Virus record (IMG/VR): IMGVR_UViG_3300047400_000175
Direction: 5' to 3' (one strand)
Length of the DNA stretch: 64,000 nt
DNA from: an uncultured virus (IMG/VR IMGVR_UViG_3300047400_000175)
Lineage: Duplodnaviria > Heunggongvirae > Uroviricota > Caudoviricetes
Below, piece after piece: positions 1-64,000 of this stretch. The position numbers and the translations under genes were made by a program. How positions within the stretch are numbered: the first letter of the stretch is position 1; the number at the start of each line of letters is the position of its first letter. Under the pieces are notes generated by a model. That model worked only from the letters and a program-made list of their open reading frames with translations. It was not told the DNA's origin and made no database searches.

Positions 1-111
1 ACTTAATTCTCTGAGTTTATTTCTAATTAAACTAAAGAATTGAGCATTAGTGTACATACCTCCCCCAAATGGTCTTTCATTTCCCTCCCTTTGTTTTACT
101 TTCTTCTTCAT
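1..111 (-). CDS. 5' part of a conserved phage protein, probably HNH-type endonuclease (runs off window)
   Basis: Manual translation MKKKVKQREGNERPFGGGMYTNAQFFSLIRNKLRELS, open to base 1; the T.A.FFS.IR..LR..S pattern recalls crAss-like HNH proteins. Confidence 0.45.
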   Translation of the reverse strand, partial: MKKKVKQREGNERPFGGGMYTNAQFFSLIRNKLRELS

Positions 112-532
112 TTATTCGTTTATTAAAATATTCAACATAACTAGGTAAAAGTTTTTTACCGTGGTCATTAAAATATTTTAATATATTTTTAATATGGTCA
201 ATATCTAAATCTTTGAGTAATATCCATTTTGTCTTTGGAAGTTTTAAATTATTTTCATCAAAATTCTGTCCCCAAAATGCAATATCTCCAAAGTCTAATT
301 TATTATGTTCTATTAACCATTTATCTTCTTCTGTATAATACCAAAATCCAGGAACATTCTCAATCATATTAAGATTAACCAAAGCTTGTGTTAATCTTAA
401 ATCAGGATGTTGTTCCCAGTATTCTTTTAAAACATTCATATCAATAGTGGCTTTAGGTATTTGTAAATCATCTAAAAACTCACCAATATCTAAATGCTTT
501 AAAACAATAGGTATTCTTTCTTTATTTCTCAT
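77..532 (-). CDS. hypothetical protein
   Basis: ORF track 77..553; ATG (MRNKERI) preferred over the upstream alternative start. Confidence 0.7.
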   Translation of the reverse strand: MRNKERIPIVLKHLDIGEFLDDLQIPKATIDMNVLKEYWEQHPDLRLTQALVNLNMIENVPGFWYYTEEDKWLIEHNKLDFGDIAFWGQNFDENNLKLPKTKWILLKDLDIDHIKNILKYFNDHGKKLLPSYVEYFNKRINEEESKTKGGK

Positions 533-774
533 TACTCTTATCTTTAACAACAAATATATTAGGAGTATCTGTTATAACTATTTTTCCTTTATTTATAACA
601 GGTTGTATTACGTCTTTCATAAATTCATTGAAGTTATTAACGGATTCAAAAATTAGTGTTATTTGATTCATTTCCAACATTGATATATAAATAATGCACT
701 AGCTATTATTATAGCTGCTAACCATGTAGCATTTACATCTACATTGTAGATACCATCTACTTTTTTAATTTTTA

Positions 775-1221
775 TCATATTCCTAATTGTTTCATTAATA
801 TTTTTAATTCTGATTTATTTTTAATTTCTCCCCTAAATAAACATTCATCATTTTCATACACAGAAAATATTCTATCTGATATTGTATATAATCCAGAATA
901 TTCCATCCCTCCCTTAGAAAACTCATATTCTATAAAATTATCATCTTCAAAATTTATTATTTTAAAATCTAATAAATTTGATAAACAACTTTCAATATCT
1001 TCTTTATTAAGATATTTAACTCTAAATAAATTTTCTTTTAATAGTTGATATTGATTTGTAAATTCTCGTAAATACAAATTTTCACCAATCATTGTTTTAA
1101 TCCAGCCATCAGGTGCTTCAAAATAAAAGTGCTTGTCTTTAGAATTATAAAATTCACATTCAAACCCAACGTGAAATTCTTCTATTTCTGGTATATAATA
1201 TTTATTTTCTTCAGTTTCCAT
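775..1221 (-). CDS. hypothetical phage protein
   Basis: 148-aa ORF, KYYIPEIEEFHVGFE N-terminus, in the - strand operon. Confidence 0.75.
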   Translation of the reverse strand: METEENKYYIPEIEEFHVGFECEFYNSKDKHFYFEAPDGWIKTMIGENLYLREFTNQYQLLKENLFRVKYLNKEDIESCLSNLLDFKIINFEDDNFIEYEFSKGGMEYSGLYTISDRIFSVYENDECLFRGEIKNKSELKILMKQLGI

Positions 1222-1607
1222 ATATAGTCTTTATCATTAAAATAATGTATTCTCTTCAAAAAATCTAAATAATTCTCATTAAATTTGAAATGTTTAACTT
1301 CCCAATTATGATAATATTTAATACAAGATTTATATGAATCAAAATACATTGTCTTTCCATTTAACATAAATCCAAATAGATTATGTTTTTTAATACAGGC
1401 TTCTGATTTAAACCAACCTGTTTCTAATATAGCAATTCTTAATGTTACTTCAGGAAAGTATATTTTTTGATATTCCATTTCTTCTTTAAGACATTTTGGA
1501 GATAATTCGCAATCATCTTTAAATCCAAATATAACCCATAAAAGAAATATAGCAACAGCAACAGCCATTAAAAATTGTATAATGTTTCCAAATTTTTGTA
1601 TATTCAT
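1182..1607 (-). CDS. membrane-anchored glucosaminidase-like (GH73-like) peptidoglycan hydrolase
   Basis: N-terminal TM helix; AILETGW catalytic-Glu motif, HNLFG and F.S...CI..Y motifs. Confidence 0.7.
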   Translation of the reverse strand: MNIQKFGNIIQFLMAVAVAIFLLWVIFGFKDDCELSPKCLKEEMEYQKIYFPEVTLRIAILETGWFKSEACIKKHNLFGFMLNGKTMYFDSYKSCIKYYHNWEVKHFKFNENYLDFLKRIHYFNDKDYIWKLKKINIIYQK

Positions 1608-1987
1608 TATTTTTTTGCTTTTAATATTTCAATTAACTCATCTATACAAGCTGATTCCACTTCTTCATAAGTTTTATCTTTTATCCAGTTCCAAGGCAAT
1701 AACTCACCATCACTTAAATAAATCATATGATACCATTGATTTTCGCTTCCACTCCAATTTCTAATTTCAGGAACAATTTTATATTTATCTCTAAACCATC
1801 TAAATACTTGTTGTTTGAGTGGTGCTAAAACTTCCCTATACTTAAACTCTTTAGAGTACGAACATATGTCTATAAGACTAATAGTGTGATTGCCATTGTT
1901 TAAAGTCCACAAACCAAAGCATTGCTCATCAAATCCAAGTTCTTTTAGTGCTAATGCTTGTTCGTATGTTACAAATTCTTTTTCCAT
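1607..1987 (-). CDS. hypothetical Bacteroidota-phage protein
   Basis: EFVTYEQALALKELGFDE...APLKQQVFRWFR pattern; coupled to neighbours. Confidence 0.8.
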   Translation of the reverse strand: MEKEFVTYEQALALKELGFDEQCFGLWTLNNGNHTISLIDICSYSKEFKYREVLAPLKQQVFRWFRDKYKIVPEIRNWSGSENQWYHMIYLSDGELLPWNWIKDKTYEEVESACIDELIEILKAKK

Positions 1988-1988
1988 A

Positions 1989-2843
1989 TTAAAATATATA
2001 TCTTATTGTGTTCCAAGGAATTATGCTGTCATGCAGCTTAGTCCATTCTTTAATATACTGAGCTTTCAAGTTATGTTTATACCTAATGTTTTCTCCACCA
2101 TACTGTGATATCTTACCTTCTTGTATTTCAGGTCTCCATAATAGATTTTCTCCTAAAAAATTATTGGCTAAGTTATACTGATGTTTACCTTCATTATGAG
2201 TAAGGAAGATCACTTCAGCCTTGACTTTGTCTTTGTTTTCTACTATACTTTGTACTGATTTGAATAATTCATCATATTCTACTAACCAATCATCTGCTAC
2301 TATTACAGGAGAGAAGTTAATGTGCACATCATAACCTGTAACAATAAATCTATCAATGGCTTTTATTCTAAGATCTATTGGTGTAGTATGTGGCTCAAGT
2401 ACATTAGCATATTTTTGGGGCATAAGACTAAATCTTATTCTAATCTTACCCTCAGGATTATACTCTAGCAGTTTTTCATTTACATACTTAGTAGCAAATG
2501 AGCCCATAGCCAGGTGATGGTTTTTAAAGAAGTCAAATATTTTGTGCCAGTCATGGTACTTAAAATGTAAAGCAAAATCTTCATTACAGGAGATGTCATA
2601 AGTAACATACTTTTCATGTGTTTGATTAGGCTTTTCTACATCAGCAAACCAAACATGATGATCAATAGCTGTAAGTATATCTGCTGTGTTAGTAGCAATA
2701 TCCAAACCTTTTGGCTTATGTCTTTTCATGTAACAGTAACTACAATTATATAAACAACCATGACCAAAGCTTGGACTGATATAGTCTGTTGACCTACCAC
2801 TAGGTCTTATAACCATACTTTTTCTAATTACTTTTCCTACCAT
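1989..2843 (-). CDS. spore photoproduct lyase family radical SAM protein
   Basis: GCLYNCSYCY (CxxxCxxC); DISCNED, FATK, RIRFSL and INFSPVI motifs typical of the SPL family. Confidence 0.85.
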   Translation of the reverse strand: MVGKVIRKSMVIRPSGRSTDYISPSFGHGCLYNCSYCYMKRHKPKGLDIATNTADILTAIDHHVWFADVEKPNQTHEKYVTYDISCNEDFALHFKYHDWHKIFDFFKNHHLAMGSFATKYVNEKLLEYNPEGKIRIRFSLMPQKYANVLEPHTTPIDLRIKAIDRFIVTGYDVHINFSPVIVADDWLVEYDELFKSVQSIVENKDKVKAEVIFLTHNEGKHQYNLANNFLGENLLWRPEIQEGKISQYGGENIRYKHNLKAQYIKEWTKLHDSIIPWNTIRYIF

Positions 2844-2934
2844 ATTATTTTATATTATCTAAATAGTAACTTTTAACATTTTTTATACATTGTATATAAG
2901 GTTTTCCAACCAATTCATTATTAATTTACTAAAA

Positions 2935-3990
2935 TCAAATACATTCATTTAATAATATTTTTGTTTTTTCAATTCCATACATTTTAATATAATCACTTAA
3001 ATCCTTACATTTAGATTCTATAGGAATAAATATTTCTTTAAATCCATAATTAATATTAATTTTTCTAGAAGATTTAATACCTTGTTCATCATTATCATAA
3101 TTAACAATTATTCTATTAAATCTTTTTAATAACTTATCTATCAATTCTTTAGGGACTTTATTAGCCTCTCCTTGTAATGATATAGCATTATATCCTAATA
3201 TATTATACACCATACAATCTTTAAGGGATTTTGTTAGAATGAGTAAATCTCCAATCCAAGGAAGTTCATCATATCCCTCAATATCTTCTGAACTACCGCC
3301 GCTGAATAACCACTTTTTATGTTTTTCTTCGTAAGGAAAATATATTTTATAAGATATTTCACCTCCTGGTTTTATAAACTTATAAGCATACATTGGATTG
3401 TTATCTCTATGAGAAAACTCAATCATTTTATCACTTTTAGTATATAAAAATACTTTTTGACAAGGAATGACATTGTATTTTTCTAATAAATCAAATGTAA
3501 TATAATATTGACCCCAATATTTATTATCACATAATCTCCAATTTCTAGAAGAAATATATATTTTTGCTTTTAATGGTGTTTTTAGCTCATCAGAGACACT
3601 TTCATAACCTATTAAGTTTTCTGGTTTACAAATAGGTATAATCTTATTAGAAAGTTTAAAATCGTTAAATATAACATTTAAACATTCTGAATATAGAAGT
3701 CCATACTTCTTCATTATATATTCAATAGGACTATAATGTTCTCCTGAACCAAAGTCTTTATAAGCTAACTTATTATTAGGTTTAATATAAATATAACAAC
3801 TAGGATTTCTATCTGTTCTTAATTCAGAACAAAACTTTTTATTTATTTCTTCAAAATTAGAACAATAATATTTAAATAATTCTAAATCAGAAATATTATC
3901 AATTAATCTTTTGTCTATATTTGGAATTATATTATCGGCATTAAACATAACTAATTGATTTATAATATAATAGGCTTGACGATATTTCAT
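2935..3990 (-). CDS. DNA primase (TOPRIM), crAss-type
   Basis: N-terminal S.LR.D..PSC...YKDFG; TKSLKD, YDND..G and KDLSD motifs; true start may be MFNADN. Confidence 0.85.
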   Translation of the reverse strand: MKYRQAYYIINQLVMFNADNIIPNIDKRLIDNISDLELFKYYCSNFEEINKKFCSELRTDRNPSCYIYIKPNNKLAYKDFGSGEHYSPIEYIMKKYGLLYSECLNVIFNDFKLSNKIIPICKPENLIGYESVSDELKTPLKAKIYISSRNWRLCDNKYWGQYYITFDLLEKYNVIPCQKVFLYTKSDKMIEFSHRDNNPMYAYKFIKPGGEISYKIYFPYEEKHKKWLFSGGSSEDIEGYDELPWIGDLLILTKSLKDCMVYNILGYNAISLQGEANKVPKELIDKLLKRFNRIIVNYDNDEQGIKSSRKININYGFKEIFIPIESKCKDLSDYIKMYGIEKTKILLNECI

Positions 3991-4114
3991 TTATTGTGCT
4001 TGAAAACTTAATTCACTACACTATATGCTAATAAACTCACACTTAGCTTATTTTAGATACTACAATTAAAAAATCATAGCAATAAGCACCTATTTACATT
4101 AATTTATTCTAAAA

Positions 4115-4669
4115 TTAGAATGGAAGATCACTCTCCTTTGCTCCATTAGGAGTCATTGTATTATTAGAAGCTAAACGCTCATAATATTTAGGATTCTTCT
4201 CATCCCATACTAACAAGTTACTACCATAAGGTGCTGTAGTATATAATTCAACAATACGACCAGTAGAGCCATCTTTTTTAATATATTCTTTAGCACTAAA
4301 CAAACCTTCAAAAGGTTTATTATTTACCATAGCATTTGTTAATTGTTTAACAAGGTTATCGATACTATCAGCTTTCAATATTTTATTTTGTTCATCTACA
4401 GTATAACCCATAGACATCAAAATACCCTTTAAGAATTTAGCACTAACATTCCAAGCACTTGTTTGCTTACCCTCATTTACTTTAGTATTGAGATACATCT
4501 TCTTTGTCTGAGAAGCTTGTCCTTTTGAATTAATTGTCTTCAATTGGATACAAGGACTTCCATTAGGAACTGTAACTGTTACTACTTCAGTAATTCTCAC
4601 TTCTTTTTCTACACCTGGTTGTTGATAATTACCAGGTTTTTTTACTTCAACTTCTGTTGCGTCAAACAT
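4115..4669 (-). CDS. single-stranded DNA-binding-like protein
   Basis: C-terminal SDLPF tail; located between Sak4-like ATPase and primase. Confidence 0.55.
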   Translation of the reverse strand: MFDATEVEVKKPGNYQQPGVEKEVRITEVVTVTVPNGSPCIQLKTINSKGQASQTKKMYLNTKVNEGKQTSAWNVSAKFLKGILMSMGYTVDEQNKILKADSIDNLVKQLTNAMVNNKPFEGLFSAKEYIKKDGSTGRIVELYTTAPYGSNLLVWDEKNPKYYERLASNNTMTPNGAKESDLPF

Positions 4670-4698
4670 ATATTTATTTTATTAATTTTAATTTATTT

Positions 4699-5436
4699 TT
4701 ATTTTATATACACTCTATCCCAATATGTCCTTATACTACCGTCTTCTTGAATTTCAGATAATATAATTTCTTTATTACTAAGATGTTCTGGTCTTGCCCC
4801 ACAAGTTACTTCGTCATTGGATTTAAATGAGACAATCATTTGCCCTCCTTTACGATAAATATAACCTATGGCATCAGCATTAGCACATATTAAAGATTTA
4901 ATTTTTCCAGTCAAATCAATATTAGCAGGCATAACTAATTCTCCTTTATCATCTACAGCTTTATCTTTTATATGACCTGCTAATATAATATTCTCAGCAA
5001 GAGTATCTATATAATCCAATACTTGAAAAAAAGCTTCTCTTATATAAAAATATCCTGCACCATTAGGTAAAGTAAGAATGTTATCCCCACTATATCTGGC
5101 TCCCATTGGAGTTTTTTGATATAATTTGATAGCTAATTCTCCAACCATATCCTCTAAAGCAGTAACGGTATCCACTGTTATATATTTATATGGTTTACCT
5201 GCTTTTTTAATAGCTTCTCCAATTTTTTTCAAATCAGCTACACACGATGCCTTAACTTTTAAAGCATCCAAATAATCACTACCATTCTCCAAATCAATAA
5301 TTAGATTATTATCAAGCCCAGCAAAGGCAGTAGTTTTTCCAGCTTTTGGCTTAGAATATACTACTAATCTCTTAGGATTAACTCTATTACTAACTACTTT
5401 CTTAGTAGGTAAGATTAATTCATCTGTTTCTGTCAT
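4699..5436 (-). CDS. AAA_24 / Sak4-like ATPase (recombination/annealing)
   Basis: Walker A SKPKAGKTT; IIDLE.G; VDTVT; GAGY; ADAIGY. Confidence 0.85.
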   Translation of the reverse strand: MTETDELILPTKKVVSNRVNPKRLVVYSKPKAGKTTAFAGLDNNLIIDLENGSDYLDALKVKASCVADLKKIGEAIKKAGKPYKYITVDTVTALEDMVGELAIKLYQKTPMGARYSGDNILTLPNGAGYFYIREAFFQVLDYIDTLAENIILAGHIKDKAVDDKGELVMPANIDLTGKIKSLICANADAIGYIYRKGGQMIVSFKSNDEVTCGARPEHLSNKEIILSEIQEDGSIRTYWDRVYIK

Positions 5437-6500
5437 TTATTTAATTTATTTATTCTATCAATAAATTCCTGGTTAATGTCACCAGGATAAGGTAATTCTT
5501 CAAAATTACCAGCTTCTGGAATAAAAAGTAAACCTAAAGACATTCCGTCTCTAGATAAACGATTTTTAATTATTTTTAACAATCTAAATCTTTCTAGTAA
5601 ATTATATTTCGCTCCTTTAATATTAATGTTGTATCCAAGACAACTTTCCATATCTAATTTATAAGCATTCATAATTCCTAGAACAACATCAGCATCGGTA
5701 TATGGGTTTCTAGAATCTTTAAAATCAGTTTGTTGAGGACTTATATCAACTCCTTTAAATTTAATACGTTCTATACTACTCAAACCATCATTAAATTGTT
5801 GTAACCAAATGATAGTCATACCAAATAAATTTCTAAGTTTGACACTATACTCAGAAATTTTGTCTAAATTCTCTTTCAATGTAAATCCACGTTCTAAATG
5901 AAGAAGAGCCAAGTGATCTCCGACAATTACATTATATTCATTTTTATTATGTAATTCAAATCCCTCTATTCTCTTTTTATCTTCTCCATTCTCATCCTTA
6001 TATTCACTGTATTTAAAAGTACCTCTATTTGACATATGTTGCCAAGCAGATTTATAAATCCCAGTAGGATTAGCAGACTCCCATATCCAATTTATTTTAC
6101 TCCAAAGTTTTTCTAAATCAGGAATTGTATTCTTTACAATTTCTAATTCATCTTCATTCAATCTAAAGTCACCAAGACCTTTTATTTTCTCAGGTGTTAT
6201 TATAATGTCATATTTTTGATGTATTAAGACACTAAGCCAATTAGCCTTCTTACTTACTTCATTAATCTCTAAAGAATAATAAAATACATTAATAGGCATA
6301 TTTTGTCTTTCGGCATCTTCAATAGCATTAATTAACATATAATCAGCTAGAGTGGTCTTACCACTACCGCTGTTACCTCCGAGAAGATAGTAACAAGATC
6401 TTTGTAAACCAAAGATATATTTATTTATTCTATTAAATCCATTGGAAAGTCCTTTATAAACACCAATTTGACCTTCTCTAACTCTTTCTTCAAATGTCAT
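5433..6500 (-). CDS. DnaB-like (SF4) replicative helicase
   Basis: Walker A GNSGSGKTT; YSLEI; DHL; QQFN; DADVV; IKNR. Confidence 0.85.
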   Translation of the reverse strand: MTFEERVREGQIGVYKGLSNGFNRINKYIFGLQRSCYYLLGGNSGSGKTTLADYMLINAIEDAERQNMPINVFYYSLEINEVSKKANWLSVLIHQKYDIIITPEKIKGLGDFRLNEDELEIVKNTIPDLEKLWSKINWIWESANPTGIYKSAWQHMSNRGTFKYSEYKDENGEDKKRIEGFELHNKNEYNVIVGDHLALLHLERGFTLKENLDKISEYSVKLRNLFGMTIIWLQQFNDGLSSIERIKFKGVDISPQQTDFKDSRNPYTDADVVLGIMNAYKLDMESCLGYNINIKGAKYNLLERFRLLKIIKNRLSRDGMSLGLLFIPEAGNFEELPYPGDINQEFIDRINKLNK

Positions 6501-7084
6501 ATTCTATTGTGTTCATTAAAATCAGAAACATCAGAAACATCATTAATTTCCTTTGCCTCATCAATATATCCTTCCCAATTTCTTTGATGTAAAAATGCAG
6601 GAAGAGCTTGTATAAATTCTACTGAATTACCTTCCTTTTTATCTTTAATATAAAGTTTAATACATTTAAGTATTAAATTATGTAAAGAAACATCTATCTT
6701 TACAGTATCTTTATACAGCTTCCTGCATCTAGCCATATCTGTATGTAACACTCTTTTAGCCCCATTTGGACCTTTAATGCTTTTAGGATATGTGTTTTTA
6801 AGTTCCTCAAACAATTTATCAAAATCAAATTCTTCTTTTAGAAATTCATTTTGAAATAATTCTGTTAATTTTAAGGAATTAAATGTAATTTGTTCATTGT
6901 TTAAAGGAACTAGATATTTTTTATTAACTAAGTTCTGATAAAATTGATAATTAAGTTGTTTACTTATTGCATATTGTTCTAACCATTTTTTATTAGAATT
7001 AAATAAACAAGATAATACAAAATATTCATCAAAAGTTAAATCAGAATTTAATAATTTAGAAACATCTACTGTTAATTCCTTCAT
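6497..7084 (-). CDS. putative replication initiator / helicase-loader-like protein
   Basis: F..L...YP and FL.QR.W motifs; directly upstream of the helicase. Confidence 0.5.
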   Translation of the reverse strand: MKELTVDVSKLLNSDLTFDEYFVLSCLFNSNKKWLEQYAISKQLNYQFYQNLVNKKYLVPLNNEQITFNSLKLTELFQNEFLKEEFDFDKLFEELKNTYPKSIKGPNGAKRVLHTDMARCRKLYKDTVKIDVSLHNLILKCIKLYIKDKKEGNSVEFIQALPAFLHQRNWEGYIDEAKEINDVSDVSDFNEHNRI

Positions 7085-7287
7085 AATTTATCATATATTA
7101 TTTTAACATCTTCAACTAGAAGATTTATCTCTTCCAGTTCAAGTATTCTTTCTTTTGTCACCTTTACACCAAATTCTATTAATAAATCATCTACTAATTT
7201 TTTATAATCTTTATATTTACTTTCATTATAATCTTCTAAGATCTTAATATACATATTAAGTTCTTCATCAGTAATTGATTTCTTCAT
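7081..7287 (-). CDS. hypothetical protein
   Basis: 68-aa ORF with ATGA overlap to the next gene. Confidence 0.7.
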   Translation of the reverse strand: MKKSITDEELNMYIKILEDYNESKYKDYKKLVDDLLIEFGVKVTKERILELEEINLLVEDVKIIYDKL

Positions 7288-7429
7288 AATTAAGGTATTA
7301 TTATACTAAAACATAAAATATCAATAATCCAAAGATATTCACTTGATCTATCGATATGTAAAAATAAACTCCAAGATCTCAAATCAATTAATACTTCTAG
7401 ATGTTCTTTTCTTACTAACCATTTCATAT

Positions 7430-9340
7430 TCAAAATAAATTTAATTGTCTATCTATTATATTATCTATTTCTTTATAACATTCTTTAATGTAGTAATTAT
7501 AATTAACATCATATTCTTCAAACGGAAGTTCTATATATTTATTAAAAATAGTTACTTTATATCCAACATGTATAAATTCTTTTGAACCTTTGTCATAGTA
7601 TTTAACAAAAGTATCTCCATTATTAGAAATGTAATATCTTACATTCTTTTGTTGTTTTACAATTTCTTCATAAGGCATTCCACAATGATTGTATGCTAAA
7701 CAATGTGTTTTCCCTATAGAAGTAGAAAACTTCTGTCTTCCACAAAAATCATAAATATCCTTATGAGCATATATTGTTTGCTCAACAGGAATATTATTAA
7801 CAAAATATTCTCTTAATGCTAGAGGTATAATTTTAAATGAATTATCTTTATGATAAGCTGGTTCAGAACCAACTACTTTATCAACTTCAAATCTACCTTT
7901 AGTTTTAATTTTACCATCACTTGTAATTCCAATATAATTATTTACGTCTCCTATTATAAGTTTTTGATAATCAACAAATTCCAATGTTAGTTTAGTAATA
8001 TTTTCCCATTCTTTACATATATTATTAAACATATTAATAGAATGTTCATTATTAGGAATTAATATTTCTCCACCATCAGTATTCAACATAAGCATTTTAC
8101 TATCTGGAATATTAGAAAGTTTCTCACATAACATAACTAAAGATAGTTGTCCACCCAAAGTTATACTCATTGTAAACTTAGGATCATATAAAAAACTAAA
8201 TTCATCATTCGATTTTCCGTAAACACTATTAGCGGACAGCTTAAATGCATCAGAAAGTATCATATTCTTGGCTTTTTTAGCTTCCAAACGTCTATCTACA
8301 AGAGATTTATATACATCTACAAATATTTCTCCTAAATGTTCAGGAAATAATTTGTTTTGTATAGATAAACTAGGATATAATGAGCTTACATCAAACGACT
8401 TTATAATAAATTTTTCATTACTTTCATAAATTCCTGATTTTGACACGCCATGAACACCACCTAACCCAAAATCATACTTAAAGCCTTTATAAATTACTGA
8501 TTTTTCAATAGCTCCTTTAGTTTCAACAACAATTTTACTTTTAAAGAAATTTAACAATTCATTAAATTCTTTACTTTCAAATTTAATATATGAAAGAATA
8601 ATGTCATTTAACACTATTTCTTTTCTATTAGAGCGTAGATCTTTAATATCTGATATGTCTATTTCAGAAGCTTCAGAATAAAGCTTTAAAACTAATTGCT
8701 CACCTATTTTACTATCGCTCCAATTTCTACAATTAATATTAAATTGTTGTCTCAAAGAATTTCTAAGTTCTATTTTATTTTTAGATTTTAAATAAAACTC
8801 ATAAGTAGCCATCACATCATTAAGATTATATTCTAATATTTCATCAACTTGAGAAATATTAATATTCTCTTCTTTGTGAGAAATTGGCATATCCATTACA
8901 TTAGGATAATTCATAGAAATTTCTAATGATTTTAAATTAGTACTTCTAGCTTTATTATTATAATGCCAAAGTCTAAATAAATCTAATTGAGGACAAATCC
9001 AATCTTTTTCAGAAATTATATGAGAATACTCTTTATTTCTAGATTTATCAATACATTCTTGGGCTTTCAAATATAATTGATTTATAACATGTTTAACATC
9101 TAGTAATTGAAACGACTTCTTATTACACCAAAAATAATGTAAAACAGGATAATCAAAGCTTATATTATTAAAACCAATCATGCCTTTACATAAAGACAGA
9201 AAATCAATTAATTGCTTAATATCATTTCTATCTTTATGTAATACATATTGTTTAACTTCTGAAGTATTTATATTAAAAACTGTTAATGTAAAACACGATT
9301 TAAGTGTTTCAATATCAATAACATATACTTCTTTATTCAT
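7430..9340 (-). CDS. polB: family B DNA polymerase with 3'-5' exonuclease
   Basis: Exo DIET, FN..FD and YN.ND; polymerase motifs DVSSLYPS, KLSANSVYGK and NTDG. Confidence 0.92.
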   Translation of the reverse strand: MNKEVYVIDIETLKSCFTLTVFNINTSEVKQYVLHKDRNDIKQLIDFLSLCKGMIGFNNISFDYPVLHYFWCNKKSFQLLDVKHVINQLYLKAQECIDKSRNKEYSHIISEKDWICPQLDLFRLWHYNNKARSTNLKSLEISMNYPNVMDMPISHKEENINISQVDEILEYNLNDVMATYEFYLKSKNKIELRNSLRQQFNINCRNWSDSKIGEQLVLKLYSEASEIDISDIKDLRSNRKEIVLNDIILSYIKFESKEFNELLNFFKSKIVVETKGAIEKSVIYKGFKYDFGLGGVHGVSKSGIYESNEKFIIKSFDVSSLYPSLSIQNKLFPEHLGEIFVDVYKSLVDRRLEAKKAKNMILSDAFKLSANSVYGKSNDEFSFLYDPKFTMSITLGGQLSLVMLCEKLSNIPDSKMLMLNTDGGEILIPNNEHSINMFNNICKEWENITKLTLEFVDYQKLIIGDVNNYIGITSDGKIKTKGRFEVDKVVGSEPAYHKDNSFKIIPLALREYFVNNIPVEQTIYAHKDIYDFCGRQKFSTSIGKTHCLAYNHCGMPYEEIVKQQKNVRYYISNNGDTFVKYYDKGSKEFIHVGYKVTIFNKYIELPFEEYDVNYNYYIKECYKEIDNIIDRQLNLF

Positions 9341-10139
9341 TCTCTAAAATTTTTTTTTCTTTTAACGATTCATCAATAGAATATTTTAATTCATTAATTT
9401 TAACTTTATATTTATTTGTTAAATGCGCTAAATCTATTTTAAATTCTTTATCAAACTTATCAAATACAAATTGATGGTGTTCTTGATTAAAACATAATTC
9501 CCTATAACAAGAAGCATCTGATAAATGAAGCCTATCGTAATTAAAATCTAAAGTATTTAAAAATCCTTTAAAACTAATTGAACTTTTATAAGAGATATTC
9601 ATTCTATTATAATATTTATAAAATAATTCTTGAAGATATATTTGATTTGTCTCCCAATTAGCATTACTCATAAACTCCATAGCCATTTGAATATTAGGAG
9701 TATTTAGGGATTTAAATAATTCACTACATTGATGAAATAATTCTAAGTTACCTTCATATTTATAAAGATATTTATATACATCTTCTACCCAAATAAATTT
9801 AGTATTTGGATATATATCAATTATATCTTTAATTTCTGTAAACCAACCTAATACTCTATTCCTATCGTAATTTCTCCAATTATAATCTTGTCCATAATTA
9901 TAACATTTTGTTTTTAAAATATTATTTATAACAACAATATCTGATTTATTTACATCTCTTTTTATTTCAAATCCAGCATCTCTTAATTTAGATTGACTTA
10001 TCTTCTTATCTAATAAAAATAATTTATTATTTTTTATGTCTTCTTTTGTAATATTAATTTCAGAGATAAAATCATCTGTTGATTTTTTATCTAAAACAAA
10101 ATACCAAGATTTATTATTTAATTCTATCGGTAATGTCAT
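9333..10139 (-). CDS. MoxR/vWA-associated protein (long form, carries shared motif)
   Basis: Contains ELFKSLNTPNIQMAMEFM; paralogous to 10136..10966. Confidence 0.75.
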   Translation of the reverse strand: MTLPIELNNKSWYFVLDKKSTDDFISEINITKEDIKNNKLFLLDKKISQSKLRDAGFEIKRDVNKSDIVVINNILKTKCYNYGQDYNWRNYDRNRVLGWFTEIKDIIDIYPNTKFIWVEDVYKYLYKYEGNLELFHQCSELFKSLNTPNIQMAMEFMSNANWETNQIYLQELFYKYYNRMNISYKSSISFKGFLNTLDFNYDRLHLSDASCYRELCFNQEHHQFVFDKFDKEFKIDLAHLTNKYKVKINELKYSIDESLKEKKILENE

Positions 10140-10966
10140 TTTAATTCTAATTTAAAATCTTTAAGTTCAAATTTATTAGTATAAATAGTGTTTGAAAGAA
10201 AATCATTTACTTCATTTAAAAACTTATTTCTAATATATAAAATAAGTTTATCTTTAATAATAGGATTATTAATAGAATCTATACATTTATCCACACCATA
10301 ATTACTTTGTCTTAATAGACTTCTTAAAGAATCTTTAAGTCCTAAAGTACTGATATAATTAGATATAATTGAATTTTCATCATAGTCATCTAATCTATCC
10401 CATTTATCAAAATATAAATATATTATCCATTCCCAATTATCTTTTAAACTAGAATTTAATAACATGTTTACAGCAAGTTTATGGTTATCTTTAAAATTAG
10501 AATCAATTAATTCTTTTAAATTAAAATAATTTTCTTCTGTAATAATAAATCCATTATTTAATGAATTATTTAATACATCTTGATTTACATATTTAATATT
10601 AGGATTTACTATTGTAAAATCCAATATTTGTTTAATACATTCAACATCTAAATCTTTCATATTATATATTCCATAAACAGGTTCCTTTGTTTCATCAGAA
10701 CATATATTTACACCATCATAAAATTGAACATAATCTGTAATATTAAACCTATTAATTATACAATAATTTGCTTTTTCTTTAAGTCTAACACGATTAATAT
10801 TTTTATCAAGATAATCTGTTATAAGACGGGGAATAGTTGTGTTTTTAGTAAATATAATATTACTATCATTTGGAATTTCTACATCATAATTATTCCAAAT
10901 ATTAAGAATATGATTTCTTAACTCCTCATCAATATATTTATTAATTCCTACCTGTATTATTTTCAT
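10136..10966 (-). CDS. MoxR/vWA-associated protein (long form, carries shared motif)
   Basis: Contains ELIDSNFKDNHKLAVNML. Confidence 0.75.
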   Translation of the reverse strand: MKIIQVGINKYIDEELRNHILNIWNNYDVEIPNDSNIIFTKNTTIPRLITDYLDKNINRVRLKEKANYCIINRFNITDYVQFYDGVNICSDETKEPVYGIYNMKDLDVECIKQILDFTIVNPNIKYVNQDVLNNSLNNGFIITEENYFNLKELIDSNFKDNHKLAVNMLLNSSLKDNWEWIIYLYFDKWDRLDDYDENSIISNYISTLGLKDSLRSLLRQSNYGVDKCIDSINNPIIKDKLILYIRNKFLNEVNDFLSNTIYTNKFELKDFKLELK

Positions 10967-10967
10967 A

Positions 10968-12188
10968 TTATTTATCTAACATATATTTTAAAAATCTTGG
11001 ATCACTACCTAAAATAGCAGCAAATTGATTACCAACAGTCACTGTATTTCTAACTAACAAATACTTTTGATCTACACTAAAACTAGGATGTAGAAGTATT
11101 TCAAGATATTGTTTAATATTATCTTTAGACATTTCTTTATGGTAGTGTCTAACATAATTATACAATCTTGTAGTTAAAATAGCAGCAGTTGCTGATTTCC
11201 AATTTGTAGGATCTTTTTCAGTATCTCCACAACATTCTGTTAATTGAGCCTTAGCTGTTTTAACATCATATTCTTTGATTAGTTTTTTAACTTCAGGGAG
11301 TTTATCAAGTCTTTTATTAACAAAGTTAATAAGATTACTAGCTAAATATTTTCCTGTTGTTATTTCACCAAACATTGAAATTTGATCTAAATGTTTCTCA
11401 AAATCATCTATTGTAGATACTAAACTAAAAAACTTATCCATCATTCTCGGAGAAATATTTCCAGAGGCAGATATTCCATCTTGCTTTTTATGTTCAAGAA
11501 GCTCAGGCATCCAGAGAACAAAATTAATTAACCTTTCATCCAAACCAATCTTTTCAGCTCTAGAAGCCCAATCTTGAGGATCCCACTTCATATAAATTTT
11601 AGCCATTCTATCTGTTTGAGCAGAGTCATTAGAACTAACATTATATTCTCCATTATCTGGATTCTCATTAAGAAGTATTGTAACTCCTTTAGATTTCAAA
11701 TCCCAACCAACCATTTCATGAGAATTAACTAATTCCATAATAGCTTGATTAAACAATGAATTACTTCTTGTATAATCATCTAAACATAAAATAGCATTAT
11801 CCTTTAAATCAGCAATCCAATTAGGAGGACAAGGTGTTGTCCTAACTTTACCTACATATTTATAACCTTGTTTTTCATATTCAGGTAATAAATTTTCAGT
11901 TATCCAAAGAGATTGTTTTTCTTTTTTAACTTCAAACTCCTTAAAATAATATCCAATTAGCTCTGATGGCTCTGTTAATTGAGCAAGACTAATTTTTTTA
12001 AATTGTCTATCTAAATCTTGAGCTAATTCTTTTTGAATAGTACTCTTACCTATTCCTCTTTCTCCAATGACACTAATACTAATTGGTATTCCACCAGCAG
12101 CATGTATTTTATCATTTGCTTCAATAGTGCTTTTAATAATATTATAAACTTCACTAGGTTTATATTCTACTTCTTTTATTTTTGACAT
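10968..12188 (-). CDS. MoxR-like AAA+ ATPase
   Basis: Walker A GERGIGKST; LAQL.E..EL.G; Walker B LCLDDYTR; sensor NP; D.AQ.DR; SPR. Confidence 0.85.
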   Translation of the reverse strand: MSKIKEVEYKPSEVYNIIKSTIEANDKIHAAGGIPISISVIGERGIGKSTIQKELAQDLDRQFKKISLAQLTEPSELIGYYFKEFEVKKEKQSLWITENLLPEYEKQGYKYVGKVRTTPCPPNWIADLKDNAILCLDDYTRSNSLFNQAIMELVNSHEMVGWDLKSKGVTILLNENPDNGEYNVSSNDSAQTDRMAKIYMKWDPQDWASRAEKIGLDERLINFVLWMPELLEHKKQDGISASGNISPRMMDKFFSLVSTIDDFEKHLDQISMFGEITTGKYLASNLINFVNKRLDKLPEVKKLIKEYDVKTAKAQLTECCGDTEKDPTNWKSATAAILTTRLYNYVRHYHKEMSKDNIKQYLEILLHPSFSVDQKYLLVRNTVTVGNQFAAILGSDPRFLKYMLDK

Positions 12189-12191
12189 ATT

Positions 12192-12740
12192 TTAAAATGG
12201 TATTTCTATTTCTTGTGTTACTTTAACTTTAGTTATTCCTCTACCTGGCGTATTAGCCTCCCTCAATTGAGAATTATAATAATCATTACCTCCAGTAAGA
12301 GCCTCATATTGTTTACCTAAATCTCCAAGTCTCATCAATAATATATCAGATTTAATTTCTCTGAACATATTATTCCTTTCTGTTTTTAAAAAATCTAATA
12401 AATTATTTTGATTACCTAATTCAATAGATTTATAAGTTTTTTCTTTAATAAGATATTTATTTCTTCCATAAGGAATATTAACAATATCTCCTAAATTTTT
12501 ATTTGTTATTTTAAATCTGGAATTACTTTCTGTATCATTATTATTTCCACGTTTTTTAGCATAGACAATATAATCATTTTCTTCATTTTTTAATAAACTT
12601 TCATTATCTAACCAATTAGGTATTGGTAAAATAAATTTAACTTTTAAATTATTAACATTATTATGATCAAATTCACATCTAATTGATTTATTTTTTTGAA
12701 AATTAATGTGATTTTTAATTAATATTCCTATTGTATTCAT
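12192..12740 (-). CDS. hypothetical protein ending in EIEIPF
   Basis: 182-aa ORF inside the AAA+/vWA operon. Confidence 0.75.
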   Translation of the reverse strand: MNTIGILIKNHINFQKNKSIRCEFDHNNVNNLKVKFILPIPNWLDNESLLKNEENDYIVYAKKRGNNNDTESNSRFKITNKNLGDIVNIPYGRNKYLIKEKTYKSIELGNQNNLLDFLKTERNNMFREIKSDILLMRLGDLGKQYEALTGGNDYYNSQLREANTPGRGITKVKVTQEIEIPF

Positions 12741-13024
12741 TCTATTTTACAATTTAATTTACAATTTATTAATACTTCATAATAAGATAGTAATTCCTCA
12801 TAAGAACCAGATTTTATATCACATTTACCTTTATTATGAACTATATTTGCTATTTGTTCTGCCTGTACACTATCTATATTTAATATACAACACAAACAAT
12901 ATATTACATAATCAAATGAATTAACATCATCATTATATAATATTAATTTTCTATTATTACTTAATTCTATCGAATCACTAAGTAATTCAGAAATATCTAT
13001 TTCTTCTATTTCTTGTTTCTCCAT
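12737..13024 (-). CDS. clpS: ClpS-like Clp protease adaptor
   Basis: LILYNDDVNSFDYVI..L...QAEQIA..VH.KGKC.IK.G matches the ClpS core. Confidence 0.88.
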   Translation of the reverse strand: MEKQEIEEIDISELLSDSIELSNNRKLILYNDDVNSFDYVIYCLCCILNIDSVQAEQIANIVHNKGKCDIKSGSYEELLSYYEVLINCKLNCKIE

Positions 13025-13335
13025 AAGTCGATTTTATATTTAGGTTCTTTTTCACTATTTGGTAAAAAATTATAAGTAATTGATGATCTTTTAAAATATT
13101 CAAAATACCAAAAATAAAATAAATTATAAGAAGGCTTTGTTGGATCTTGTATACCAATATAAGGTACGCCAATTAAGAAAAACCAATACAATATAGCTTT
13201 ATTTTTTTTATTTAATACTTTATTTTCTAATTTATAATGTAATAAATTAAAATAAATAATAATATTAGCTAAATCTGAACTTGTATATAAATCAGCATCG
13301 GATTCAATTATTTGAATTAATTCTTTATTTTTCAT
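13006..13335 (-). CDS. small protein of motif array
   Basis: DLYTSSDLANIIIYFNLL near the N-terminus. Confidence 0.7.
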   Translation of the reverse strand: MKNKELIQIIESDADLYTSSDLANIIIYFNLLHYKLENKVLNKKNKAILYWFFLIGVPYIGIQDPTKPSYNLFYFWYFEYFKRSSITYNFLPNSEKEPKYKIDLWRNKK

Positions 13336-13600
13336 TTAATAAACCATATAATAAATTTACAGCAATTATGATATTGGGGTGGTCATTTGATTTAACCAAA
13401 TCTTCAATTACATTATTTTCTATATTTTTATAAAACATAACATTTTTAATAAGAATAATCATAGATCTGTGGTAATGTATTGACGATGAATTTTCAATAC
13501 TAGTAAATCGCCACTCATTAAATTTCTTAAAGTTAGTATTTAAAATAAAATTTTCCTTATCAATAATATACGATAACAATTTTTCACATACTTCTTTCAT
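13325..13600 (-). CDS. small protein of motif array
   Basis: C-terminal DLVKSNDHPNIIIAVNLL. Confidence 0.8.
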   Translation of the reverse strand: MKEVCEKLLSYIIDKENFILNTNFKKFNEWRFTSIENSSSIHYHRSMIILIKNVMFYKNIENNVIEDLVKSNDHPNIIIAVNLLYGLLNEK

Positions 13601-13872
13601 ATTTCTAATTTATTACAAATTATCTCACCAGCTATTGTTAAATTTGGTAAATCTTTAGTTTCAATTAAATTGAATACTAATTCATCATTAATCTTTTTAG
13701 TTTTAATAATGAATTTTAATAAAAGATAATACCACTTTATGTATGATGAATCTTTTGAGCTATCGTTTACCCAACTAAAATAAGAAAATGGTCCATAATT
13801 AGGAGACATTATTTTATCAGGATAATGCTTTTTACAATATAATGCTATTCTAATGTAATTATTTTGTTCCAT
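13597..13872 (-). CDS. small protein of motif array
   Basis: C-terminal NLIETKDLPNLTIAGEII. Confidence 0.8.
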   Translation of the reverse strand: MEQNNYIRIALYCKKHYPDKIMSPNYGPFSYFSWVNDSSKDSSYIKWYYLLLKFIIKTKKINDELVFNLIETKDLPNLTIAGEIICNKLEI

Positions 13873-14146
13873 TTAATTGTTTTAATAATTCTATACATAT
13901 AATTAAATTAGCAATATCTTCAGAATCTATCAAGTCATTAATTTGTTCAATATTAAAGTTTAATGATTTATATAATTCATATATTGTTTTGTAATAATTA
14001 TTCGTAGCATGTGAAAATTGATAATACTCACGATATACATTTGTACTAAACATATTATATTTTGCCTTATCTTCCTCTAAAGAATCAAATATATCTACCC
14101 AATTATACCATAAAAATTCTACTCTTGCTTTATCTTTTTCTGACAT
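13859..14146 (-). CDS. small protein of motif array
   Basis: C-terminal DLIDSEDIANLIICIELL. Confidence 0.8.
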   Translation of the reverse strand: MSEKDKARVEFLWYNWVDIFDSLEEDKAKYNMFSTNVYREYYQFSHATNNYYKTIYELYKSLNFNIEQINDLIDSEDIANLIICIELLKQLNGTK

Positions 14147-14460
14147 TTTATATAATTATTTACAATTATTTCCATACATATTGTTAATTCGGGAACTTTA
14201 TAATTAGAATTATTATAATCACAAGAATCAATTAATTCATTCACAAACTTATTTTTAATTTTCTTTAATTTTAAAAATTCAGTAATTAAAAAATATAAAA
14301 ATTCACCATACCTTTTATGTTTATGATCTTTATATAGTATTTTTAGATCTTCATAAGTTTCAATCCAAAGTTTAGGATGTGTAAAGTAAGATAAAGCATC
14401 AACATTTGGTATTTTTTTAGCTAAATACTCTACTAATATAATATAACTATTCTTTTCCAT
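14119..14460 (-). CDS. small protein of motif array
   Basis: C-terminal ELIDSCDYNN(7-aa insert)LTICMEII. Confidence 0.8.
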   Translation of the reverse strand: MEKNSYIILVEYLAKKIPNVDALSYFTHPKLWIETYEDLKILYKDHKHKRYGEFLYFLITEFLKLKKIKNKFVNELIDSCDYNNSNYKVPELTICMEIIVNNYIKCQKKIKQE

Positions 14461-14746
14461 TAAAGTATTTATAATTTAATAATTCTAAACCTATTATTAC
14501 TTCTCCATCATTATCACTGTTAATTAAACTGTCTATTTCATCATCTTTTATATCTTTATATGCTAAAGACCAATAATATAGTTGTTTAATATTTCTAATA
14601 TATGTTGAAAAGAAAAAAATATTTATTTTACCACTTGTAGCATCATGACTCCATAAATGCAAATCTATTGTTGTATAACCTCTAAGAAATTCAACTATAT
14701 TTAAATAAGCTTGAGATATTTCTAATCTTTCGGAATCTTGATCCAT
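14447..14746 (-). CDS. small protein of motif array
   Basis: C-terminal SLINSDNDGEVIIGLELL. Confidence 0.8.
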   Translation of the reverse strand: MDQDSERLEISQAYLNIVEFLRGYTTIDLHLWSHDATSGKINIFFFSTYIRNIKQLYYWSLAYKDIKDDEIDSLINSDNDGEVIIGLELLNYKYFNGKE

Positions 14747-15906
14747 GTATTATGATGTTTAATAGATTCTTCATTTCCGTTAGAACTAATTACCCACAAC
14801 ATCTTTTTATTACAAGGAGGAGGTGTTTCTGCCTCTCCATCTGTAAATACTAACATACTATTAAATTCAGGATGTTTATTATAAAATTCTATAACAGGAG
14901 TAAAATAAGTACCTCCACAATTAGTTCTTTTAAATTGTCCTGAATTAGGTTTGTAAACTACTGGCTTCATAACCTTTGTATCAAAAGGTCTAATTTCAAT
15001 ATCTGTTTTTTTAGATAAATGATGAATTTCATTTAAAAATTCAAATAATTCATTTTCAGACACACTACCTGATTCATCAATACATACTAATATTTTAGAT
15101 TTAGGTTTTAATATTACTTTAGGAGCACCTTCAAATCTTTGATTTTCTCTTAATTTAGTAGTACCTATCATATATTGCTTACTATTACCAACAAAATTAG
15201 AAATATATTTTTTATAATTAAATTTAGGCTTAGGTTTAACAAATCCATTAATTAATTGCTGTATTTCAATAGGTAAATTTCCTTGAGATTTAGATATTTC
15301 TTCAGCAATAGATTCAATAGTATGTTCTACTTGAACTCTTATAGCATCTTTTTGAGCATCTGTTAATTGTTCATTAGAAGGATTACCTTCACCATCAGTA
15401 ATAATCCATTTATGTTGAGCTTTTTCATCAATACCTAATTCTTCTTTTTCTTTTTCAGATAATTTACTTAATTCTTTGTAATAATGAGCTCTACCAGCAT
15501 GGTTTTTCCAATCTAATTTAGGATATTTATTAGCAAAATCTTCTAAAAAACATCCCCATTCAGGTAAATTACTTTTATCACAAAGTTGATTAATTTCAAT
15601 ATCACAAGCTATGTTATCCATTTTAGCATTAGGATAAGCATCCATTGTAATTAGATGAAAATTAGTTAAATGCAGAGCTTCATGTTTAAGAAGATTATAT
15701 TTAACTTGATCAGAATATTTATCCCACTCATCAGGATTAATCAATAAGCTAAATTCCATTGTTGCTTTATTAAGACCAACAGCAGCTAATGGAATATTTT
15801 TATTTTCTTTTTTTTCTATTGATGATATGAATAACCCATAAAAAACATCATTAATTAATAGTTTTTTTGTTATTCTTGATATATCAAGTATTAAGTTTTG
15901 ATTCAT
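14722..15906 (-). CDS. HExxH metallopeptidase-like + vWA domain protein (DUF2201-like)
   Basis: HEALH...H and NIACD.EIN in the N-terminus; MIDAS DESGS, GGT and FTDG in the C-terminus. Confidence 0.88.
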   Translation of the reverse strand: MNQNLILDISRITKKLLINDVFYGLFISSIEKKENKNIPLAAVGLNKATMEFSLLINPDEWDKYSDQVKYNLLKHEALHLTNFHLITMDAYPNAKMDNIACDIEINQLCDKSNLPEWGCFLEDFANKYPKLDWKNHAGRAHYYKELSKLSEKEKEELGIDEKAQHKWIITDGEGNPSNEQLTDAQKDAIRVQVEHTIESIAEEISKSQGNLPIEIQQLINGFVKPKPKFNYKKYISNFVGNSKQYMIGTTKLRENQRFEGAPKVILKPKSKILVCIDESGSVSENELFEFLNEIHHLSKKTDIEIRPFDTKVMKPVVYKPNSGQFKRTNCGGTYFTPVIEFYNKHPEFNSMLVFTDGEAETPPPCNKKMLWVISSNGNEESIKHHNTWIKIPKD

Positions 15907-16126
15907 TTTTTATTGCTTTTAAAAATAATTCACAAATATTATGGTTATCATCAATTGATGAAAGATTTAAATATAACATTGGAGCTTTAACAAATATTGC
16001 CAATAACTCTTTGTTATGAATAATAAATATAACTTCTCCTGTCTCTTTAGTGGGAAAACAATGATAAGCTTCCTTTTTAAATACCAAATCATATAGTTCA
16101 TAATAAAAATTAGTCATAATTTTCAT
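15884..16126 (-). CDS. hypothetical protein, weak match to array motif
   Basis: LNLSSIDDNHNICELFL near the C-terminus. Confidence 0.65.
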   Translation of the reverse strand: MKIMTNFYYELYDLVFKKEAYHCFPTKETGEVIFIIHNKELLAIFVKAPMLYLNLSSIDDNHNICELFLKAIKNESKLNT

Positions 16127-16358
16127 TATTCTTTTGATTTTCTAATATTTGTTTCTTTTTATTTTCCTCTTCATAAAGAAGAAGAAGTTTTTGTTCTGTT
16201 ACTTGCACTAATGCTCTTCTATCAGTTTGACTCATTCTAGAGCTATTATAGAGAGTTTTTAATTCTTCTAATGGTAATTTATCAAACTCTATTAATTTGT
16301 TATTAAAACGCTTAGAAATACTTTCTATTGCACTATTATTTAATCTTTTTATAGCCAT
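16110..16358 (-). CDS. hypothetical protein
   Basis: 82-aa ORF in operon. Confidence 0.7.
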   Translation of the reverse strand: MAIKRLNNSAIESISKRFNNKLIEFDKLPLEELKTLYNSSRMSQTDRRALVQVTEQKLLLLYEEENKKKQILENQKNNENYD

Positions 16359-16360
16359 AA

Positions 16361-17416
16361 TTATTTATCTAATCTAATACCTACCATTACTGGAAATCTT
16401 GGAATTCCATTTTCTGAATATTCAAAAAATCTAATTTCAGCAGTTTTTCCAATATATTTATTTTTATTTTGTAATAAATCTTCTCTATCTTCATAAGACA
16501 TTTTTACTCCTGATTTAAAGGATTTACCTCTTAATTCAAAATGAGGAGTTCCATGTAAAGGATTAGCTTCATTTGGAGTAATATCTATTATTTTTAAAGC
16601 AATATCTTGAAAATCCTTATATTTTAATAAATTACTACTTCTACCATTAACTTTATAACCTTCTGTTCCCCATCTAATAATACTTCCTTCATAACCATTA
16701 GAAATATTATTAGAATGCAATTCTTTTAATGTTTGTTCATTAGGGCAATTATAAGTATTAACTTCATTACAAGTAAATAATCCTTTAATGTATTCTCTTA
16801 TTTTTCTAGCATGAAAAGGTAAATTAGAGATCAAATCATAAACATGATATTGAATTTTAACATCTGTTTCCAAAGGTCTAAATTTTTTAATTAATCTCAT
16901 ATTTTCTTGAAAATTATCCCCATAAGAATATAATTCTCCATCAAGAATAACTTCTTTTGTAATAGTAGATAATTCTTTAACAATATGAGGAACAGTAGTA
17001 ATTTCTTTACCCTGTCTAGACATTAATTTAACTCCTCCTTTACCATTAATAAAAGCTAGGCATCTCATTCCATCTAATTTAGGTTGAATATAACAATTAT
17101 TCCAATCTATTTTATGTTTCTCATCTTCATAAGATTTAGCAAGCATTGGGAGTATAACTTCTTCGGTATTACATTCTTCAATAGTTTTAAAATAACCTTC
17201 AGATAATTTTTCTTCTATTTTAGAATTCATTTCTAATACACTCTGTTCTTCAGAAGTAGTTTCATTAGATTTACCAATATTCTTCCCTTTACATACCTTT
17301 GTATGAATAATTGATTTTCCTTTTAATATTCCTGATTCTTGATATAAATTACCAGAATCAGCCCAAATTTTTAAAAATCTAATTTTACCTTTTGTATCTT
17401 TTTTATAAAGTATCAT
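16361..17416 (-). CDS. lig: ATP-dependent DNA ligase
   Basis: PMLA; motif I KLDGMR; LDGELY; YD; EG..IR; LLKYK; PRFP. Confidence 0.93.
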   Translation of the reverse strand: MILYKKDTKGKIRFLKIWADSGNLYQESGILKGKSIIHTKVCKGKNIGKSNETTSEEQSVLEMNSKIEEKLSEGYFKTIEECNTEEVILPMLAKSYEDEKHKIDWNNCYIQPKLDGMRCLAFINGKGGVKLMSRQGKEITTVPHIVKELSTITKEVILDGELYSYGDNFQENMRLIKKFRPLETDVKIQYHVYDLISNLPFHARKIREYIKGLFTCNEVNTYNCPNEQTLKELHSNNISNGYEGSIIRWGTEGYKVNGRSSNLLKYKDFQDIALKIIDITPNEANPLHGTPHFELRGKSFKSGVKMSYEDREDLLQNKNKYIGKTAEIRFFEYSENGIPRFPVMVGIRLDK

Positions 17417-18060
17417 TAATTTGTTGTAATATTGTGGTGATCCACTATAATAGTAGACCTATTTTTCATTATTTCTAATATTTCATCTAAATGATAAGGG
17501 TATAAATTATTAGTATCAACACCTACATCCATAGATTTACCAAATTCTGGAAGTGTTCCATGAGAATGTCCATAGAGCATAATACTTCCTTTATGAGATT
17601 TATTCCATACCCTCATAGCATAATGAGATAAACAAATCATTTGTTTTCCGTATTTACCTGATTTTTGACAATCTATTTTGAGATTTAACTCTTTATAATA
17701 ATCACAAGAAGTAAATAGTTGTCTATATGGACTATTTATTGGTGTGATATGTTGGTCATGATTACCAAATATTAAATGAATATTCTTACAATTAATTCTA
17801 TCTCTGAATATTTTAATCTGTTCATGTCCTCCAAAACTCCAGTCACCTAAATGATATAAAGTATCATTTTCCTTAACAACAGCATTAATAGAATTAATAA
17901 TTACTTCATCATGTTCTTCTAAAGTATTAAAATCTCTTGTTCTTTCAAAACTAGTAGGTCCTTTATTTTCTTCTAAAAGCCATTCACTAGTTCCTCTAAC
18001 AATATTTTTATGATGAAAATGAGTATCACTAGTAAAGAATATATTTCCTATTTTTTCCAT
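17416..18060 (-). CDS. calcineurin-like metallophosphoesterase
   Basis: SDTHFHH, LGD, GNHD, HY, GHSH and DVGVD motifs. Confidence 0.9.
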   Translation of the reverse strand: MEKIGNIFFTSDTHFHHKNIVRGTSEWLLEENKGPTSFERTRDFNTLEEHDEVIINSINAVVKENDTLYHLGDWSFGGHEQIKIFRDRINCKNIHLIFGNHDQHITPINSPYRQLFTSCDYYKELNLKIDCQKSGKYGKQMICLSHYAMRVWNKSHKGSIMLYGHSHGTLPEFGKSMDVGVDTNNLYPYHLDEILEIMKNRSTIIVDHHNITTN

Positions 18061-18458
18061 AGTTTATTATAATTTTTATACATATTATTCATTACTTCAT
18101 TTGGAATATATTTACCCGTTTTTAAATATCTAAATATATTTCTAATTTTAGCTTTTCTTAAAGAAATATCAAATCTTATCACTACTATATTCCAATTAAA
18201 ATCTTTATTTAAATTTTTTTTAATTTTATCAATATAAATTTGTTTACAATTAGTATTATCAATTATAATATTTGTATAAGCAGTATTAAGAATATCATAA
18301 AATTTATTCCATATCTCATCTTCATTTTCTTTAGAGAATATATAATTATTTCCTCTTAAATTATCACAAGAAATTACACAATAACTATGTGCATAATTTT
18401 TAACAAATCTTGATTTACCACTGCAAGGTATTCCTGATAATATTATACAATTATACAT
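18048..18458 (-). CDS. polynucleotide-kinase-like P-loop protein (AAA_33)
   Basis: GIPCSGKS; ISCD..R; IIDNTN; RN..R. Confidence 0.8.
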   Translation of the reverse strand: MYNCIILSGIPCSGKSRFVKNYAHSYCVISCDNLRGNNYIFSKENEDEIWNKFYDILNTAYTNIIIDNTNCKQIYIDKIKKNLNKDFNWNIVVIRFDISLRKAKIRNIFRYLKTGKYIPNEVMNNMYKNYNKLWKK

Positions 18459-19767
18459 TTTGTTCTTCTTCTATGTTTTTAATTTCTTTATCTAAAGATT
18501 GTCCTTCATATAAAAGAAATTGTTTAGATTTAATTTTATATATTTCAGGTCTATTGCAAGTATCTTTTCTTATACAAAATCCTTCTTCCACAACAGAATT
18601 ATCTAATATACTTTGTTGTTCTAATAATCTATTATAAAAAATCCAATCAAAAACTAATGGAAAATCAGGAAACATTTTATCGAAATAATGAACTTGAAAG
18701 AAATCTTGAATTGTGCCATAAAATAATTCAGGACAATAATCAACTCCTAACTGATTACATCTTTCTTTCATTTGTAAATAAGATAAATCTACTTCAATTC
18801 CTTGAGAATTAATATTAGATATTCTATAAATATATACTTTAGGTTTATTAAATCCATAAGAATATCCTGGTTGAATATCTTCATCACTATAAGTTTTACC
18901 TACAATTTCACAATAAATAGCTTCTCCTGCATTTAATTTACCTTCAAAGTATTCTTTACCCACTTCAGACCAAAGATCTCCAGAACTAAAGAAATGATTC
19001 TTATTAGGCAATTCTTCAAATCCTACAGATTTAATACATCTTCTGCTACCAGCAACAAAATCATAAGATTCTTCTTGAATTTTCACACCGAAGAATTTAG
19101 CAATTTTATCTTTAATAGTTAATTTTCTTTTAACTAATGTATTATAATATCTTGCAGAAGTACCATGAAGTTTATACGTTACAGCAATATAATCATTTAA
19201 ATCTAATTTATGAATATTTTTTAGTAAATGAGAAGTATCTGGATGTTCTGGAACAAATTTGCTATCAATAATTTCATCTAAAACTTTTGTTTTAGGATTA
19301 GACATTCCTTTTTGTTTAGTATATTTTATATATTTTTTACAAATTTCTATTCCATTAATAGAATTAAATTCATTTTCAATTTTTAAATCAGGAACTATAA
19401 TTTTTCCTTGAATATGTAAATAATCTAAAGAATCAATAGGAATAATAAATCCAGAAGATATTACACTTTTAAATTTAATAGCTTTAACTCTTCTATTATC
19501 CTCAAAAAATCCTTTTTTAGAAGCATCTACATTTAAGTGAGTGTGTCTATATAAATTATTATTACTTAAAAATTCATGATTTAATTCACATTCTACTGGA
19601 AAAAATAAATATAATTCATTTTCATTAGATTCCTTACTTATCAAGCAAGAATTACCTTGATAATTTACACTAACAAGATTGTTAAGTCCTTGTATTTCTA
19701 TTTTATTAGGAAGTTTTATAACTTGACAAGTATAATTTTCACTTCCTTTTAATATTTCTAATTTCAT
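18451..19767 (-). CDS. RNA ligase with N-terminal OB-like domain
   Basis: Motif I YKLHGTS; GSR; YCEIVG; EEGFCIR; YKIKS. Confidence 0.82.
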   Translation of the reverse strand: MKLEILKGSENYTCQVIKLPNKIEIQGLNNLVSVNYQGNSCLISKESNENELYLFFPVECELNHEFLSNNNLYRHTHLNVDASKKGFFEDNRRVKAIKFKSVISSGFIIPIDSLDYLHIQGKIIVPDLKIENEFNSINGIEICKKYIKYTKQKGMSNPKTKVLDEIIDSKFVPEHPDTSHLLKNIHKLDLNDYIAVTYKLHGTSARYYNTLVKRKLTIKDKIAKFFGVKIQEESYDFVAGSRRCIKSVGFEELPNKNHFFSSGDLWSEVGKEYFEGKLNAGEAIYCEIVGKTYSDEDIQPGYSYGFNKPKVYIYRISNINSQGIEVDLSYLQMKERCNQLGVDYCPELFYGTIQDFFQVHYFDKMFPDFPLVFDWIFYNRLLEQQSILDNSVVEEGFCIRKDTCNRPEIYKIKSKQFLLYEGQSLDKEIKNIEEEQNV

Positions 19768-19769
19768 AT

Positions 19770-19949
19770 TTATAATAAATGTCGTTCTAAAGGAAACATA
19801 AATTCCTTTGTATTCATTGTAAATTTAACTTTATCAGGATAATGATACTTATCATTTAAAGCTTTTAATTCTTCTTGATATTTAACATCACAATATAATA
19901 TATGATTAATTACTTCTTGAACTAATTGTTTTTCTTCTTCTGATTTCAT
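19770..19949 (-). CDS. small hypothetical protein (59 aa, not in ORF track)
   Basis: Manual translation MKSEEEKQLVQEVINH...ERHLL*; fills the gap between neighbours exactly. Confidence 0.65.
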   Translation of the reverse strand: MKSEEEKQLVQEVINHILYCDVKYQEELKALNDKYHYPDKVKFTMNTKEFMFPLERHLL

Positions 19950-19950
19950 T

Positions 19951-20151
19951 TTATTCTTTTAAATATTCTTTGATTAATCTAAATTTATTTAATTCTATTT
20001 CTTGTTTTCTAATAATATCTTTTAAATAATTAATATTATCTTCTTTATAATCAATTAGAAATTTAGATATTTTTTGTTCTAATTGTTTTTTAGTTAAAGA
20101 CTTATTGTTAACTAAAGATATTATTGATAATGTGGTTTCTTGTATATTCAT
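19951..20151 (-). CDS. hypothetical protein
   Basis: 66-aa ORF. Confidence 0.65.
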   Translation of the reverse strand: MNIQETTLSIISLVNNKSLTKKQLEQKISKFLIDYKEDNINYLKDIIRKQEIELNKFRLIKEYLKE

Positions 20152-20170
20152 TTATTTATAATTTTAATTT

Positions 20171-20203
20171 AAAAAAATAGAAGTAGACTTTTACATCTAC
20201 TTC
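20171..20203 (-). terminator. intrinsic terminator downstream of tRNAs
   Basis: GAAGTAGA/TCTACTTC stem followed by a T-tract on the - strand. Confidence 0.7.
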
Positions 20204-20261
20204 CATCATTATCTAAAAATATGATTAATATAACAAGTAAATTAAAAATGAATATTAATCG

Positions 20262-20346
20262 TGCTCCTAGCAAGACTCGAACTTGCACAGCCCATAAGAC
20301 TACCAGATTTTAAGTCTGATGTGTTTACCAATTACACCATAGGAAC
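20262..20346 (-). tRNA. tRNA-Leu(TAA)
   Basis: GTTCCTA/TAGGAGC acceptor; TGGTA D-loop; CT-TAA-AA anticodon loop; long variable arm; TTCGAGT T-loop; no encoded CCA. Confidence 0.92.
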
Positions 20347-20381
20347 AAAAAATGGAAGCAAGTATTTCAGCCTTGCTTCCA
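20347..20381 (-). terminator. terminator-like hairpin between the tRNAs
   Basis: TGGAAGCAAG/CTTGCTTCCA stem plus TTTTT on the - strand. Confidence 0.55.
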
Positions 20382-20421
20382 CATGTTTAATAACTAATTA
20401 CGTATCACTGAAAATTAGTTG

Positions 20422-20493
20422 TAGTCTCATCAGGAATCGAACCTGAAATATAAGTTTAGAAAACTCATGTTATATCCTTTTAACTATGAGACT
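20422..20493 (-). tRNA. tRNA-Arg(TCT)
   Basis: AGTCTCA/TGAGACT acceptor; GTTA/TAAC D-stem; TT-TCT-AA loop; TCAGG-TTCGATT-CCTGA T-arm. Confidence 0.92.
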
Positions 20494-20496
20494 ATT

Positions 20497-20529
20497 AAAA
20501 AAGAAGTGAGAGTTTCCCCTCACTTCTTT
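20497..20529 (-). terminator. intrinsic terminator after 20538..20921
   Basis: AAAGAAGTGAG/CTCACTTCTTT stem with T-tract. Confidence 0.75.
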
Positions 20530-20537
20530 AACATTGA

Positions 20538-20921
20538 CTACTTCTTAACCAATACTGTTGCGTTCTCCTCAACTTCATCAGCAATAAACTCACCAAACAT
20601 ATCTGTTGTAGCATAATTTGCATCAGATAAATGTGATAATTGAATTGCAATACGAGGTTTACCATCATTGTCCATATATTGACGAGCAGTACACAAATAA
20701 CTACCATTTTTCTCAATTCCTTTTGAATAATTACCTTCAAAACAACGAGCTGTTGTTATTTGTTCTTTACCATTAGCATCTGTAAATTTAATTGTAGCAT
20801 TACGGTACTTAGTTTTCTTCTCATTATTAAGAGAAAACACTGTTTCTTTCAATTCTTGAACTGTTGCAGGGAAACGAAAACCAATTTCACCTGTTTCTTC
20901 ATTTAAAACTACTTTACGCAT
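20538..20921 (-). CDS. hypothetical protein, probably highly expressed
   Basis: 127 aa; CGT-rich Arg usage like the major capsid gene; acidic C-terminus; own terminator. Confidence 0.8.
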   Translation of the reverse strand: MRKVVLNEETGEIGFRFPATVQELKETVFSLNNEKKTKYRNATIKFTDANGKEQITTARCFEGNYSKGIEKNGSYLCTARQYMDNDGKPRIAIQLSHLSDANYATTDMFGEFIADEVEENATVLVKK

Positions 20922-20959
20922 TTTAATTGTTATTTAATTGTTATTTAATTTATGTTACA

Positions 20960-21184
20960 TTATTTAGGAGATGTAACAACTCCTGTAAATTCTTTATAAA
21001 TTCCTAATTTCTTTTTTAAAGCAATAATTTCTTGTTTTACGCCTTCATAAGCTTTAGGATTTACTTTAATAGTTCCACCAAGGCCACCATAATATTCTTT
21101 CCAAGAATATAGAATTTCTAATTTTTTACGATTAGCTGGACTAATTGGTTTAAATTCACGAACATCTTTTGTTTTGTCAAACAT
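20960..21184 (-). CDS. hypothetical protein
   Basis: 74-aa ORF with AT-rich leader. Confidence 0.7.
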   Translation of the reverse strand: MFDKTKDVREFKPISPANRKKLEILYSWKEYYGGLGGTIKVNPKAYEGVKQEIIALKKKLGIYKEFTGVVTSPK

Positions 21185-21299
21185 AATAATTTAATAAAAA
21201 GTTAATAAAAATGGATAAACTTTTACTATTTATCCTGAGCATACAATCTGGTTAATTGTTTTGAACAAGTTATAATATATTTAAAATTACAAAATATCT

Positions 21300-21662
21300 T
21301 TAATTATTATTGATTATACCTTCATAATCTATTGTTGCAAAGTACGCACCATTTGATCCTGATAAATTAGCATCACCTATAATTAAATCTGATCCTATAT
21401 TAATATATTCTACAAATACTGTATTTTTCTTAAATATAGGCCATTTACATACACTTATTTGCATTATAGAACCTTCATATGCAACATTACTACAATTAGT
21501 TGTAATACGTTTAATGTGCTTTATTCTAGGTCTAATACAAAATCCTTCAGGAAGAACAACACCATCTGGTGTTGCTTTCCCAAAGTTTGCTAGTTCTTTA
21601 AAAGAACTAATATTTCTTTTTTTAGAAGTTACTTTAATACTACGAATTTTACCTACTTTCAT
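21300..21662 (-). CDS. hypothetical protein
   Basis: 120-aa ORF. Confidence 0.7.
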   Translation of the reverse strand: MKVGKIRSIKVTSKKRNISSFKELANFGKATPDGVVLPEGFCIRPRIKHIKRITTNCSNVAYEGSIMQISVCKWPIFKKNTVFVEYINIGSDLIIGDANLSGSNGAYFATIDYEGIINNN

Positions 21663-21663
21663 A

Positions 21664-21882
21664 TTAAATATGTACTAAACGTGAATTTTTGTTTTTTCTT
21701 TTACAAGTATTCTTACGATTGTTACCATAAATTTTAATACAACTTCCATCTTGGAAAAAATTATATTTAGAGTATGATTTTTTACGTTGACTTCTTGTAG
21801 GAAATTGTGGAGAATAAGATGAAATAATAGGATTTATCAATTCACCATTCTCATCATATTGTTTTACATAAGGTATATTCAT
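21664..21882 (-). CDS. hypothetical protein
   Basis: 72 aa; MNIPYVKQYDENG..NPI. Confidence 0.7.
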   Translation of the reverse strand: MNIPYVKQYDENGELINPIISSYSPQFPTRSQRKKSYSKYNFFQDGSCIKIYGNNRKNTCKRKNKNSRLVHI

Positions 21883-21884
21883 AA

Positions 21885-22076
21885 TTAATTTGTTGAAAAT
21901 GTTGAATTAAGATAGTTTTGTTTATAGATATCCTGCCCTATCTGTCTAGCAAGAGTATCTAATTCATCTTGTGATTTTCTAATTAAATCACCTGCTTTAT
22001 TTGTTTTATAAAGTATTTTTTCAGAACAATGTAATACTTGTTTACATCCATTCTTTGCATAAATCTTAATTGTCAT
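21885..22076 (-). CDS. hypothetical protein
   Basis: 63 aa; coupled to neighbours. Confidence 0.65.
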   Translation of the reverse strand: MTIKIYAKNGCKQVLHCSEKILYKTNKAGDLIRKSQDELDTLARQIGQDIYKQNYLNSTFSTN

Positions 22077-22285
22077 TTGTTTTTTACTAATTTAATAATT
22101 ATTAATATTACAGCTATTTCTAAAATATTAGTTATAACTAATAGAAAATTAAGTGATATACATAAACTTTCTATTAAAAAAGTAACAGGTATCAATGCTT
22201 CTCCACCAAAAACACATTTACATATTAAAGTAATTATCCACAATAACATCATTAGTATTACTGAAATTATAGAATATTTACTCAT
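22073..22285 (-). CDS. small membrane protein
   Basis: Two hydrophobic segments; ATGA overlaps. Confidence 0.6.
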   Translation of the reverse strand: MSKYSIISVILMMLLWIITLICKCVFGGEALIPVTFLIESLCISLNFLLVITNILEIAVILIIIKLVKNK

Positions 22286-22455
22286 TTATTTTCATTGTTT
22301 AATAATTCAACTTGTAATTCTAAATATTCAGCACTTATTTCTACAAAATCACTATTTAATTTAATAAGTGATACAAGAATAAGTACTATAAATACTGGTA
22401 TCCAAAATAATAATATTATAATAAATAATATTATATTTAATATTCGTTTTAACAT
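22282..22455 (-). CDS. small membrane protein
   Basis: Part of ORF 22282..22587; likely start MLKRILNII just after the preceding stop. Confidence 0.55.
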   Translation of the reverse strand: MLKRILNIILFIIILLFWIPVFIVLILVSLIKLNSDFVEISAEYLELQVELLNNENK

Positions 22456-22456
22456 A

Positions 22457-22687
22457 TTAATATAATTTAATGTAATTTCTTGTTGTATATTCTGTATTAG
22501 GATGAGATAAGCTTCTATCTTTAGGTACATTATACCATAAATAACAGTGTGCTTGTGGATGAGGTTCATCTTCAGAAATATCATCATAATGATATTCTAT
22601 AGTTTTAATAAACCTTGGACGAAATACACTTTCTACAAAGTGTGAAATACTTACAATAATTAGTAAGATTAATAATAAAATATTCAT
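22457..22687 (-). CDS. small membrane-anchored protein
   Basis: N-terminal hydrophobic helix. Confidence 0.65.
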   Translation of the reverse strand: MNILLLILLIIVSISHFVESVFRPRFIKTIEYHYDDISEDEPHPQAHCYLWYNVPKDRSLSHPNTEYTTRNYIKLY

Positions 22688-22727
22688 TGTTTTTTTTGTT
22701 TTAGTTAAATAAAAATTGTTTAATTAT

Positions 22728-23033
22728 TTATTTAGTCCAACTATGACCACAATTTGTACATTTAATACAATTAATCATTTTTGGAAATCCTGTTTTACTT
22801 AATGTATTACCTCTATCTCCAGGTTTACTACCTAAATCTAAATATTCTACATAAGTATCTTCAAGAGCTTTAGATTCTTTACCCAAATTACCACAATCTC
22901 TACAAATAAATTTAATTTGTTTGTTTAAATCTAATAATGTTTCAACTAAAATTCGTGGTAATTTATTAAAATCCTTTGTTTTATTTAATTGAGAAATCAG
23001 ATTATCAACTAAAGAATTATAAGTGTTTTTCAT
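22728..23033 (-). CDS. zinc-ribbon-like hypothetical protein
   Basis: CRDCG ... CTNCGHS. Confidence 0.7.
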   Translation of the reverse strand: MKNTYNSLVDNLISQLNKTKDFNKLPRILVETLLDLNKQIKFICRDCGNLGKESKALEDTYVEYLDLGSKPGDRGNTLSKTGFPKMINCIKCTNCGHSWTK

Positions 23034-23703
23034 TGTTTTTAATTAATTTAATTTAAAATAAAGAGTAAAACTTTATAAACAAAGAAACCTCTTTCAATAT
23101 ATAAATATATTGTTTTTTATTTCACCACTCCTCACATGGTTAAAAAGAAACAAGCCTTAATGGTGCAATACCATCCATATTTATAACCCTTTGAGTTGAC
23201 CTCACAGATGACTTGTCTTACATTGTATTTCAGAGATAATTAGAAAGTATTCAAAACGTATAACTAGTATGTTTTAAATAAATTTAATATCACCGTGATG
23301 AAGAAATAGATTTCTTCTCTATCACATAACTTCGTGTAAAAAGTTATCACCTATTTTTAAAGTTTAACACACTTTATTATTAGGATTTAGTAAAAACCAT
23401 CTCCCCAAAAATCTAATACAAACACAAAAAAAGAGAGATGGGAAAACCATAGTTTTCAAACATCTTTGTTTAATAAGAAAATAATTATTCTATCCATTAC
23501 CATCTGGAATATTAATCAAATGTAATTTTGAGTATCCTATCTTACCTTACTCAGAGTCTTTCCAAGATACCATCTCTTGAACTTAATCAATTTAAAGGAT
23601 TTGAACACTTAACTCCAAGCGGATTAATATTGGCAGGCATATTTTGATTTTTTCATTGGTATTTTTTTACTTTGTTAAGCCACCAGAGCGTTAGCAGAAG
23701 ATA

Positions 23704-23988
23704 TTAATACTCATACGCCACACACCAATTTGGTAATGACCTCTTGTATTCTTCTAAACTTTGAATAAATGTTATATGACAACAATCGTTGCAAAAAGCA
23801 CCGCTATCACCACACGCTTGCTTACAAAGTTTATTATAACCCCTTATATAGCAACTATATGTATTTCCTACATTCTTGCTACCACAATTTTCACATCTTA
23901 AAACACTACGCCTCCTAACATTGGTTTGTGGCAAGTGAGGCTGACGTAGTATTATTAGCTTTAGTTTTTCAAATAATTTTCGTATCAT
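23704..23988 (-). CDS. Cys-rich hypothetical protein
   Basis: CENCGS and CNDCC motifs; N-terminal part overlaps a repeat-like element. Confidence 0.6.
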   Translation of the reverse strand: MIRKLFEKLKLIILRQPHLPQTNVRRRSVLRCENCGSKNVGNTYSCYIRGYNKLCKQACGDSGAFCNDCCHITFIQSLEEYKRSLPNWCVAYEY

Positions 23989-24038
23989 ATTTTTAAGTTT
24001 TGTGTTTCAAATTCCGCTAAACTTTTTCATATTTATTT

Positions 24039-24368
24039 TTATTTTTTATTTTTAACCCAACCATCTTTTCCCATTGGTTCAGGTGCTGAACTTGCCAATG
24101 ATGCTGTGTCAACGTTTCGTGTTTCGGTTAATACAGCAACATAACAATTACCCCTTTGTATTTCCAATAATTTTCTAACCTCATCTTCACTATACATCCT
24201 TTCAGCTTGCCATTTAGCACCTTTGATAATGAGTTGTTGGATTTGAAACTTTGTACTAGGATTTATTCTAACATCACGATATTCTTCAGCCAATCTTTCA
24301 GCAGCTTCTTCAAGTGTTTCTTGTTTATGTAATAGCTTATTACATACCCAGTGTCTAAATTCCACCAC
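24039..24368 (-). CDS. hypothetical protein (KQETLEEAAE...GAKWQ.ERMYSE type); start uncertain
   Basis: Protein-like from KQETLEE onward; the GTG start lies within a tRNA-like fragment, so it may be 5'-truncated. Confidence 0.55.
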   Translation of the reverse strand: MVEFRHWVCNKLLHKQETLEEAAERLAEEYRDVRINPSTKFQIQQLIIKGAKWQAERMYSEDEVRKLLEIQRGNCYVAVLTETRNVDTASLASSAPEPMGKDGWVKNKK

Positions 24369-24374
24369 CTGACT

Positions 24375-25160
24375 ATAAAATCCCTCTGTACTCAGTTGTA
24401 ATAATCATAAATTATAAAGTTTCTCAGGCTTTATAATTTATTTCTTATTGTTTATGAGGTTATATACCAGATTCTTTATACATAGTTGAGCTACATATTT
24501 AGTTTCTGTAATGTATATACACGCAACTACCCTCAATCTGATCCTTGACCTACCTTTCATTAGTGTCTAACAGATTATTACAACTGCTCACCCTTGGGAA
24601 GTGAGAATGGTACATTAGTAAAGATAACACCACATAAAAGAGGATAATCTCTAATGTATGATTAACTGTGGTTGGTGAACAGTTTAAACACCAATAGATT
24701 TTACAGTTCTATTCAACTGGCTGCAATAGGCATCACAAAACTAACAGTATATTATCCTACTGTTGGTCAAGTTCTGTTTAGCCCAGTAATCCTTGCGGAT
24801 TACAAATTGCAGCAACTTTCACATTTTTTTACCCTATAACCGACCAAAGTTATAGAGTGAAAGCTTTAAAAATTTGGATATCATATGACAGTCTTAATTT
24901 ATTACATGCAAGTCACTAGCGTGGAATCAAGAACCTACCTAGTATAGGATTACCTGCATATCAGTGCAAGTTTTACCAGTTAGTTATAACTAGGATATTA
25001 GAATTTACGAATAAATAGGTATATAGGAAAACCCTATTTATTCTTAATAAACCTCTTTCCTTTATAGAGGTTAAGTAGATACAATTAATTAGCGGTTAAT
25101 TGTATTAATTCTACTTGACAGATTAATCACTTCTGAACTTTTAAAGTAAATACACGATTA
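24375..25160 (-). ncRNA. candidate structured non-coding RNA(s)
   Basis: No ORF; 14-bp long-range helix 24393-24406/24573-24586; many hairpins, including a GCAA tetraloop on the - strand (24786-24803). Confidence 0.5.
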
Positions 25161-25168
25161 CTGTATTT

Positions 25169-25402
25169 TCAGGAAGTTACTCCAACCTTCTGTTTAATTT
25201 TTCCAATAACTTTACAAGTTACTGAATTGTTACCAGCATATGTATTTAAAGAAAAATAAATTATTTTATTATCTTTAATAGAATATGATAATTCATAACC
25301 ACAACAACCACAACCATCAGTAAATGAATATGAAGGATGTCTTTTGATATAGTTTTCAGCCTGTTTAATTGTGTTAAATGTAATAAACATAATTGATTTC
25401 AT
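25169..25402 (-). CDS. hypothetical protein with CGCC motif
   Basis: 77 aa; DGCGCCG; AAGGAG upstream on the - strand. Confidence 0.65.
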   Translation of the reverse strand: MKSIMFITFNTIKQAENYIKRHPSYSFTDGCGCCGYELSYSIKDNKIIYFSLNTYAGNNSVTCKVIGKIKQKVGVTS

Positions 25403-25429
25403 TTAAAAATACTCCTTATTTGATATACT

Positions 25430-26400
25430 ATTCTAAATTAACTAAGAGCTAGCTGCACTGATGGTACATTCTGGAGCTGTGTATTACGGGTACAAAAGTA
25501 TAAATACTTTTCCTTGCATCATACATCATCCTTAGATTAGTTAATAAATATAAATATTTATTTAAATCGCCATACATCCTGGCTTATTTTGTCAAAATGT
25601 TAGTTTTTAAAAAGTTAAAAGAAATATGAGAGGTGGTTATTCACCACACTCTCATTACTCTCTAACCCTCATCAGCATTGGGTTTTAAAGCAATATTAAA
25701 TACAATCAAGCAAGCTATTAATAGAAGTTCCGTTATCTAAACCTTCTAGGTCAATCCTCGTATGACACTATTAATAACTTACTGTAATTGTAATTCACAT
25801 AACCTCTCTAACTCCTTAATAATCAATAAGTTATGAGATTAAAATCAATACCAGAGTAATATTATAAGAGAGACAGAGGTTAATCCATCTCTCTATAATA
25901 TAACATATTGGAATATGTAGAACAATTGTCAAATTGTTCATTCCACCACACTTGGCCCCAAGATTCTGAATAGACATACTATCTCTCGTAGTTAAACAAG
26001 AGGTGAGAATATACACTTATTATCATTACTTTATCTATGATAATTTACTTCTCTACATCATAAATGTAGTTTGCAAGTGTCTGCGACGGTAGTAATTAAT
26101 CAGCCTCCTTGCTTATGCAAGTAATCTACTGATTTATACAATTTATAGTATGCAACTACTACCTGAGTTTATTGATCTAAAATTCTCTTTTTATTTGCCT
26201 ATTAGAGAGAACCTAAAGGTTTATTCCAAATAGAGTATTGTAAAGAACTCTAAATTATTTATCCTTTTATATGGTAAGGACTAGTGGAATCGAACCACCC
26301 TAAACCATTGTCCTTATGTTAAACACCCTATAGCCAGATTTGAGAATATCAATACTGGGTAGGCAATGTTTATTTATTAGAGCAAGACATAAATGCCGTA
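25430..26400 (-). ncRNA. candidate structured non-coding RNA(s)
   Basis: About 1 kb with no credible ORF and dense inverted repeats; contains a mini-tRNA. Confidence 0.45.
26272..26315 (-). ncRNA. tRNA-like minihelix (acceptor + T-arm + CCA, no D or anticodon arm)
   Basis: AAGGACA-ATGGTTTAG-GGTGG-TTCGATT-CCACT-AGTCCTT-A-CCA. Confidence 0.7.
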
Positions 26401-26409
26401 GGCACCCCA

Positions 26410-26685
26410 CTATAGGGTGTCTACGACATTGGCATTGCTCTTACTGTGCAAGATATACATAGAATCACCGCCTTCAATGGTACACAAAGATACCACGGGA
26501 TTAGGTTGATACCCTTTGGTGCTTACGGCACCCCGAACACTACCTGCCACAAAGAATAAAAGTCCCGTGTTAGGATTTTTGATAATCTCAAGTTTATCTG
26601 CCTTACCAAGAGATTTAATTTCAGCAATAGTATGCTGACTTGCAAATTTGAGGGTTTGTTTCCCTGCTAAAATTGTTGTTTCCAT
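26410..26685 (-). CDS. first gene of the leftward arm, hypothetical
   Basis: 91 aa, higher GC; KNPNTG.LFF...GAVS...PVVS. Confidence 0.8.
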   Translation of the reverse strand: METTILAGKQTLKFASQHTIAEIKSLGKADKLEIIKNPNTGLLFFVAGSVRGAVSTKGYQPNPVVSLCTIEGGDSMYILHSKSNANVVDTL

Positions 26686-26890
26686 TTTTTTAGATTTTAA
26701 TTTATATCAACACAATGAAGGGGGAGGGTTTAGGGGTAACTCCATCCCTCTATACCCACAAAAAAAATTTTAAAAAAAATTTTTAAAAAATTGCAACCAT
26801 TTATAATATGAATACGTCTTAGATATATAAGGCAGTAAATAAGTGTATTATCAAGTAATTGATTATCAATCATTTAAAATTTATTTTCAA
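26686..26890. other. divergent strand-switch region (candidate origin, terminus or early promoter)
   Basis: Gene polarity flips here; G-run/C-run block at 26718-26760 followed by A/T tracts to ~26792. Confidence 0.5.
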
Positions 26891-26930
26891 AAATACTTGA
26901 CAATGTCATAAATTTATTGTATATTATATA
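26891..26930 (+). promoter_or_regulatory. repeated promoter motif, copy 1
   Basis: TTG(26897)-N20-TATATT(26920). Confidence 0.7.
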
Positions 26931-26934
26931 ATGT

Positions 26935-27205
26935 CACACCATAGTCCGATGGTGTATCATCTAGAAGCCAGAGAAGAAGGTTGTACAGATCAGAAGTCGG
27001 GTAGTATAAACAAATAGTTTAGAGGTGCCCCGATAGACAGAAAAGAGCTTAATTGCAAATTAGCACGACTAGTAGCCAAGGGCTAGGGCATAGGGAATAA
27101 CTAGTGTATGGGAACAATAACCTGAGTGCAGTGAGGATTAAGTTAAGGCTACCTGAAAGGGATTAGTTGAGAAAGATGAAACTTTCATAGGGAGATACTA
27201 TGTAA
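26935..27205 (+). ncRNA. candidate ~270-nt structured RNA or leader
   Basis: Starts just after promoter copy 1; GC-enriched; no ORF; serial hairpins. Confidence 0.5.
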
Positions 27206-27220
27206 ATTAGTAAATAAAAA

Positions 27221-27415
27221 ATGAGAAAAAAAGTAAATATAAAAAAGGAGGTTAGTGTTAACAAACATTATTATATAGTTAATACTAATCCATTGATAAT
27301 TAATCAGATACAGAATTTCAAGGGTGAAAGACTTGTATCAAGAATGGAGAATATTCCAGATGAATTAAAGGAATATGTAATTGAAGGGTATAAAACTAAA
27401 GGAATGTATATATGA
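27221..27415 (+). CDS. hypothetical protein
   Basis: 64 aa; ATGA overlap with next gene. Confidence 0.6.
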   Translation: MRKKVNIKKEVSVNKHYYIVNTNPLIINQIQNFKGERLVSRMENIPDELKEYVIEGYKTKGMYI

Positions 27416-27840
27416 AATTAAAAATAGGATTTGACCCAGAAGGGTCTTGGTATAATCAAGCCTTCAGAGAAATAATGAAAGAAGCAACTCTAAATGAAAA
27501 TATTGAGATGTATATTGTAAGTAATAGTGTTGATAGTAATTTAATTACAGAAGCACAAGGATATTTACAACTTGATGACTCTCATACAATTAGATGTACA
27601 AGTATGGCTTTAATGATAGATGCCATACAAGTTAATAATATAAATATATTTATTGATGCTGATAACACAGTTGTGAAGGCTATTAATAGTATGGTACCAC
27701 TAAGTAATATACAAAATAATGTAACTGGTTGTCAAGCAATACATTATAATAATAGTTTAGTGGACGTTTATAAGATGCAATTAAAGCATTATACTTTATT
27801 GCAATTTTGGATAGGACAAATAGCTAAAAATTTAAATTAA
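27412..27840 (+). CDS. hypothetical protein, degenerate HAD-like fold
   Basis: KIGFDPEG (DxD-like), MYIVS and IFIDAD. Confidence 0.55.
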   Translation: MKLKIGFDPEGSWYNQAFREIMKEATLNENIEMYIVSNSVDSNLITEAQGYLQLDDSHTIRCTSMALMIDAIQVNNINIFIDADNTVVKAINSMVPLSNIQNNVTGCQAIHYNNSLVDVYKMQLKHYTLLQFWIGQIAKNLN

Positions 27841-27845
27841 TAAGC

Positions 27846-28133
27846 ATGGGTAAAAGTAATGATAAATATAAAAGCATCCACTATTGGGATGATGAAATTA
27901 TAGGAAGGACAACTGATGGAGATTTGGTAATTAAGGAAGGTGTTAAAAAGAGAAACAAGAAACTCCCTAGAGAATTAACAGCTGAGGAATTATTAATGGA
28001 TGAATATACCGAATGGTATATGGATGCTGTTAATCCTTATGAAGAAGCAGCCAGAAAAACAAAGGAGAATCTAATACAACTTGGTTTATATTCAGACTTT
28101 GATGAAGAGAATGTATTATATAATGGTGAATAA
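27846..28133 (+). CDS. hypothetical protein
   Basis: 95-aa ORF. Confidence 0.7.
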   Translation: MGKSNDKYKSIHYWDDEIIGRTTDGDLVIKEGVKKRNKKLPRELTAEELLMDEYTEWYMDAVNPYEEAARKTKENLIQLGLYSDFDEENVLYNGE

Positions 28134-28170
28134 TTAGTAACTTACTAATAAAATGATAAATAATAATAAA

Positions 28171-28210
28171 TAAATTTGCATTTGTCATATAAAATTAGTA
28201 TATTGTATAT
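28171..28210 (+). promoter_or_regulatory. repeated promoter motif, copy 2
   Basis: TTG(28176)-N20-TATATT(28199). Confidence 0.7.
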
Positions 28211-28222
28211 ATAAACATTAAA

Positions 28223-28585
28223 ATGGAAGAAGTAAAGGAAGATGTAGGTAATGTAATACATATACCTATAAAAATGAAGTATTATTGTAAAGCTATTCTT
28301 AACATTCTTAATTTTGGCACAAGGATGACAGATGTTGAGCTGGATGTTATTAATACCATGCTTACAAATAATATCATTACACTTACTAAGGAGACGAGAG
28401 TTCAACTCTCCTCTCTCCTTAATAAGGATGTAGCATCAGTTAATTTTCATATTATGAAGATTAAGAATAAGGGAGTGCTGGTTAATAACTGGCATGGTAA
28501 ATTGACAATAGCCCCAAAAATAGTAAATGCTGTTAAAGAAGCAATGAAAGAGGGGGAACTAATATTTAAATTATGCCCACAATAA
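28223..28585 (+). CDS. putative winged-HTH DNA-binding protein
   Basis: T..EL..I...R.QL...L......VN.HI.K.K.KG.L pattern. Confidence 0.55.
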   Translation: MEEVKEDVGNVIHIPIKMKYYCKAILNILNFGTRMTDVELDVINTMLTNNIITLTKETRVQLSSLLNKDVASVNFHIMKIKNKGVLVNNWHGKLTIAPKIVNAVKEAMKEGELIFKLCPQ

Positions 28586-28764
28586 TTAAAATACTTATTC
28601 ATGCAGAAGATGTCATTCATATGGAAGAGATATTAGAACGGATGAATGATGCTTTAATAAAATACAGTAAGAAACATCTAGATTTTTCTTACAAGATTAA
28701 TACAAATTTTGATAAATTAGAGATAGAGGTTAGCTCAATGCATTTAAAGGAAGAAATGAATTAA
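28573..28764 (+). CDS. hypothetical protein
   Basis: 63 aa; coupled. Confidence 0.65.
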   Translation: MPTIIKILIHAEDVIHMEEILERMNDALIKYSKKHLDFSYKINTNFDKLEIEVSSMHLKEEMN

Positions 28765-29015
28765 TGTTAGTAGAACCAAAAGAAATACATAAAGAGGTAG
28801 CAAATAAACTTAATGTTCAAGAGGAATTAGTTGATGAATTGAATAGGTTACAATATGATTTTTTAGAACATTATATGAAGGAATATGAGAGTGTTAAATT
28901 AAATTTCTTAGGTAAATGGTTATTTAGACCAAAAGCAAATTCTAAATTAAGACCTTTGTATGAACAGAAAATGTTAGAAATACATAAAGACGACCATAAT
29001 GATAATAACTCTTGA
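28764..29015 (+). CDS. HU/IHF-like DNA-binding protein
   Basis: I.KEVA.KL......V...SVKLNFLGKW. Confidence 0.6.
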   Translation: MLVEPKEIHKEVANKLNVQEELVDELNRLQYDFLEHYMKEYESVKLNFLGKWLFRPKANSKLRPLYEQKMLEIHKDDHNDNNS

Positions 29016-29325
29016 TGTTGTGACAAATGTTTATAGTCTACCTGATGTAGACGGTAGACAGAAATTAGTTAAATCTAATGTTGTATATAAGAAGCAATTT
29101 AATACTTGTAGTATACTTGCTGAGGAGTATATAACCAAGTCAGGAAATGTTAGTAAAAGAGTTTGTACAATAAAGGATGGGGATAATTTCTATCAGGTTA
29201 AAAAGAGTTTTGAAGAAATACAAAAACTAATAGATAATGTGCACATAGCAGGATTTAAAATAAAAGGAAATGATACCAAAAGAAATACTGCTATTCAATC
29301 AAAGAATAAAAATAATAAAAAGTAG
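28999..29325 (+). CDS. hypothetical protein
   Basis: 108-aa ORF. Confidence 0.7.
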   Translation: MIITLDVVTNVYSLPDVDGRQKLVKSNVVYKKQFNTCSILAEEYITKSGNVSKRVCTIKDGDNFYQVKKSFEEIQKLIDNVHIAGFKIKGNDTKRNTAIQSKNKNNKK

Positions 29326-29560
29326 AACATTACTACAAAAAAAAGGACTATTTGGTGATTGCCAGTTTAATAAAAACAAAATATATATACAAGTAAGTAC
29401 AAGAAAGCATCAGATAAGCAAAGAACAAATAAAGCAGACTCTGACACATGAGGTATTTCACATGATATTATATCACACTGGTTATCATCATCTTATGAAC
29501 AATGAACCTTTTGTTTCAAATGTTAGTAATTTAATACATCAATATATAGAACAATTATAA
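29270..29560 (+). CDS. small HExxH zincin-like protein
   Basis: G.C......IYI ... TLTHEVFH ... NE.FV. Confidence 0.7.
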   Translation: MIPKEILLFNQRIKIIKSRTLLQKKGLFGDCQFNKNKIYIQVSTRKHQISKEQIKQTLTHEVFHMILYHTGYHHLMNNEPFVSNVSNLIHQYIEQL

Positions 29561-29561
29561 A

Positions 29562-29771
29562 ATGGAAGAGTTATATAAAAAATTAAAGGAATATAAAGTA
29601 TTTAGTACTACACCAATACCTGATATTAAGTATACATTTACTAAAGAAGTTGATAATACTAAAAAAGCACTTAATATAATTAAGATATTGGTTGATGCTG
29701 AGTTGATGGAGGAGCCAGGTTCTATGAAAGAACTACTTGTGTTAGTGGATAAAATATCAATTAATATTTAA
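29562..29771 (+). CDS. hypothetical protein
   Basis: 69 aa. Confidence 0.65.
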   Translation: MEELYKKLKEYKVFSTTPIPDIKYTFTKEVDNTKKALNIIKILVDAELMEEPGSMKELLVLVDKISINI

Positions 29772-30037
29772 TGGAAAAAAAGGAAGAAAAATTCACTGAC
29801 TTTATTAGTAGGTATACTAAAGAAGTTAATGGACAAAAACAAATAGATGTTATAGGATGTCTTATAGAACTATACGCTAGAGTTACAAGTCATACTAAAT
29901 CAATAATTGAAATATCAGAAACTTTGGCAGATGTTGGACAGTTTGGTATAGATGTCATTGGTAGAATTGATAAACTGGAAGGTAAAAGTAAAATAGAAAT
30001 TGTAGATCCACATACAGCTAAAAAGTTAATTAATTAA
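29771..30037 (+). CDS. hypothetical protein
   Basis: 88 aa. Confidence 0.7.
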   Translation: MEKKEEKFTDFISRYTKEVNGQKQIDVIGCLIELYARVTSHTKSIIEISETLADVGQFGIDVIGRIDKLEGKSKIEIVDPHTAKKLIN

Positions 30038-30038
30038 A

Positions 30039-30446
30039 ATGGCAAAAATTAATATAGATGATAGTATTCTTGACGAGGTTAAAATGGTTATTGTAGATGT
30101 TAGCCACTTACATGAAGAAATTTTTCCAACATACAAATTTATATACGATGATGACGAGTGTATAGTAATTAACAAATTAATTAATGCATTTCCATCTGGA
30201 TCAGAAGGTAAAGAAAAGTTCAAAAAAAATTTTATAGAGTATATAGATTATATATATCCAACAAATAATATATTTAAAAAAATATATAAGAAAATTAAAT
30301 TATTTATCAATAAAAAATTTAAAATTAAAAAAAAAAATAATTATATTGATCACCCATTTATAAAATATAAAAATGAAATACTTTATAAAAATGGAATACC
30401 CATTAAAGAGTATAATATGAGATATATAAATAATATTAAAAAATAA
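30039..30446 (+). CDS. hypothetical protein
   Basis: 135 aa; Lys/Ile-rich C-terminal half. Confidence 0.6.
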   Translation: MAKINIDDSILDEVKMVIVDVSHLHEEIFPTYKFIYDDDECIVINKLINAFPSGSEGKEKFKKNFIEYIDYIYPTNNIFKKIYKKIKLFINKKFKIKKKNNYIDHPFIKYKNEILYKNGIPIKEYNMRYINNIKK

Positions 30447-30453
30447 CATTAAA

Positions 30454-30633
30454 ATGGAAGGAATAAAAGCAGAATTTATAGGAGACATACTTAATAATGA
30501 TAAATTATCATTTGAAGAAATAGCGGATGCTATTAATAAGTATAATGAGGCAGAAGCCAAAGCAATAAAAAATATTACAGAGGTAGAAAACTTCAAGCAA
30601 AAATTTGAAGAAATTAAAGTTATTCAAGCATAA
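30454..30633 (+). CDS. small hypothetical protein (59 aa, not in ORF track)
   Basis: Manual translation MEGIKAEFIGDILNND...KVIQA*. Confidence 0.6.
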   Translation: MEGIKAEFIGDILNNDKLSFEEIADAINKYNEAEAKAIKNITEVENFKQKFEEIKVIQA

Positions 30634-30888
30634 TATACTTGAGAAGTTAGAAGAGGAAGTAAATATATTTTTAAAGGAAAACAATTACATAGACTTAAAG
30701 TTCTTTGAGAATGATAGGTACTATGTAATTGTTTTAGTATATGACAATGAATAGACAAGAAACAAGAATTGGAAATAATATATATTATTCATATTTAGGA
30801 AATGATGGATTATTTTATGATGTAAAATACACTATATTAAAATATAGAAATAATTTATCAAGAAATGATGTATGGGATATAATTAAAT

Positions 30889-31188
30889 ATGAGCAAGCAA
30901 AAGGAGCAAAATAAGAGTATTAGCTTACAACTATTAGAAAGCTGTAGAGCGGCTTTATACATGGTTAAAGATACATTTGATGAAATTGTCAACGATAAGA
31001 CTTTTAAAAAGTTAGAACTTGGGGATAAGTTAGATGTATCAGATAGAATTATTAAGATAACAAGCAATCTAGGTAAGTCAATCGAGACACTTGCTATACT
31101 TGAAAAAAAGTGTGAGGCAGAGGAGCAGGTTAATAGTAAAGTTAGGGGACAAGCTAAAACATCATTATTGGAAGATGACAAACTCTAA
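30889..31188 (+). CDS. putative terminase small subunit
   Basis: Helical protein with C-terminal KVRG, overlapping terL. Confidence 0.6.
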   Translation: MSKQKEQNKSISLQLLESCRAALYMVKDTFDEIVNDKTFKKLELGDKLDVSDRIIKITSNLGKSIETLAILEKKCEAEEQVNSKVRGQAKTSLLEDDKL

Positions 31189-33256
31189 TCCATATATACC
31201 ATTTGTATCTAGGTTTAAAAACTCATCAGAGTTTTATTATTTAGCTACAAAATTTAATAAAGATGGTAGGTATTGTGATATACCAGAAGGTACACCTGAT
31301 TATATAGCATTTTGGAAAGATGTAAAAGATAAATGTATTAATGGATTTACTAATTCATCTGGTCAAAGTATAACTGGTGCACATTTCTTTTATTTAAATT
31401 TCTGTAAGATTCTTTCAGAGTATATTCAAAATGATAGGAAAGTTAAGAAATATAATTTTCCTAAATTTGTAGACCTAGACTATGAATATTTTTGGATGAT
31501 AGAATTTTGTAAGAAAAATGAAAAATTTTTAATAGCATCTAAGGGTAGACGACAAGGATGGAGTTACAAAGGAGCATGTCAAGTAGCATATGAATTTACT
31601 TTCTTTAGGGAAAGCAGATGTATTATAGGAGCATTTCTATCAGACTATTCACTTGGTACAATGAAGATGGTTAAAGATTACCTTAATCATATATCAGAGA
31701 ACACACCTTTTGGACATATGAGGACACCAGACAAAGAAGATTATTTCATGTCAAGGTATGAAGTTAGTTTAGGTGGGTTAAAAGTATGGAAAGGTTATCA
31801 AAGTTCTGTAGAGAGTATTACATTTAAAGACAAAGCCACAGCAGCTGTTGGTAAAAGTGCTTCTGTGTTATTATTAGATGAGGCAGGTGTATTTCCAAAT
31901 ATTATACAGTCTTGGAGTTTTACAGAACCATTATTAAAAGATGGTAGTTCATTCACTGGAGTGGCTATTGTTTATGGAAGTTCAGGAGAAATGGAAAGCG
32001 GAGCCAAATATTTCTATGAGATGTTTATTAACCCTGAACAGTATAACTTCCTATCATTTGATGATCCTGAAAATCCTACAAAAAAAATAGGTTATTTTAG
32101 CTCTGCAACTAAAGGTAGAATGGGGATATGTAAAGACCCTAATTCTAAATGGTTTAAAAAATTAATGGTAGATGAGGATGGTAATTCTAATGAAGAGGCA
32201 GCATACGATGATTTGATGTGGGAAAGAAGTATTGCTAAAATGGCTGCTAATCCAGCTAAATATCATTACAAGGTAACACAATATCCTGTTAAATGGGAAG
32301 AAGCATTTTTAAGAAATAAAGGAACAATATTTGCCAGTCCAGAAATGTTAGATTGGCTTTCTGAATTAGAAAGTACACCATCATTAAGAGATCAAGGAGC
32401 TAAGGGAGAATTAGTCTTTAACAAAGAAAATAAACTTGAATGGAGACCAAATGATGAATTAATTTACATTACTGACTTTCCATTAAAAAAGGATGTAGAT
32501 ACTACTGGTTGCACTTACATATGGGAGCACCCAGAAAGTTTTAATGGGGAAATACCTTACAGTTTGTATGTTGCTGGTCAAGACCCATATGACATGGATA
32601 AGGCAGACGGAGGATCTCTTGGTAGTTTTTTTATTTATAAAAGATTTATAAGAGCCAATTCATCATACGATGTACTAGTAGCTGAATATACAGGTAGACC
32701 AAAGTATGCTGATCAATTTTATGAAAATTGTAGAAGACTTTGTATATATTACAATGCTAAAGTATTGTATGAAAATAACTTAAAGGGATTTAAGAATTAT
32801 ATGATTGAAAAGAACTCACTACATTATATGTGGGAGACACCAATCAATATGATTAGAGATATAATAAAGGACAGTAAAGTACAAAGAGGGTATGGAATAC
32901 ATATGCAGAGGGGTAATAATGGGTCATCTGGAATTAAAGATATGGCTGAAATATACACTAGAGATTGGTTATATGAAAGAATTACAGATATTAATGGTAA
33001 AGAAATATTCAGATTTCATACTATAAAATCAATACCTTTATTAAAAGAACTAATAATGTATGATGGTGAATTAAATACAGATAGAGTTATGGCATTTATG
33101 CTATGTATATTACAAACAAAAGAACTTCATCAAATACATGTAAACAATATGATAAATAGCTCTAAAGAACTATTTGGAAATGATAAGTTTTTAAATAAAC
33201 ATTGGATAAAAGCTAAAGTAGCTTCTCAACAATATAATGGACTTAAATTAAATTAA
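31175..33256 (+). CDS. terL: terminase large subunit
   Basis: ITG.HFFYLNF; KGRRQGWSY; LLDEAG; G.DPYD; N.DRVMA; ATG at 31175 preferred to 31091. Confidence 0.95.
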   Translation: MTNSNPYIPFVSRFKNSSEFYYLATKFNKDGRYCDIPEGTPDYIAFWKDVKDKCINGFTNSSGQSITGAHFFYLNFCKILSEYIQNDRKVKKYNFPKFVDLDYEYFWMIEFCKKNEKFLIASKGRRQGWSYKGACQVAYEFTFFRESRCIIGAFLSDYSLGTMKMVKDYLNHISENTPFGHMRTPDKEDYFMSRYEVSLGGLKVWKGYQSSVESITFKDKATAAVGKSASVLLLDEAGVFPNIIQSWSFTEPLLKDGSSFTGVAIVYGSSGEMESGAKYFYEMFINPEQYNFLSFDDPENPTKKIGYFSSATKGRMGICKDPNSKWFKKLMVDEDGNSNEEAAYDDLMWERSIAKMAANPAKYHYKVTQYPVKWEEAFLRNKGTIFASPEMLDWLSELESTPSLRDQGAKGELVFNKENKLEWRPNDELIYITDFPLKKDVDTTGCTYIWEHPESFNGEIPYSLYVAGQDPYDMDKADGGSLGSFFIYKRFIRANSSYDVLVAEYTGRPKYADQFYENCRRLCIYYNAKVLYENNLKGFKNYMIEKNSLHYMWETPINMIRDIIKDSKVQRGYGIHMQRGNNGSSGIKDMAEIYTRDWLYERITDINGKEIFRFHTIKSIPLLKELIMYDGELNTDRVMAFMLCILQTKELHQIHVNNMINSSKELFGNDKFLNKHWIKAKVASQQYNGLKLN

Positions 33257-33261
33257 ATATA

Positions 33262-35901
33262 ATGGCACAAGATTTATTAAATAAATCAAATATTACTTCT
33301 TCTGTACTACCTGTACAAAAATTACCAGATAGTCAGAAAACAAAAAAATGGAAGGAACAAACATTAAATTATTATGTCAATTGGAGATACACTAATGGAA
33401 CTTCAATTAGAAGTAATAGAAATGCAAAAATTATAAACTATGATTTATATAACGGTGTTGTAACACCAAATGATGTGGTTAAAATGTGTGATCCATTGGG
33501 AGTTGTATCAGGTACATTTAGTGATACGTTTCAACACTTAGATAAAATATCACAACCTTTACATTTGTTACTAGATGATGAAGCTGAATTACCTGATAAT
33601 TCAATTGTTATTTCAGAGGCTCCAGAAGATATTAATAGAAAACAAACACAATTAAAATCTAAAATACTTCAAGCATTACAGGCACAACTACAAGCAGACA
33701 TTGATCCATCCACTGTAGACCCTAATAATCCACCACCTACTCCACAAGAAATTGTTAAGAATGAAAAGAAAAGTCCTTCTGACATGATTGAAAGTAAGGT
33801 TAATAAAATGCTTAAAATTCTTAAAAAAAGACTTAATACTAAATTTACTTTTAACCAAGGATTTAAAGATGCTTTAGTTTGTGGTGAGGAAATTTATTGG
33901 ACAGGTATTCAAAATGGAGAACCATCATTAAGACTATGTAATCCATTAAACATTACTGTAATAATGGATGACTCTGATGTATTTATAGATGATGCTATTG
34001 CTGTGGTAGAAGAGAGACTTCTAACGGTACCAAGTATTATAGATGAATTTGGTGATCAATTAGATAACAAAACATTAGATAAATTAATATCTTATTCTAA
34101 TGGTACATTTGGTTCAACAATGTCAGCTGGTGGATTTGAACCTAACTTTGCAATTATGGATAATCAACCATATTTAAAAGGAGTAACCCCAAGTAATTCA
34201 TATATGGGGAATAATGTAAACAATTACGCTGTTAGAGTTACAAGAGTAGAATGGATTGGTATGAAGCAAGTAGGATTTCTTTCATATACAGATTCTAAAA
34301 CAGGAGAATTTACAGAGAAATTAATTGTTGATGATACATTCTTTTCAGTGTTTAGTGATTTCAAAAAAATGTTTCCAGATGCTCAATTAGATAAATTTTG
34401 GATTAATGAAGCATGGGAGGGCATTAAAATAGGACAAGATATTTATTTAAATATACAACCTAAACCAAATCAACGTAGAAGAATGGATAATCCATATTAT
34501 TGTAGACTTGGTTACACTGGATTAATATATGAAGCTAGAAATTCTAGAAGTGTTTCATTAATCGATAGAATTAAACCATACCAATATTTATATGATGCTA
34601 TAGCTTATAAACTACAAAATATGTTTGCTAGCGACATGGGTAGAGTGTTCTTAATGGATTTAGCTCAAATTCCTAGAAGTGAGGATATAGATATTGAAAA
34701 ATGGATGTACTATCTTAAAGAAATGAAGATAGGATTTATTAATTCATTTGAGGAGGGAAAAAAGGGAGCAGCAACTGGTAAATTAGCTGGGTCACACTTT
34801 AATCAATTCCAAGCAATAGATTTAAGTTTAGCTACTTCTATACAGCAATATATAAATTATTTACAATACATAGAACAGCAAATATATTATATCTCTGGTG
34901 TAAATCCTCAACGTATGGGGGCAATTAAAACATCAGAGGCAGTTAGTAATGTTGATGCAGCTAGACAACAATCGGCTAAAATTACAGGATACCTATTTGA
35001 AGCTCATACAGAAGTTAAAAGAAGGGTATATACTTCACTTGTAGAGGTAGCTAAGATAGCTTGGCGTAAAGGGAAGATGATGCAATATATTAATGATGAT
35101 TTAGCTATTGAGTTATTAAACATAGAAGAATTTGAATTTGAAAATTCAGAATTTTCTGTATTTATTTCCAATCTTAGAAAAGATCAACAGATTAAAGAGA
35201 AGCTTGATCAACTTGCACAAATTGCATTACAACAACAAAAAGCAGACTTGTCTACAATTATTGATACAATAGTTAATGATTCACCACATGATATTATTAA
35301 TACATTAAGATCTGCTGAGGAAAGATTCTATGAATCTCAACAACAAAATGCTAAAGCAGAACAAGATCATCAAGCTCAATTAGCTCAATCACAGCAAAAA
35401 CATGAACAAGAAATTGAAGCATTTCAAGCTGGTGAAAAACAGAAAGATAGAGATCTTGAACAATATATAGCTGATGAAAATAACAGAACAAAGATTGAAG
35501 TACAAGAACTAGCTAATTATTTTAAAGCTCCTGGTCTAGATACAAATAATAATAATATTCCTGATCCTAGTGAAATAGCAGCTAATGCATTAAAACAACA
35601 AGAACTTGATCATAAGAAATTTATTGAACAAAGTAAATTATCTCATGATAAGGCTAAACATGACAAAAACTTATCTATAAAACAACAAGAACTTGATTTA
35701 AAAAAGAAAGAACTAAAGTCTAAACAGGAGCTTGAAAATAAAAAAGCAGCTGCTGAAAAGTCTAGAGACTTAACTAATAAAGCTATTGAACAAAGTAAGT
35801 TAAAAAATGCAGAGAAACAAAGAGCTCATGAAGCTAGACAAAATGAACTAGATAGAAAAAATGATTTAATAATAGCTAAATCAAAAACTAAAAGTAAATA
35901 A
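33262..35901 (+). CDS. portal protein
   Basis: Follows terL; NYDLYNG, WINEAWEG.KIG and KPYQYLY motifs; coiled-coil C-terminus. Confidence 0.92.
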   Translation: MAQDLLNKSNITSSVLPVQKLPDSQKTKKWKEQTLNYYVNWRYTNGTSIRSNRNAKIINYDLYNGVVTPNDVVKMCDPLGVVSGTFSDTFQHLDKISQPLHLLLDDEAELPDNSIVISEAPEDINRKQTQLKSKILQALQAQLQADIDPSTVDPNNPPPTPQEIVKNEKKSPSDMIESKVNKMLKILKKRLNTKFTFNQGFKDALVCGEEIYWTGIQNGEPSLRLCNPLNITVIMDDSDVFIDDAIAVVEERLLTVPSIIDEFGDQLDNKTLDKLISYSNGTFGSTMSAGGFEPNFAIMDNQPYLKGVTPSNSYMGNNVNNYAVRVTRVEWIGMKQVGFLSYTDSKTGEFTEKLIVDDTFFSVFSDFKKMFPDAQLDKFWINEAWEGIKIGQDIYLNIQPKPNQRRRMDNPYYCRLGYTGLIYEARNSRSVSLIDRIKPYQYLYDAIAYKLQNMFASDMGRVFLMDLAQIPRSEDIDIEKWMYYLKEMKIGFINSFEEGKKGAATGKLAGSHFNQFQAIDLSLATSIQQYINYLQYIEQQIYYISGVNPQRMGAIKTSEAVSNVDAARQQSAKITGYLFEAHTEVKRRVYTSLVEVAKIAWRKGKMMQYINDDLAIELLNIEEFEFENSEFSVFISNLRKDQQIKEKLDQLAQIALQQQKADLSTIIDTIVNDSPHDIINTLRSAEERFYESQQQNAKAEQDHQAQLAQSQQKHEQEIEAFQAGEKQKDRDLEQYIADENNRTKIEVQELANYFKAPGLDTNNNNIPDPSEIAANALKQQELDHKKFIEQSKLSHDKAKHDKNLSIKQQELDLKKKELKSKQELENKKAAAEKSRDLTNKAIEQSKLKNAEKQRAHEARQNELDRKNDLIIAKSKTKSK

Positions 35902-35957
35902 GGAGCATTTTTGAAAATAAAATTTTAAACGCTGTAGAATAAAAATAAAATTATTAA

Positions 35958-35997
35958 AAACACTTGCATAAGTGATTATAAATGTGTATATTAGATA
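35958..35997 (+). promoter_or_regulatory. repeated promoter motif, copy 3
   Basis: TTG(35964)-N20-TATATT(35987). Confidence 0.7.
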
Positions 35998-36013
35998 AAT
36001 ATAAAGGAAAACA

Positions 36014-37123
36014 ATGAAAAATAAAGAAGAATTAGAACAAGAAAATCCATTTGCTGATTTTAAAGAAAGTTTTTTAGGACAACCAATTCCTAAAGAAATT
36101 GTTAAGGAAACAAAGAAACCAGAATCTAAGTCTAATCAAAATGAAGATTTGTCAGAAGATGAAATTGAGAATCTGGAAAATGTTGCAAAGAAACAAGCAG
36201 AATCTAAAAAACCAGCTAAAGAAGTTGAAGAAATAAAGGAACCTGTAAATAATGAAGAACCTGAAACAGAGTTAAATTTATTTATAGAATTTGCTAGACA
36301 ACTTAATGATGAGGGTATTCTTTCATTAAAAGATGATGATAAGATTGAAACAGAAGAGGATTTGTTTAATGTTGTAAAACGAGAAAAACAAAATGCTGTT
36401 GATTCTTATAAAAACTCTAAACCAGAAGATGTTCAAAAGTTTTTAGAGTTTGTAGATAACGGAGGTAATCCTTCAGACTTTCATAAGTATTATTACTCAG
36501 ATGGTAGTTTTGAAGACTTCAATATAGATAATGAAGATAATCAGAAGTATGTAATTGAACAAGATTTAAGGATTCAAGGATATACTGATGAAGAAATTGA
36601 AGAGGAAATTAATGATGCTTCAGATCTTGGTAAACTTGAAAAGAAAGCAAATACTTCTTTAAAAAAATTACAAAAACTAGAATCTGATAATAAAAAGATG
36701 CTAGTTGAAGCTCAAAAAGCATATGCTGCAAGGCAAGAAGCTGAAAGAGAAGAACAATGGAATGCTTTTAAAAAAGGTTTGTTTGATAAGGACGAAATAG
36801 GAGGGTTTAAATTTAGTCCTAAAATGAAAAATGATACCTGGGATTATATGACTAAACCAATTAGTAGAAAAGATCCTAGAACACAGTATCAAATTGATAT
36901 GGATGAAAACCCAGATGCTAGATATATTTATGCTTATTTGTTGAAAAACAAATGGAATGTAGAAACTCTAGCTAATCAAGTTCAAACAAAAGAAGTAGGA
37001 AAGTTTAAAGAAAAACTTAATAAATATACAGATGTATTAACATCTAAAAAGCCAAGCTCAAAACCGAAACGAGAAGCTGAGGATCAAGGAGATTTTAGTG
37101 CATTTAAAGAATATATAAAATAG
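36014..37123 (+). CDS. putative capsid scaffolding/assembly protein
   Basis: Acidic, helical; between portal and major capsid gene; F.EF..NGG.P. Confidence 0.7.
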   Translation: MKNKEELEQENPFADFKESFLGQPIPKEIVKETKKPESKSNQNEDLSEDEIENLENVAKKQAESKKPAKEVEEIKEPVNNEEPETELNLFIEFARQLNDEGILSLKDDDKIETEEDLFNVVKREKQNAVDSYKNSKPEDVQKFLEFVDNGGNPSDFHKYYYSDGSFEDFNIDNEDNQKYVIEQDLRIQGYTDEEIEEEINDASDLGKLEKKANTSLKKLQKLESDNKKMLVEAQKAYAARQEAEREEQWNAFKKGLFDKDEIGGFKFSPKMKNDTWDYMTKPISRKDPRTQYQIDMDENPDARYIYAYLLKNKWNVETLANQVQTKEVGKFKEKLNKYTDVLTSKKPSSKPKREAEDQGDFSAFKEYIK

Positions 37124-37151
37124 AAAATAAATAATAATAAATTAAATTAAA

Positions 37152-38603
37152 ATGCAAATAAGCGATTTACAAATCACCAAAGGTAATTGGCATGCTGGAC
37201 TTACAGAAGCTAACCACTTACGTGCTATGTTTTTGTTGGAGCCTGAAATGGCTTCTCAAGTAGTTACTCGTGTTTATAACAAACAAAACGGGTATAAGAA
37301 TGCTTTGTCTTTCCTCACTGGAGGTCTTGGTAAAGCTAAAGAAATGAATGACATTGTTTATCAATGGTCTGTAATGGGAGATAGCCGTAGAGCTATTAGT
37401 ATTACTCGTACAGTATTTGATGGTGCTAATGCTACCCCTGGTATTGCAGAAACTACTTTCAAAATTGGTGTACAGGAAAATTGGTTTACACTAGGAGATG
37501 TATGTTCTTGTGATGACAGTTCATATAAATTCCGTGTTATGACTATGCCTGAGTATGATGGTGTTGATTACATCCTAACTTGTCAAATGGTTACTGGTGA
37601 TCCAACAGCTTCAATTCCAGCAGCTATGCTTGCTGTAGGTAAAGAAGTATCTAAAGAATACAATGCTGTGGAAAACGATCACTCTGAAACTTCAGGTATC
37701 ACTCACTATACTTCTCCTTTGAGACTTCAAAATGTTATGTCAACTTACCGTAAGAAATTTAGTATTACTGGTGCAGTACATGATAAAGTATTGACAATTG
37801 GACTTATGTCTCCAGAAGGCAATGAAATTGCTAAAACTTGGGTTAAATACGCTGAGTGGGAGTTCTGGTGTCAGTGGATGGATGAAATTGAAATTGCTCT
37901 TATGTTTGGTCAATCTAACATGAAGGCTAATGGTACTACTAATATGAAAGGTGCTTCAGGTAACTCTGTATATCTTTCTGCTGGTTTGGAACAACAAATT
38001 TCACCTTCTAATAAGCGTTACTACACAGACTTGACAGAGTCAACAATTCGTAACTTTATGAATGACTTGGCTTATAATGGTACAGAAGATGGTCCTCGTG
38101 AATACGTTGCTCTTTGTGGACGTAACTTTATGGACTTGTTTGACCAAGCTATGAAGAAATCAGCTGCTAATTATACACTTGTTGATTCAGTATTTGTTAC
38201 TGGTTCAGGACAAGAGTTGAAACTTGGTGGTCAGTTCATGCAATATGTAGGATTGAATGGAGACAAAATCAAACTTCAAGAGTACACTCCTTATAACTCA
38301 GTTGTAAGAAATCGTTTGTTGCACCCTCGTACAGGTCGTCCTGTAGAGTCATATAAAGCTACATTCCTAAATTTCAAATCATATTCTAATGGTGAGCCTA
38401 ATATTCAAAAGGTTTATACTAAAGGACGTGAGATGGTATCAACTTACGTTGAAGGTATGTATGGACCTGCTGGTCCAAAACGTAATGGTTCTTCAGCTAC
38501 TGCTAAAGATGGATATGAGTTCCATGTAATGAGTGAGCAAGGAATCATGATGACTAATCCAACTGATGGAGCACAATTGATTTTGGATTACAATTCACTA
38601 TAA
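37152..38603 (+). CDS. major capsid protein (crAss-like)
   Basis: Position, 483 aa, strongly biased codon usage; T..NHL, G.GL.QQI and DGY.FH motifs. Confidence 0.92.
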   Translation: MQISDLQITKGNWHAGLTEANHLRAMFLLEPEMASQVVTRVYNKQNGYKNALSFLTGGLGKAKEMNDIVYQWSVMGDSRRAISITRTVFDGANATPGIAETTFKIGVQENWFTLGDVCSCDDSSYKFRVMTMPEYDGVDYILTCQMVTGDPTASIPAAMLAVGKEVSKEYNAVENDHSETSGITHYTSPLRLQNVMSTYRKKFSITGAVHDKVLTIGLMSPEGNEIAKTWVKYAEWEFWCQWMDEIEIALMFGQSNMKANGTTNMKGASGNSVYLSAGLEQQISPSNKRYYTDLTESTIRNFMNDLAYNGTEDGPREYVALCGRNFMDLFDQAMKKSAANYTLVDSVFVTGSGQELKLGGQFMQYVGLNGDKIKLQEYTPYNSVVRNRLLHPRTGRPVESYKATFLNFKSYSNGEPNIQKVYTKGREMVSTYVEGMYGPAGPKRNGSSATAKDGYEFHVMSEQGIMMTNPTDGAQLILDYNSL

Positions 38604-38623
38604 ACAAATAAATACAATGTTAT

Positions 38624-38652
38624 GAGAAGGAAGTAATAAAAACTTCCTTCTC
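38624..38652 (+). terminator. strong hairpin after the capsid gene (terminator or stabiliser)
   Basis: GAGAAGGAAGT/ACTTCCTTCTC 11-bp stem; no clear U-tract. Confidence 0.55.
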
Positions 38653-38674
38653 TAACAAAAAGGAAAAACAATAA

Positions 38675-39487
38675 ATGAATACAACAATAACAGAAATAAA
38701 GGAATTAGTTATTGTACCAACTAAGAAAGTTAAATTTTCAGGTACATATGCTTATGATGGTGCTTACTATACAATTGAAGGGGCACAATTAACAAAAGAC
38801 GGTATTTATAGTACAGGTCTTACAACAAAAGAAGAAAGAGAATTAGAAGAAGCCCTTTCAATGAAGAAAGGAGAATTATCAAAATCTAATTCAAGTTTTT
38901 GGGGTCATTGTTTAGAATTAAGACTTTCAAAAAGAAAACCAACAACTTTAGTATTTGACTTTTCAAATCCAATTGAATATATTAAATATAAAGTACTTAC
39001 TAATAGAAATGACATTGCTTCTAATGAAGCTGAAATGTTAAAGTTTCCAAAGGCTGAATTTTTTATTGATGATAAGGAAGCCAAAGCTCAAATTGAAGAA
39101 AAGAAAATTGACTTGGAATTTGAACTTATGGATAAGTTTAACGAACTTTCAATGAGTGAGAAACGTGGATACTTAAAACTTTATGGTAGAACTGGAGTTA
39201 ACGATGTTTCTGACAAAATAGTTAAAACAGAACTTTGGAAAGAAGCACAAAAAGATCCTAAAAAGTTTATAGCATTTACAACAGATAAAGACATACAAAT
39301 TAGAATTGACATTCAAGATATGTTGGAAACTGGTGTAATATTTAAAAAGAATAATTTCTATAATTTTGGTCAAGAAGTTATAGGTAAAGATATAGACGCT
39401 GTAGTAGCTTATTTTAAAGATGTAAATAAACAATCTGTAAAACTAGCAGCTAAAGCAGAAACAGAAAGAATAAAGAAAACTAAATAA
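38675..39487 (+). CDS. conserved crAss-like protein downstream of the capsid gene
   Basis: TGLT...LE..L.....L......FW motif; synteny. Confidence 0.75.
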   Translation: MNTTITEIKELVIVPTKKVKFSGTYAYDGAYYTIEGAQLTKDGIYSTGLTTKEERELEEALSMKKGELSKSNSSFWGHCLELRLSKRKPTTLVFDFSNPIEYIKYKVLTNRNDIASNEAEMLKFPKAEFFIDDKEAKAQIEEKKIDLEFELMDKFNELSMSEKRGYLKLYGRTGVNDVSDKIVKTELWKEAQKDPKKFIAFTTDKDIQIRIDIQDMLETGVIFKKNNFYNFGQEVIGKDIDAVVAYFKDVNKQSVKLAAKAETERIKKTK

Positions 39488-39495
39488 ATTAAAAT

Positions 39496-40176
39496 ATGAC
39501 CACCCAGCAGTTAATATTAGCTTTTAAGTTTGGGATGGACAAATTTGATAGCAAAGGACTTCCAAATTTTGAAGATGATGAAATCCTTTTATTACTAAAT
39601 CAAGCTCAATTAAACTTTGTTAAACAAAGATATGGGAGTAATAATAGTAAGAAAATGGGATTTGAAGAAATCCAAAAAAGAACAGAAGACCTAAAGAATT
39701 TAGTAAGAAATGCAATATTAATACCAAATGCTAATATTGCAGAAAATATAAGTGTTAATGCACAATTTGTAGATTTACCAAGTGATTACTTAGTAGCTGT
39801 ACAAGAAAGATGTAAAATAACATATAATGATTGTACTGGAAAGCCAACTCAAGATGAGTGCTTTGTGAAAGTAATACAACATAATGATTATAACACTAAT
39901 ATTAATAACCCATATTCTGGTCCTAATACAGGTAAAATATTAAGACTAATGGAGAATGGAAGAATAGAATTAATACATTCCTCTGATACTACAATTAATG
40001 AGTATAGACTTAGATATATAAAATATCCTAACGATATAACATTAGATAATACTTCAGAATTAAGTCCTGAGACGCATCAGGAAATAGTGAATGAGGCAAT
40101 TAAAATAGGATTAGAAGGAATAGAAAGTAAGAGATTACAAACATTTATACCAACAATTTTAACACAACAAGAATAA
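39496..40176 (+). CDS. tail ring / head-tail adaptor protein
   Basis: DK.DS...P.F...EI...LN.AQ; FE..QKR.EDL; Y.LRYIK.P; H.EIV..A. Confidence 0.75.
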   Translation: MTTQQLILAFKFGMDKFDSKGLPNFEDDEILLLLNQAQLNFVKQRYGSNNSKKMGFEEIQKRTEDLKNLVRNAILIPNANIAENISVNAQFVDLPSDYLVAVQERCKITYNDCTGKPTQDECFVKVIQHNDYNTNINNPYSGPNTGKILRLMENGRIELIHSSDTTINEYRLRYIKYPNDITLDNTSELSPETHQEIVNEAIKIGLEGIESKRLQTFIPTILTQQE

Positions 40177-40647
40177 ATGGCTAAAATTAAATATCCACAG
40201 AACCCAGCACTTGGTACTACTGTGAATGCTTTCCCTAAAGTGCAATATGCTAAAGTAAAAGAAATTATAGATGTTGTTAATACAGAATTTGATGGAACTG
40301 CAACTCCATCTGTAAATACATTAACAGCTAATGAAGTAATTTTAAATAAAGGAACTGTAACACAAAAAATTAGTATTACAAATGGAGTAACAATTAATAA
40401 AGCTGCTGGTACTATCACAACTGTAAGTTCAACTATTGCTCATGATGCTGCGGCATCTTTCACAGTAACAAATAGTTATGCTAAATCAGATAGTGTTATT
40501 GTTGTATCTGCTAAAACAGCAGGAGCAGGAATTCCTGTAGCAACAGTTACTACAAAATCAAATGGTAGCTTTGTTATAACATTAATTAACGCAGCCTCTA
40601 CAGCAGCTTTTAATAATACAATATCTATTGATTTCATAATTGCCTAA
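40177..40647 (+). CDS. virion auxiliary/decoration protein
   Basis: Ala/Thr-rich beta protein; GTVTQ..SIT.GVT.N...G.IT. Confidence 0.6.
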   Translation: MAKIKYPQNPALGTTVNAFPKVQYAKVKEIIDVVNTEFDGTATPSVNTLTANEVILNKGTVTQKISITNGVTINKAAGTITTVSSTIAHDAAASFTVTNSYAKSDSVIVVSAKTAGAGIPVATVTTKSNGSFVITLINAASTAAFNNTISIDFIIA

Positions 40648-40701
40648 TAAAATAGAAACTATAGCAAAAGAATAATAATAAATAACAAAAATTAAATTAA
40701 A

Positions 40702-41958
40702 ATGCAAGACAAAATAACAAATGTTTTCATCGGAGATGGAACAAATTTACCAGCTGATGGTACTTCAGCATCTATAACTACTAATATTAGTATTGTAAGT
40801 GATCAAATGACAAATATGAATGCTAGTGGTTATACAATTAATACCACCCCTAAAATTTATTTTGTAAATAAAATGTCAGATAGTACACTTAAAAGATCTG
40901 TACCAATTGTAGGTGTTAATTTATCGGCTTATACCTCTAAGGCATATAAACCAGCCACAAAATGTGTTTGGAGTATTGGTTATAACAGAGATATTGCTGC
41001 TGCAAGCAGTCCAACTGGAAGTGCAATTTCAGCTGGTGGTTTTATTGAAGTAAATCAATTAACTCAATATAATTTTGATATTCACTTTACTAATGATAAA
41101 ACTTTTTATTCAGAACGTCCTGAATATTTAAGAGTATCATTTACATCTTCAGCTAGCGCTACACAATTAACTATCGCTACACAAATTAATAATGCAATTA
41201 ATAACTCTGCATGGGGCGGTAAAGAGGTATCGTCTATAATTGTAACAGATGGTTCTGGTAATTATGGTGTTGAAGTTTGGGCATTAGATATTCCTCAATT
41301 TCGTGAAACAAGCTATACAGTAGAATATGTAAATTTCTCTGTACAAGCAGATAGTTCAACTGGTTTTGGTGCTACTACAGTTACTCAACTTTGTGCAATG
41401 GCTCCAGGTTCTGGAACATATGAATCAGTATACACCACTGAAAAATGGGCTAAAAAAGATGATGGTGTATTGAATTGGACAAAATTCCCAATTCCAACAC
41501 AACAATATCTTGCTAGTTCAGCAGGAACTACATCTGGTACAGTAACAACTGTTACTGGAACATCTGGTAATGACTATGCTACATTTGCTGGTGGTTCCAT
41601 AACACAACTACCAACAGGTAGTACAATTATGATTGATGGTTATACTTATATAATTAAGTATTGGTCAACTACAACTGTAGCTGTATTAACTTCCGCATTA
41701 CAAACATCACCTTCTACAAGTAATGTTACAGCAAAAGCTTGGTATGATACATTTACTTTTAAAGTAACAGACCTTACTAAATTAGATGGACCAGGTGTTC
41801 TTCAGGTTAGTGAAAAGTATGTAATAGTATATTTACCAGCAATTGATGCTGGTACAGACAATATGACAGCTTTAAGTACAGTTATAAATAAGTATAACAA
41901 TGTAATGGGTGAATGGTTAGGATCTACACCATTAAATCCAAGTACTACTGTATCGTAA
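40702..41958 (+). CDS. virion structural protein (auxiliary capsid-like)
   Basis: 418 aa, Thr/Ser/Gly-rich; same AAATTAAATTAAAATG leader as the capsid gene. Confidence 0.65.
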   Translation: MQDKITNVFIGDGTNLPADGTSASITTNISIVSDQMTNMNASGYTINTTPKIYFVNKMSDSTLKRSVPIVGVNLSAYTSKAYKPATKCVWSIGYNRDIAAASSPTGSAISAGGFIEVNQLTQYNFDIHFTNDKTFYSERPEYLRVSFTSSASATQLTIATQINNAINNSAWGGKEVSSIIVTDGSGNYGVEVWALDIPQFRETSYTVEYVNFSVQADSSTGFGATTVTQLCAMAPGSGTYESVYTTEKWAKKDDGVLNWTKFPIPTQQYLASSAGTTSGTVTTVTGTSGNDYATFAGGSITQLPTGSTIMIDGYTYIIKYWSTTTVAVLTSALQTSPSTSNVTAKAWYDTFTFKVTDLTKLDGPGVLQVSEKYVIVYLPAIDAGTDNMTALSTVINKYNNVMGEWLGSTPLNPSTTVS

Positions 41959-42080
41959 TATGAATTTCAATTAAGGAAGGAAACTTCATATATATATAAA
42001 GGCTCTTGCCCCCTACATTGTAAGTAGTTTTCTTCCTTTTCTACAACAATGTTTAGGGGGCATTCCTTTTATAAAATAAT

Positions 42081-42641
42081 ATGGCTTTAAGTTTAAGTTT
42101 TAATATATGTACAAAAAGTGGTTGTAAGTCATTAGTATTTACAGAAACTACTGGTGTATATTCAATAGTCAATACCACTGGGTATGGTGATCCAAACCCC
42201 TTAACCACTGAATTTAGTTCAGCTACTTTGGTATTAACATTTAATGACATAGACTATACATTTGATTTAACATCTAGTAATTTTCCGACAAGCGATGACA
42301 ATGTAGTATTTGAAATACTTCCATCAGACATAGGACAAACAGATGTTATTACAGATGGTATTTATTACTTCAAATACACTATAACTGGAACAGGAGGAAC
42401 ATACTTTCAAACAGGAGTAAATGCAACGTATTGTAATGCTTCTTGTTGTGTAAGTCAAATGTTATGTGATATAGATGTAGATTGTGATTGTTCTAAGTCT
42501 AAATTAGATAAATATATTAAAGCCAGTATTCTATTAAAACAATTAGAATGTGCTGGTAATAGTGATAATGTAGTTAGTTTTAATAATGCTTTAGATGTTA
42601 TTAACAAACTATGTAAAAATTCTGGATGTAACTGTAATTAA
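42081..42641 (+). CDS. tail/hub structural protein with Cys-rich C-terminus
   Basis: DGIY.F.Y; CCV...CDC; CKNSGCNCN. Confidence 0.7.
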   Translation: MALSLSFNICTKSGCKSLVFTETTGVYSIVNTTGYGDPNPLTTEFSSATLVLTFNDIDYTFDLTSSNFPTSDDNVVFEILPSDIGQTDVITDGIYYFKYTITGTGGTYFQTGVNATYCNASCCVSQMLCDIDVDCDCSKSKLDKYIKASILLKQLECAGNSDNVVSFNNALDVINKLCKNSGCNCN

Positions 42642-42653
42642 AAATATAATATA

Positions 42654-43520
42654 ATGTGTAATTGCTCAAGTAACTGTAAATGTTTAAATAGCACGGTCGT
42701 GCCAAGAGGTAAACAAGGAGATCCTGGTATTGATGGTAGAGATGGAATATATGGAGGATTTGCTGGTAAATGGACTTATAATGGAAGTGTTAGTCCCACA
42801 GTACCAACTATGTCAGGTACATATCAATTAAGATTCAATGATAGTGATTCAGCAGATGTTACAGAAATATATGTAAGTAAAACTGGAAATTATGCAATAG
42901 ATTTTAGTGATTTTTTAGCTTCCTTTGATAATTCTGGAAGTTATGGTAGAATTAGAATATTCAAAGAATATGATTCTACTAAATTCTGGATGGGAGAAAT
43001 TACTTCTGTCCATGATAATGGAGCACTCCCATATTATACATTAGGAGTATCTTACATTACAGCAAGTGCTAGTGTAATTCCTACAACTATATTTATTAGT
43101 CCTACTGAAAATATAGTAATGGAATTTTCAATAACTGGACCATCTACTGGAGTAACACTGTCATATTCTTATGCAAATAGTACCACAGATTTTATAATAC
43201 GAACCCCTGGAACAGATGATTGGGTTAATATATGTAGTTTTATTTGGGATGGTGTAACATACTATGGAGGACAACCGTTTAGCTTTTCATTAATATATCA
43301 ATTTATTGGTGGGGAAGGACAAACGCAGGTGCAAATATATGATGAAACAAACTCAACAATAATTTGTGATGATAATATTGGAGATACATCTAAAAGATTA
43401 GATAGTTTAGCCATAATTAATAGTTCATCAAATGATGGAGCAATTTATACATTGCGTGCAAAATATAAAGAAGGAGAAACTGCCGATATGAGATTATGGG
43501 CAATTAGTGTAGTATTTTAA
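42654..43520 (+). CDS. fibre-like protein with short collagen repeat
   Basis: MCNCSSNCKC; GKQGDPGIDGRDG. Confidence 0.65.
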   Translation: MCNCSSNCKCLNSTVVPRGKQGDPGIDGRDGIYGGFAGKWTYNGSVSPTVPTMSGTYQLRFNDSDSADVTEIYVSKTGNYAIDFSDFLASFDNSGSYGRIRIFKEYDSTKFWMGEITSVHDNGALPYYTLGVSYITASASVIPTTIFISPTENIVMEFSITGPSTGVTLSYSYANSTTDFIIRTPGTDDWVNICSFIWDGVTYYGGQPFSFSLIYQFIGGEGQTQVQIYDETNSTIICDDNIGDTSKRLDSLAIINSSSNDGAIYTLRAKYKEGETADMRLWAISVVF

Positions 43521-43521
43521 T

Positions 43522-44133
43522 ATGTACATATTACAATCAGATCTCACTCAATATTTAAGACTTTCAGGAATTTATTACACACAAATGTGTGATGATTTTG
43601 TTAAGCAACTCAAGTATGGTGGGAAATGTATAGATTGTTTACAAGACAAATTATTCTTATTTAAAGAATATATAGAGGCATTAGAGTGCTACAATGTGTA
43701 CACTGGTGGTAGTGGTTATTATAAGATAACAAATAATGCTAATTCAAGACATATATTATTTACTATAACAATTTATGTTAATAATGTATCAATTGGTAGT
43801 GTAACCACTAACTCAAATGATCCTGTTGCCACAATGCAACAATTAGCTATTAATATAAATGATTATCAATCAGATTATACAGCTGTATATAACAGTTTAT
43901 CTCAGCAAATAGATATTACATCTGATATTACAAAAATACCTGCTGATAATGGGGAGTTATCTTTTCACACTACATGGACAGCATTAGAAAGTACAATATC
44001 TGGTTTAGAAGGAGGTATTGATAATACAGATAATTGTTATACAGAAGATCAAATAAAACAAATAATTAACAACATTGAAAAACTAACAGGTTGTTGTTTT
44101 CAAACATTAGGATTTCAATATATAACAGAATAA
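43522..44133 (+). CDS. tail structural protein
   Basis: Cys motifs at both ends; synteny. Confidence 0.65.
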   Translation: MYILQSDLTQYLRLSGIYYTQMCDDFVKQLKYGGKCIDCLQDKLFLFKEYIEALECYNVYTGGSGYYKITNNANSRHILFTITIYVNNVSIGSVTTNSNDPVATMQQLAININDYQSDYTAVYNSLSQQIDITSDITKIPADNGELSFHTTWTALESTISGLEGGIDNTDNCYTEDQIKQIINNIEKLTGCCFQTLGFQYITE

Positions 44134-44138
44134 ATAAA

Positions 44139-44504
44139 ATGGCAGATAGCATAGGAACAATTTTTGGTAATCAAAGTAAATCATATTTAGAAGGGTTACT
44201 CCGTAAAGCAATAAATGATTATATTGCTTTTAGTTATGAAAAGATTAAAATATCTAATGGTGGGATTAGGACTCTAACTATTCCAAATGGAGCTAAATAT
44301 GCAGAATTAATTATAGAATCTGATGGAAGTGGAGATGTAGCAAGATATTTAAATACTTTACAAACAACAGTTGATCTTACACATGGTATTCCATTATCTA
44401 ATGGTAGTACATTTGATATATCTATGACAGAAAATCTTACTAATTTTCAAATAGTTGGTATAACTGGAGATTTAACTTATTTACATGTTCAATACTATAA
44501 ATAG
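44139..44504 (+). CDS. structural protein
   Basis: ATG (MADSIG) preferred; LTIP.GA.YA; L.VQYYK end. Confidence 0.65.
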   Translation: MADSIGTIFGNQSKSYLEGLLRKAINDYIAFSYEKIKISNGGIRTLTIPNGAKYAELIIESDGSGDVARYLNTLQTTVDLTHGIPLSNGSTFDISMTENLTNFQIVGITGDLTYLHVQYYK

Positions 44505-44510
44505 TACAAT

Positions 44511-44657
44511 ATGTTAAATAATGTAAAAAAAAGAATATTGAATTTATATGATTCTAGCTCTAATAATGGAGTTATACCAATAACTTATAGGGATTTAAAA
44601 TCAATTAATATATATTACTATTATTTAATAAAACAATATAGCATATTTAAACAATAA
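44511..44657 (+). pseudogene. possible truncated tail-fibre remnant (48 aa)
   Basis: MLNNVKKRILNLYDSSSNNGVIPITYRDLKS then decays into AT-rich low complexity. Confidence 0.35.
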
Positions 44658-44661
44658 ATTT

Positions 44662-44985
44662 ATGATAATAATGAATGTAGAATTTTCAAGTACGGATTTA
44701 ATAATAGGCGTAGCTGGAGTTATAGGATTTATTATTGAAGGATTTATGGGATATTTTTTAACACAAACAATGGATAGGTTAAAAGCATCAGAATCTCTTG
44801 GTATAGAAACACAAAGAGATCTTCATGTTTTAAAAAATGATCATGAAAATAAACATATTCAATTAACAAATCATTTTGAAAGACTTAGTAGATCATTAGA
44901 TGATAATACTAAAGAAATGAAGGAATATACAAAGGAAATGAGAGAGTTTAGAGAAATAGTATTAGAAAAACTAGCAAGTCATTAA
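44662..44985 (+). CDS. lysis-module membrane protein (holin-like, 1 TM + coiled coil)
   Basis: N-terminal TM and coiled coil; precedes the endolysin. Confidence 0.55.
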   Translation: MIIMNVEFSSTDLIIGVAGVIGFIIEGFMGYFLTQTMDRLKASESLGIETQRDLHVLKNDHENKHIQLTNHFERLSRSLDDNTKEMKEYTKEMREFREIVLEKLASH

Positions 44986-44989
44986 GCTA

Positions 44990-45463
44990 ATGGATAACAT
45001 CACTATAACAAGATTATCAAGGTTACATCCTAAATTAAGAAGTGATGTTACCATAGCAATTCAAAAAGCTAATTCATTAGGAATTGATTTTAGAATTACA
45101 CAAGGATTAAGAACAATTGATGAACAAAATGCTTTATATGCCCAAGGAAGAACTAAACCAGGACTAATAGTAACAAATGCTAAAGGAGGGCAATCTTTTC
45201 ATAATTATGGATTAGCATTAGATTTTTGTTTATTACATAAAGACGGAAACATAAGTTTCTCTATAACAGAAGACTCTAATAATGATAAGAAAAAAGATTG
45301 GGATGAAGTAGTACAAGTATTTCTAAATTTAGGATGGGAACATGGTGACAGAGGTTATTTTGACAATCCTCATGTTCAAAAAGTTTTTGGTTTAACACCA
45401 GAAAAATGTTTAGAAAAAATAAATAATAAACAAGTAGATTCTTCAGGTTATATATTAATATGA
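44990..45463 (+). CDS. endolysin, M15 L-Ala-D-Glu peptidase family
   Basis: RT..EQ..LYAQGRT; SFHNYGLALD; D.PHVQ. Confidence 0.92.
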   Translation: MDNITITRLSRLHPKLRSDVTIAIQKANSLGIDFRITQGLRTIDEQNALYAQGRTKPGLIVTNAKGGQSFHNYGLALDFCLLHKDGNISFSITEDSNNDKKKDWDEVVQVFLNLGWEHGDRGYFDNPHVQKVFGLTPEKCLEKINNKQVDSSGYILI

Positions 45464-45654
45464 AACTTTCAACAGCAAATTATTATAAACAAACTCCTAA
45501 AAAAATGAGAAAATTAGGAGATGGTTTATTAGGACTTTCTACATTACTTACATCATATGCTATAATAGATGAGTGGGGGAAATGCATACAAATAACGTCA
45601 ATGGTACTCGGAGTGCTTGGTAAAATTTTAACAAATTTCTTTTCAGATGAATAA
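45460..45654 (+). CDS. small 2-TM holin-like protein
   Basis: TPKK.RK.GD..L; two hydrophobic segments; GK.LTNFF. Confidence 0.65.
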   Translation: MKLSTANYYKQTPKKMRKLGDGLLGLSTLLTSYAIIDEWGKCIQITSMVLGVLGKILTNFFSDE

Positions 45655-46402
45655 TGTATACTATGTATATGTACATTATAAACTTAGTGATGGTACTCCT
45701 TTTTATATAGGTAAAGGTAAAGATTATAGACATAATTCTAAAAAGAATAGAAATAATTATTGGAAAAACATTGTAAATAAACATGGATTTATATCTCAAA
45801 AGTTAGTTGAAGATATAACAGAGAAGGAAGCATTCAGTGAAGAAATGTTTTATATTTCTTACTTTAAATTTTTAGGATTTAAATTATGTAATATGTCGGA
45901 CGGTGGAGAAGGTAATAATAATCCTTCAGACGAAGTTAGAAAAAAATTAAGTTTTATTGCTAAAAATATTTCAGATGAAACTAGAAACAAAATGAAATTA
46001 ACAGCTATGGGTAGGAGAGTTTCAGATGAAACTAGATTAAAGATGTCAATTAAACACAAGAATCCTTCAGTAGAAACACGACAAAAGATGTCAATGAGAA
46101 GTAAGGGAAGAAAACATTCTCAAGAAACTAAAAATAAAATGTCTATTATTAATAAAAATAGATCTAAAGAATTAGTAAAAAGAATAACTGATAAAAATAA
46201 AATACCCATTATACAATTGGATTTATATAATAATTTTATAAGTGAATGGGATTCTGCTACTGATGCTGGTAAAGCTTTAAAAATAACACCATCCGACATA
46301 AGCTGTTGCTGCAAAGGAAAGTATAAAAATAGATATAAAACAGCTGGCGGGTTTAAATGGAAGTATAAAAATAATGAAGTAACACAAACAGGAAATATTT
46401 AA
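45647..46402 (+). mobile_element. free-standing GIY-YIG homing endonuclease with NUMOD3 repeats and NUMOD1
   Basis: YYVY.H...FYIGKG...R; E; N..DGGEG; repeated S.ETR.KMS; I..CC.GK..TAGGFKWKY. Confidence 0.88.
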
Positions 46403-46403
46403 A

Positions 46404-46997
46404 ATGGAAATAAAGGAACAAATAAAAAATTATATTATATTGGGAAGCTTCCTAATTATAGGAATATTATTAATGGTAAAATCTTGCGGAAAAACTGTAA
46501 CCAAAACAGAATACCAGCCAGAAGTAGAACACCATTATGATACTATATATCAAAAAGATACTTTAATACAATTTAAAACAAAGTATAATACCAAGCCAGT
46601 ATATGTATATTTGGACACAACGCATATTAGAGCAACTAATGTTTGTGACAGTATTAGAGAGTATTCAGATACTTTAAAAAATCTACAATTAGATATATAT
46701 TCTAAAAATTCTGTTTTAGGGATTTTAAAGAGCTCAAATATTAGTTATAAACTCAAAGTACCAATTATAATTAAAGACTCCTCTATTGTCACAAAAACAG
46801 TGAATAATGTAATTATTCAACCTAATAAATGGGATTTATATGCAATAGGGGAATTAGGAGGTAGTCAAACTTCATTTAATATGTATCCTGGGATAGGTTT
46901 AAGAGTTAATAGAATATTAGTCACAAGTAAATATGGAATATTAGACAAGTCAATTAATATTGGGGTGGGCGTTAAAATATTTAGCTCTAAAAAATAA
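46404..46997 (+). CDS. putative spanin-like / outer-membrane lysis protein
   Basis: Hydrophobic N-terminus ending VKSC; DT-rich linker; amphipathic beta C-terminus. Confidence 0.5.
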   Translation: MEIKEQIKNYIILGSFLIIGILLMVKSCGKTVTKTEYQPEVEHHYDTIYQKDTLIQFKTKYNTKPVYVYLDTTHIRATNVCDSIREYSDTLKNLQLDIYSKNSVLGILKSSNISYKLKVPIIIKDSSIVTKTVNNVIIQPNKWDLYAIGELGGSQTSFNMYPGIGLRVNRILVTSKYGILDKSINIGVGVKIFSSKK

Positions 46998-47005
46998 ATA
47001 TTGAT

Positions 47006-47045
47006 AAATACTTGACTTTGTCAATAAAAATCATTATATTGTATA
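47006..47045 (+). promoter_or_regulatory. repeated promoter motif, copy 4
   Basis: TTG(47012)-N20-TATATT(47035). Confidence 0.7.
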
Positions 47046-47068
47046 TAGGGCTGTAATGGCCCTATTTT
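47045..47068 (+). terminator. hairpin/terminator after the lysis cassette
   Basis: ATAGGGCT-GTAAT-GGCCCTAT-TTT. Confidence 0.55.
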
Positions 47069-47082
47069 AATTTAAATATGAT

Positions 47083-48939
47083 ATGTATAAAAAATTAAGT
47101 GTAAAAGATAGAATGGACTATATGTCCATGTATAAAAAAGCATATCCTAATAGTTCCTATAGGGATATGGTTGAGAGTTATAATGATTTAGATAAATATC
47201 CAGATGGAGGATCTACAGGTCCTCATAGAACATATAATATTAATGATATTCCAACAAAACAATTACCTCCATCTTCAGAGACTGTACAAACTCAATATCA
47301 AAAACCAGAAAATCCTTATTTAAAAGGTAACCTATTAGATTATCGTAATAATATTAATGCTGAAGAAAAAGCCAAAAGAGATTATGCAGAAAGTATTAGA
47401 TTAGCACAAGAACAAATACTTAAAGATAAAACTAAAAAATTTATTAATTCACCAGAGGGTAAGAAATATTTAGAAGAGGGAGTTAATAATAGTATAAATA
47501 ATCCAGTATTTAAAGCTGTTACATATGCTACACCTATTGGTACAGTAGTTGGAGGTATAGAGGGAATAGCAAATTTAGCGCCTGATTTATATAACAATAA
47601 TTATAAAAAGGCCATTATTGATGCTGCAAGTATGATTCCATTAGTTGGTAAAGGAATACCAAATCTTTATAAATATAATCCTTGGGCATTCAAACCTAAT
47701 CCTGAAGCTTATTATAGAATGTTAGGAAATGAAGGATTTGCAGATGCTATGGAAAGTGGAGTAATTAGAGCTAATCCAAAACTTAAACAATTTGATGATG
47801 TTTATTTTAGTATGAAACATCCTTGGGATGGAAGAAATTATGGATATGTTACAAGATCTGGAGAACCTATAGGAGGAGTTGGTTATAAAGGACCTTATAT
47901 GGCAGAATTAACAGGACAAGAATTAAATCATCCAATATCTTCATTTCCAAGAGCTAATATGGCTCAATCAAAAGTACCAATACCTATAGAAAATCCTGGT
48001 GTAAAATTCTATAAACAAGATTGGCTAAGAGGATATAAACCTGTAGAAGTTCCTGGACAAGTTTCTGCAGGAACACTTCCTCCTCCTGTTCAATCAGGAC
48101 TTAATCCATTAGCTATAGCTGATCAATTAACTCCAATGTTACCTCATCCTATGAGGATACCTTTAATGGGAGCAACTGTAGAAAATATGGGACCTTTTAC
48201 AGGAAGTCCTTTAAACTTTATTCCAGGATACGGTGTAAATTTAGGAAGATCAGGATCTGCATTTAGAAAGTTTGGTAATACCATGGAACATGTAATGGAT
48301 ACTAAAACATTAAGTCCAAAAGGAGGTGCAGCATTAAGAATGGGAAAAGATCAAATTGTTAATGAAGGAAACTGGGCAGCTTTAGAAAAACCAGATGAAA
48401 ATTATAAAGGTGTATTTGCTGCACAATTTGATTTTAATAATCCAGGCACAGAATTAGGATATGTTAATCCTAGTAATAGAAATGGTGTATTGATTGCAAC
48501 AAAGTCTGGAGAAAAACTTGTAGATATTCCAATACAAGATGAAGGATTAAGTTTTCATAGACGACTTCCTTTTTCTAATAGATATATTCCTATAGATAAA
48601 CAAAAGTTATTAAATGATAAGTTTCAATGGTCTACACAAGGAGGGCATCTTCAAAGTTTATTAGAAAAACATGGGTATGGTCTTGGATATGCTGGATGGT
48701 TATCTGCTCTTGGATATCCTCAAATGATGGATGCTTATAAAAAATATGCAATAGATCCAATTAAAGAAAAAGTACAACCTTATCTTGATAAATATTTAAA
48801 AAATAAAAAACAAGGTGGTGTAATAAAAGATGATAGAGGACAATGGGCTCATCCTGGAGAGATTAAAGTATTTAACTTAGTACCTCCAGCAATAGGAACA
48901 AGTTTATATCTAAAATCACAACAAAATAATAAAGAATGA
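47083..48939 (+). CDS. modular cargo/effector-like protein
   Basis: 618 aa; YPDGG and KKQGG motifs; DDRGQWAHPGE; mosaic composition. Confidence 0.7.
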   Translation: MYKKLSVKDRMDYMSMYKKAYPNSSYRDMVESYNDLDKYPDGGSTGPHRTYNINDIPTKQLPPSSETVQTQYQKPENPYLKGNLLDYRNNINAEEKAKRDYAESIRLAQEQILKDKTKKFINSPEGKKYLEEGVNNSINNPVFKAVTYATPIGTVVGGIEGIANLAPDLYNNNYKKAIIDAASMIPLVGKGIPNLYKYNPWAFKPNPEAYYRMLGNEGFADAMESGVIRANPKLKQFDDVYFSMKHPWDGRNYGYVTRSGEPIGGVGYKGPYMAELTGQELNHPISSFPRANMAQSKVPIPIENPGVKFYKQDWLRGYKPVEVPGQVSAGTLPPPVQSGLNPLAIADQLTPMLPHPMRIPLMGATVENMGPFTGSPLNFIPGYGVNLGRSGSAFRKFGNTMEHVMDTKTLSPKGGAALRMGKDQIVNEGNWAALEKPDENYKGVFAAQFDFNNPGTELGYVNPSNRNGVLIATKSGEKLVDIPIQDEGLSFHRRLPFSNRYIPIDKQKLLNDKFQWSTQGGHLQSLLEKHGYGLGYAGWLSALGYPQMMDAYKKYAIDPIKEKVQPYLDKYLKNKKQGGVIKDDRGQWAHPGEIKVFNLVPPAIGTSLYLKSQQNNKE

Positions 48940-49643
48940 ACAATACAACATTAAATAAATTAGTCTGGCAATGTCTAGAAATGGCCAATGGAGGTTCTGT
49001 ACCAAACGATAGTCAAGCAAGCTATGAACTTGTAAGACAATGGGTTGAAGAACAGAGAGCAATATTAATATCTCAAAGTATCTCTAAAGGAGATGATATT
49101 AATGATTCCTGGATACAATATATAAATTGTGTAGATTTAGAACAAATTGATAGTTCTTCTTGTCCTTGTGAAGTAACAAGTGGTTGTTTAGTTTTAAAAA
49201 GTAAACAAAGATTACCAAGTACAATAGATACGTGGGAAGATAATAATATCAATAGTGTTGTAACACCTTTAGGTGTTGTAATATCTAAAACTAATCCAGT
49301 TAAATCAAGATATGATAAATATAATAAATATACTGGAGAAAAGAGAGCATGGTTTATTAAAGATGATTATCTTTACATTTTAAATGAAGAAATGCTGGAA
49401 TCAGTAAGTGTATCTGGAGTATTTGAATATCCTATGGATGTAGCTAGATTTACTTGTAATGGACAACCTTGTATGACAGAGGACAGCCCATACCCAGTAA
49501 GTTTAAACTTAATGTCTAATATTATAGACATAGTAGTTAAAACAAAGATAATACCATTTATGCAAAGTTTTGCTAGTATGACAAATGATGCTAATGGATT
49601 GAATGCTAAGCAGTTACAACAAGATAAACAAACTAAACCATAA
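48936..49643 (+). CDS. tail ring protein
   Basis: W....RA.LI; Q...C..LE..D..C.C; KY.KYT; V.GVFE.P; YP. Confidence 0.75.
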   Translation: MNNTTLNKLVWQCLEMANGGSVPNDSQASYELVRQWVEEQRAILISQSISKGDDINDSWIQYINCVDLEQIDSSSCPCEVTSGCLVLKSKQRLPSTIDTWEDNNINSVVTPLGVVISKTNPVKSRYDKYNKYTGEKRAWFIKDDYLYILNEEMLESVSVSGVFEYPMDVARFTCNGQPCMTEDSPYPVSLNLMSNIIDIVVKTKIIPFMQSFASMTNDANGLNAKQLQQDKQTKP

Positions 49644-49644
49644 T

Positions 49645-50133
49645 ATGGAAAATAAAGGAATAAAAAGATGTTTTGGTAATAAAGGTTCTGTATGGAAATA
49701 TAAGAAAACTAAAGGTCCACTAGAAATGTATAAATTCTATTTAGGCAAATGTAAAGAATCAAAGAAGAAGCCTGTTAAATATACAGAATTTAAAAACATT
49801 ATAAATTTTTGTAATAAAGAAGTGGTCAGACAAGCATTACTTGGTAATGTAATTAAATTACCAAATAGAGCAGGATACTTACAAATAATTAAAAAGCATA
49901 GAGTATTCAGTTCTCCTACAATTAGAAAACATGTTAATTGGGGGCAAACTTATAAACATAATAAAATATTATATTATGATGATAAATTTATTTATAAATG
50001 GGTGTGGATTAAAAGAACATCTATTTTAAAAAATAAAACATTTTTTAAATTTAAACCTGCAAGAGATACAGCAAGAGCAATTGTTGGATATGTAGGTGAT
50101 GGACAACAATATTTTGGACAAATAAGAAAATGA
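49645..50133 (+). CDS. IHF-like basic protein of the crAss tail module
   Basis: KLP...G.L.I.K; VNW..T; F.FKP.R; ATG (MENKG) preferred. Confidence 0.65.
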   Translation: MENKGIKRCFGNKGSVWKYKKTKGPLEMYKFYLGKCKESKKKPVKYTEFKNIINFCNKEVVRQALLGNVIKLPNRAGYLQIIKKHRVFSSPTIRKHVNWGQTYKHNKILYYDDKFIYKWVWIKRTSILKNKTFFKFKPARDTARAIVGYVGDGQQYFGQIRK

Positions 50134-50852
50134 TATACAAATATACAAGTATTAAGACTGTATTAGCTAAAATATACAGAGATTTACAATTAAATCAAGA
50201 ATTACCAGAAAGCGATGTAATTGAATGGATTGCTGAGGCACTATCTATGATAGGAGCATATTCTCAATATGAGGAAATATCAGATTGTTTAGAATTATCT
50301 TCTGGTAAAGCTAAACTTCCATGCAACTTTGAGGCACTAGTAGACATTAGTTATAAGGGACTTCCTGTTTATTGGGCAACTAACACCAATCAAACAAATT
50401 ATCAATGTAAAGATTGTAGAATACCTAGATGCATTGGTAGTGAATGTTTATATACATTCTATATAAATGACAGTTATATTATTTCTAATATAGGACTAGA
50501 TGATAATACAAATGAAAAACTTTGTATTGTGTATAACGGAATACCTGTAGATGAGGATGGTTATCCTAGAATACCTGATGATGTGTATTATATAAAAGCT
50601 CTAACTGCTTATGTAACATACATGTTAGATAGGGCAAATTGGAGAAAAGGTAGAGTTAATGATAAAGTAGTTGCTTCATCTGAACAAGATTGGTTATTTT
50701 ATGTAAATTCTGCAAGAGGTTCTGCAAATCTTCCTAATGTTCAACAATTAGAAAGTCTTAAAAATACCATTAAAAGATTATTTAGTCCAGCTAATGATTA
50801 TAAAACTGGATTTAGTAATTTCAATAAACCAGAAAAATTTAATTTGAAATAA
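50130..50852 (+). CDS. tail tubular / ring protein
   Basis: S...V.AK.YRD; EW..EAL..IG; Y.G.P.D.DGYP.IPD; W..Y...ARG. Confidence 0.8.
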   Translation: MIYKYTSIKTVLAKIYRDLQLNQELPESDVIEWIAEALSMIGAYSQYEEISDCLELSSGKAKLPCNFEALVDISYKGLPVYWATNTNQTNYQCKDCRIPRCIGSECLYTFYINDSYIISNIGLDDNTNEKLCIVYNGIPVDEDGYPRIPDDVYYIKALTAYVTYMLDRANWRKGRVNDKVVASSEQDWLFYVNSARGSANLPNVQQLESLKNTIKRLFSPANDYKTGFSNFNKPEKFNLK

Positions 50853-53800
50853 TGGCTGAAGAACAAAATAATTCATCTCCTGTAAAACTCTTTAACAAAG
50901 GTATGAACCAGGATGTAGATAAAAAATTACTACAAAACGGTTTTTACATTGAAGGACATAATATACAAATAATTTCCGATAGTACAGGTACATCATTTGA
51001 TATTACTAATACTAAAGGTAATGTATATAAACTCCCTATTCCTAAAATACCACAAGTTCAAGAAATTAAACTAGGAACAATTAATCCTAATGATAAATGT
51101 ACAATTACTATTGCTGGTAATACAGGATCACTTATAACATTTACTGATACTACTACTTTACAAGATATATATACTAATATATCAAACATTACTGGTTTTG
51201 GAATAACATTCAATGCTTATATAAGCGGTACACATATTGTAATTTATTCATTAATTGGAGGTTTGTATATTGGGGATATTGTCATAACTTACAGTGTAGG
51301 AAGTGGAGATTTAGTACCAAAAACTGATTACATACCAGAACAACCAGATAAAAGGCAAGGTCCTTACAATATTATAGGAAGTGTTGAATTAAGAGGAGAT
51401 ATTTATTTATATACAACTTGTTGTACAGATAAAAATCCTGGAGGACATAATTCTAGTTTACTAACAGATGCTAGTTCTGTAGGACAGATTTGGAAAATGA
51501 GTTATGATAAAATAACTCTATCTGTTACATTAACATTAGTATATAATCAATACATAGACTTTTCAACATATTGGGGAATAGCACCAACAGCAACAATAGG
51601 AAGATATGAAAATGATGCTATTAAAAGAATTTATTGGACAGATAATTTTAATAAAATTAGACAATTAAATATTGCTAACTCTAATTTATTAGCATTAGAT
51701 GTTACACAATTAGATATTGTTCCAGGAGTAGATTTTGATATTCCTATAATGACTAATAGAAATGGTGGAGGAGGATCTAAACCAATAGGTGCTTATCAAT
51801 GTGCTTACAGATATAAAAATACAGGAGGAGCAATTACTGGATGGAGTAATCTTTCTAATATCATATATTTAACACAATATGATGATAAGAATGGTTCAGA
51901 CAACTTTTTAAAGAATGTAGGTAATGATTCTGGTACTGGAACAGACCAAACAATTACTTGGACATTCCCCAACTTAGATAGAGATTTTAATACAATAGAA
52001 GTTGCTGTAGTTAGAAGGATATCTTCAACAGCATCTCCAGATATATTTATAGTTGCTGAGTTACCTATTGTACAAGATACTTTATCTTACACATATACAG
52101 GCAATGAAGTACCTATTGGTGTAACTCTTGCTGAGTTTTTAAACCCTGTAGGAGTATTTACACATTGTAAAACAATAGGTAGTAAAGATAATAGACTTTT
52201 TGTTGCTAATGTTAGAACAGAACAACAAGAGTTAGATTACGATGCTAGAGCTTATAGATGGAATAGTGATCCTAAAATGTCAATAGTTAATAATGGAGTC
52301 ACTGAGACATATACATTAGCTACATTAGACACAATACCAGATGATGCAGATGCTATTAATCCTTCATTATATCAACCATCTCCTACAGCAGGATTTATAT
52401 ATAAATCTGATGGTGTTACATTAGGAGGGGAAGGATTACACATTTCTTATGAGTTTTTAACAATGGCTACAGAGTGTGAGGCAAGTACAACATCAATTAA
52501 TTATGGTATTGTTAATGACCAATTAAGTCCTTGGCGATGGACAAACCCAAACTTTGATACTAACAATATAACACTAGATGTTAAATCTATTGAAAATAAT
52601 AACACAGAATATTATCAACAATATCCTAATAACTTTGCACAAGGTAAATGTAATGCAGGGTTAAAATATAATAGTACATCTTCATTACTAAGAGGTTATC
52701 AAAGAAATGAAGTTTATAGATTTGGTATTCAATTTTATGATAAATCTAAAAAACCGTATTATGTAAAATGGATTGGAGATATTAAATTCCCTGATTATTG
52801 GGAGGATAATAATAATCCACTTTACGAAAATGGCACAACAGATCCAATTAGTGATTTTAGATTAGTATATAATAAATCACATAATGGTTATAGGCAAGCA
52901 TTTGTTAGAGAATTAGGTATTAAATTTACAGTAAAGATTCCAGATAAATACATACCGTTGATAGATGGATATTCTATTGTTAGGGTTAAAAGAGAGCAAA
53001 AAGACAAAACAATTATTGCTACTGGGATTATTAACCCAGTAACCAATGATAATGATAATCCAGAACAATTATATATAACTTCATTGTATAATAATACATT
53101 TAGTCCATTTAATGATGCTGGAAATTTTACAAGTTCTCCTACAGATTTTGAAAATAGATGTTTTTTTACAAGTTCTAATCCGTGTGATATAAATCAACCA
53201 GTGGTATTCGGTAATGGAGATACTCTAAAAATAAAAGGTATATTAAGTGAAGTTAATTCAGCACACAGTATGTATTTTACATTTGGTGGTTATCCTAGTG
53301 TAATAAATGATTATTTTAAATATTATACAATGAATAATCCAAGTGGTTATTCAACTGAAGTAACAATAGACAATTCATTATACTTGAGTCCAGCTGGTGT
53401 TGGAACAGACAATGAAGGGATTATTAATAGAACAGTTAATAATTTTGATATAGGAGCTAGATGGGATGCTAGCTTAGGAATGTATGTTAGAGATACCACT
53501 GTATCATTTTCAATAGGTAATCCAATTACTTATATAAGAATGAGTAGTGCAATAGATTGGGATGGTACAGTAAATAATTTTTCTAAATACTTTGTAACAA
53601 TAGAAAGATCGTTACCTGATCAATATGGAGGGAATACATTTGTAGCAAGGACTAATAACCAATACCTATCCTGTCAGCAATATAGACCAATTAGAAATAA
53701 CTCAGTAAACGATACTTTCTATTTATTTGGAGGAGATACATGGGTACAAATGTATGACTCATTAAGATGGGCTTGTAATTTTGGAAATATTAGAACAGCC

Positions 53801-55243
53801 GTACATATGACAGGAGGAAACGCCTTGTATCCATTCTCATGTGTGCAATTTTTTCCAACAGAGACAACAATAAATACTGAATTAAGATATGGAGGATATG
53901 TTAATAGATTTTATACAAATCCAGGTAGTTTGCCAGGGGAATACTATGAAACATATAGTTCTAATGGAGTATTTGCTTTAGAAAATGATATACAAGTATA
54001 TTTCCCAAAACCATATCCATATATTAATAATGACATATTTGATAATAGATTCTATGCTTCTGAAATTAAGATTAATGGAGAATTAACTGATAATTGGGGA
54101 GTATTCAAACAAGAGAATTATTGGGATGTAGAAGGTATTTATGGTCCAGTAAATGCTATGAGAATAATGAAGGACAAAATGTATTTCTGGCAAAATAGAG
54201 CTTTTGGTATTATGGAAATAAATCCAAGGGTTGTATTACAAGATCAAAATAATACAGCATTACAACTTGGTACTGGTAATGTATTACAAAGACATGACTA
54301 TATCTCTACAGAAGTTGGACTACAACATCAATGGGGAGTTACTTGGAGTGCTTATAAACTATTTTGGTTAGATGTAGCTAATAGAAAATTCTTTAATTAT
54401 TCAGAAGGACAGCCAGTAAGTCCAAGCTCTGATATTAAAGGAATGTTTTCTTATTTTCAAAATCATTTAAAATATAATATTAATAATTTTGATAAGCCAA
54501 TATTTTATGATACCAAACTAGAAGGAATTAATGGAGTTAGACTTGTTTATGACTTTAAGAATGAAGAAGTGATATTATGTGTTACAGATGTATTAGATAA
54601 TGAAACTAAAGACTATTGGACTCTTATATATAATGATAAATTAGACGCATGGGTAAGCTTTAAAAATGCCCAAATAAGCACATTATTTCCAACAGATGGT
54701 TATAAGATATTCTCAACACATATAAACAAAGGCACAGATTGTGATATTTACATGGAGAATGTGGGGGATTATGGAAGATATTATGGTGTTATTAGTCCTA
54801 GTAAATTAAGTTTTGTAGTCAATGAAGGTCCAACAGTTACTAAAACATTTGATAATTTATCACTAGATGTACAAAGTTTAAATCAGAATAAAGTAAATCA
54901 ATATACAGATTTTTGGAATGCTATTAGAGTATATGATGCTTCGCAAAATACTGACTATCAAAACTTTGTAGTTAAAACTAGTTATAATACTCCTACTAAT
55001 TGGAATGTTAACAGGAAAGAAAGAACTTGGAAACTAGCGATACCTCGTAACAGAGTTATTAATTTAGGTTCAGAAAGTCCTGACATATTTAATTCTAGTA
55101 ATTTATCTAGTCCAGATAATAAACCTTATGGAGATAGGATGAGAGATAAGTACTTTGTAGTCGATTTAGTATATGATAATTCAGATAATAATTTGCTTAT
55201 TACTAATAATATTACCCCTGGTATCAGACAGTCAGATAGATAA
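50852..55243 (+). CDS. tail stabilisation / muzzle protein
   Basis: 1463 aa; F.KGM..D; IYWTD..N..R; GYQR.EVYRFGI; GGDT; K.FDN; R.ER.W; RMR..Y. Confidence 0.85.
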   Translation: MAEEQNNSSPVKLFNKGMNQDVDKKLLQNGFYIEGHNIQIISDSTGTSFDITNTKGNVYKLPIPKIPQVQEIKLGTINPNDKCTITIAGNTGSLITFTDTTTLQDIYTNISNITGFGITFNAYISGTHIVIYSLIGGLYIGDIVITYSVGSGDLVPKTDYIPEQPDKRQGPYNIIGSVELRGDIYLYTTCCTDKNPGGHNSSLLTDASSVGQIWKMSYDKITLSVTLTLVYNQYIDFSTYWGIAPTATIGRYENDAIKRIYWTDNFNKIRQLNIANSNLLALDVTQLDIVPGVDFDIPIMTNRNGGGGSKPIGAYQCAYRYKNTGGAITGWSNLSNIIYLTQYDDKNGSDNFLKNVGNDSGTGTDQTITWTFPNLDRDFNTIEVAVVRRISSTASPDIFIVAELPIVQDTLSYTYTGNEVPIGVTLAEFLNPVGVFTHCKTIGSKDNRLFVANVRTEQQELDYDARAYRWNSDPKMSIVNNGVTETYTLATLDTIPDDADAINPSLYQPSPTAGFIYKSDGVTLGGEGLHISYEFLTMATECEASTTSINYGIVNDQLSPWRWTNPNFDTNNITLDVKSIENNNTEYYQQYPNNFAQGKCNAGLKYNSTSSLLRGYQRNEVYRFGIQFYDKSKKPYYVKWIGDIKFPDYWEDNNNPLYENGTTDPISDFRLVYNKSHNGYRQAFVRELGIKFTVKIPDKYIPLIDGYSIVRVKREQKDKTIIATGIINPVTNDNDNPEQLYITSLYNNTFSPFNDAGNFTSSPTDFENRCFFTSSNPCDINQPVVFGNGDTLKIKGILSEVNSAHSMYFTFGGYPSVINDYFKYYTMNNPSGYSTEVTIDNSLYLSPAGVGTDNEGIINRTVNNFDIGARWDASLGMYVRDTTVSFSIGNPITYIRMSSAIDWDGTVNNFSKYFVTIERSLPDQYGGNTFVARTNNQYLSCQQYRPIRNNSVNDTFYLFGGDTWVQMYDSLRWACNFGNIRTAVHMTGGNALYPFSCVQFFPTETTINTELRYGGYVNRFYTNPGSLPGEYYETYSSNGVFALENDIQVYFPKPYPYINNDIFDNRFYASEIKINGELTDNWGVFKQENYWDVEGIYGPVNAMRIMKDKMYFWQNRAFGIMEINPRVVLQDQNNTALQLGTGNVLQRHDYISTEVGLQHQWGVTWSAYKLFWLDVANRKFFNYSEGQPVSPSSDIKGMFSYFQNHLKYNINNFDKPIFYDTKLEGINGVRLVYDFKNEEVILCVTDVLDNETKDYWTLIYNDKLDAWVSFKNAQISTLFPTDGYKIFSTHINKGTDCDIYMENVGDYGRYYGVISPSKLSFVVNEGPTVTKTFDNLSLDVQSLNQNKVNQYTDFWNAIRVYDASQNTDYQNFVVKTSYNTPTNWNVNRKERTWKLAIPRNRVINLGSESPDIFNSSNLSSPDNKPYGDRMRDKYFVVDLVYDNSDNNLLITNNITPGIRQSDR

Positions 55244-55280
55244 TATTAACAATATACTAATAATATAGTAAATACTTATA

Positions 55281-55320
55281 TAAATACTTGCAAATATCAA
55301 ATAAATTCATTATATTGAAT
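55281..55320 (+). promoter_or_regulatory. repeated promoter motif, copy 5
   Basis: TTG(55288)-N20-TATATT(55311). Confidence 0.7.
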
Positions 55321-55385
55321 ATAACATGAAAAGAAAACCAAAATTAAAATATTAAATATAACATGAAAAAAAAACCAAAATTAAA
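55318..55385 (+). repeat. 31-bp direct duplication of a translation start (period 37)
   Basis: AATATAACATGAAAA(G/A)AAAACCAAAATTAAA at 55318 and 55355. Confidence 0.85.
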
Positions 55386-58053
55386 GAAATTTTCTACTGG
55401 TGGCGGATATAGTGAACAAACTCCTGATTGGAATAAGGCTAAAGAAGCTATGAATGATTCATCGGATAATACTGGAGGAAATATTAATTATATACAAGCT
55501 GGAATTACTGGAGTTAATGCTCTTACCTCAATAGCTTCTACAAGTAATAATAAAAATTTAACTAATGAGCAAAAACAGAAAGGATATGCCAATGCTACAA
55601 ATCAAGCAATAGATAGTGTTGCAGGAACGGTATTACCATGGTATCAATATGCCCAAATGGGTAAACGCCTAGCTAAAAGTGCTATTGGTAATAATCCAGA
55701 TGATCCTACTAATAGAGCATTAAATGCCCTTGCAACACCGCAACATGAACAAATGATAGATGATATAAGCAGAGGAAAGTATGGTGATGCTGCTGGAGAT
55801 ATATTAGGAGCTGGATTTTATGCTCCAATAAAAGCTTATTTTAATAAAGATAATACTTATAAACACGGAGGTAAACATCATCCTAAAATTAATTTTGTAA
55901 ATCCTCAACCAGGTAATATGATGTATGGTACTGAGCAATTTCCTAATGGAGGTCAATCTATGATTTATAATGCTGAAGTCGAAAGTTCAGAAAATACTTT
56001 AAATCCAGATGGTTCAACAAATCAATACAATGGACCAAGTCATGAACAAGGAGGAATACCTACACAATTAGATCCTGGGACACTTATTTTCTCAGACAGA
56101 TTAAAACTACCAGGAACTAATAAAACCTTCGCAAAACTCAATAAATCAAATAATACAGACAAACAACAGAAGGTATTGGATGATGAAAATGCTACATCTA
56201 CAGCTAAACAAACTGCTCAGTTGATTAAAGACATTAAGAATAATAAATCTATGGAATTATTCAAAGCACAAGAAGAATTGAAGAATTCTAGAATTAGTAA
56301 TTATGCTAATAAATTGGGAGAGGATGGGATTATGTACAAAGATGGAGGTATTCATATTAAGCCAAGTCATAAAGGTAGATTTACAGCTTATTTAAAACGT
56401 ACAGGAAGTACATTACAAGAAGCCTTACATAGTAAAAATCCACATGTTAGACAGATGGCTAATTTTGCTAGGAATGCTAAACATTGGAAACATGCTAATG
56501 GAGGAGTGCAAGGTCTTCCTAAATTTGAAGATGGTGCTATATACCCAACACCTGATGGACGTGCTGTTATAGCTAATAAAGAAGAAGCTAAAAATTTAAG
56601 AAAAGGAATATTTAATAATAAACCTTCTATTAATCAACAACAATTTCCAAATGGAGGTAAATACACATATAATCCAAAAGACAAGGAGTTATTGGCTTAT
56701 AACGATAGCTTAAATTCAGCCCAAGCATTAGATAGTTTGCATCATTTTGCTAAAAATGACCCTGGATTTATGAAATTTAATAAATATACTGAATATATAA
56801 ATGATAAATTTAAAACTAATATTAGAGATTCGTCTGATAATACAGCATCCCAGTACAGGTTACATTTAGAAAAACCAGGATATTATGTAAATGTAGATAT
56901 TGAAAATCCTCAATATCCAACTAATAAAGTAACATTAAAAGAGATGCCTAAATTTGGTAATGCTAAAGTCGCTGGTAAGAATAATTATTATATGGATACG
57001 AATAAAGGTAGGGTATGGATTACAGAGAATGAATATAATAATTATATGAATACAGGGAATGTACCTCAGTTCTCTCATGGCGGAACATCAATGATAGAAG
57101 AAGATAAGGAAAATGGATATAGTGATTTTTGGAAAACTAATGCCGAGTTAGATAATGAAAAATTAACAAACAATACTAATTCTTCACTTCAACCGTGGAA
57201 TTTTGATTCTTATATTCCTCAAAGGAATTCTAATATGGATTCTGATGGATATAATTATAACAGAACCTACGGAATGAATATTCCTAATTTAAATACTCAT
57301 GATACACATCAATACATAGATACTAATGGTAATTTACAATTTGATAAATTTGAACTTTCGAGATTAAATAATAAATCGAATAATCAGGTAAAAAGTGAAG
57401 TTTTTAATGGGAAATCTAATATATCTCAACCAGAAGTTAAACCACCACCAACAACACCCCAACCTAATTGGTGGGATAAGAATGGTCAATATATGAAAGA
57501 TGCTTCAGCAGGTGTTGCTCAAGCTGCTCCTTATTTATGGAGTTTAAATAATAATAAGTTTGGTAAAAAGTATGATACAACAACTCCATATTTAACTACT
57601 CCTCATTTATTATCTGATAGAGAAACTCTTAAAGACAGTGAAAGTGCTTATAAGACAGCTTTATATAATTCTAAACAACTTGGAGGTCCTGGAACATTAG
57701 CAGCAATGAATAATGCTTATGCTAACAAAGTAATGAATGATGCTAAAATTAGAGAATATTTTGCTAATCAAAATGCAGGAATATTAAATCAAACAGATGA
57801 ATTTAATATTGGGCAAAAGAATTTAGCAAGAGATCTTAATATGAAATCTAAAGCTAGAAGTGAAGATCAAGCTAGATTAGACATGCAGGGACTTAGTAAT
57901 ACTGCTGCTAATGTTAATAAAGATTATAATACTAATGTGCAACAAGAAAATATGATTAAATATATTTCTAGTATGTACCCTGATTTTACATTTGATAGAA
58001 GAAGGGGTTGGTTTTATAATTCTAAAGGAGAGGAACTTAAATTAAAACAATAA
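55363..58053 (+). CDS. virion cargo (ejection) protein
   Basis: NAEVE...GPSHEQGGIP...IFSDRL; GGIHIKP..KG.FT...ANFARNA..W.H; repeated [FYH]xxGG. Confidence 0.8.
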   Translation: MKKKPKLKKFSTGGGYSEQTPDWNKAKEAMNDSSDNTGGNINYIQAGITGVNALTSIASTSNNKNLTNEQKQKGYANATNQAIDSVAGTVLPWYQYAQMGKRLAKSAIGNNPDDPTNRALNALATPQHEQMIDDISRGKYGDAAGDILGAGFYAPIKAYFNKDNTYKHGGKHHPKINFVNPQPGNMMYGTEQFPNGGQSMIYNAEVESSENTLNPDGSTNQYNGPSHEQGGIPTQLDPGTLIFSDRLKLPGTNKTFAKLNKSNNTDKQQKVLDDENATSTAKQTAQLIKDIKNNKSMELFKAQEELKNSRISNYANKLGEDGIMYKDGGIHIKPSHKGRFTAYLKRTGSTLQEALHSKNPHVRQMANFARNAKHWKHANGGVQGLPKFEDGAIYPTPDGRAVIANKEEAKNLRKGIFNNKPSINQQQFPNGGKYTYNPKDKELLAYNDSLNSAQALDSLHHFAKNDPGFMKFNKYTEYINDKFKTNIRDSSDNTASQYRLHLEKPGYYVNVDIENPQYPTNKVTLKEMPKFGNAKVAGKNNYYMDTNKGRVWITENEYNNYMNTGNVPQFSHGGTSMIEEDKENGYSDFWKTNAELDNEKLTNNTNSSLQPWNFDSYIPQRNSNMDSDGYNYNRTYGMNIPNLNTHDTHQYIDTNGNLQFDKFELSRLNNKSNNQVKSEVFNGKSNISQPEVKPPPTTPQPNWWDKNGQYMKDASAGVAQAAPYLWSLNNNKFGKKYDTTTPYLTTPHLLSDRETLKDSESAYKTALYNSKQLGGPGTLAAMNNAYANKVMNDAKIREYFANQNAGILNQTDEFNIGQKNLARDLNMKSKARSEDQARLDMQGLSNTAANVNKDYNTNVQQENMIKYISSMYPDFTFDRRRGWFYNSKGEELKLKQ

Positions 58054-58054
58054 T

Positions 58055-59929
58055 ATGCCAAATGCATTTAATACACTGATTGAACCTTCACAGTATGTCA
58101 GCCAAGTAGTTCCATTGCCTTTAAATGAAATAATTCAAATGGGGGCTATGAAACAGCAACATCGTGATGCTACATTAGCAAATATTGAAGATACCAAAAA
58201 CATTCTTAGTGTTAAATATGATCCACATAGAAAAGGTGTGGCCGATGAATTATTATCAAATTATAATCAAAGACTTGATGATATAGCTAATGATTTCTTA
58301 AAGAATGATACTAATACAGCTAATTTAAAATTATCAAGAATTAGAAGAGATTTTCAACAGGACCCAACTAGGATAGGATTAGAAAATTCCTATAATTCAT
58401 GGGTATCATATTTAAAAAACACAGAAGAAAATAAAAAGCAGGGAAAATATGATAATATTAGTGGTTATGATTCTTATTTACATGATAAGGAACAACACTC
58501 TATAAAAGAGTTTTCTCCATTTAATTATTCAGGAGATTACACCTCTGAAGATATTGATAAGGAAGCCAAATCTATAATGGGTAAAATAGCTGAAGATGGT
58601 TCTGATACAAAGGGTATGAAAACAGATAAACAAGGAAATTTATTAGTAGACGACAATGGCATGTACCATGATTATACAACAGCTGGTAATGGGGTTTCTG
58701 AACCAAAATTAATTACTTTAGCAGGAATGAAAGCTGAAGATTTTTTAAAGAGTAATGCAGGAAGATATTTTATAGATAGGTACACTGGGGGACATGTTGG
58801 GAATTATAATGATTTTGATGATAAAACTAAATTAATATTAAAAAATTTAGCAGCTAATCAATTAATTCATTCATCAGCAGAACAAATAGGATGGAAAACA
58901 AAAGGCTGGGATGAAGGACATTTCTTACCTGAATATATTGCTAAAGATAAACAACCAAAAGTTGATGATACAACACACTTTGGCGAAGATACACCAATTA
59001 TTAATATAGTGACTAATGCATTTGATATTGATAAAATGGTTAAAAAGGAGAGATTTGAAGTATCAGGACAAGGTAATCCTGGAAGTCCATTATTAATGGG
59101 AACTAGTACTGGTGCTAAAGCAAAATCTTTAGGTATAGGTTATGGTAAACTAGATGAAAAAGAGCAAAAAATATATGAAGGTATAGCTAAAAATGTATTT
59201 AATGTATCAGATACTAAATCATTAACTGGTCCGAAATTAGATGCTTTAAATAAGAAAATCAAAGACTATTTGATCAATATATCTACTCAAAATTTATCAA
59301 CATCAGCTAGATCAATACCTAATAATCAATCATTTGACGGAAGTGATAAAAAGGGGGCAGAAGGATTAACTGAAGCAATATTTGGGACAAGTAGAATAGG
59401 TGATGCCCCATTAACAGGTAATTATATTAATAGGGATTTTTATGTGGCAAGTGAAGGAAAAACATATTCTGGTGAAGAATTTTATAATAAATTCTTGAGC
59501 GGTCTTCCTAAAGGAACTACTATTAAAATAATTAATCAATTCTCTCCAAATAATCCATTTGTAGATTTATCTGGCGGTGAAGAGAAATTTGCAAGGAGTT
59601 ATCAAGTATCTGTTGGTGGGAAATCAGTGATTATGTCATCAGCTCCACACGAATGGAAAGAAAAGATCGGTGTAGATGGTAAATCTTATTATGTAGATGG
59701 AACAGTTGATGATAGACTAATTAATCATATTTGGAAAACAAGTATACTCCCAGACAAACAAATAGAAATGTCCGTTATTACAAAAGATAATAAACCAACA
59801 CAAGCACATGTGGTTAACTTAGCTAATGGAGAGTATGAGATGACAATACCACTAGATCATTCAGTGATACATGGAGAAACTCCGGAGGAATTATTAAATA
59901 ATTATCATGAGTATTTAGCGGGAAAGTAA
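58055..59929 (+). CDS. virion cargo protein
   Basis: YVSQ.VPLP N-terminus typical of crAss cargo; ends GCG GGA AAG TAA. Confidence 0.8.
   Translation: MPNAFNTLIEPSQYVSQVVPLPLNEIIQMGAMKQQHRDATLANIEDTKNILSVKYDPHRKGVADELLSNYNQRLDDIANDFLKNDTNTANLKLSRIRRDFQQDPTRIGLENSYNSWVSYLKNTEENKKQGKYDNISGYDSYLHDKEQHSIKEFSPFNYSGDYTSEDIDKEAKSIMGKIAEDGSDTKGMKTDKQGNLLVDDNGMYHDYTTAGNGVSEPKLITLAGMKAEDFLKSNAGRYFIDRYTGGHVGNYNDFDDKTKLILKNLAANQLIHSSAEQIGWKTKGWDEGHFLPEYIAKDKQPKVDDTTHFGEDTPIINIVTNAFDIDKMVKKERFEVSGQGNPGSPLLMGTSTGAKAKSLGIGYGKLDEKEQKIYEGIAKNVFNVSDTKSLTGPKLDALNKKIKDYLINISTQNLSTSARSIPNNQSFDGSDKKGAEGLTEAIFGTSRIGDAPLTGNYINRDFYVASEGKTYSGEEFYNKFLSGLPKGTTIKIINQFSPNNPFVDLSGGEEKFARSYQVSVGGKSVIMSSAPHEWKEKIGVDGKSYYVDGTVDDRLINHIWKTSILPDKQIEMSVITKDNKPTQAHVVNLANGEYEMTIPLDHSVIHGETPEELLNNYHEYLAGK
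59920..59926 (+). promoter_or_regulatory. -1 ribosomal frameshift heptamer G_GGA_AAG
   Basis: Correctly phased X_XXY_YYZ immediately before the stop; -1 frame open to 60780. Confidence 0.8.
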
Positions 59930-60780
59930 ATACCTCTGCTACAAGTGTTAGTAAGCCAGAGGTTATTAAAGAAACACAACCTATTATAAAAAAAGAAATT
60001 TCCAAACCAGTTGCTATAAATAAGGCAGAATCTACAGTTTTACCAACAACTACAGAAAAAGCAAAGCCAGTTGTAATAAAAAAAGAGGTGCCAGTAAACA
60101 CAAAGGCAAATATACCTGTTACTACACAACCTGCTATAAAGTCAGTTACACAACCAGTAAAAACAGTACCTGTTGTTAGTAAGATTACGAATAAACCTAC
60201 AGCAGCATCACCAGTACAGATAGCTAAAACAAATATTCCAGAAAGTAAAGTTGGGCCAATAACACTACCTAGTAGTATTCCATCAGATGTTGCTACATTA
60301 ATATCTCAACATAAACAAAATCCTAAATGGGGAGATTACAAAGGTAATTACTTTGTATATTCTAAAGAAAATAGTACATTTTATGTTCTAAATAATAAAC
60401 ATCAGATTATTGATAGTATTATAGGAGGTAGAGGTATGGATAAAGGAGATGATAAAAATACATTTTTAGAAAGTTCACAAGATGGTAGAAAAACTACACC
60501 TTCTGGAAATTATGCCTTTAAATTCATTGATAACACTAAAGATGAACAAAAAGATTACTCCTCTCCATTTTATGGATTTAATAATGATCAATATGGTCAA
60601 TTAGGGGTACATGGGATATATAAGGGAAATTTCAATTATAGAAAACAAATACTTGATGATCCTAAAGTAAAACAAAAATTATTTTCTTATGGTTGTATAA
60701 ATATACCAAAAGAATTTCTATCTAAATATCCTCCAGTTATAGGGGATAGTTTATTTATAACAAAGGAGCCTAAAATATAA
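59926..60780 (+). CDS. frameshift extension: P/T/V/K linker + L,D-transpeptidase (YkuD)-like domain
   Basis: Frame open from 59911 with no ATG before the domain; TPSG.Y, GVHG and SYGCIN motifs. Confidence 0.78.
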   Translation, partial: VNTSATSVSKPEVIKETQPIIKKEISKPVAINKAESTVLPTTTEKAKPVVIKKEVPVNTKANIPVTTQPAIKSVTQPVKTVPVVSKITNKPTAASPVQIAKTNIPESKVGPITLPSSIPSDVATLISQHKQNPKWGDYKGNYFVYSKENSTFYVLNNKHQIIDSIIGGRGMDKGDDKNTFLESSQDGRKTTPSGNYAFKFIDNTKDEQKDYSSPFYGFNNDQYGQLGVHGIYKGNFNYRKQILDDPKVKQKLFSYGCINIPKEFLSKYPPVIGDSLFITKEPKI

Positions 60781-60786
60781 TATATA

Positions 60787-63700
60787 ATGCCAGATATAAA
60801 AGATATACAAAGTAGTTTTAATAATTACTTATTAAGAGGAGAGAAACCAGTTGAGACCACAGATCAACCATATATTATGGAACATTCTGACAAAAGTCAG
60901 TACGATGAAGGATTTGTGCCTGATAGATATGCTGATGATCCTAACTCAAATGAAAAGAATTTAGGATACTATAGGGGTGAAAAACAACCATGGTATGACA
61001 AGGCTGCTAATGGAGTAGTTAATCTTGCTGGAAGAGCCTTAACATCTGGGGCAGAAGGAATACTAAATCCATTCATAGGCACTTTCTATGCACTAGCAGA
61101 TGGTAAATTATCTTCATTTATAGATAATCCATTTACTAGACTAGCTGATGATGTAGATAAGCAAATTAAAGAAGCTGTACCATTTTATTCTACAAGAGCA
61201 GAAGAAAGCGCGCATGGTTTAGAAAAGTTATTATATGGTAATACTTATTTTAGAGATGTTTTAGATGGTGTTGGTTTTACTTTGGGGGCTATGGCTACAG
61301 GTAGTGTATATAATAAATTAATAAGCGCTATTGGAGAATCCGCATTGATTGGTAAAGCTGGAGAATATGTTAATAAATTAAACACTATTGAAAATTCTAC
61401 AGATAAAGTACAATATATAATTAATCAAAATACTCTAAGAGCAATTAAAGACGGTTCTAAACGAGGCTTAGTTGCTGGATTTACAGCAAGTGCTGAGGCT
61501 GAACAACAAGCTAGAGGTGACAAGGATCAATTTGTACAATATCAACTAGCTAAAATTAAAGCTGCTGGCAGAGAACCTTCTCAAGAAGAGTTAGCTAAAA
61601 TTGAGGATATGGGCAATGACTTGGCTTTACATAGTTATGCCTTTAATATGCCAGTAATATCACTAGATAATTACATTGTATTTGGCAAAGCTCTATTTGG
61701 TAATAAGGCCACAGATGTAATTAATTTAAAGAATTTAGGAGAAGGTATTACAAGAGAAGCTGGATTAGATGGTGCTTATAAAGCTGCGGAAAACACCTTT
61801 TGGGACAAAACTAAACCATATAGAAAAATAGCAGAACCAATGTTAGCCGAGGGTTTTTTCCAAGAGCAAACTCAGTATGCTATTTCTCAAGGTACAAATG
61901 ACTACTATAATAAAAAATATGAATCACCAGAAGCTGCTAGTTTTTTAAACTCATTTGCTAAAGGTATTTATGATGCCTATGGAACTAAAGAAGGTTGGGA
62001 TCAGGGTATTATAGGCGCATTATCTGGTGGCTTAACTGGTAATGTTACAACACTAATTGGAAAGGGTACAGGAGCCTACAAGAAGTCATCTAATGTAGTT
62101 CCTGATGATTTGCAGAAATTATCTACATTAAAGCAATATAAAGATTTAGTGTCTATGATTAATAGACATTCCAACATTGTACAAGACCAGAAAAATGCTG
62201 TTAATAACAATGATACATTCTCTTACGAGAATTCTAAGAATGATGGATTTATAAATTATGTTTATACCAAATTAAAATATGAAAGAGGTGAAGACCTGCT
62301 AGATGAATTAAAACAGTTCTCTAGTATGTCAGAAGTGGAATTTAAATCTAATTTTGGTAATGAATTATCTAAGGATGAAATATCACAAACTAAACAGTCT
62401 GTTAGTGAATTTGTTAATGATAAGATAGATAAAGTTAAAAAAATACAAAGGACATTTGATGCTGTTCATGAGAAATTTCCAAATGCTTCTGAGGCCAATA
62501 AAGAAAGACTTGCTTATAGTAGTTTAACTATCGATAATGCTAAATCTAGAAAGCAAGCATTAAATAAAGAAATTAATGAATTAATTAGAAAAAATGCTCC
62601 CTCTAATGAATCACTAGTGTTGCTAGGTAATGATTATTTACACACATCTAAAGAGGGTAGAGAATCTTATATAGAGGCATTAAATAAATCCAATATTAAT
62701 CCTTTAGATATTGAAGGTATTAAATCTAAAATATCAGATATTAATAAATTAGAAGAAAGAGAAAATCAATTTGTTAAGGAGTATCATGCTCTTACTAAAG
62801 AGGACTATCAGAATAAACTAGACAAAGCTGATAAGAAAGTTGAGGCAAAAGTCACTCAAACTAATACTCCCAAGGAAAACCCATTTGATTCGCATACATC
62901 AACAACACAAGAAACCCCTGTAGATACAGAATCTGAACTAACTCAAGAACAAGCTAGTTCTATGGGTATGGACTTTGGTAATACACCAAAGACAGATTGG
63001 CATTCATTAATAAATAATGCACAAGGTGAGAAGGAACTTAATGCTGTACAAGACCAAATAATTAAATCTGGTGAGGACAGTGTGGAATTATCAAATGCTA
63101 TTGGTAAGAAACGTGAGTTTTTAAATAAACAAAAAGAATTTAATACTAAATATAACTCTCTAAATGAGAAATCTACAACAGATGAATTAAAATCTGTTGG
63201 GAATGATTTAAATACTAATTATAAAGAGCATTATAAAGAAGAGCACATATCTCATTTAAGAGAATTATACAATAATGCTAAAAACAGAGAGGATGTAGCT
63301 AAATCTCAAACACCAACAAGAAAGAGTGAAAAAACTTCATTATTCTTTTTTAATAGATTTGCTGGTACTTCAGCACATCCAGTAGATATTGACGCTACTA
63401 GACTACTTTCATCCATTAATTTAAGTAATCCTAAACATTTAGAGAAATTAATACTAACTATTAATCCTTATAAAGGCCCATATGGACACAATCAAGAAAT
63501 ATCTTTACATTATATCAAGAATGATGGAACTAAGATGTTTCTTGGATTTCTAATTGATGGAACTTCTGAAAAAGCAACTGCTGATGTTTTAAATATTGGA
63601 GAAAAAGAAAAATCTAAATTATTTATTAATCATTTGTTGTCTTTGAACAAGTCTGAGTTTACAATGAATGAGTTAGTAAATTCTGGTTTGATTAATTTAA

Positions 63701-64000
63701 ATTTAGAAACAGATGGTTTTAATATACTTAGAACCCCTGAAGGAAGAATAGGTGTTGCTGAGTCCACTGTTTTTGAAAAGGATGCTTCTGGAAATGTCAT
63801 TATACTAGATAATCAATCTAAAACTAAAGTAAAGGGTGAAATGGGTGTTCTTAATGAGAACATGTCATGGGAGGATATTCAAAAATTAGGAGAAACAGAC
63901 AATTCAAGTAAATGGATTGATCCTACAGATCAGCAAATTGCTGAATTTGATAGATATTCTGTTGTCCTAAAAATAGGAGATAAAGTTTATTTTGTAGCTG
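60787..64000 (+). CDS. giant virion cargo protein, 5' part (runs off window)
   Basis: Manual translation MPDIKDIQSS...SQYDEG...RGEKQPWYDKAANG...; spot-checked open to the window end; E...QY motif. Confidence 0.85.
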   Translation, partial: MPDIKDIQSSFNNYLLRGEKPVETTDQPYIMEHSDKSQYDEGFVPDRYADDPNSNEKNLGYYRGEKQPWYDKAANGVVNLAGRALTSGAEGILNPFIGTFYALADGKLSSFIDNPFTRLADDVDKQIKEAVPFYSTRAEESAHGLEKLLYGNTYFRDVLDGVGFTLGAMATGSVYNKLISAIGESALIGKAGEYVNKLNTIENSTDKVQYIINQNTLRAIKDGSKRGLVAGFTASAEAEQQARGDKDQFVQYQLAKIKAAGREPSQEELAKIEDMGNDLALHSYAFNMPVISLDNYIVFGKALFGNKATDVINLKNLGEGITREAGLDGAYKAAENTFWDKTKPYRKIAEPMLAEGFFQEQTQYAISQGTNDYYNKKYESPEAASFLNSFAKGIYDAYGTKEGWDQGIIGALSGGLTGNVTTLIGKGTGAYKKSSNVVPDDLQKLSTLKQYKDLVSMINRHSNIVQDQKNAVNNNDTFSYENSKNDGFINYVYTKLKYERGEDLLDELKQFSSMSEVEFKSNFGNELSKDEISQTKQSVSEFVNDKIDKVKKIQRTFDAVHEKFPNASEANKERLAYSSLTIDNAKSRKQALNKEINELIRKNAPSNESLVLLGNDYLHTSKEGRESYIEALNKSNINPLDIEGIKSKISDINKLEERENQFVKEYHALTKEDYQNKLDKADKKVEAKVTQTNTPKENPFDSHTSTTQETPVDTESELTQEQASSMGMDFGNTPKTDWHSLINNAQGEKELNAVQDQIIKSGEDSVELSNAIGKKREFLNKQKEFNTKYNSLNEKSTTDELKSVGNDLNTNYKEHYKEEHISHLRELYNNAKNREDVAKSQTPTRKSEKTSLFFFNRFAGTSAHPVDIDATRLLSSINLSNPKHLEKLILTINPYKGPYGHNQEISLHYIKNDGTKMFLGFLIDGTSEKATADVLNIGEKEKSKLFINHLLSLNKSEFTMNELVNSGLINLNLETDGFNILRTPEGRIGVAESTVFEKDASGNVIILDNQSKTKVKGEMGVLNENMSWEDIQKLGETDNSSKWIDPTDQQIAEFDRYSVVLKIGDKVYFVA

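Follow-up and report, generated by a model that had tools for sequence, protein, structure and literature searches.

In RavA-ViaA and CbbQ-CbbO, a MoxR ATPase works with a vWA/MIDAS cofactor whose presumed task is to hold the client, and in Midasin/Rea1, a single giant polypeptide of eukaryotes, an AAA ring is combined with a MIDAS domain that takes hold of small adaptor domains on several different partners, its ligands being ubiquitin-like domains. To our knowledge, the vWA partner in RavA-ViaA and CbbQ-CbbO has no peptidase domain and these systems have no hairpin-tagged accessory family. For the AAA+/zincin-vWA pairs of phages we know of no function demonstrated so far. A MoxR AAA+/metallopeptidase-vWA pair has been described in jumbo phages, and the passages on it in Iyer et al. 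2021 (PMC7824862) propose a role in virion assembly and regard phage ClpS as a likely route of targets to host ClpAP. We focus here on a related locus in a window of 64,000 nucleotides, the whole stretch analysed, from an uncultured virus (IMG/VR IMGVR_UViG_3300047400_000175).

The block in question (genes A to M, 9333-16126, all on the minus strand, neighbours overlapping by 4-28 nt or separated by gaps of 1-3 nt) contains a cassette whose source is uncultured crAss-like phages and whose genomic setting is a replication/repair module, between DNA polymerase and ligase. Two of its genes, C and L, are like the jumbo-phage pair (for example AR9 g028/g029), in which an AAA+ gene stands beside a gene for a zincin-like peptidase plus vWA. 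C (10968-12188) encodes a 406-aa MoxR-like AAA+ ATPase that matches phrog_1297 at 2.9e-24 and in which G42, G45, G47 and K48 of Walker A and D137 and D138 of Walker B, a DD rather than DE, are invariant in 16 sequences. Its first description as MoxR-type stands as far as the P-loop AAA+ core and the adjoining vWA partner go, but C falls below the MoxR-type Pfam cut-offs of AAA_3 (14.6 versus 27 bits), AAA_5 (20.2 versus 22) and bpMoxR (18 versus 27), and no NCBIfam model matched it; its best PDB match is the P-loop region of Midasin (E 5e-5), limited to residues 38-83. The C-family HMM recovers AR9 g028 (3.5e-10), D505 (1.3e-7), AD45-P1 gp052 (COG0714; 2.6e-7) and CRP-7 gp07 (1.5e-3). L (14722-15906), assigned to phrog_1314, is a 394-aa fusion of a zincin-like metallopeptidase and a vWA domain (DUF2201_N plus DUF2201), and the earlier call of a DUF2201-like HExxH and vWA protein is borne out by PF13203 (31.3 versus a cut-off of 23.2 bits) and PF09967 (42.9 versus 26.4 bits). 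H75, E76, H79 and H84, together with S279, S281, T333 and D356, are invariant in 48 sequences and D277 nearly so, residues that we take, from the motif definitions, to be an HExxH metal site and a MIDAS-type DxSxS...T...D. With the L-family HMM, the proteins of AR9, AD45-P1, CRP-7 and D505 are recovered with E-values between 4e-55 and 7e-36. In several loci homing-endonuclease ORFs interrupt L and C, which fits strongly conserved, important genes. Between C and the small proteins lie two accessory genes, D (12192-12740, 182 aa), to which no family is assigned and whose C-terminal Phe is invariant in an alignment of 6 sequences, and E (12737-13024, 95 aa). The latter was rightly called a ClpS homolog (PF02617, 1.7e-15, 57 bits versus a cut-off of 23); it lies below the cut-offs of the NCBIfam ClpS models, which are of equivalog type.

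Unlike the pairs of AR9, CRP-7, Alteromonas AD45-P1 and Vibrio D505, where it is absent within 3.5-5 kb, the block carries a short protein motif in many copies; since these four lineages do without it beside their ATPase/vWA genes, the machine needs no motif in general. The preliminary description had listed nine copies, by positions that are in fact gene ends. Eight are genuine, matching the motif profile: the core proteins A (9333-10139, 268 aa; motif at residues 141-157, DNA 9669-9719) and B, its paralog (10136-10966, 276 aa; residues 153-169, DNA 10460-10510); F, with an N-terminal hairpin (13006-13335, 109 aa; residues 16-32, DNA 13240-13290); and the mini-proteins G (13325-13600, 91 aa; DNA 13349-13399), H (13597-13872, 91 aa; DNA 13618-13668), I (13859-14146, 95 aa; DNA 13883-13933) and K (14447-14746, 99 aa; DNA 14477-14527), all with a C-terminal hairpin, and J (14119-14460, 113 aa; DNA 14164-14235), in which alignments place a 7-residue insert in the turn. 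The ninth, a weak copy claimed at 15884 in M, scores 0.4-3.2 bits and is unsupported. When all 215 window ORFs are scored with the motif HMM, the eight carriers rank as the top 8 and the best ORF after them reaches 4.1 bits. With the iterated HMM, i-E values run from 1.6e-9 to 2.2e-4 for A, B, G, I, H, F and K, whereas J comes out at 0.09, its match being split because of the insert; F alone reaches 1.2e-4, or 4e-5 when the HMM is built solely from the small family. At i-E<0.01 there are 93 matches in the ORFs of the window and 30 loci versus 0 in reversed sequences, and orthologs left out of training keep the motif. The strict pattern first given for it occurs 5 times in the six-frame window, every time inside the block, and is absent from 300 residue shuffles of 85 predicted proteins, so that the motif passes as significant in the shuffled-proteome check proposed with it, a test that is partly circular since the pattern was derived from these very sequences. 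Neither the rest of the window nor the 10-kb flanks yielded a further copy, and neither L nor C, when scored, carries the motif.

The tie between motif and AAA+/vWA genes that had been suggested is confirmed across IMG/VR contigs, in loci gathered with A-type, L-type or large-type queries: hairpin proteins flank both genes in every sufficiently long locus. Among A-type loci reaching far enough, the AAA+ gene is present in 18/18, the vWA gene in 13/13 and the order C-B-A in 18/18, and B is immediately flanked by AAA+ and A in all 20 loci extending upstream of A. In a sister clade, for which the counts come from the best 80 of 428 loci, the AAA+ gene is found in 80/80, directly upstream of a large hairpin protein, and L in 76/80, the remaining 4 ending at contig ends; an approximately 135-aa protein with an N-terminal hairpin stands directly upstream of L in 73/73. 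The minimal cassette has two hairpin proteins, B and A here and the approximately 135-aa and 410-450-aa proteins in the sister clade. Mini-proteins number from 0 to about 10 per cassette, and four window-clade loci (L015, L026, L027 and L029) have none. M (15884-16126, 80 aa) occupies a slot that holds a hairpin protein in related loci, and the motif is present in the M-position ORFs of L001 and L003-L006. D is present in 7 related loci. The inclusion of ClpS in the system stands for the window and 5 related loci; on the other hand, ClpS is an optional insert, found in none of the sister-clade loci (0/80, best 80 of 428). Locus searches with single mini-proteins gave none for P0262 and P0275 and, for P0268, two weak loci without cassette families.

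Our preferred reading, held at somewhat less than even confidence, is that the block is a lineage-specific elaboration of a conserved crAss-like phage cassette, in which the hairpin serves as a common contact joining one ATPase/vWA-peptidase assembly. Docking of the hairpin onto this machine would fit the gene association.

In the predicted structures the motif corresponds to the turn within a hairpin of helix-turn-helix form, a geometry present in two models, those of A and K. The K model (pLDDT 79.9, pTM 0.73) has helices at residues 43-64, 69-75 and 80-95 with the turn at 76-79, and shows no clear fold match. As modelled, the motif comprises a helix end, a capped turn of 3-4 residues and the opening turns of the helix that follows, weakly of ARM/HEAT type. 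A is predicted to have an N-terminal BRCT-like domain (residues 34-126) followed by a helical domain that the hairpin opens, and the same arrangement, with a helical domain of about 150 residues, is predicted for A, B and the large homologs. The helical domain in the A model weakly resembles ARM/HEAT repeats; a Foldseek search of the PDB with this model gave no match at E<=0.001, and Arm/HEAT Pfam models gave none at E<=0.1 in window proteins, with 36 A-family members likewise negative at E<=1. An EF-hand or dockerin-type calcium loop, which has 12 residues and an acidic last ligand, was rejected as an explanation of the motif: the putative last ligand varies among copies (E, N, A or H), and the models contradict it with a turn of 3-4 residues instead of a 12-residue loop. 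The conserved positions are a Ser/Thr and an Asp/Asn at the turn, an Asn in the first turn of helix 2 and a small residue at the helix crossing. A tight helical hairpin would demand such positions anyway, and conservation alone is thus no proof of a docking surface.

First of all, the hairpin could be a mere inherited fold element of diversifying paralogs without a common binding site: A, B and the mini-proteins would derive from a single helical domain whose best-packed hairpin they retain, and would stand next to L and C as co-regulated early/replication genes or as independent clients. This alternative we consider unlikely but give real weight. The residues just named suit helix capping and packing in the models, and the ATPase/vWA machine of other phages does without the motif. 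Kinship points the same way. The carriers had been called otherwise dissimilar, which is untrue of G-K, tandem paralogs alignable with one another over most of their length (H versus J, for example, over 107 aa at E 3e-9), and of the paralogs A and B (families aligning over 235 columns, hhalign P 3.4e-6); UP-type proteins match the B family, and the large class of the sister clade aligns with A over 149 columns. The description does hold for the small family versus the A family, where the alignment (hhalign P 3.3e-5) covers only 31 columns, restricted to the hairpin, and the remainder does not align, which argues against common descent of a fold as the whole explanation; the F-type versus the A family gives P 9e-4. 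An exhaustive search of 1.84 billion representatives returned 118 matches, 116 of them in three coherent length classes, and three architectures are seen, with the hairpin at the extreme C-terminus, at the N-terminus or internal. In 67 of the 71 small representatives the motif lies <=12 residues from the C-terminus, in keeping with the claim of a constant motif on variable parts and odd for the remnant of a protein core. Finally, at least two hairpin proteins are kept per cassette despite an ATPase identity of only 31-33% across clades. A, B, D and the mini-proteins have no family in Pfam, PHROGs, NCBIfam or PADLOC; the ESM Atlas offered no clue to D or to A, whose best score there was 0.84 with an unnamed entry, and PDB sequence-profile searches starting from the alignments of A, the motif and D brought no significant match. 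The region had no megablast match among GenBank phages, and tblastn searches of these with B and a large-class protein found none.

Second, the mini-proteins may themselves be clients, tagged by the terminal hairpin for recognition and cutting by the AAA+/zincin-vWA machine, with ClpS passing the products to the host Clp protease or with active peptides being released. The terminal motif of the small proteins, the invariant peptidase site of L, the placing of ClpS among the arrayed mini-proteins (in the window, L010, L012, L014 and L023) and the N-terminal start M-[KR]-I-[KP]-[WYF] common to 21/71 small representatives would all suit such a role, but most cassettes are without ClpS, the hairpin of A, B and the large class is internal, the cleavage site is undefined and we know of no MoxR-type ATPase that acts as a terminal-tag unfoldase; we regard it as quite improbable. 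Third, and a shade more improbable still, the hairpin might bind one host protein, such as a replication or repair factor, in a host-takeover family that merely shares its early-gene neighbourhood with L and C. The location of the block in the replication/repair module, the BRCT-like domain predicted in A and the annotated early promoter that precedes the AR9 pair agree with this, while the strict gene order beside L and C in hundreds of contigs, where stop and start codons overlap, and the confinement of the motif to the block within the window and its 10-kb flanks speak against it. Chance production of the motif by an AT-rich, Asn/Ile/Lys-rich proteome (GC 21-32% along the window), helped by a pattern drawn from the same sequences, is refuted to near certainty by the shuffle (0 in 300), reversed-ORF (0 versus 93 forward), ortholog and hhalign (P 3.3e-5) controls.

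Returning to the common-contact reading, the hairpin would have been copied in this lineage onto a row of mini-proteins of 55-130 aa with fast-changing heads, which, with ClpS and D, would have been inserted into the slot between L and C. The hairpin would then provide a shared protein-protein contact, either direct or through the helical domain of A/B, against which it would pack, and the variable parts would recruit different clients or regulate them, which the vWA MIDAS and the zincin site may hold and cut in an ATP-driven manner; ClpS, where present, might hand products bearing new N-termini over to the Clp protease of the host. The genomic setting suggests clients at the replication apparatus. 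Targets among host defence proteins, as had been supposed, have nothing in their favour: PADLOC returned only noise and the cassette sits in a replication module. A more specific version, in which the hairpin would be a portable docking tag attaching rapidly evolving mini-adaptors and two constant BRCT-like adaptors to an ATP-driven vWA-peptidase, and would thereby give crAss-like phages programmable, targeted proteolysis or remodelling of replication-associated host or phage proteins, is to our minds improbable.

AAA+/zincin-vWA pairs occur in many phage lineages, as 93 GenBank phage records matching L indicate. Here the pair has dedicated, recognizable partners, two in each cassette with as many as about ten more in certain genomes, and these offer a concrete handle on the targets of the machine. 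They are carried by uncultured crAss-like phages, which form a very abundant group, and most of the replication modules in this group still lack annotation; no paper turned up in literature searches that paired crAss-like phages with MoxR or Crassvirales with von Willebrand, and among the matches listed for crAss with VWA domain none was on phages.

Compared with the known systems, the cassette differs from the virion-assembly proposal for the jumbo-phage pair in lying in a replication module and in always having at least two hairpin partners. Its likeness to RavA-ViaA and CbbQ-CbbO is the pairing of C, whose MoxR membership is not established, with a vWA/MIDAS protein, L. With Midasin/Rea1 it may, by analogy, share a working principle in which an AAA motor is joined by a MIDAS that binds a small conserved element on different partners. 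ARM/HEAT scaffolds are solenoids, whereas the mini-proteins here have one hairpin each, and E shares its family (PF02617) with ClpS, the N-degron adaptor of ClpAP, but is an optional insert. Substrate receptors of cullin-type ubiquitin ligases join a constant docking box to a variable target-binding part, and it is the logic of such receptor families that the docking-tag version, if true, would resemble. The likeness is one of analogy, a short constant element with many variable heads in an expanded family; there is no homology between these receptors and the hairpin proteins, and the chemistry is different.

Eight of the 13 tightly packed minus-strand ORFs at 9333-16126, whose neighbours overlap by 4-28 nt or lie 1-3 nt apart, share one short motif, a helical hairpin of about 17 residues. 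The strict pattern offered for it in the preliminary description finds five matches in the six-frame translation of the window, all within this region, and is significant against shuffled proteins, with no match across 300 shuffles of the 85 predicted proteins. Since that pattern was derived from these same sequences, independent tests were added. An HMM built from four of the mini-proteins alone (G, H, I and K) finds F, a protein with an N-terminal hairpin, at 4e-5, the remaining mini-protein J at 0.009 and the core hairpin protein A merely at 2.2, and one built from the two core hairpin proteins, A and B, recovers G at 1.5e-4. On related loci outside its training set, the first motif HMM detects orthologs of A, B and the small proteins (i-E 6e-8 to 0.007), as well as two weaker small-protein matches (0.029 and 0.27); after three iterations, the motif HMM gives 93 matches at i-E<0.01 and none in reversed ORFs. 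When the 215 ORFs of the window are ranked, the top eight are A, B, G, I, H, F, K and J, and the next scores 4.1 bits. Eight of the nine copies originally listed thus hold; the ninth, in the ORF at 15884 (M), is unsupported by the motif HMM.

The carriers had been called otherwise dissimilar, which is correct between classes and incorrect within them. The small family can be aligned with the A family over 31 columns only, these being the motif (P 3.3e-5), and F-type proteins, with their hairpin at the N-terminus, align with A over 43 columns (P 9e-4). G to K, on the other hand, are tandem paralogs across most of their length, and A and B are also paralogs, their families aligning over 235 columns (P 3.4e-6). 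The large class, hairpin proteins of a sister clade, aligns with A over 149 columns (P 2.3e-15). F itself (13006-13335) overlaps the start of the ClpS gene by 19 nt and carries an aromatic-rich hydrophobic stretch after its hairpin, a build also seen in L002:1746-2153 and P0252.

Searching 1.84 billion protein representatives with a profile made from 52 motif-centred segments gave 118 proteins, which were then rescored. Small proteins of up to 140 aa account for 71, with the hairpin at most 12 residues from the C-terminus in 67 of them; 36 are A/B-like, nine belong to the larger class (346-434 aa), and two, a low-complexity protein and an ankyrin-repeat protein, are false. Among GenBank phages, neither B nor the large class has a relative. 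A second conserved element, an M-[KR]-I-[KP]-[WYF] start at the end opposite the hairpin, occurs in 21 of the 71 small representatives (for example, L014:2077-2295), the window's own mini-proteins lacking it. Several large-class proteins (P0228, P0258, P0273, P0279) have long acidic C-terminal tails with aromatic endings (..DIDWF, ..DDFF, ..ISWN).

Gene order ties these proteins to two enzymes, the zincin-vWA protein L and the AAA+ ATPase C. All loci were retrieved through cassette proteins, and the mini-protein association counts hold for such loci. Among 22 IMG/VR loci retrieved with the A family as query, the order C-B-A is found in all 18 with sufficient reach and L in all 13 with sufficient reach; mini-proteins between L and C vary from none (L015, L026, L027, L029) to as many as eight in L014, whose cassette contains another two at other positions. 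The large-class query returned 428 loci, and in the best 80 of these a C-like gene lies directly upstream in 80 and an L-like gene is present in 76, the remaining four being cut by contig ends. A protein of about 135 aa with an N-terminal hairpin ends at the start of L in all 73 large-class loci that extend 450 nt or more upstream of L, and the gap between L and C is at most 60 nt in 65 of 74; one of these loci, L072, shares the window's replication genes. Each cassette therefore holds both enzymes and at least two hairpin proteins.

Of the enzymes, L (14722-15906) scores over the Pfam cut-offs for both DUF2201_N and DUF2201, and residues H75, E76, H79 and H84, as well as S279, S281, T333 and D356, are invariant in 48 homologs, so that neither the zincin site nor the MIDAS-type site has been lost, in line with its first description as an HExxH plus vWA protein. 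C (10968-12188) belongs to the AAA+ proteins (phrog_1297 at 2.9e-24), its Walker A and DD Walker B being invariant in 16 sequences. It had been called MoxR-type, of which the AAA+ part is confirmed: because it falls below all MoxR-type Pfam cut-offs and its best PDB match, Midasin, covers the P-loop region only, its sequence is better named MoxR-like. The ClpS homolog reported in the region is confirmed in E (57 bits against a cut-off of 23). Among the window and the A-family loci, ClpS occurs in the window, L009, L010, L012, L014 and L023 only, and it is found in none of the best 80 of 428 large-class loci. D (12192-12740), to which no family or fold could be assigned, ends in a Phe that is invariant in all six aligned D proteins; several relatives terminate in ..IPF or ..LPF preceded by an acidic stretch, an ending reminiscent of the C-terminal tip found in bacterial SSB. 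Both ClpS and D are additions specific to a lineage and stand outside the cassette core. Both core genes are in places interrupted by ORFs that look like homing-endonuclease or intron insertions: in L, a 278-aa ORF with two LAGLIDADG-like motifs (L003:7121-7957, also L004-L006) and a 235-aa ORF (L084:900-1607); in C, a 249-aa ORF with a GIY-YIG-like start (L112:8029-8778 and eight more, nine of the best 80 of 428 sister-clade loci).

The window is most of one uncultured crAss-like phage genome. Its major head protein shares 36-39% identity with those of crAss-like phages across 96-99% of its length and is matched by 149 records, Flavobacterium and Cellulophaga phages among them; GC is 21-32%. 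Between base 77 and about 26.7 kb the genes are on the minus strand, and at about 26000-27200 the GC skew changes sign where coding passes from the minus to the plus strand, so that the gene blocks diverge. A homing-endonuclease-like ORF (phrog_314, 5e-24) lies within the structural block (45647-46402). The region sits in the replication/repair block, with a primase, a helicase-like protein, a Sak4-like protein and DNA polymerase (7430-9340) on one side and an ATP-dependent DNA ligase, a phosphoesterase, a polynucleotide kinase and an RNA ligase on the other, the last three being consecutive (17416-19767) and the usual composition of an RNA-repair set.

In the model of A (pLDDT 89.4), the motif comprises the end of helix 132-143, a turn (144-146) and helix 147-158; in that of K (pLDDT 79.9), which matches no known fold, helix 69-75, turn 76-79 and helix 80-95 pack against a long helix (43-64). 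The turn holds the conserved Ser/Thr and Asp/Asn; the second helix has the invariant Asn in its first turn and the small residue one turn beyond. In BFVD, the matches to the model of A are four uncharacterised proteins of viruses (E 1.6e-8 to 2e-4); the source virus of one carries a crAss-like label, and two belong to the same podovirus genome. The N-domain and helical domain of the model may bear weak BRCT-like and ARM/HEAT-like resemblances, respectively, for which no sequence model gives support.

Strict co-occurrence, terminal placement and a constant-plus-variable build lead us to infer that the hairpin could be a shared contact by which its carriers join the vWA-peptidase and the ATPase in a single assembly, where the variable parts would choose clients. 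The main rival is that the hairpin is no more than the part of the fold conserved best while a paralog family diversified, and the conserved positions are ones that the structure of a tight hairpin would itself keep constant. The gene neighbourhood and the BRCT-like domain weakly suggest replication-associated clients; nothing supports host-defence proteins, the targets first raised as a possibility.

The L and C profiles also recognise the pairs of Bacillus phage AR9, Roseobacter phage CRP-7, Alteromonas phage AD45-P1 and Vibrio phage D505, around which no hairpin occurs within 3.5-5 kb; the association of the motif with the AAA+/vWA pair, which holds in every cassette retrieved, does not extend to these four pairs. 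In AR9, the pair is placed after an annotated early promoter. No hairpin partner was found in the accessible portions of the literature on DUF2201, phage-encoded MoxR/vWA or crAss-like MoxR/von Willebrand proteins. The sections of Iyer et al. 2021 (PMC7824862) available to us describe a jumbo-phage MoxR AAA+/vWA pair, whose vWA protein has an N-terminal metallopeptidase, and consider phage-encoded ClpS likely to channel targets to host ClpAP. For the jumbo-phage pair, these sections propose a role in virion assembly, whereas the cassette of the window lies among replication and repair genes.

Follow-up and report, generated by a model that had tools for sequence, protein, structure and literature searches.

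A 624-codon gene of an uncultured freshwater crAss-like phage (28% G+C) ends on the slippery heptamer G_GGA_AAG, and the frame one base back runs on through a long linker into a domain with the predicted YkuD/L,D-transpeptidase fold. The most likely explanation of this arrangement, which we favour with moderate confidence, is a -1 frameshift fusion at G_GGA_AAG. The enzyme module has no start of its own and lies one base out of frame behind a slippery gene end, and therefore a share of the ribosomes probably slips into it. The window, i.e. the whole stretch of 64,000 nucleotides that was analysed, carries the following features at this locus.

58055..59929, + strand: 624-aa gene, giving the 0-frame product (open reading frame), placed after a C1-like gene of 896 aa and ahead of a giant gene of the gp47 kind
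59920..59926, + strand: slippery heptamer G_GGA_AAG on the two sense codons before the stop, in X_XXY_YYZ register relative to the 0 frame (sequence)
59927..59929, + strand: TAA stop codon of the 0 frame, immediately 3′ of the heptamer (sequence)
59926..60249, + strand: K/V/T/P-rich linker of 108 codons in the -1 frame, the first 54 of them upstream of the GTG (translation)
59932..59963, + strand: candidate frameshift stimulator, a hairpin with 11 base pairs and two bulges (-11.6 kcal/mol; RNA folding)
60088..60090, + strand: GTG, the only canonical start candidate (ATG, GTG or TTG) before the domain, for a 230-aa product (ORF list)
60250..60780, + strand: putative YkuD/L,D-transpeptidase-fold domain and stop codon, with a His codon at 60610-60612 and a Cys codon at 60694-60696 (homologs and model)

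The gene end and the overlapping -1 frame

The gene closes with GCG (59918-59920), GGA (59921-59923), AAG (59924-59926) and TAA (59927-59929), as the initial annotation had it, and the distance of the heptamer from the gene start, (59920-58055) mod 3 = 2, puts it in the slippery register. GGGAAAG is present five times in the window and, by frame arithmetic, just the copy at 59920 is in that register within a listed gene. In-frame heptamers of the X_XXA_AAG class number 10 in 16,687 codons (0.06% per codon), the 59920 site being one of them, and G_GGA_AAG is termed highly shift-prone in E. coli by Atkins et al. (2016, PMC5009743). The -1 frame, too, is as first described, stop-free from 59911 up to the TAA that ends it (60778-60780) and devoid of ATG ahead of the domain; on the upstream side a TGA at 59908-59910 closes it. 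It opens only 3 codons before the heptamer, the TGA lying 10 nt upstream of it; its first ATG falls within the globular domain, and reading TGA as Trp gained no upstream start. The earlier count of 908 residues is correct, since 284 codons follow the slip (59926-60777) and are added to the 624 of the gene. Off-frame windows of 59 codons without a stop are just 14 out of 27,748. The slip site is thus followed by a long -1 ORF that lacks a start of its own and, as detailed below, has coding character.

Several observations count against frameshifting. Heptamers made of A and T only are common here (170 in 16,687 codons), and in four other genes such a heptamer stands near the stop codon together with a long -1 ORF. 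Moreover, the slipperiness of A_AAG is documented in E. coli, whereas the host of this phage, probably a member of the Bacteroidota, may decode AAG with a dedicated tRNA. A literature search on whether a neighbouring stop codon stimulates -1 slippage returned no usable passage.

The hairpin begins 5 nt after the heptamer, within the 5-9 nt spacing of stimulatory structures. It has a z-score of -3.1, and none of 200 dinucleotide shuffles folded as well, but equally stable structures were found in 2.4% of 12,180 windows (49 nt each, same arm); it is only moderately unusual, which again counts against frameshifting. No Rfam family was matched at the junction, where the one sub-threshold match, to an sRNA, is on the opposite strand. 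On the + strand between the two frames there is no intrinsic terminator and no sigma-70-like promoter, the class to which the promoter scan applies, crassvirus promoters being outside its coverage.

In coding character the 54 codons between the stop codon and GTG 60088 equal real genes, and they look translated. Their codon-usage score (59926-60087) is +28.9 bits, compared with 23.9 +/- 7.9 for in-frame gene segments, a value reached by 0 of 1,056 off-frame segments. The linker had been described as continuous, and its K/V/T/P-rich composition is indeed similar on both sides of the GTG; local alignments with the linkers of homologs also run upstream past this codon.

These properties bear on the best-placed alternative, which we nevertheless consider unlikely, namely that the locus holds two ordinary genes. 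The second would give a free 230-aa protein with a flexible N-terminal tail, initiated at GTG 60088 or at a rarer near-cognate codon; the coding-like stretch upstream would be the remnant of a recent rearrangement, and the heptamer and hairpin would be coincidental. Gene callers do choose GTG 60088, and the 230-aa product is recorded on 34+6 contigs. The A-rich leader also gives the GTG a context score of 1.28, inside the range of true starts (6.28 +/- 3.8 for 51 ATG starts, the lowest at -3.9), and gaps of 112-183 nt separate some other structural genes. However, each of the 51 confident genes begins with an ATG set in A/T-rich sequence that lacks a Shine-Dalgarno motif, and none uses GTG; the G at -1 and the G at -3 of GTG 60088 are each found in 1 of the 51 true starts. 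Two separate genes also leave the coding score of the 54 upstream codons to be accounted for, and demand that a heptamer of a rare class and a hairpin of the stability given above coincide at the sole frame overlap.

The appended domain, its carrier and their relatives

The label 'YkuD-like' given by the initial annotation is supported by the Pfam matches of homologs, by the fold and by the His/Cys motif, a direct Pfam match being absent: the 284-aa product has no match to PF03734 at E <= 0.1. Among 50 distant homologs scanned, 12 match this family at E <= 0.001, and 8 of these are above the curated cut-off. The AlphaFold2 model of the domain has a pLDDT of 92.1 and a pTM of 0.88, and in a Foldseek search of the PDB 72 chains match it at E <= 0.001. 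The best matches listed (probability 1.00, E 1.6e-6 to 1e-4, TM by query 0.41-0.54) include Csd6, LdtMt1/2, YkuD, Pgp2 and Bd1075; almost all are of the L,D-transpeptidase fold, and the entry ranked second is a fused Zn-dependent amidase/peptidase. His121 and Ser146-x-Gly148-Cys149 are invariant across 25 aligned sequences. By these criteria the module behind the linker belongs, as a divergent member, to the YkuD/L,D-transpeptidase fold, with His and Cys kept; the phage family has an extra conserved N-terminal helix (LPxDV). YkuD is rare among the lytic catalytic domains catalogued for phages, with 10 entries in the PhaLP table (PMC8310338).

By its sequence this virus is a crassvirus. It matches the families that Pfam has for crassvirus capsid, ring and muzzle proteins (E 4.9e-149 for the muzzle gene), which bears out the earlier description as a podophage. 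With the gp44-gp47 gene order of crAss001 as reference, the 896-aa protein is C1-like, having a motif in common with gp45 (E 2e-9), and the giant downstream protein matches gp47, of the RNA-polymerase-associated type (E 2e-30). The 624-aa gene comes after the muzzle gene and between the genes for cargo protein 1 and the gp47-type protein, and by synteny only it is assigned to the position of cargo protein 2. The initial annotation had called its product a cargo protein; gene order agrees with this, and the profile of the family does not. PF25712 (crAss_CARGO2, crAss001 gp46) matched neither the 624-aa protein nor any of its 3 homologs, also with the threshold relaxed to E <= 10, in a search whose controls scored 6e-219 (gp46) and 1e-9 (a 470-aa protein of L003). 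Comparison of the 624-aa protein with gp46 itself yielded a BLASTP E of 0.27 and an hhalign probability of 2.6%. Its AlphaFold2 model is poor (pLDDT 46), and the Foldseek matches of this model in BFVD, mostly crassvirus proteins of ~400-730 aa and among them the 597-aa protein of cr55_1 from the equivalent gene position, have TM-scores of 0.15-0.26; we take such same-position matches as a lead only, and the same goes for protein-language-model features as support for a cargo role. For the C-terminal half, no homolog was detectable among proteins of 343-1,092 residues. The crAss001 protein gp46 was located inside the virion by mass spectrometry (PMC10172136).

Database searches returned few relatives. 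No match to the 624-aa protein, the domain protein or the DNA of the locus was found among GenBank phages, Pfam and PHROGs searches gave no family for four proteins of the locus, and the nearest virus record, G001 (19.5 kb), has neither the 624-aa gene nor the domain gene. IMG/VR yielded no locus when scanned with single proteins, namely the 624-aa protein, the domain, P0003, P0006, P0007 and P0075. Seven related loci, 3 from IMG/VR and 4 from JGI metagenomes, were obtained with profile A1, which had no hit in the genome collection; the subfamily profile A4 had none there or in IMG/VR. None of the seven has a homolog of the 624-aa protein (tblastn) or an out-of-frame arrangement, and no relative with the identical junction, i.e. 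a 624-aa-type gene followed by the module, was found in any of these scans. In 5 of the 7, the ATG of the domain ORF is at most 37 codons from the frame opening, and the other 2 end at a contig edge. In all three IMG/VR crassvirus loci, the carrier of the domain is a large protein encoded after the muzzle gene, directly behind it in L001 and L003 and beyond an intervening 132-aa ORF in L002; in L001 and L006, a C1-like segment and the domain are within one ORF. The same linker-plus-domain module is therefore present in frame within cargo-position proteins of other crassviruses, which provides independent support for a frameshift fusion. On the other hand, a 624-like N-terminus was seen in none of the 68 domain-carrying proteins, and this counts against it, as do the lack of a retrieved relative with the identical junction and of homologs for the C-terminal half of the 624-aa protein.

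The relatives have also to be weighed with respect to initiation at GTG 60088. Gut crassviruses have small free-standing proteins of related fold (the DUF5675 protein of cr55_1, and cr116_1), and the three closest relatives of the domain, P0008, P0073 and P0074, are short gene calls of 166-180 aa that could be free-standing enzymes; both facts are in favour of two genes and against frameshifting. But the called 'M' of P0008 and P0073 aligns to a conserved Leu, and that of P0074 to a conserved Ile/Val, so that each falls within or at the first helix of the domain; for this reason the three calls look truncated rather than genuine. Stand-alone homologs either begin just before the LPxDV helix or have a hydrophobic N-terminal segment. 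A linker with nothing N-terminal to it, as the 230-aa product would have, is without counterpart among the homologs, and a free 58-residue linker with neither partner domain nor export signal is equally unparalleled.

The junction in independent assemblies

Contigs from two other assemblies, X14 (2011) and X15 (2015, another study), span the junction, covering 59502-60174 and 59540-60045, respectively, with 0 differences and 0 gaps. All sampled 31-mers are present in 10 runs of 5 studies, although some of these runs may be the source sample. Records of the two gene products come from 28 and 40 contigs. In a comparison of four public runs all pieces were 99+% identical and no variation was seen at the junction, which those of X16 and X17 do not bridge.

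These data bear on a further alternative, which seems to us improbable: a real deletion of one base in a G3A4 run would have split a fused cargo-enzyme gene, leaving a module that is silent or decaying, or made by adventitious slippage at no selected ratio. Adding one A to the run does restore a single frame, homopolymer runs are favoured by indels, which leave slippery-looking remnants, and the scans for relatives brought no evidence of conservation for a programmed site. Against such an accident, the domain has no stops and retains every residue that is invariant in the 25 aligned sequences, an unsplit fused relative is found in 0 of the 68 domain-bearing representatives, and the hairpin would once more have to be a coincidence. 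Furthermore, several studies, with run dates between 2011 and 2025, contain the same junction and, consequently, the arrangement is stable and evidently fit. A sequencing or assembly error hiding a continuous 908-codon frame is highly improbable: one missing A would produce the observed picture, but the independent assemblies show an identical junction and a run of three A is not error-prone. Transcriptional slippage was considered as well and rejected, the runs being of just three G and three A.

Proposed mechanism and known systems

With a -1 frameshift as the preferred explanation, events may be pictured as follows. A slip at 59920-59926, promoted by the hairpin and possibly also by slow decoding of the adjacent stop codon, would let some ribosomes escape the TAA and read through the 108-residue flexible linker into the YkuD-fold domain, predicted to act on peptidoglycan. 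It could be a tandem slip of the Gly and Lys tRNAs or a slip of the P-site Lys-tRNA with the stop codon in the A site, the product being identical. A 908-residue long form would then be made alongside the 624-residue short form, at an efficiency for which 'minority isoform', the wording of the initial annotation, is a guess. The long form would presumably be packaged with the other cargo proteins and extruded via the tail during infection, and the Cys/His enzyme may then clear the way for an ejection channel by trimming or cutting the stem peptides of the host wall at that spot.

The route of crassviruses across the Bacteroidota cell wall is, to our knowledge, unknown. In the main text of the paper on the crAss001 virion the word 'peptidoglycan' does not occur (PMC10172136). 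The present locus and its in-frame relatives point to a cargo-borne YkuD-fold enzyme as a wall-opening tool, and suggest that one lineage tunes the dose of this enzyme via ribosomal slippage. A search of the literature on crAss-like phages and programmed ribosomal frameshifting brought up, in the passages it covered, no report of recoding in Crassvirales. A wider claim, to which we would give somewhat less than an even chance, is that this is the first case of recoding in Crassvirales and the first programmed -1 frameshift that equips a fixed share of an ejected cargo protein with a catalytic domain acting on the wall, the enzyme being dosed per virion by translation; P0008, P0073 and P0074 may do likewise, as a lineage-wide alternative to in-frame fusions. 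If the frameshift is confirmed, virion isoforms made in this way go beyond decoration domains and include an enzyme carried by an injected protein, and there is a lesson for annotation, in that the GTG-started 230-aa call conceals a 908-aa product.

The G/GT site of lambda is itself GGGAAAG. The comparison with it drawn in the initial annotation is right for the heptamer but not for its location, which in lambda is between the major tail and tape-measure genes and here among muzzle, cargo and RNA-polymerase genes. The G/GT products are absent from the virion, whereas at the present locus there is no tape measure but a podovirus-like cargo module, whose product would be expected within the particle. 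Lambda is described as shifting by -1 at a low level close to where g ends, and in the archaeal virus HCTV-5 the identical G_GGA_AAG is reported to serve g-t frameshifting (PMC5009743). Similar to what we propose are T7 10A/10B, the T3 capsid, Lactobacillus phage A2 and the capsid and tail proteins of Listeria phages A118, A500 and PSA, where slippage shortly before a structural gene ends yields, from one mRNA, a C-terminally extended second form of a virion protein; what is described as added to the capsid or tail-tube proteins of these tailed phages is an Ig-like or another non-catalytic decoration domain (PMC5009743). Here, in contrast, the extension would be a linker plus an enzyme, 284 residues in all, on a predicted internal, ejected crassvirus protein.

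Wall-degrading domains on proteins ejected ahead of the DNA are known from T7 gp16 (SLT domain) and phiKMV gp36 (lysozyme domain). Those are glycosidases in constitutive fusions, while the present domain has the predicted Cys/His fold of L,D-transpeptidases/carboxypeptidases and would be fused only through recoding. In the crAss001 paper, gp45 and gp46 are compared with the T7 ejection proteins (PMC10172136). With H. pylori Csd6, C. jejuni Pgp2, Bdellovibrio Bd1075, M. tuberculosis LdtMt1/2 and B. subtilis YkuD, the domain has in common the modelled fold and the His...Ser-x-Gly-Cys motif, but identity is just 11-19% and the LPxDV helix is an addition of the phage family. Another parallel is offered by the carriers of L001, L002, L003 and L006 (proteins P0010-P0028), which have the same domain family at 35-48% identity, a P/T/K/V linker and a place in the post-muzzle block. 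In the crassvirus in-frame carriers the module lies within a single ORF of ~1,000-1,250 aa that begins with ATG, at or beside the cargo-1 position, whereas here it stands behind the gene in the cargo-2 position, out of frame and start-less.

Reading frames and probable slip site at the junction

We consider it fairly probable that -1 frameshifting fuses the 624-aa product to a linker and an enzyme-like domain. The features concerned are:
58055..59929, plus strand: 624-residue gene, with 3′ end GCG GGA AAG TAA
59920-59926, plus strand: GGGAAAG heptamer, in the X_XXY_YYZ register
59908-60780, plus strand: -1 frame, closed by TGA 59908-59910 and open thereafter until TAA 60778-60780
59932-59963, plus strand: hairpin of -11.6 kcal/mol, beginning 5 nt past the heptamer

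The coordinates and letters that the initial annotation gave for the gene end and the heptamer agree with the sequence, as does its description of a stop-free -1 frame without ATG before the domain; slippage at the heptamer would extend the product by 284 residues, to the proposed total of 908 (624 + 284). The sole ATG, GTG or TTG ahead of the globular domain in the -1 frame is GTG 60088, the start of a 230-aa call in the ORF list, and reading TGA as Trp gains no additional start. Judged by the codon usage of the window itself, the 54 codons of 59926-60087, ahead of this GTG, score +28.9 bits, as compared to 23.9 ± 7.9 bits for in-frame 54-codon pieces of window genes; none of 1,056 off-frame pieces reached 28.9 bits, and 14 of 27,748 off-frame 59-codon windows were stop-free. 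The linker had been said to continue on both sides of the GTG, and so it does: its composition upstream (K, V, T, P, I, S) matches that downstream, and local alignments with the linkers of homologs reach upstream of position 60088. In the -1 frame this stretch is coding, or was until very recently, and it has no start. The opposite strand is also stop-free at 59823-60305 (minus strand; 160 codons, 92 aa from a GTG), most likely as a by-product of the low-complexity linker sequence.

With its 28% G+C, this genome has many in-frame XXXYYYZ heptamers of any kind (170 in 16,687 codons), and in four other window genes a long -1 ORF comes after an A/T heptamer near the stop. Two of these ORFs reach the next listed ATG-started gene (1182..1607; 6497..7084), and the other two lie in 27412..27840. 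The shift-prone class X_XXA_AAG is rare, with 10 in-frame sites in the same 16,687 codons (0.06% per codon). Since the two frames overlap for six codons only, such a site would fall there by chance with a probability of about 0.4%, by arithmetic from the counted frequency. G_GGA_AAG, described as highly shift-prone in E. coli (PMC5009743), occurs in frame only here among the window's genes. As for the hairpin, none of 200 dinucleotide shuffles folded as well, and 2.4% of 12,180 genomic windows of 49 nt were as stable. No promoter-like or terminator-like site was found between the two frames. Two phage tRNA genes, Leu(taa) and Arg(tct), lie at 20261-20493 (minus strand) and both read A-ending codons; there is no tRNA-Lys among the phage tRNA genes of the window.

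The appended domain and its relatives

The appended domain has no direct match in Pfam or PHROGs, and an exhaustive phmmer search gave 68 representative homologs of 109 to 2,922 residues, 13 of them at E <= 1e-30. Pfam YkuD was matched at E <= 0.001 by 12 of the 50 homologs scanned, 8 of which pass the curated cut-off; the 18 left out of the scan were the self-hit P0005, P0030, P0034, P0037, P0043, P0050, P0053, P0056, P0058, P0062 and P0065-P0072. SLT and LysM domains, which bind or cut the wall, occur in some of the YkuD-matching homologs as well. His121 and Ser146-x-Gly148-Cys149 are invariant in a 25-sequence alignment. The AlphaFold2 model is confident (pLDDT 92.1, pTM 0.88) and matches 72 PDB chains at E <= 0.001, mainly L,D-transpeptidase-fold enzymes (the L,D-carboxypeptidase Csd6 at the top; LdtMt1/2, YkuD, Pgp2 and Bd1075 among the others), while its best BFVD matches fall within phage proteins 920-1,232 residues long. 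The cut-off passed by homologs, the His/Cys motif and the predicted fold all support the earlier designation 'YkuD-like'. The family includes a 956-aa protein with a histidine-phosphatase domain alongside the same enzyme domain (P0019) and a 529-aa protein with SLT, YkuD and LysM (P0041). In the two nearest full-length homologs (P0006 and P0007), linker and enzyme are preceded by a conserved domain at the N-terminus (residues 1-135, about 135 aa); this domain has no Pfam match, nor a BLASTP match to the five window proteins compared.

The general order in the family is an N-terminal part, a P/T/K/V linker and the domain, and the N-terminus of the 624-aa protein is unlike that of any of the 68 domain-bearing proteins. 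Among seven related loci, five have an ATG for the domain ORF at most 37 codons from the frame opening, and two end at a contig edge. In all three IMG/VR crassvirus loci (L001-L003) the domain is carried by a protein of 1,008-1,242 aa or longer, encoded after the muzzle gene: directly in L001 and L003, the latter with a CARGO2-family (crassvirus cargo protein 2) gene next, and after a 132-aa ORF in L002. In L001 and another related locus, L006, a segment resembling cargo protein 1 and the domain share one ORF. These carriers make the module a recurrent in-frame passenger of crassvirus cargo-position proteins, so that fusion to a cargo protein is what one would expect and a linker-plus-domain on its own would be the exception. 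Homologs that stand alone begin just ahead of the conserved LPxDV helix or bear a hydrophobic N-terminal segment. The three closest relatives of the domain (P0008, P0073 and P0074; 57-63% identity) are gene calls of 166-180 aa. In P0008 and P0073 the first 'M' falls on a conserved Leu of the alignment, in P0074 on a conserved Ile/Val, each time within or at the first helix (LPxDV...L). All three calls were probably cut short at internal TTG/GTG codons, as in the window, which suggests, as far as protein calls tell, that those phages likewise lack a proper start for the module.

The phage and the 624-aa gene

Pfam matches place the window in Crassvirales (Crass_capsid, 2.3e-129; tail ring proteins 1, 2 and 3/4), including:
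50852-55243: muzzle protein (Pfam, 4.9e-149)

Gene order past it agrees with Bacteroides phage crAss001 (gp44 muzzle, gp45 cargo 1, gp46 cargo 2, gp47): the 896-aa protein and gp45 have a 60-residue motif in common (E 2e-9), and the protein starting at 60787 matches gp47 (E 2e-30). Gene order and these neighbours put the 624-aa gene in the cargo-protein-2 position. The annotation as a 'cargo protein' therefore stands as regards position, but not as homology to gp46 (BLASTP E 0.27; hhalign probability 2.6%); neither the 624-aa protein nor its three homologs match the cargo protein 2 family PF25712, which does match the controls, gp46 and a 470-aa protein of L003. Two results serve as leads only: a CARGO2 cluster ranked 7th in a protein-language-model search (score 0.91, with 177 features shared), and the low-confidence model of the 624-aa protein (pLDDT 46) has BFVD matches that are mostly crassvirus proteins of about 400-730 aa, including a 597-aa protein encoded two genes past the muzzle gene of CrAssphage cr55_1. 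In crAss001, gp45 and gp46 are reported as virion proteins by mass spectrometry, expected to be ejected and to help form a trans-envelope channel (PMC10172136).

The 90%-identity cluster of the 624-aa protein is represented by a 238-aa ENA call (P0077), and for this reason the full-length protein is absent from word-index searches. The two are identical over 201 residues and divergent beyond; P0077 probably derives from a chimeric or frameshifted contig. Elsewhere, a 251-aa ORF in the middle of the structural gene block (45647-46402, plus strand) has NUMOD3/NUMOD1 motifs, typical of homing endonucleases, and ORF 48936..49643 (ring protein 2) shares 41 nt (49603-49643, plus strand) with ORF 49603..50133, an overlap far above that of other pairs of the block; the start of the second may be miscalled.

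Possible origins of the arrangement and known systems

Frameshifting accounts for a coding linker that has no start, for a rare heptamer at the one place where it could act, for the hairpin and for the rule seen among relatives. If the domain protein were instead initiated at its own start, which we think unlikely, three of these would become coincidence and an atypical start would have to be accepted. ATG starts all 51 confident genes of the window, behind A/T-rich regions that lack a Shine-Dalgarno motif. GTG 60088 is preceded by G at both -1 and -3, a base that each of these positions shows in 1 of the 51, and scores 1.28 for start context against 6.28 ± 3.8 for true starts, with 9.3% of random positions doing as well. 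It is a poor start, though not an impossible one, and small free proteins of related fold do occur in gut crassviruses: cr55_1 encodes, in its tail-gene block and adjoining a reverse transcriptase gene, a free-standing 153-aa 'transpeptidase catalytic domain protein' (L009:4172-4633) of a different family, DUF5675 (5.8e-29). Less likely still is a silent split of a fused gene by a recent one-base deletion; it would leave the same picture, but merges in practice with frameshifting if slippage still supplies the long form. The public copies are uniform, so that no substitution pattern can be read at the junction. A sequencing or assembly error is most improbable, contigs from two public runs (X14 and X15) spanning the junction without difference. 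Among public runs of aquatic or freshwater origin, 17 (8 studies) contain the 901-base junction stretch, and 10 of these (5 studies) have every sampled word, some of them perhaps being the source sample itself. The arrangement is no artefact, and it is stable in nature.

Our literature search found no report of recoding in crAss-like phages, frameshifting being mentioned there in general terms only, and nothing related, by title and abstract, for Crassvirales and transpeptidase. Wall-degrading domains on ejected podovirus proteins are known. YkuD is catalogued as a rare phage lytic domain (PMC8310338). If frameshifting does operate here, the novelty would lie in recoding in Crassvirales, in an enzyme as the appended part and in its being carried by an ejected cargo protein. 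Phage virion proteins with a longer form made by frameshifting are well known, from T7/T3, A2 and A118/A500/PSA (PMC5009743); in those a decoration domain is appended, whereas here it would be an enzyme.
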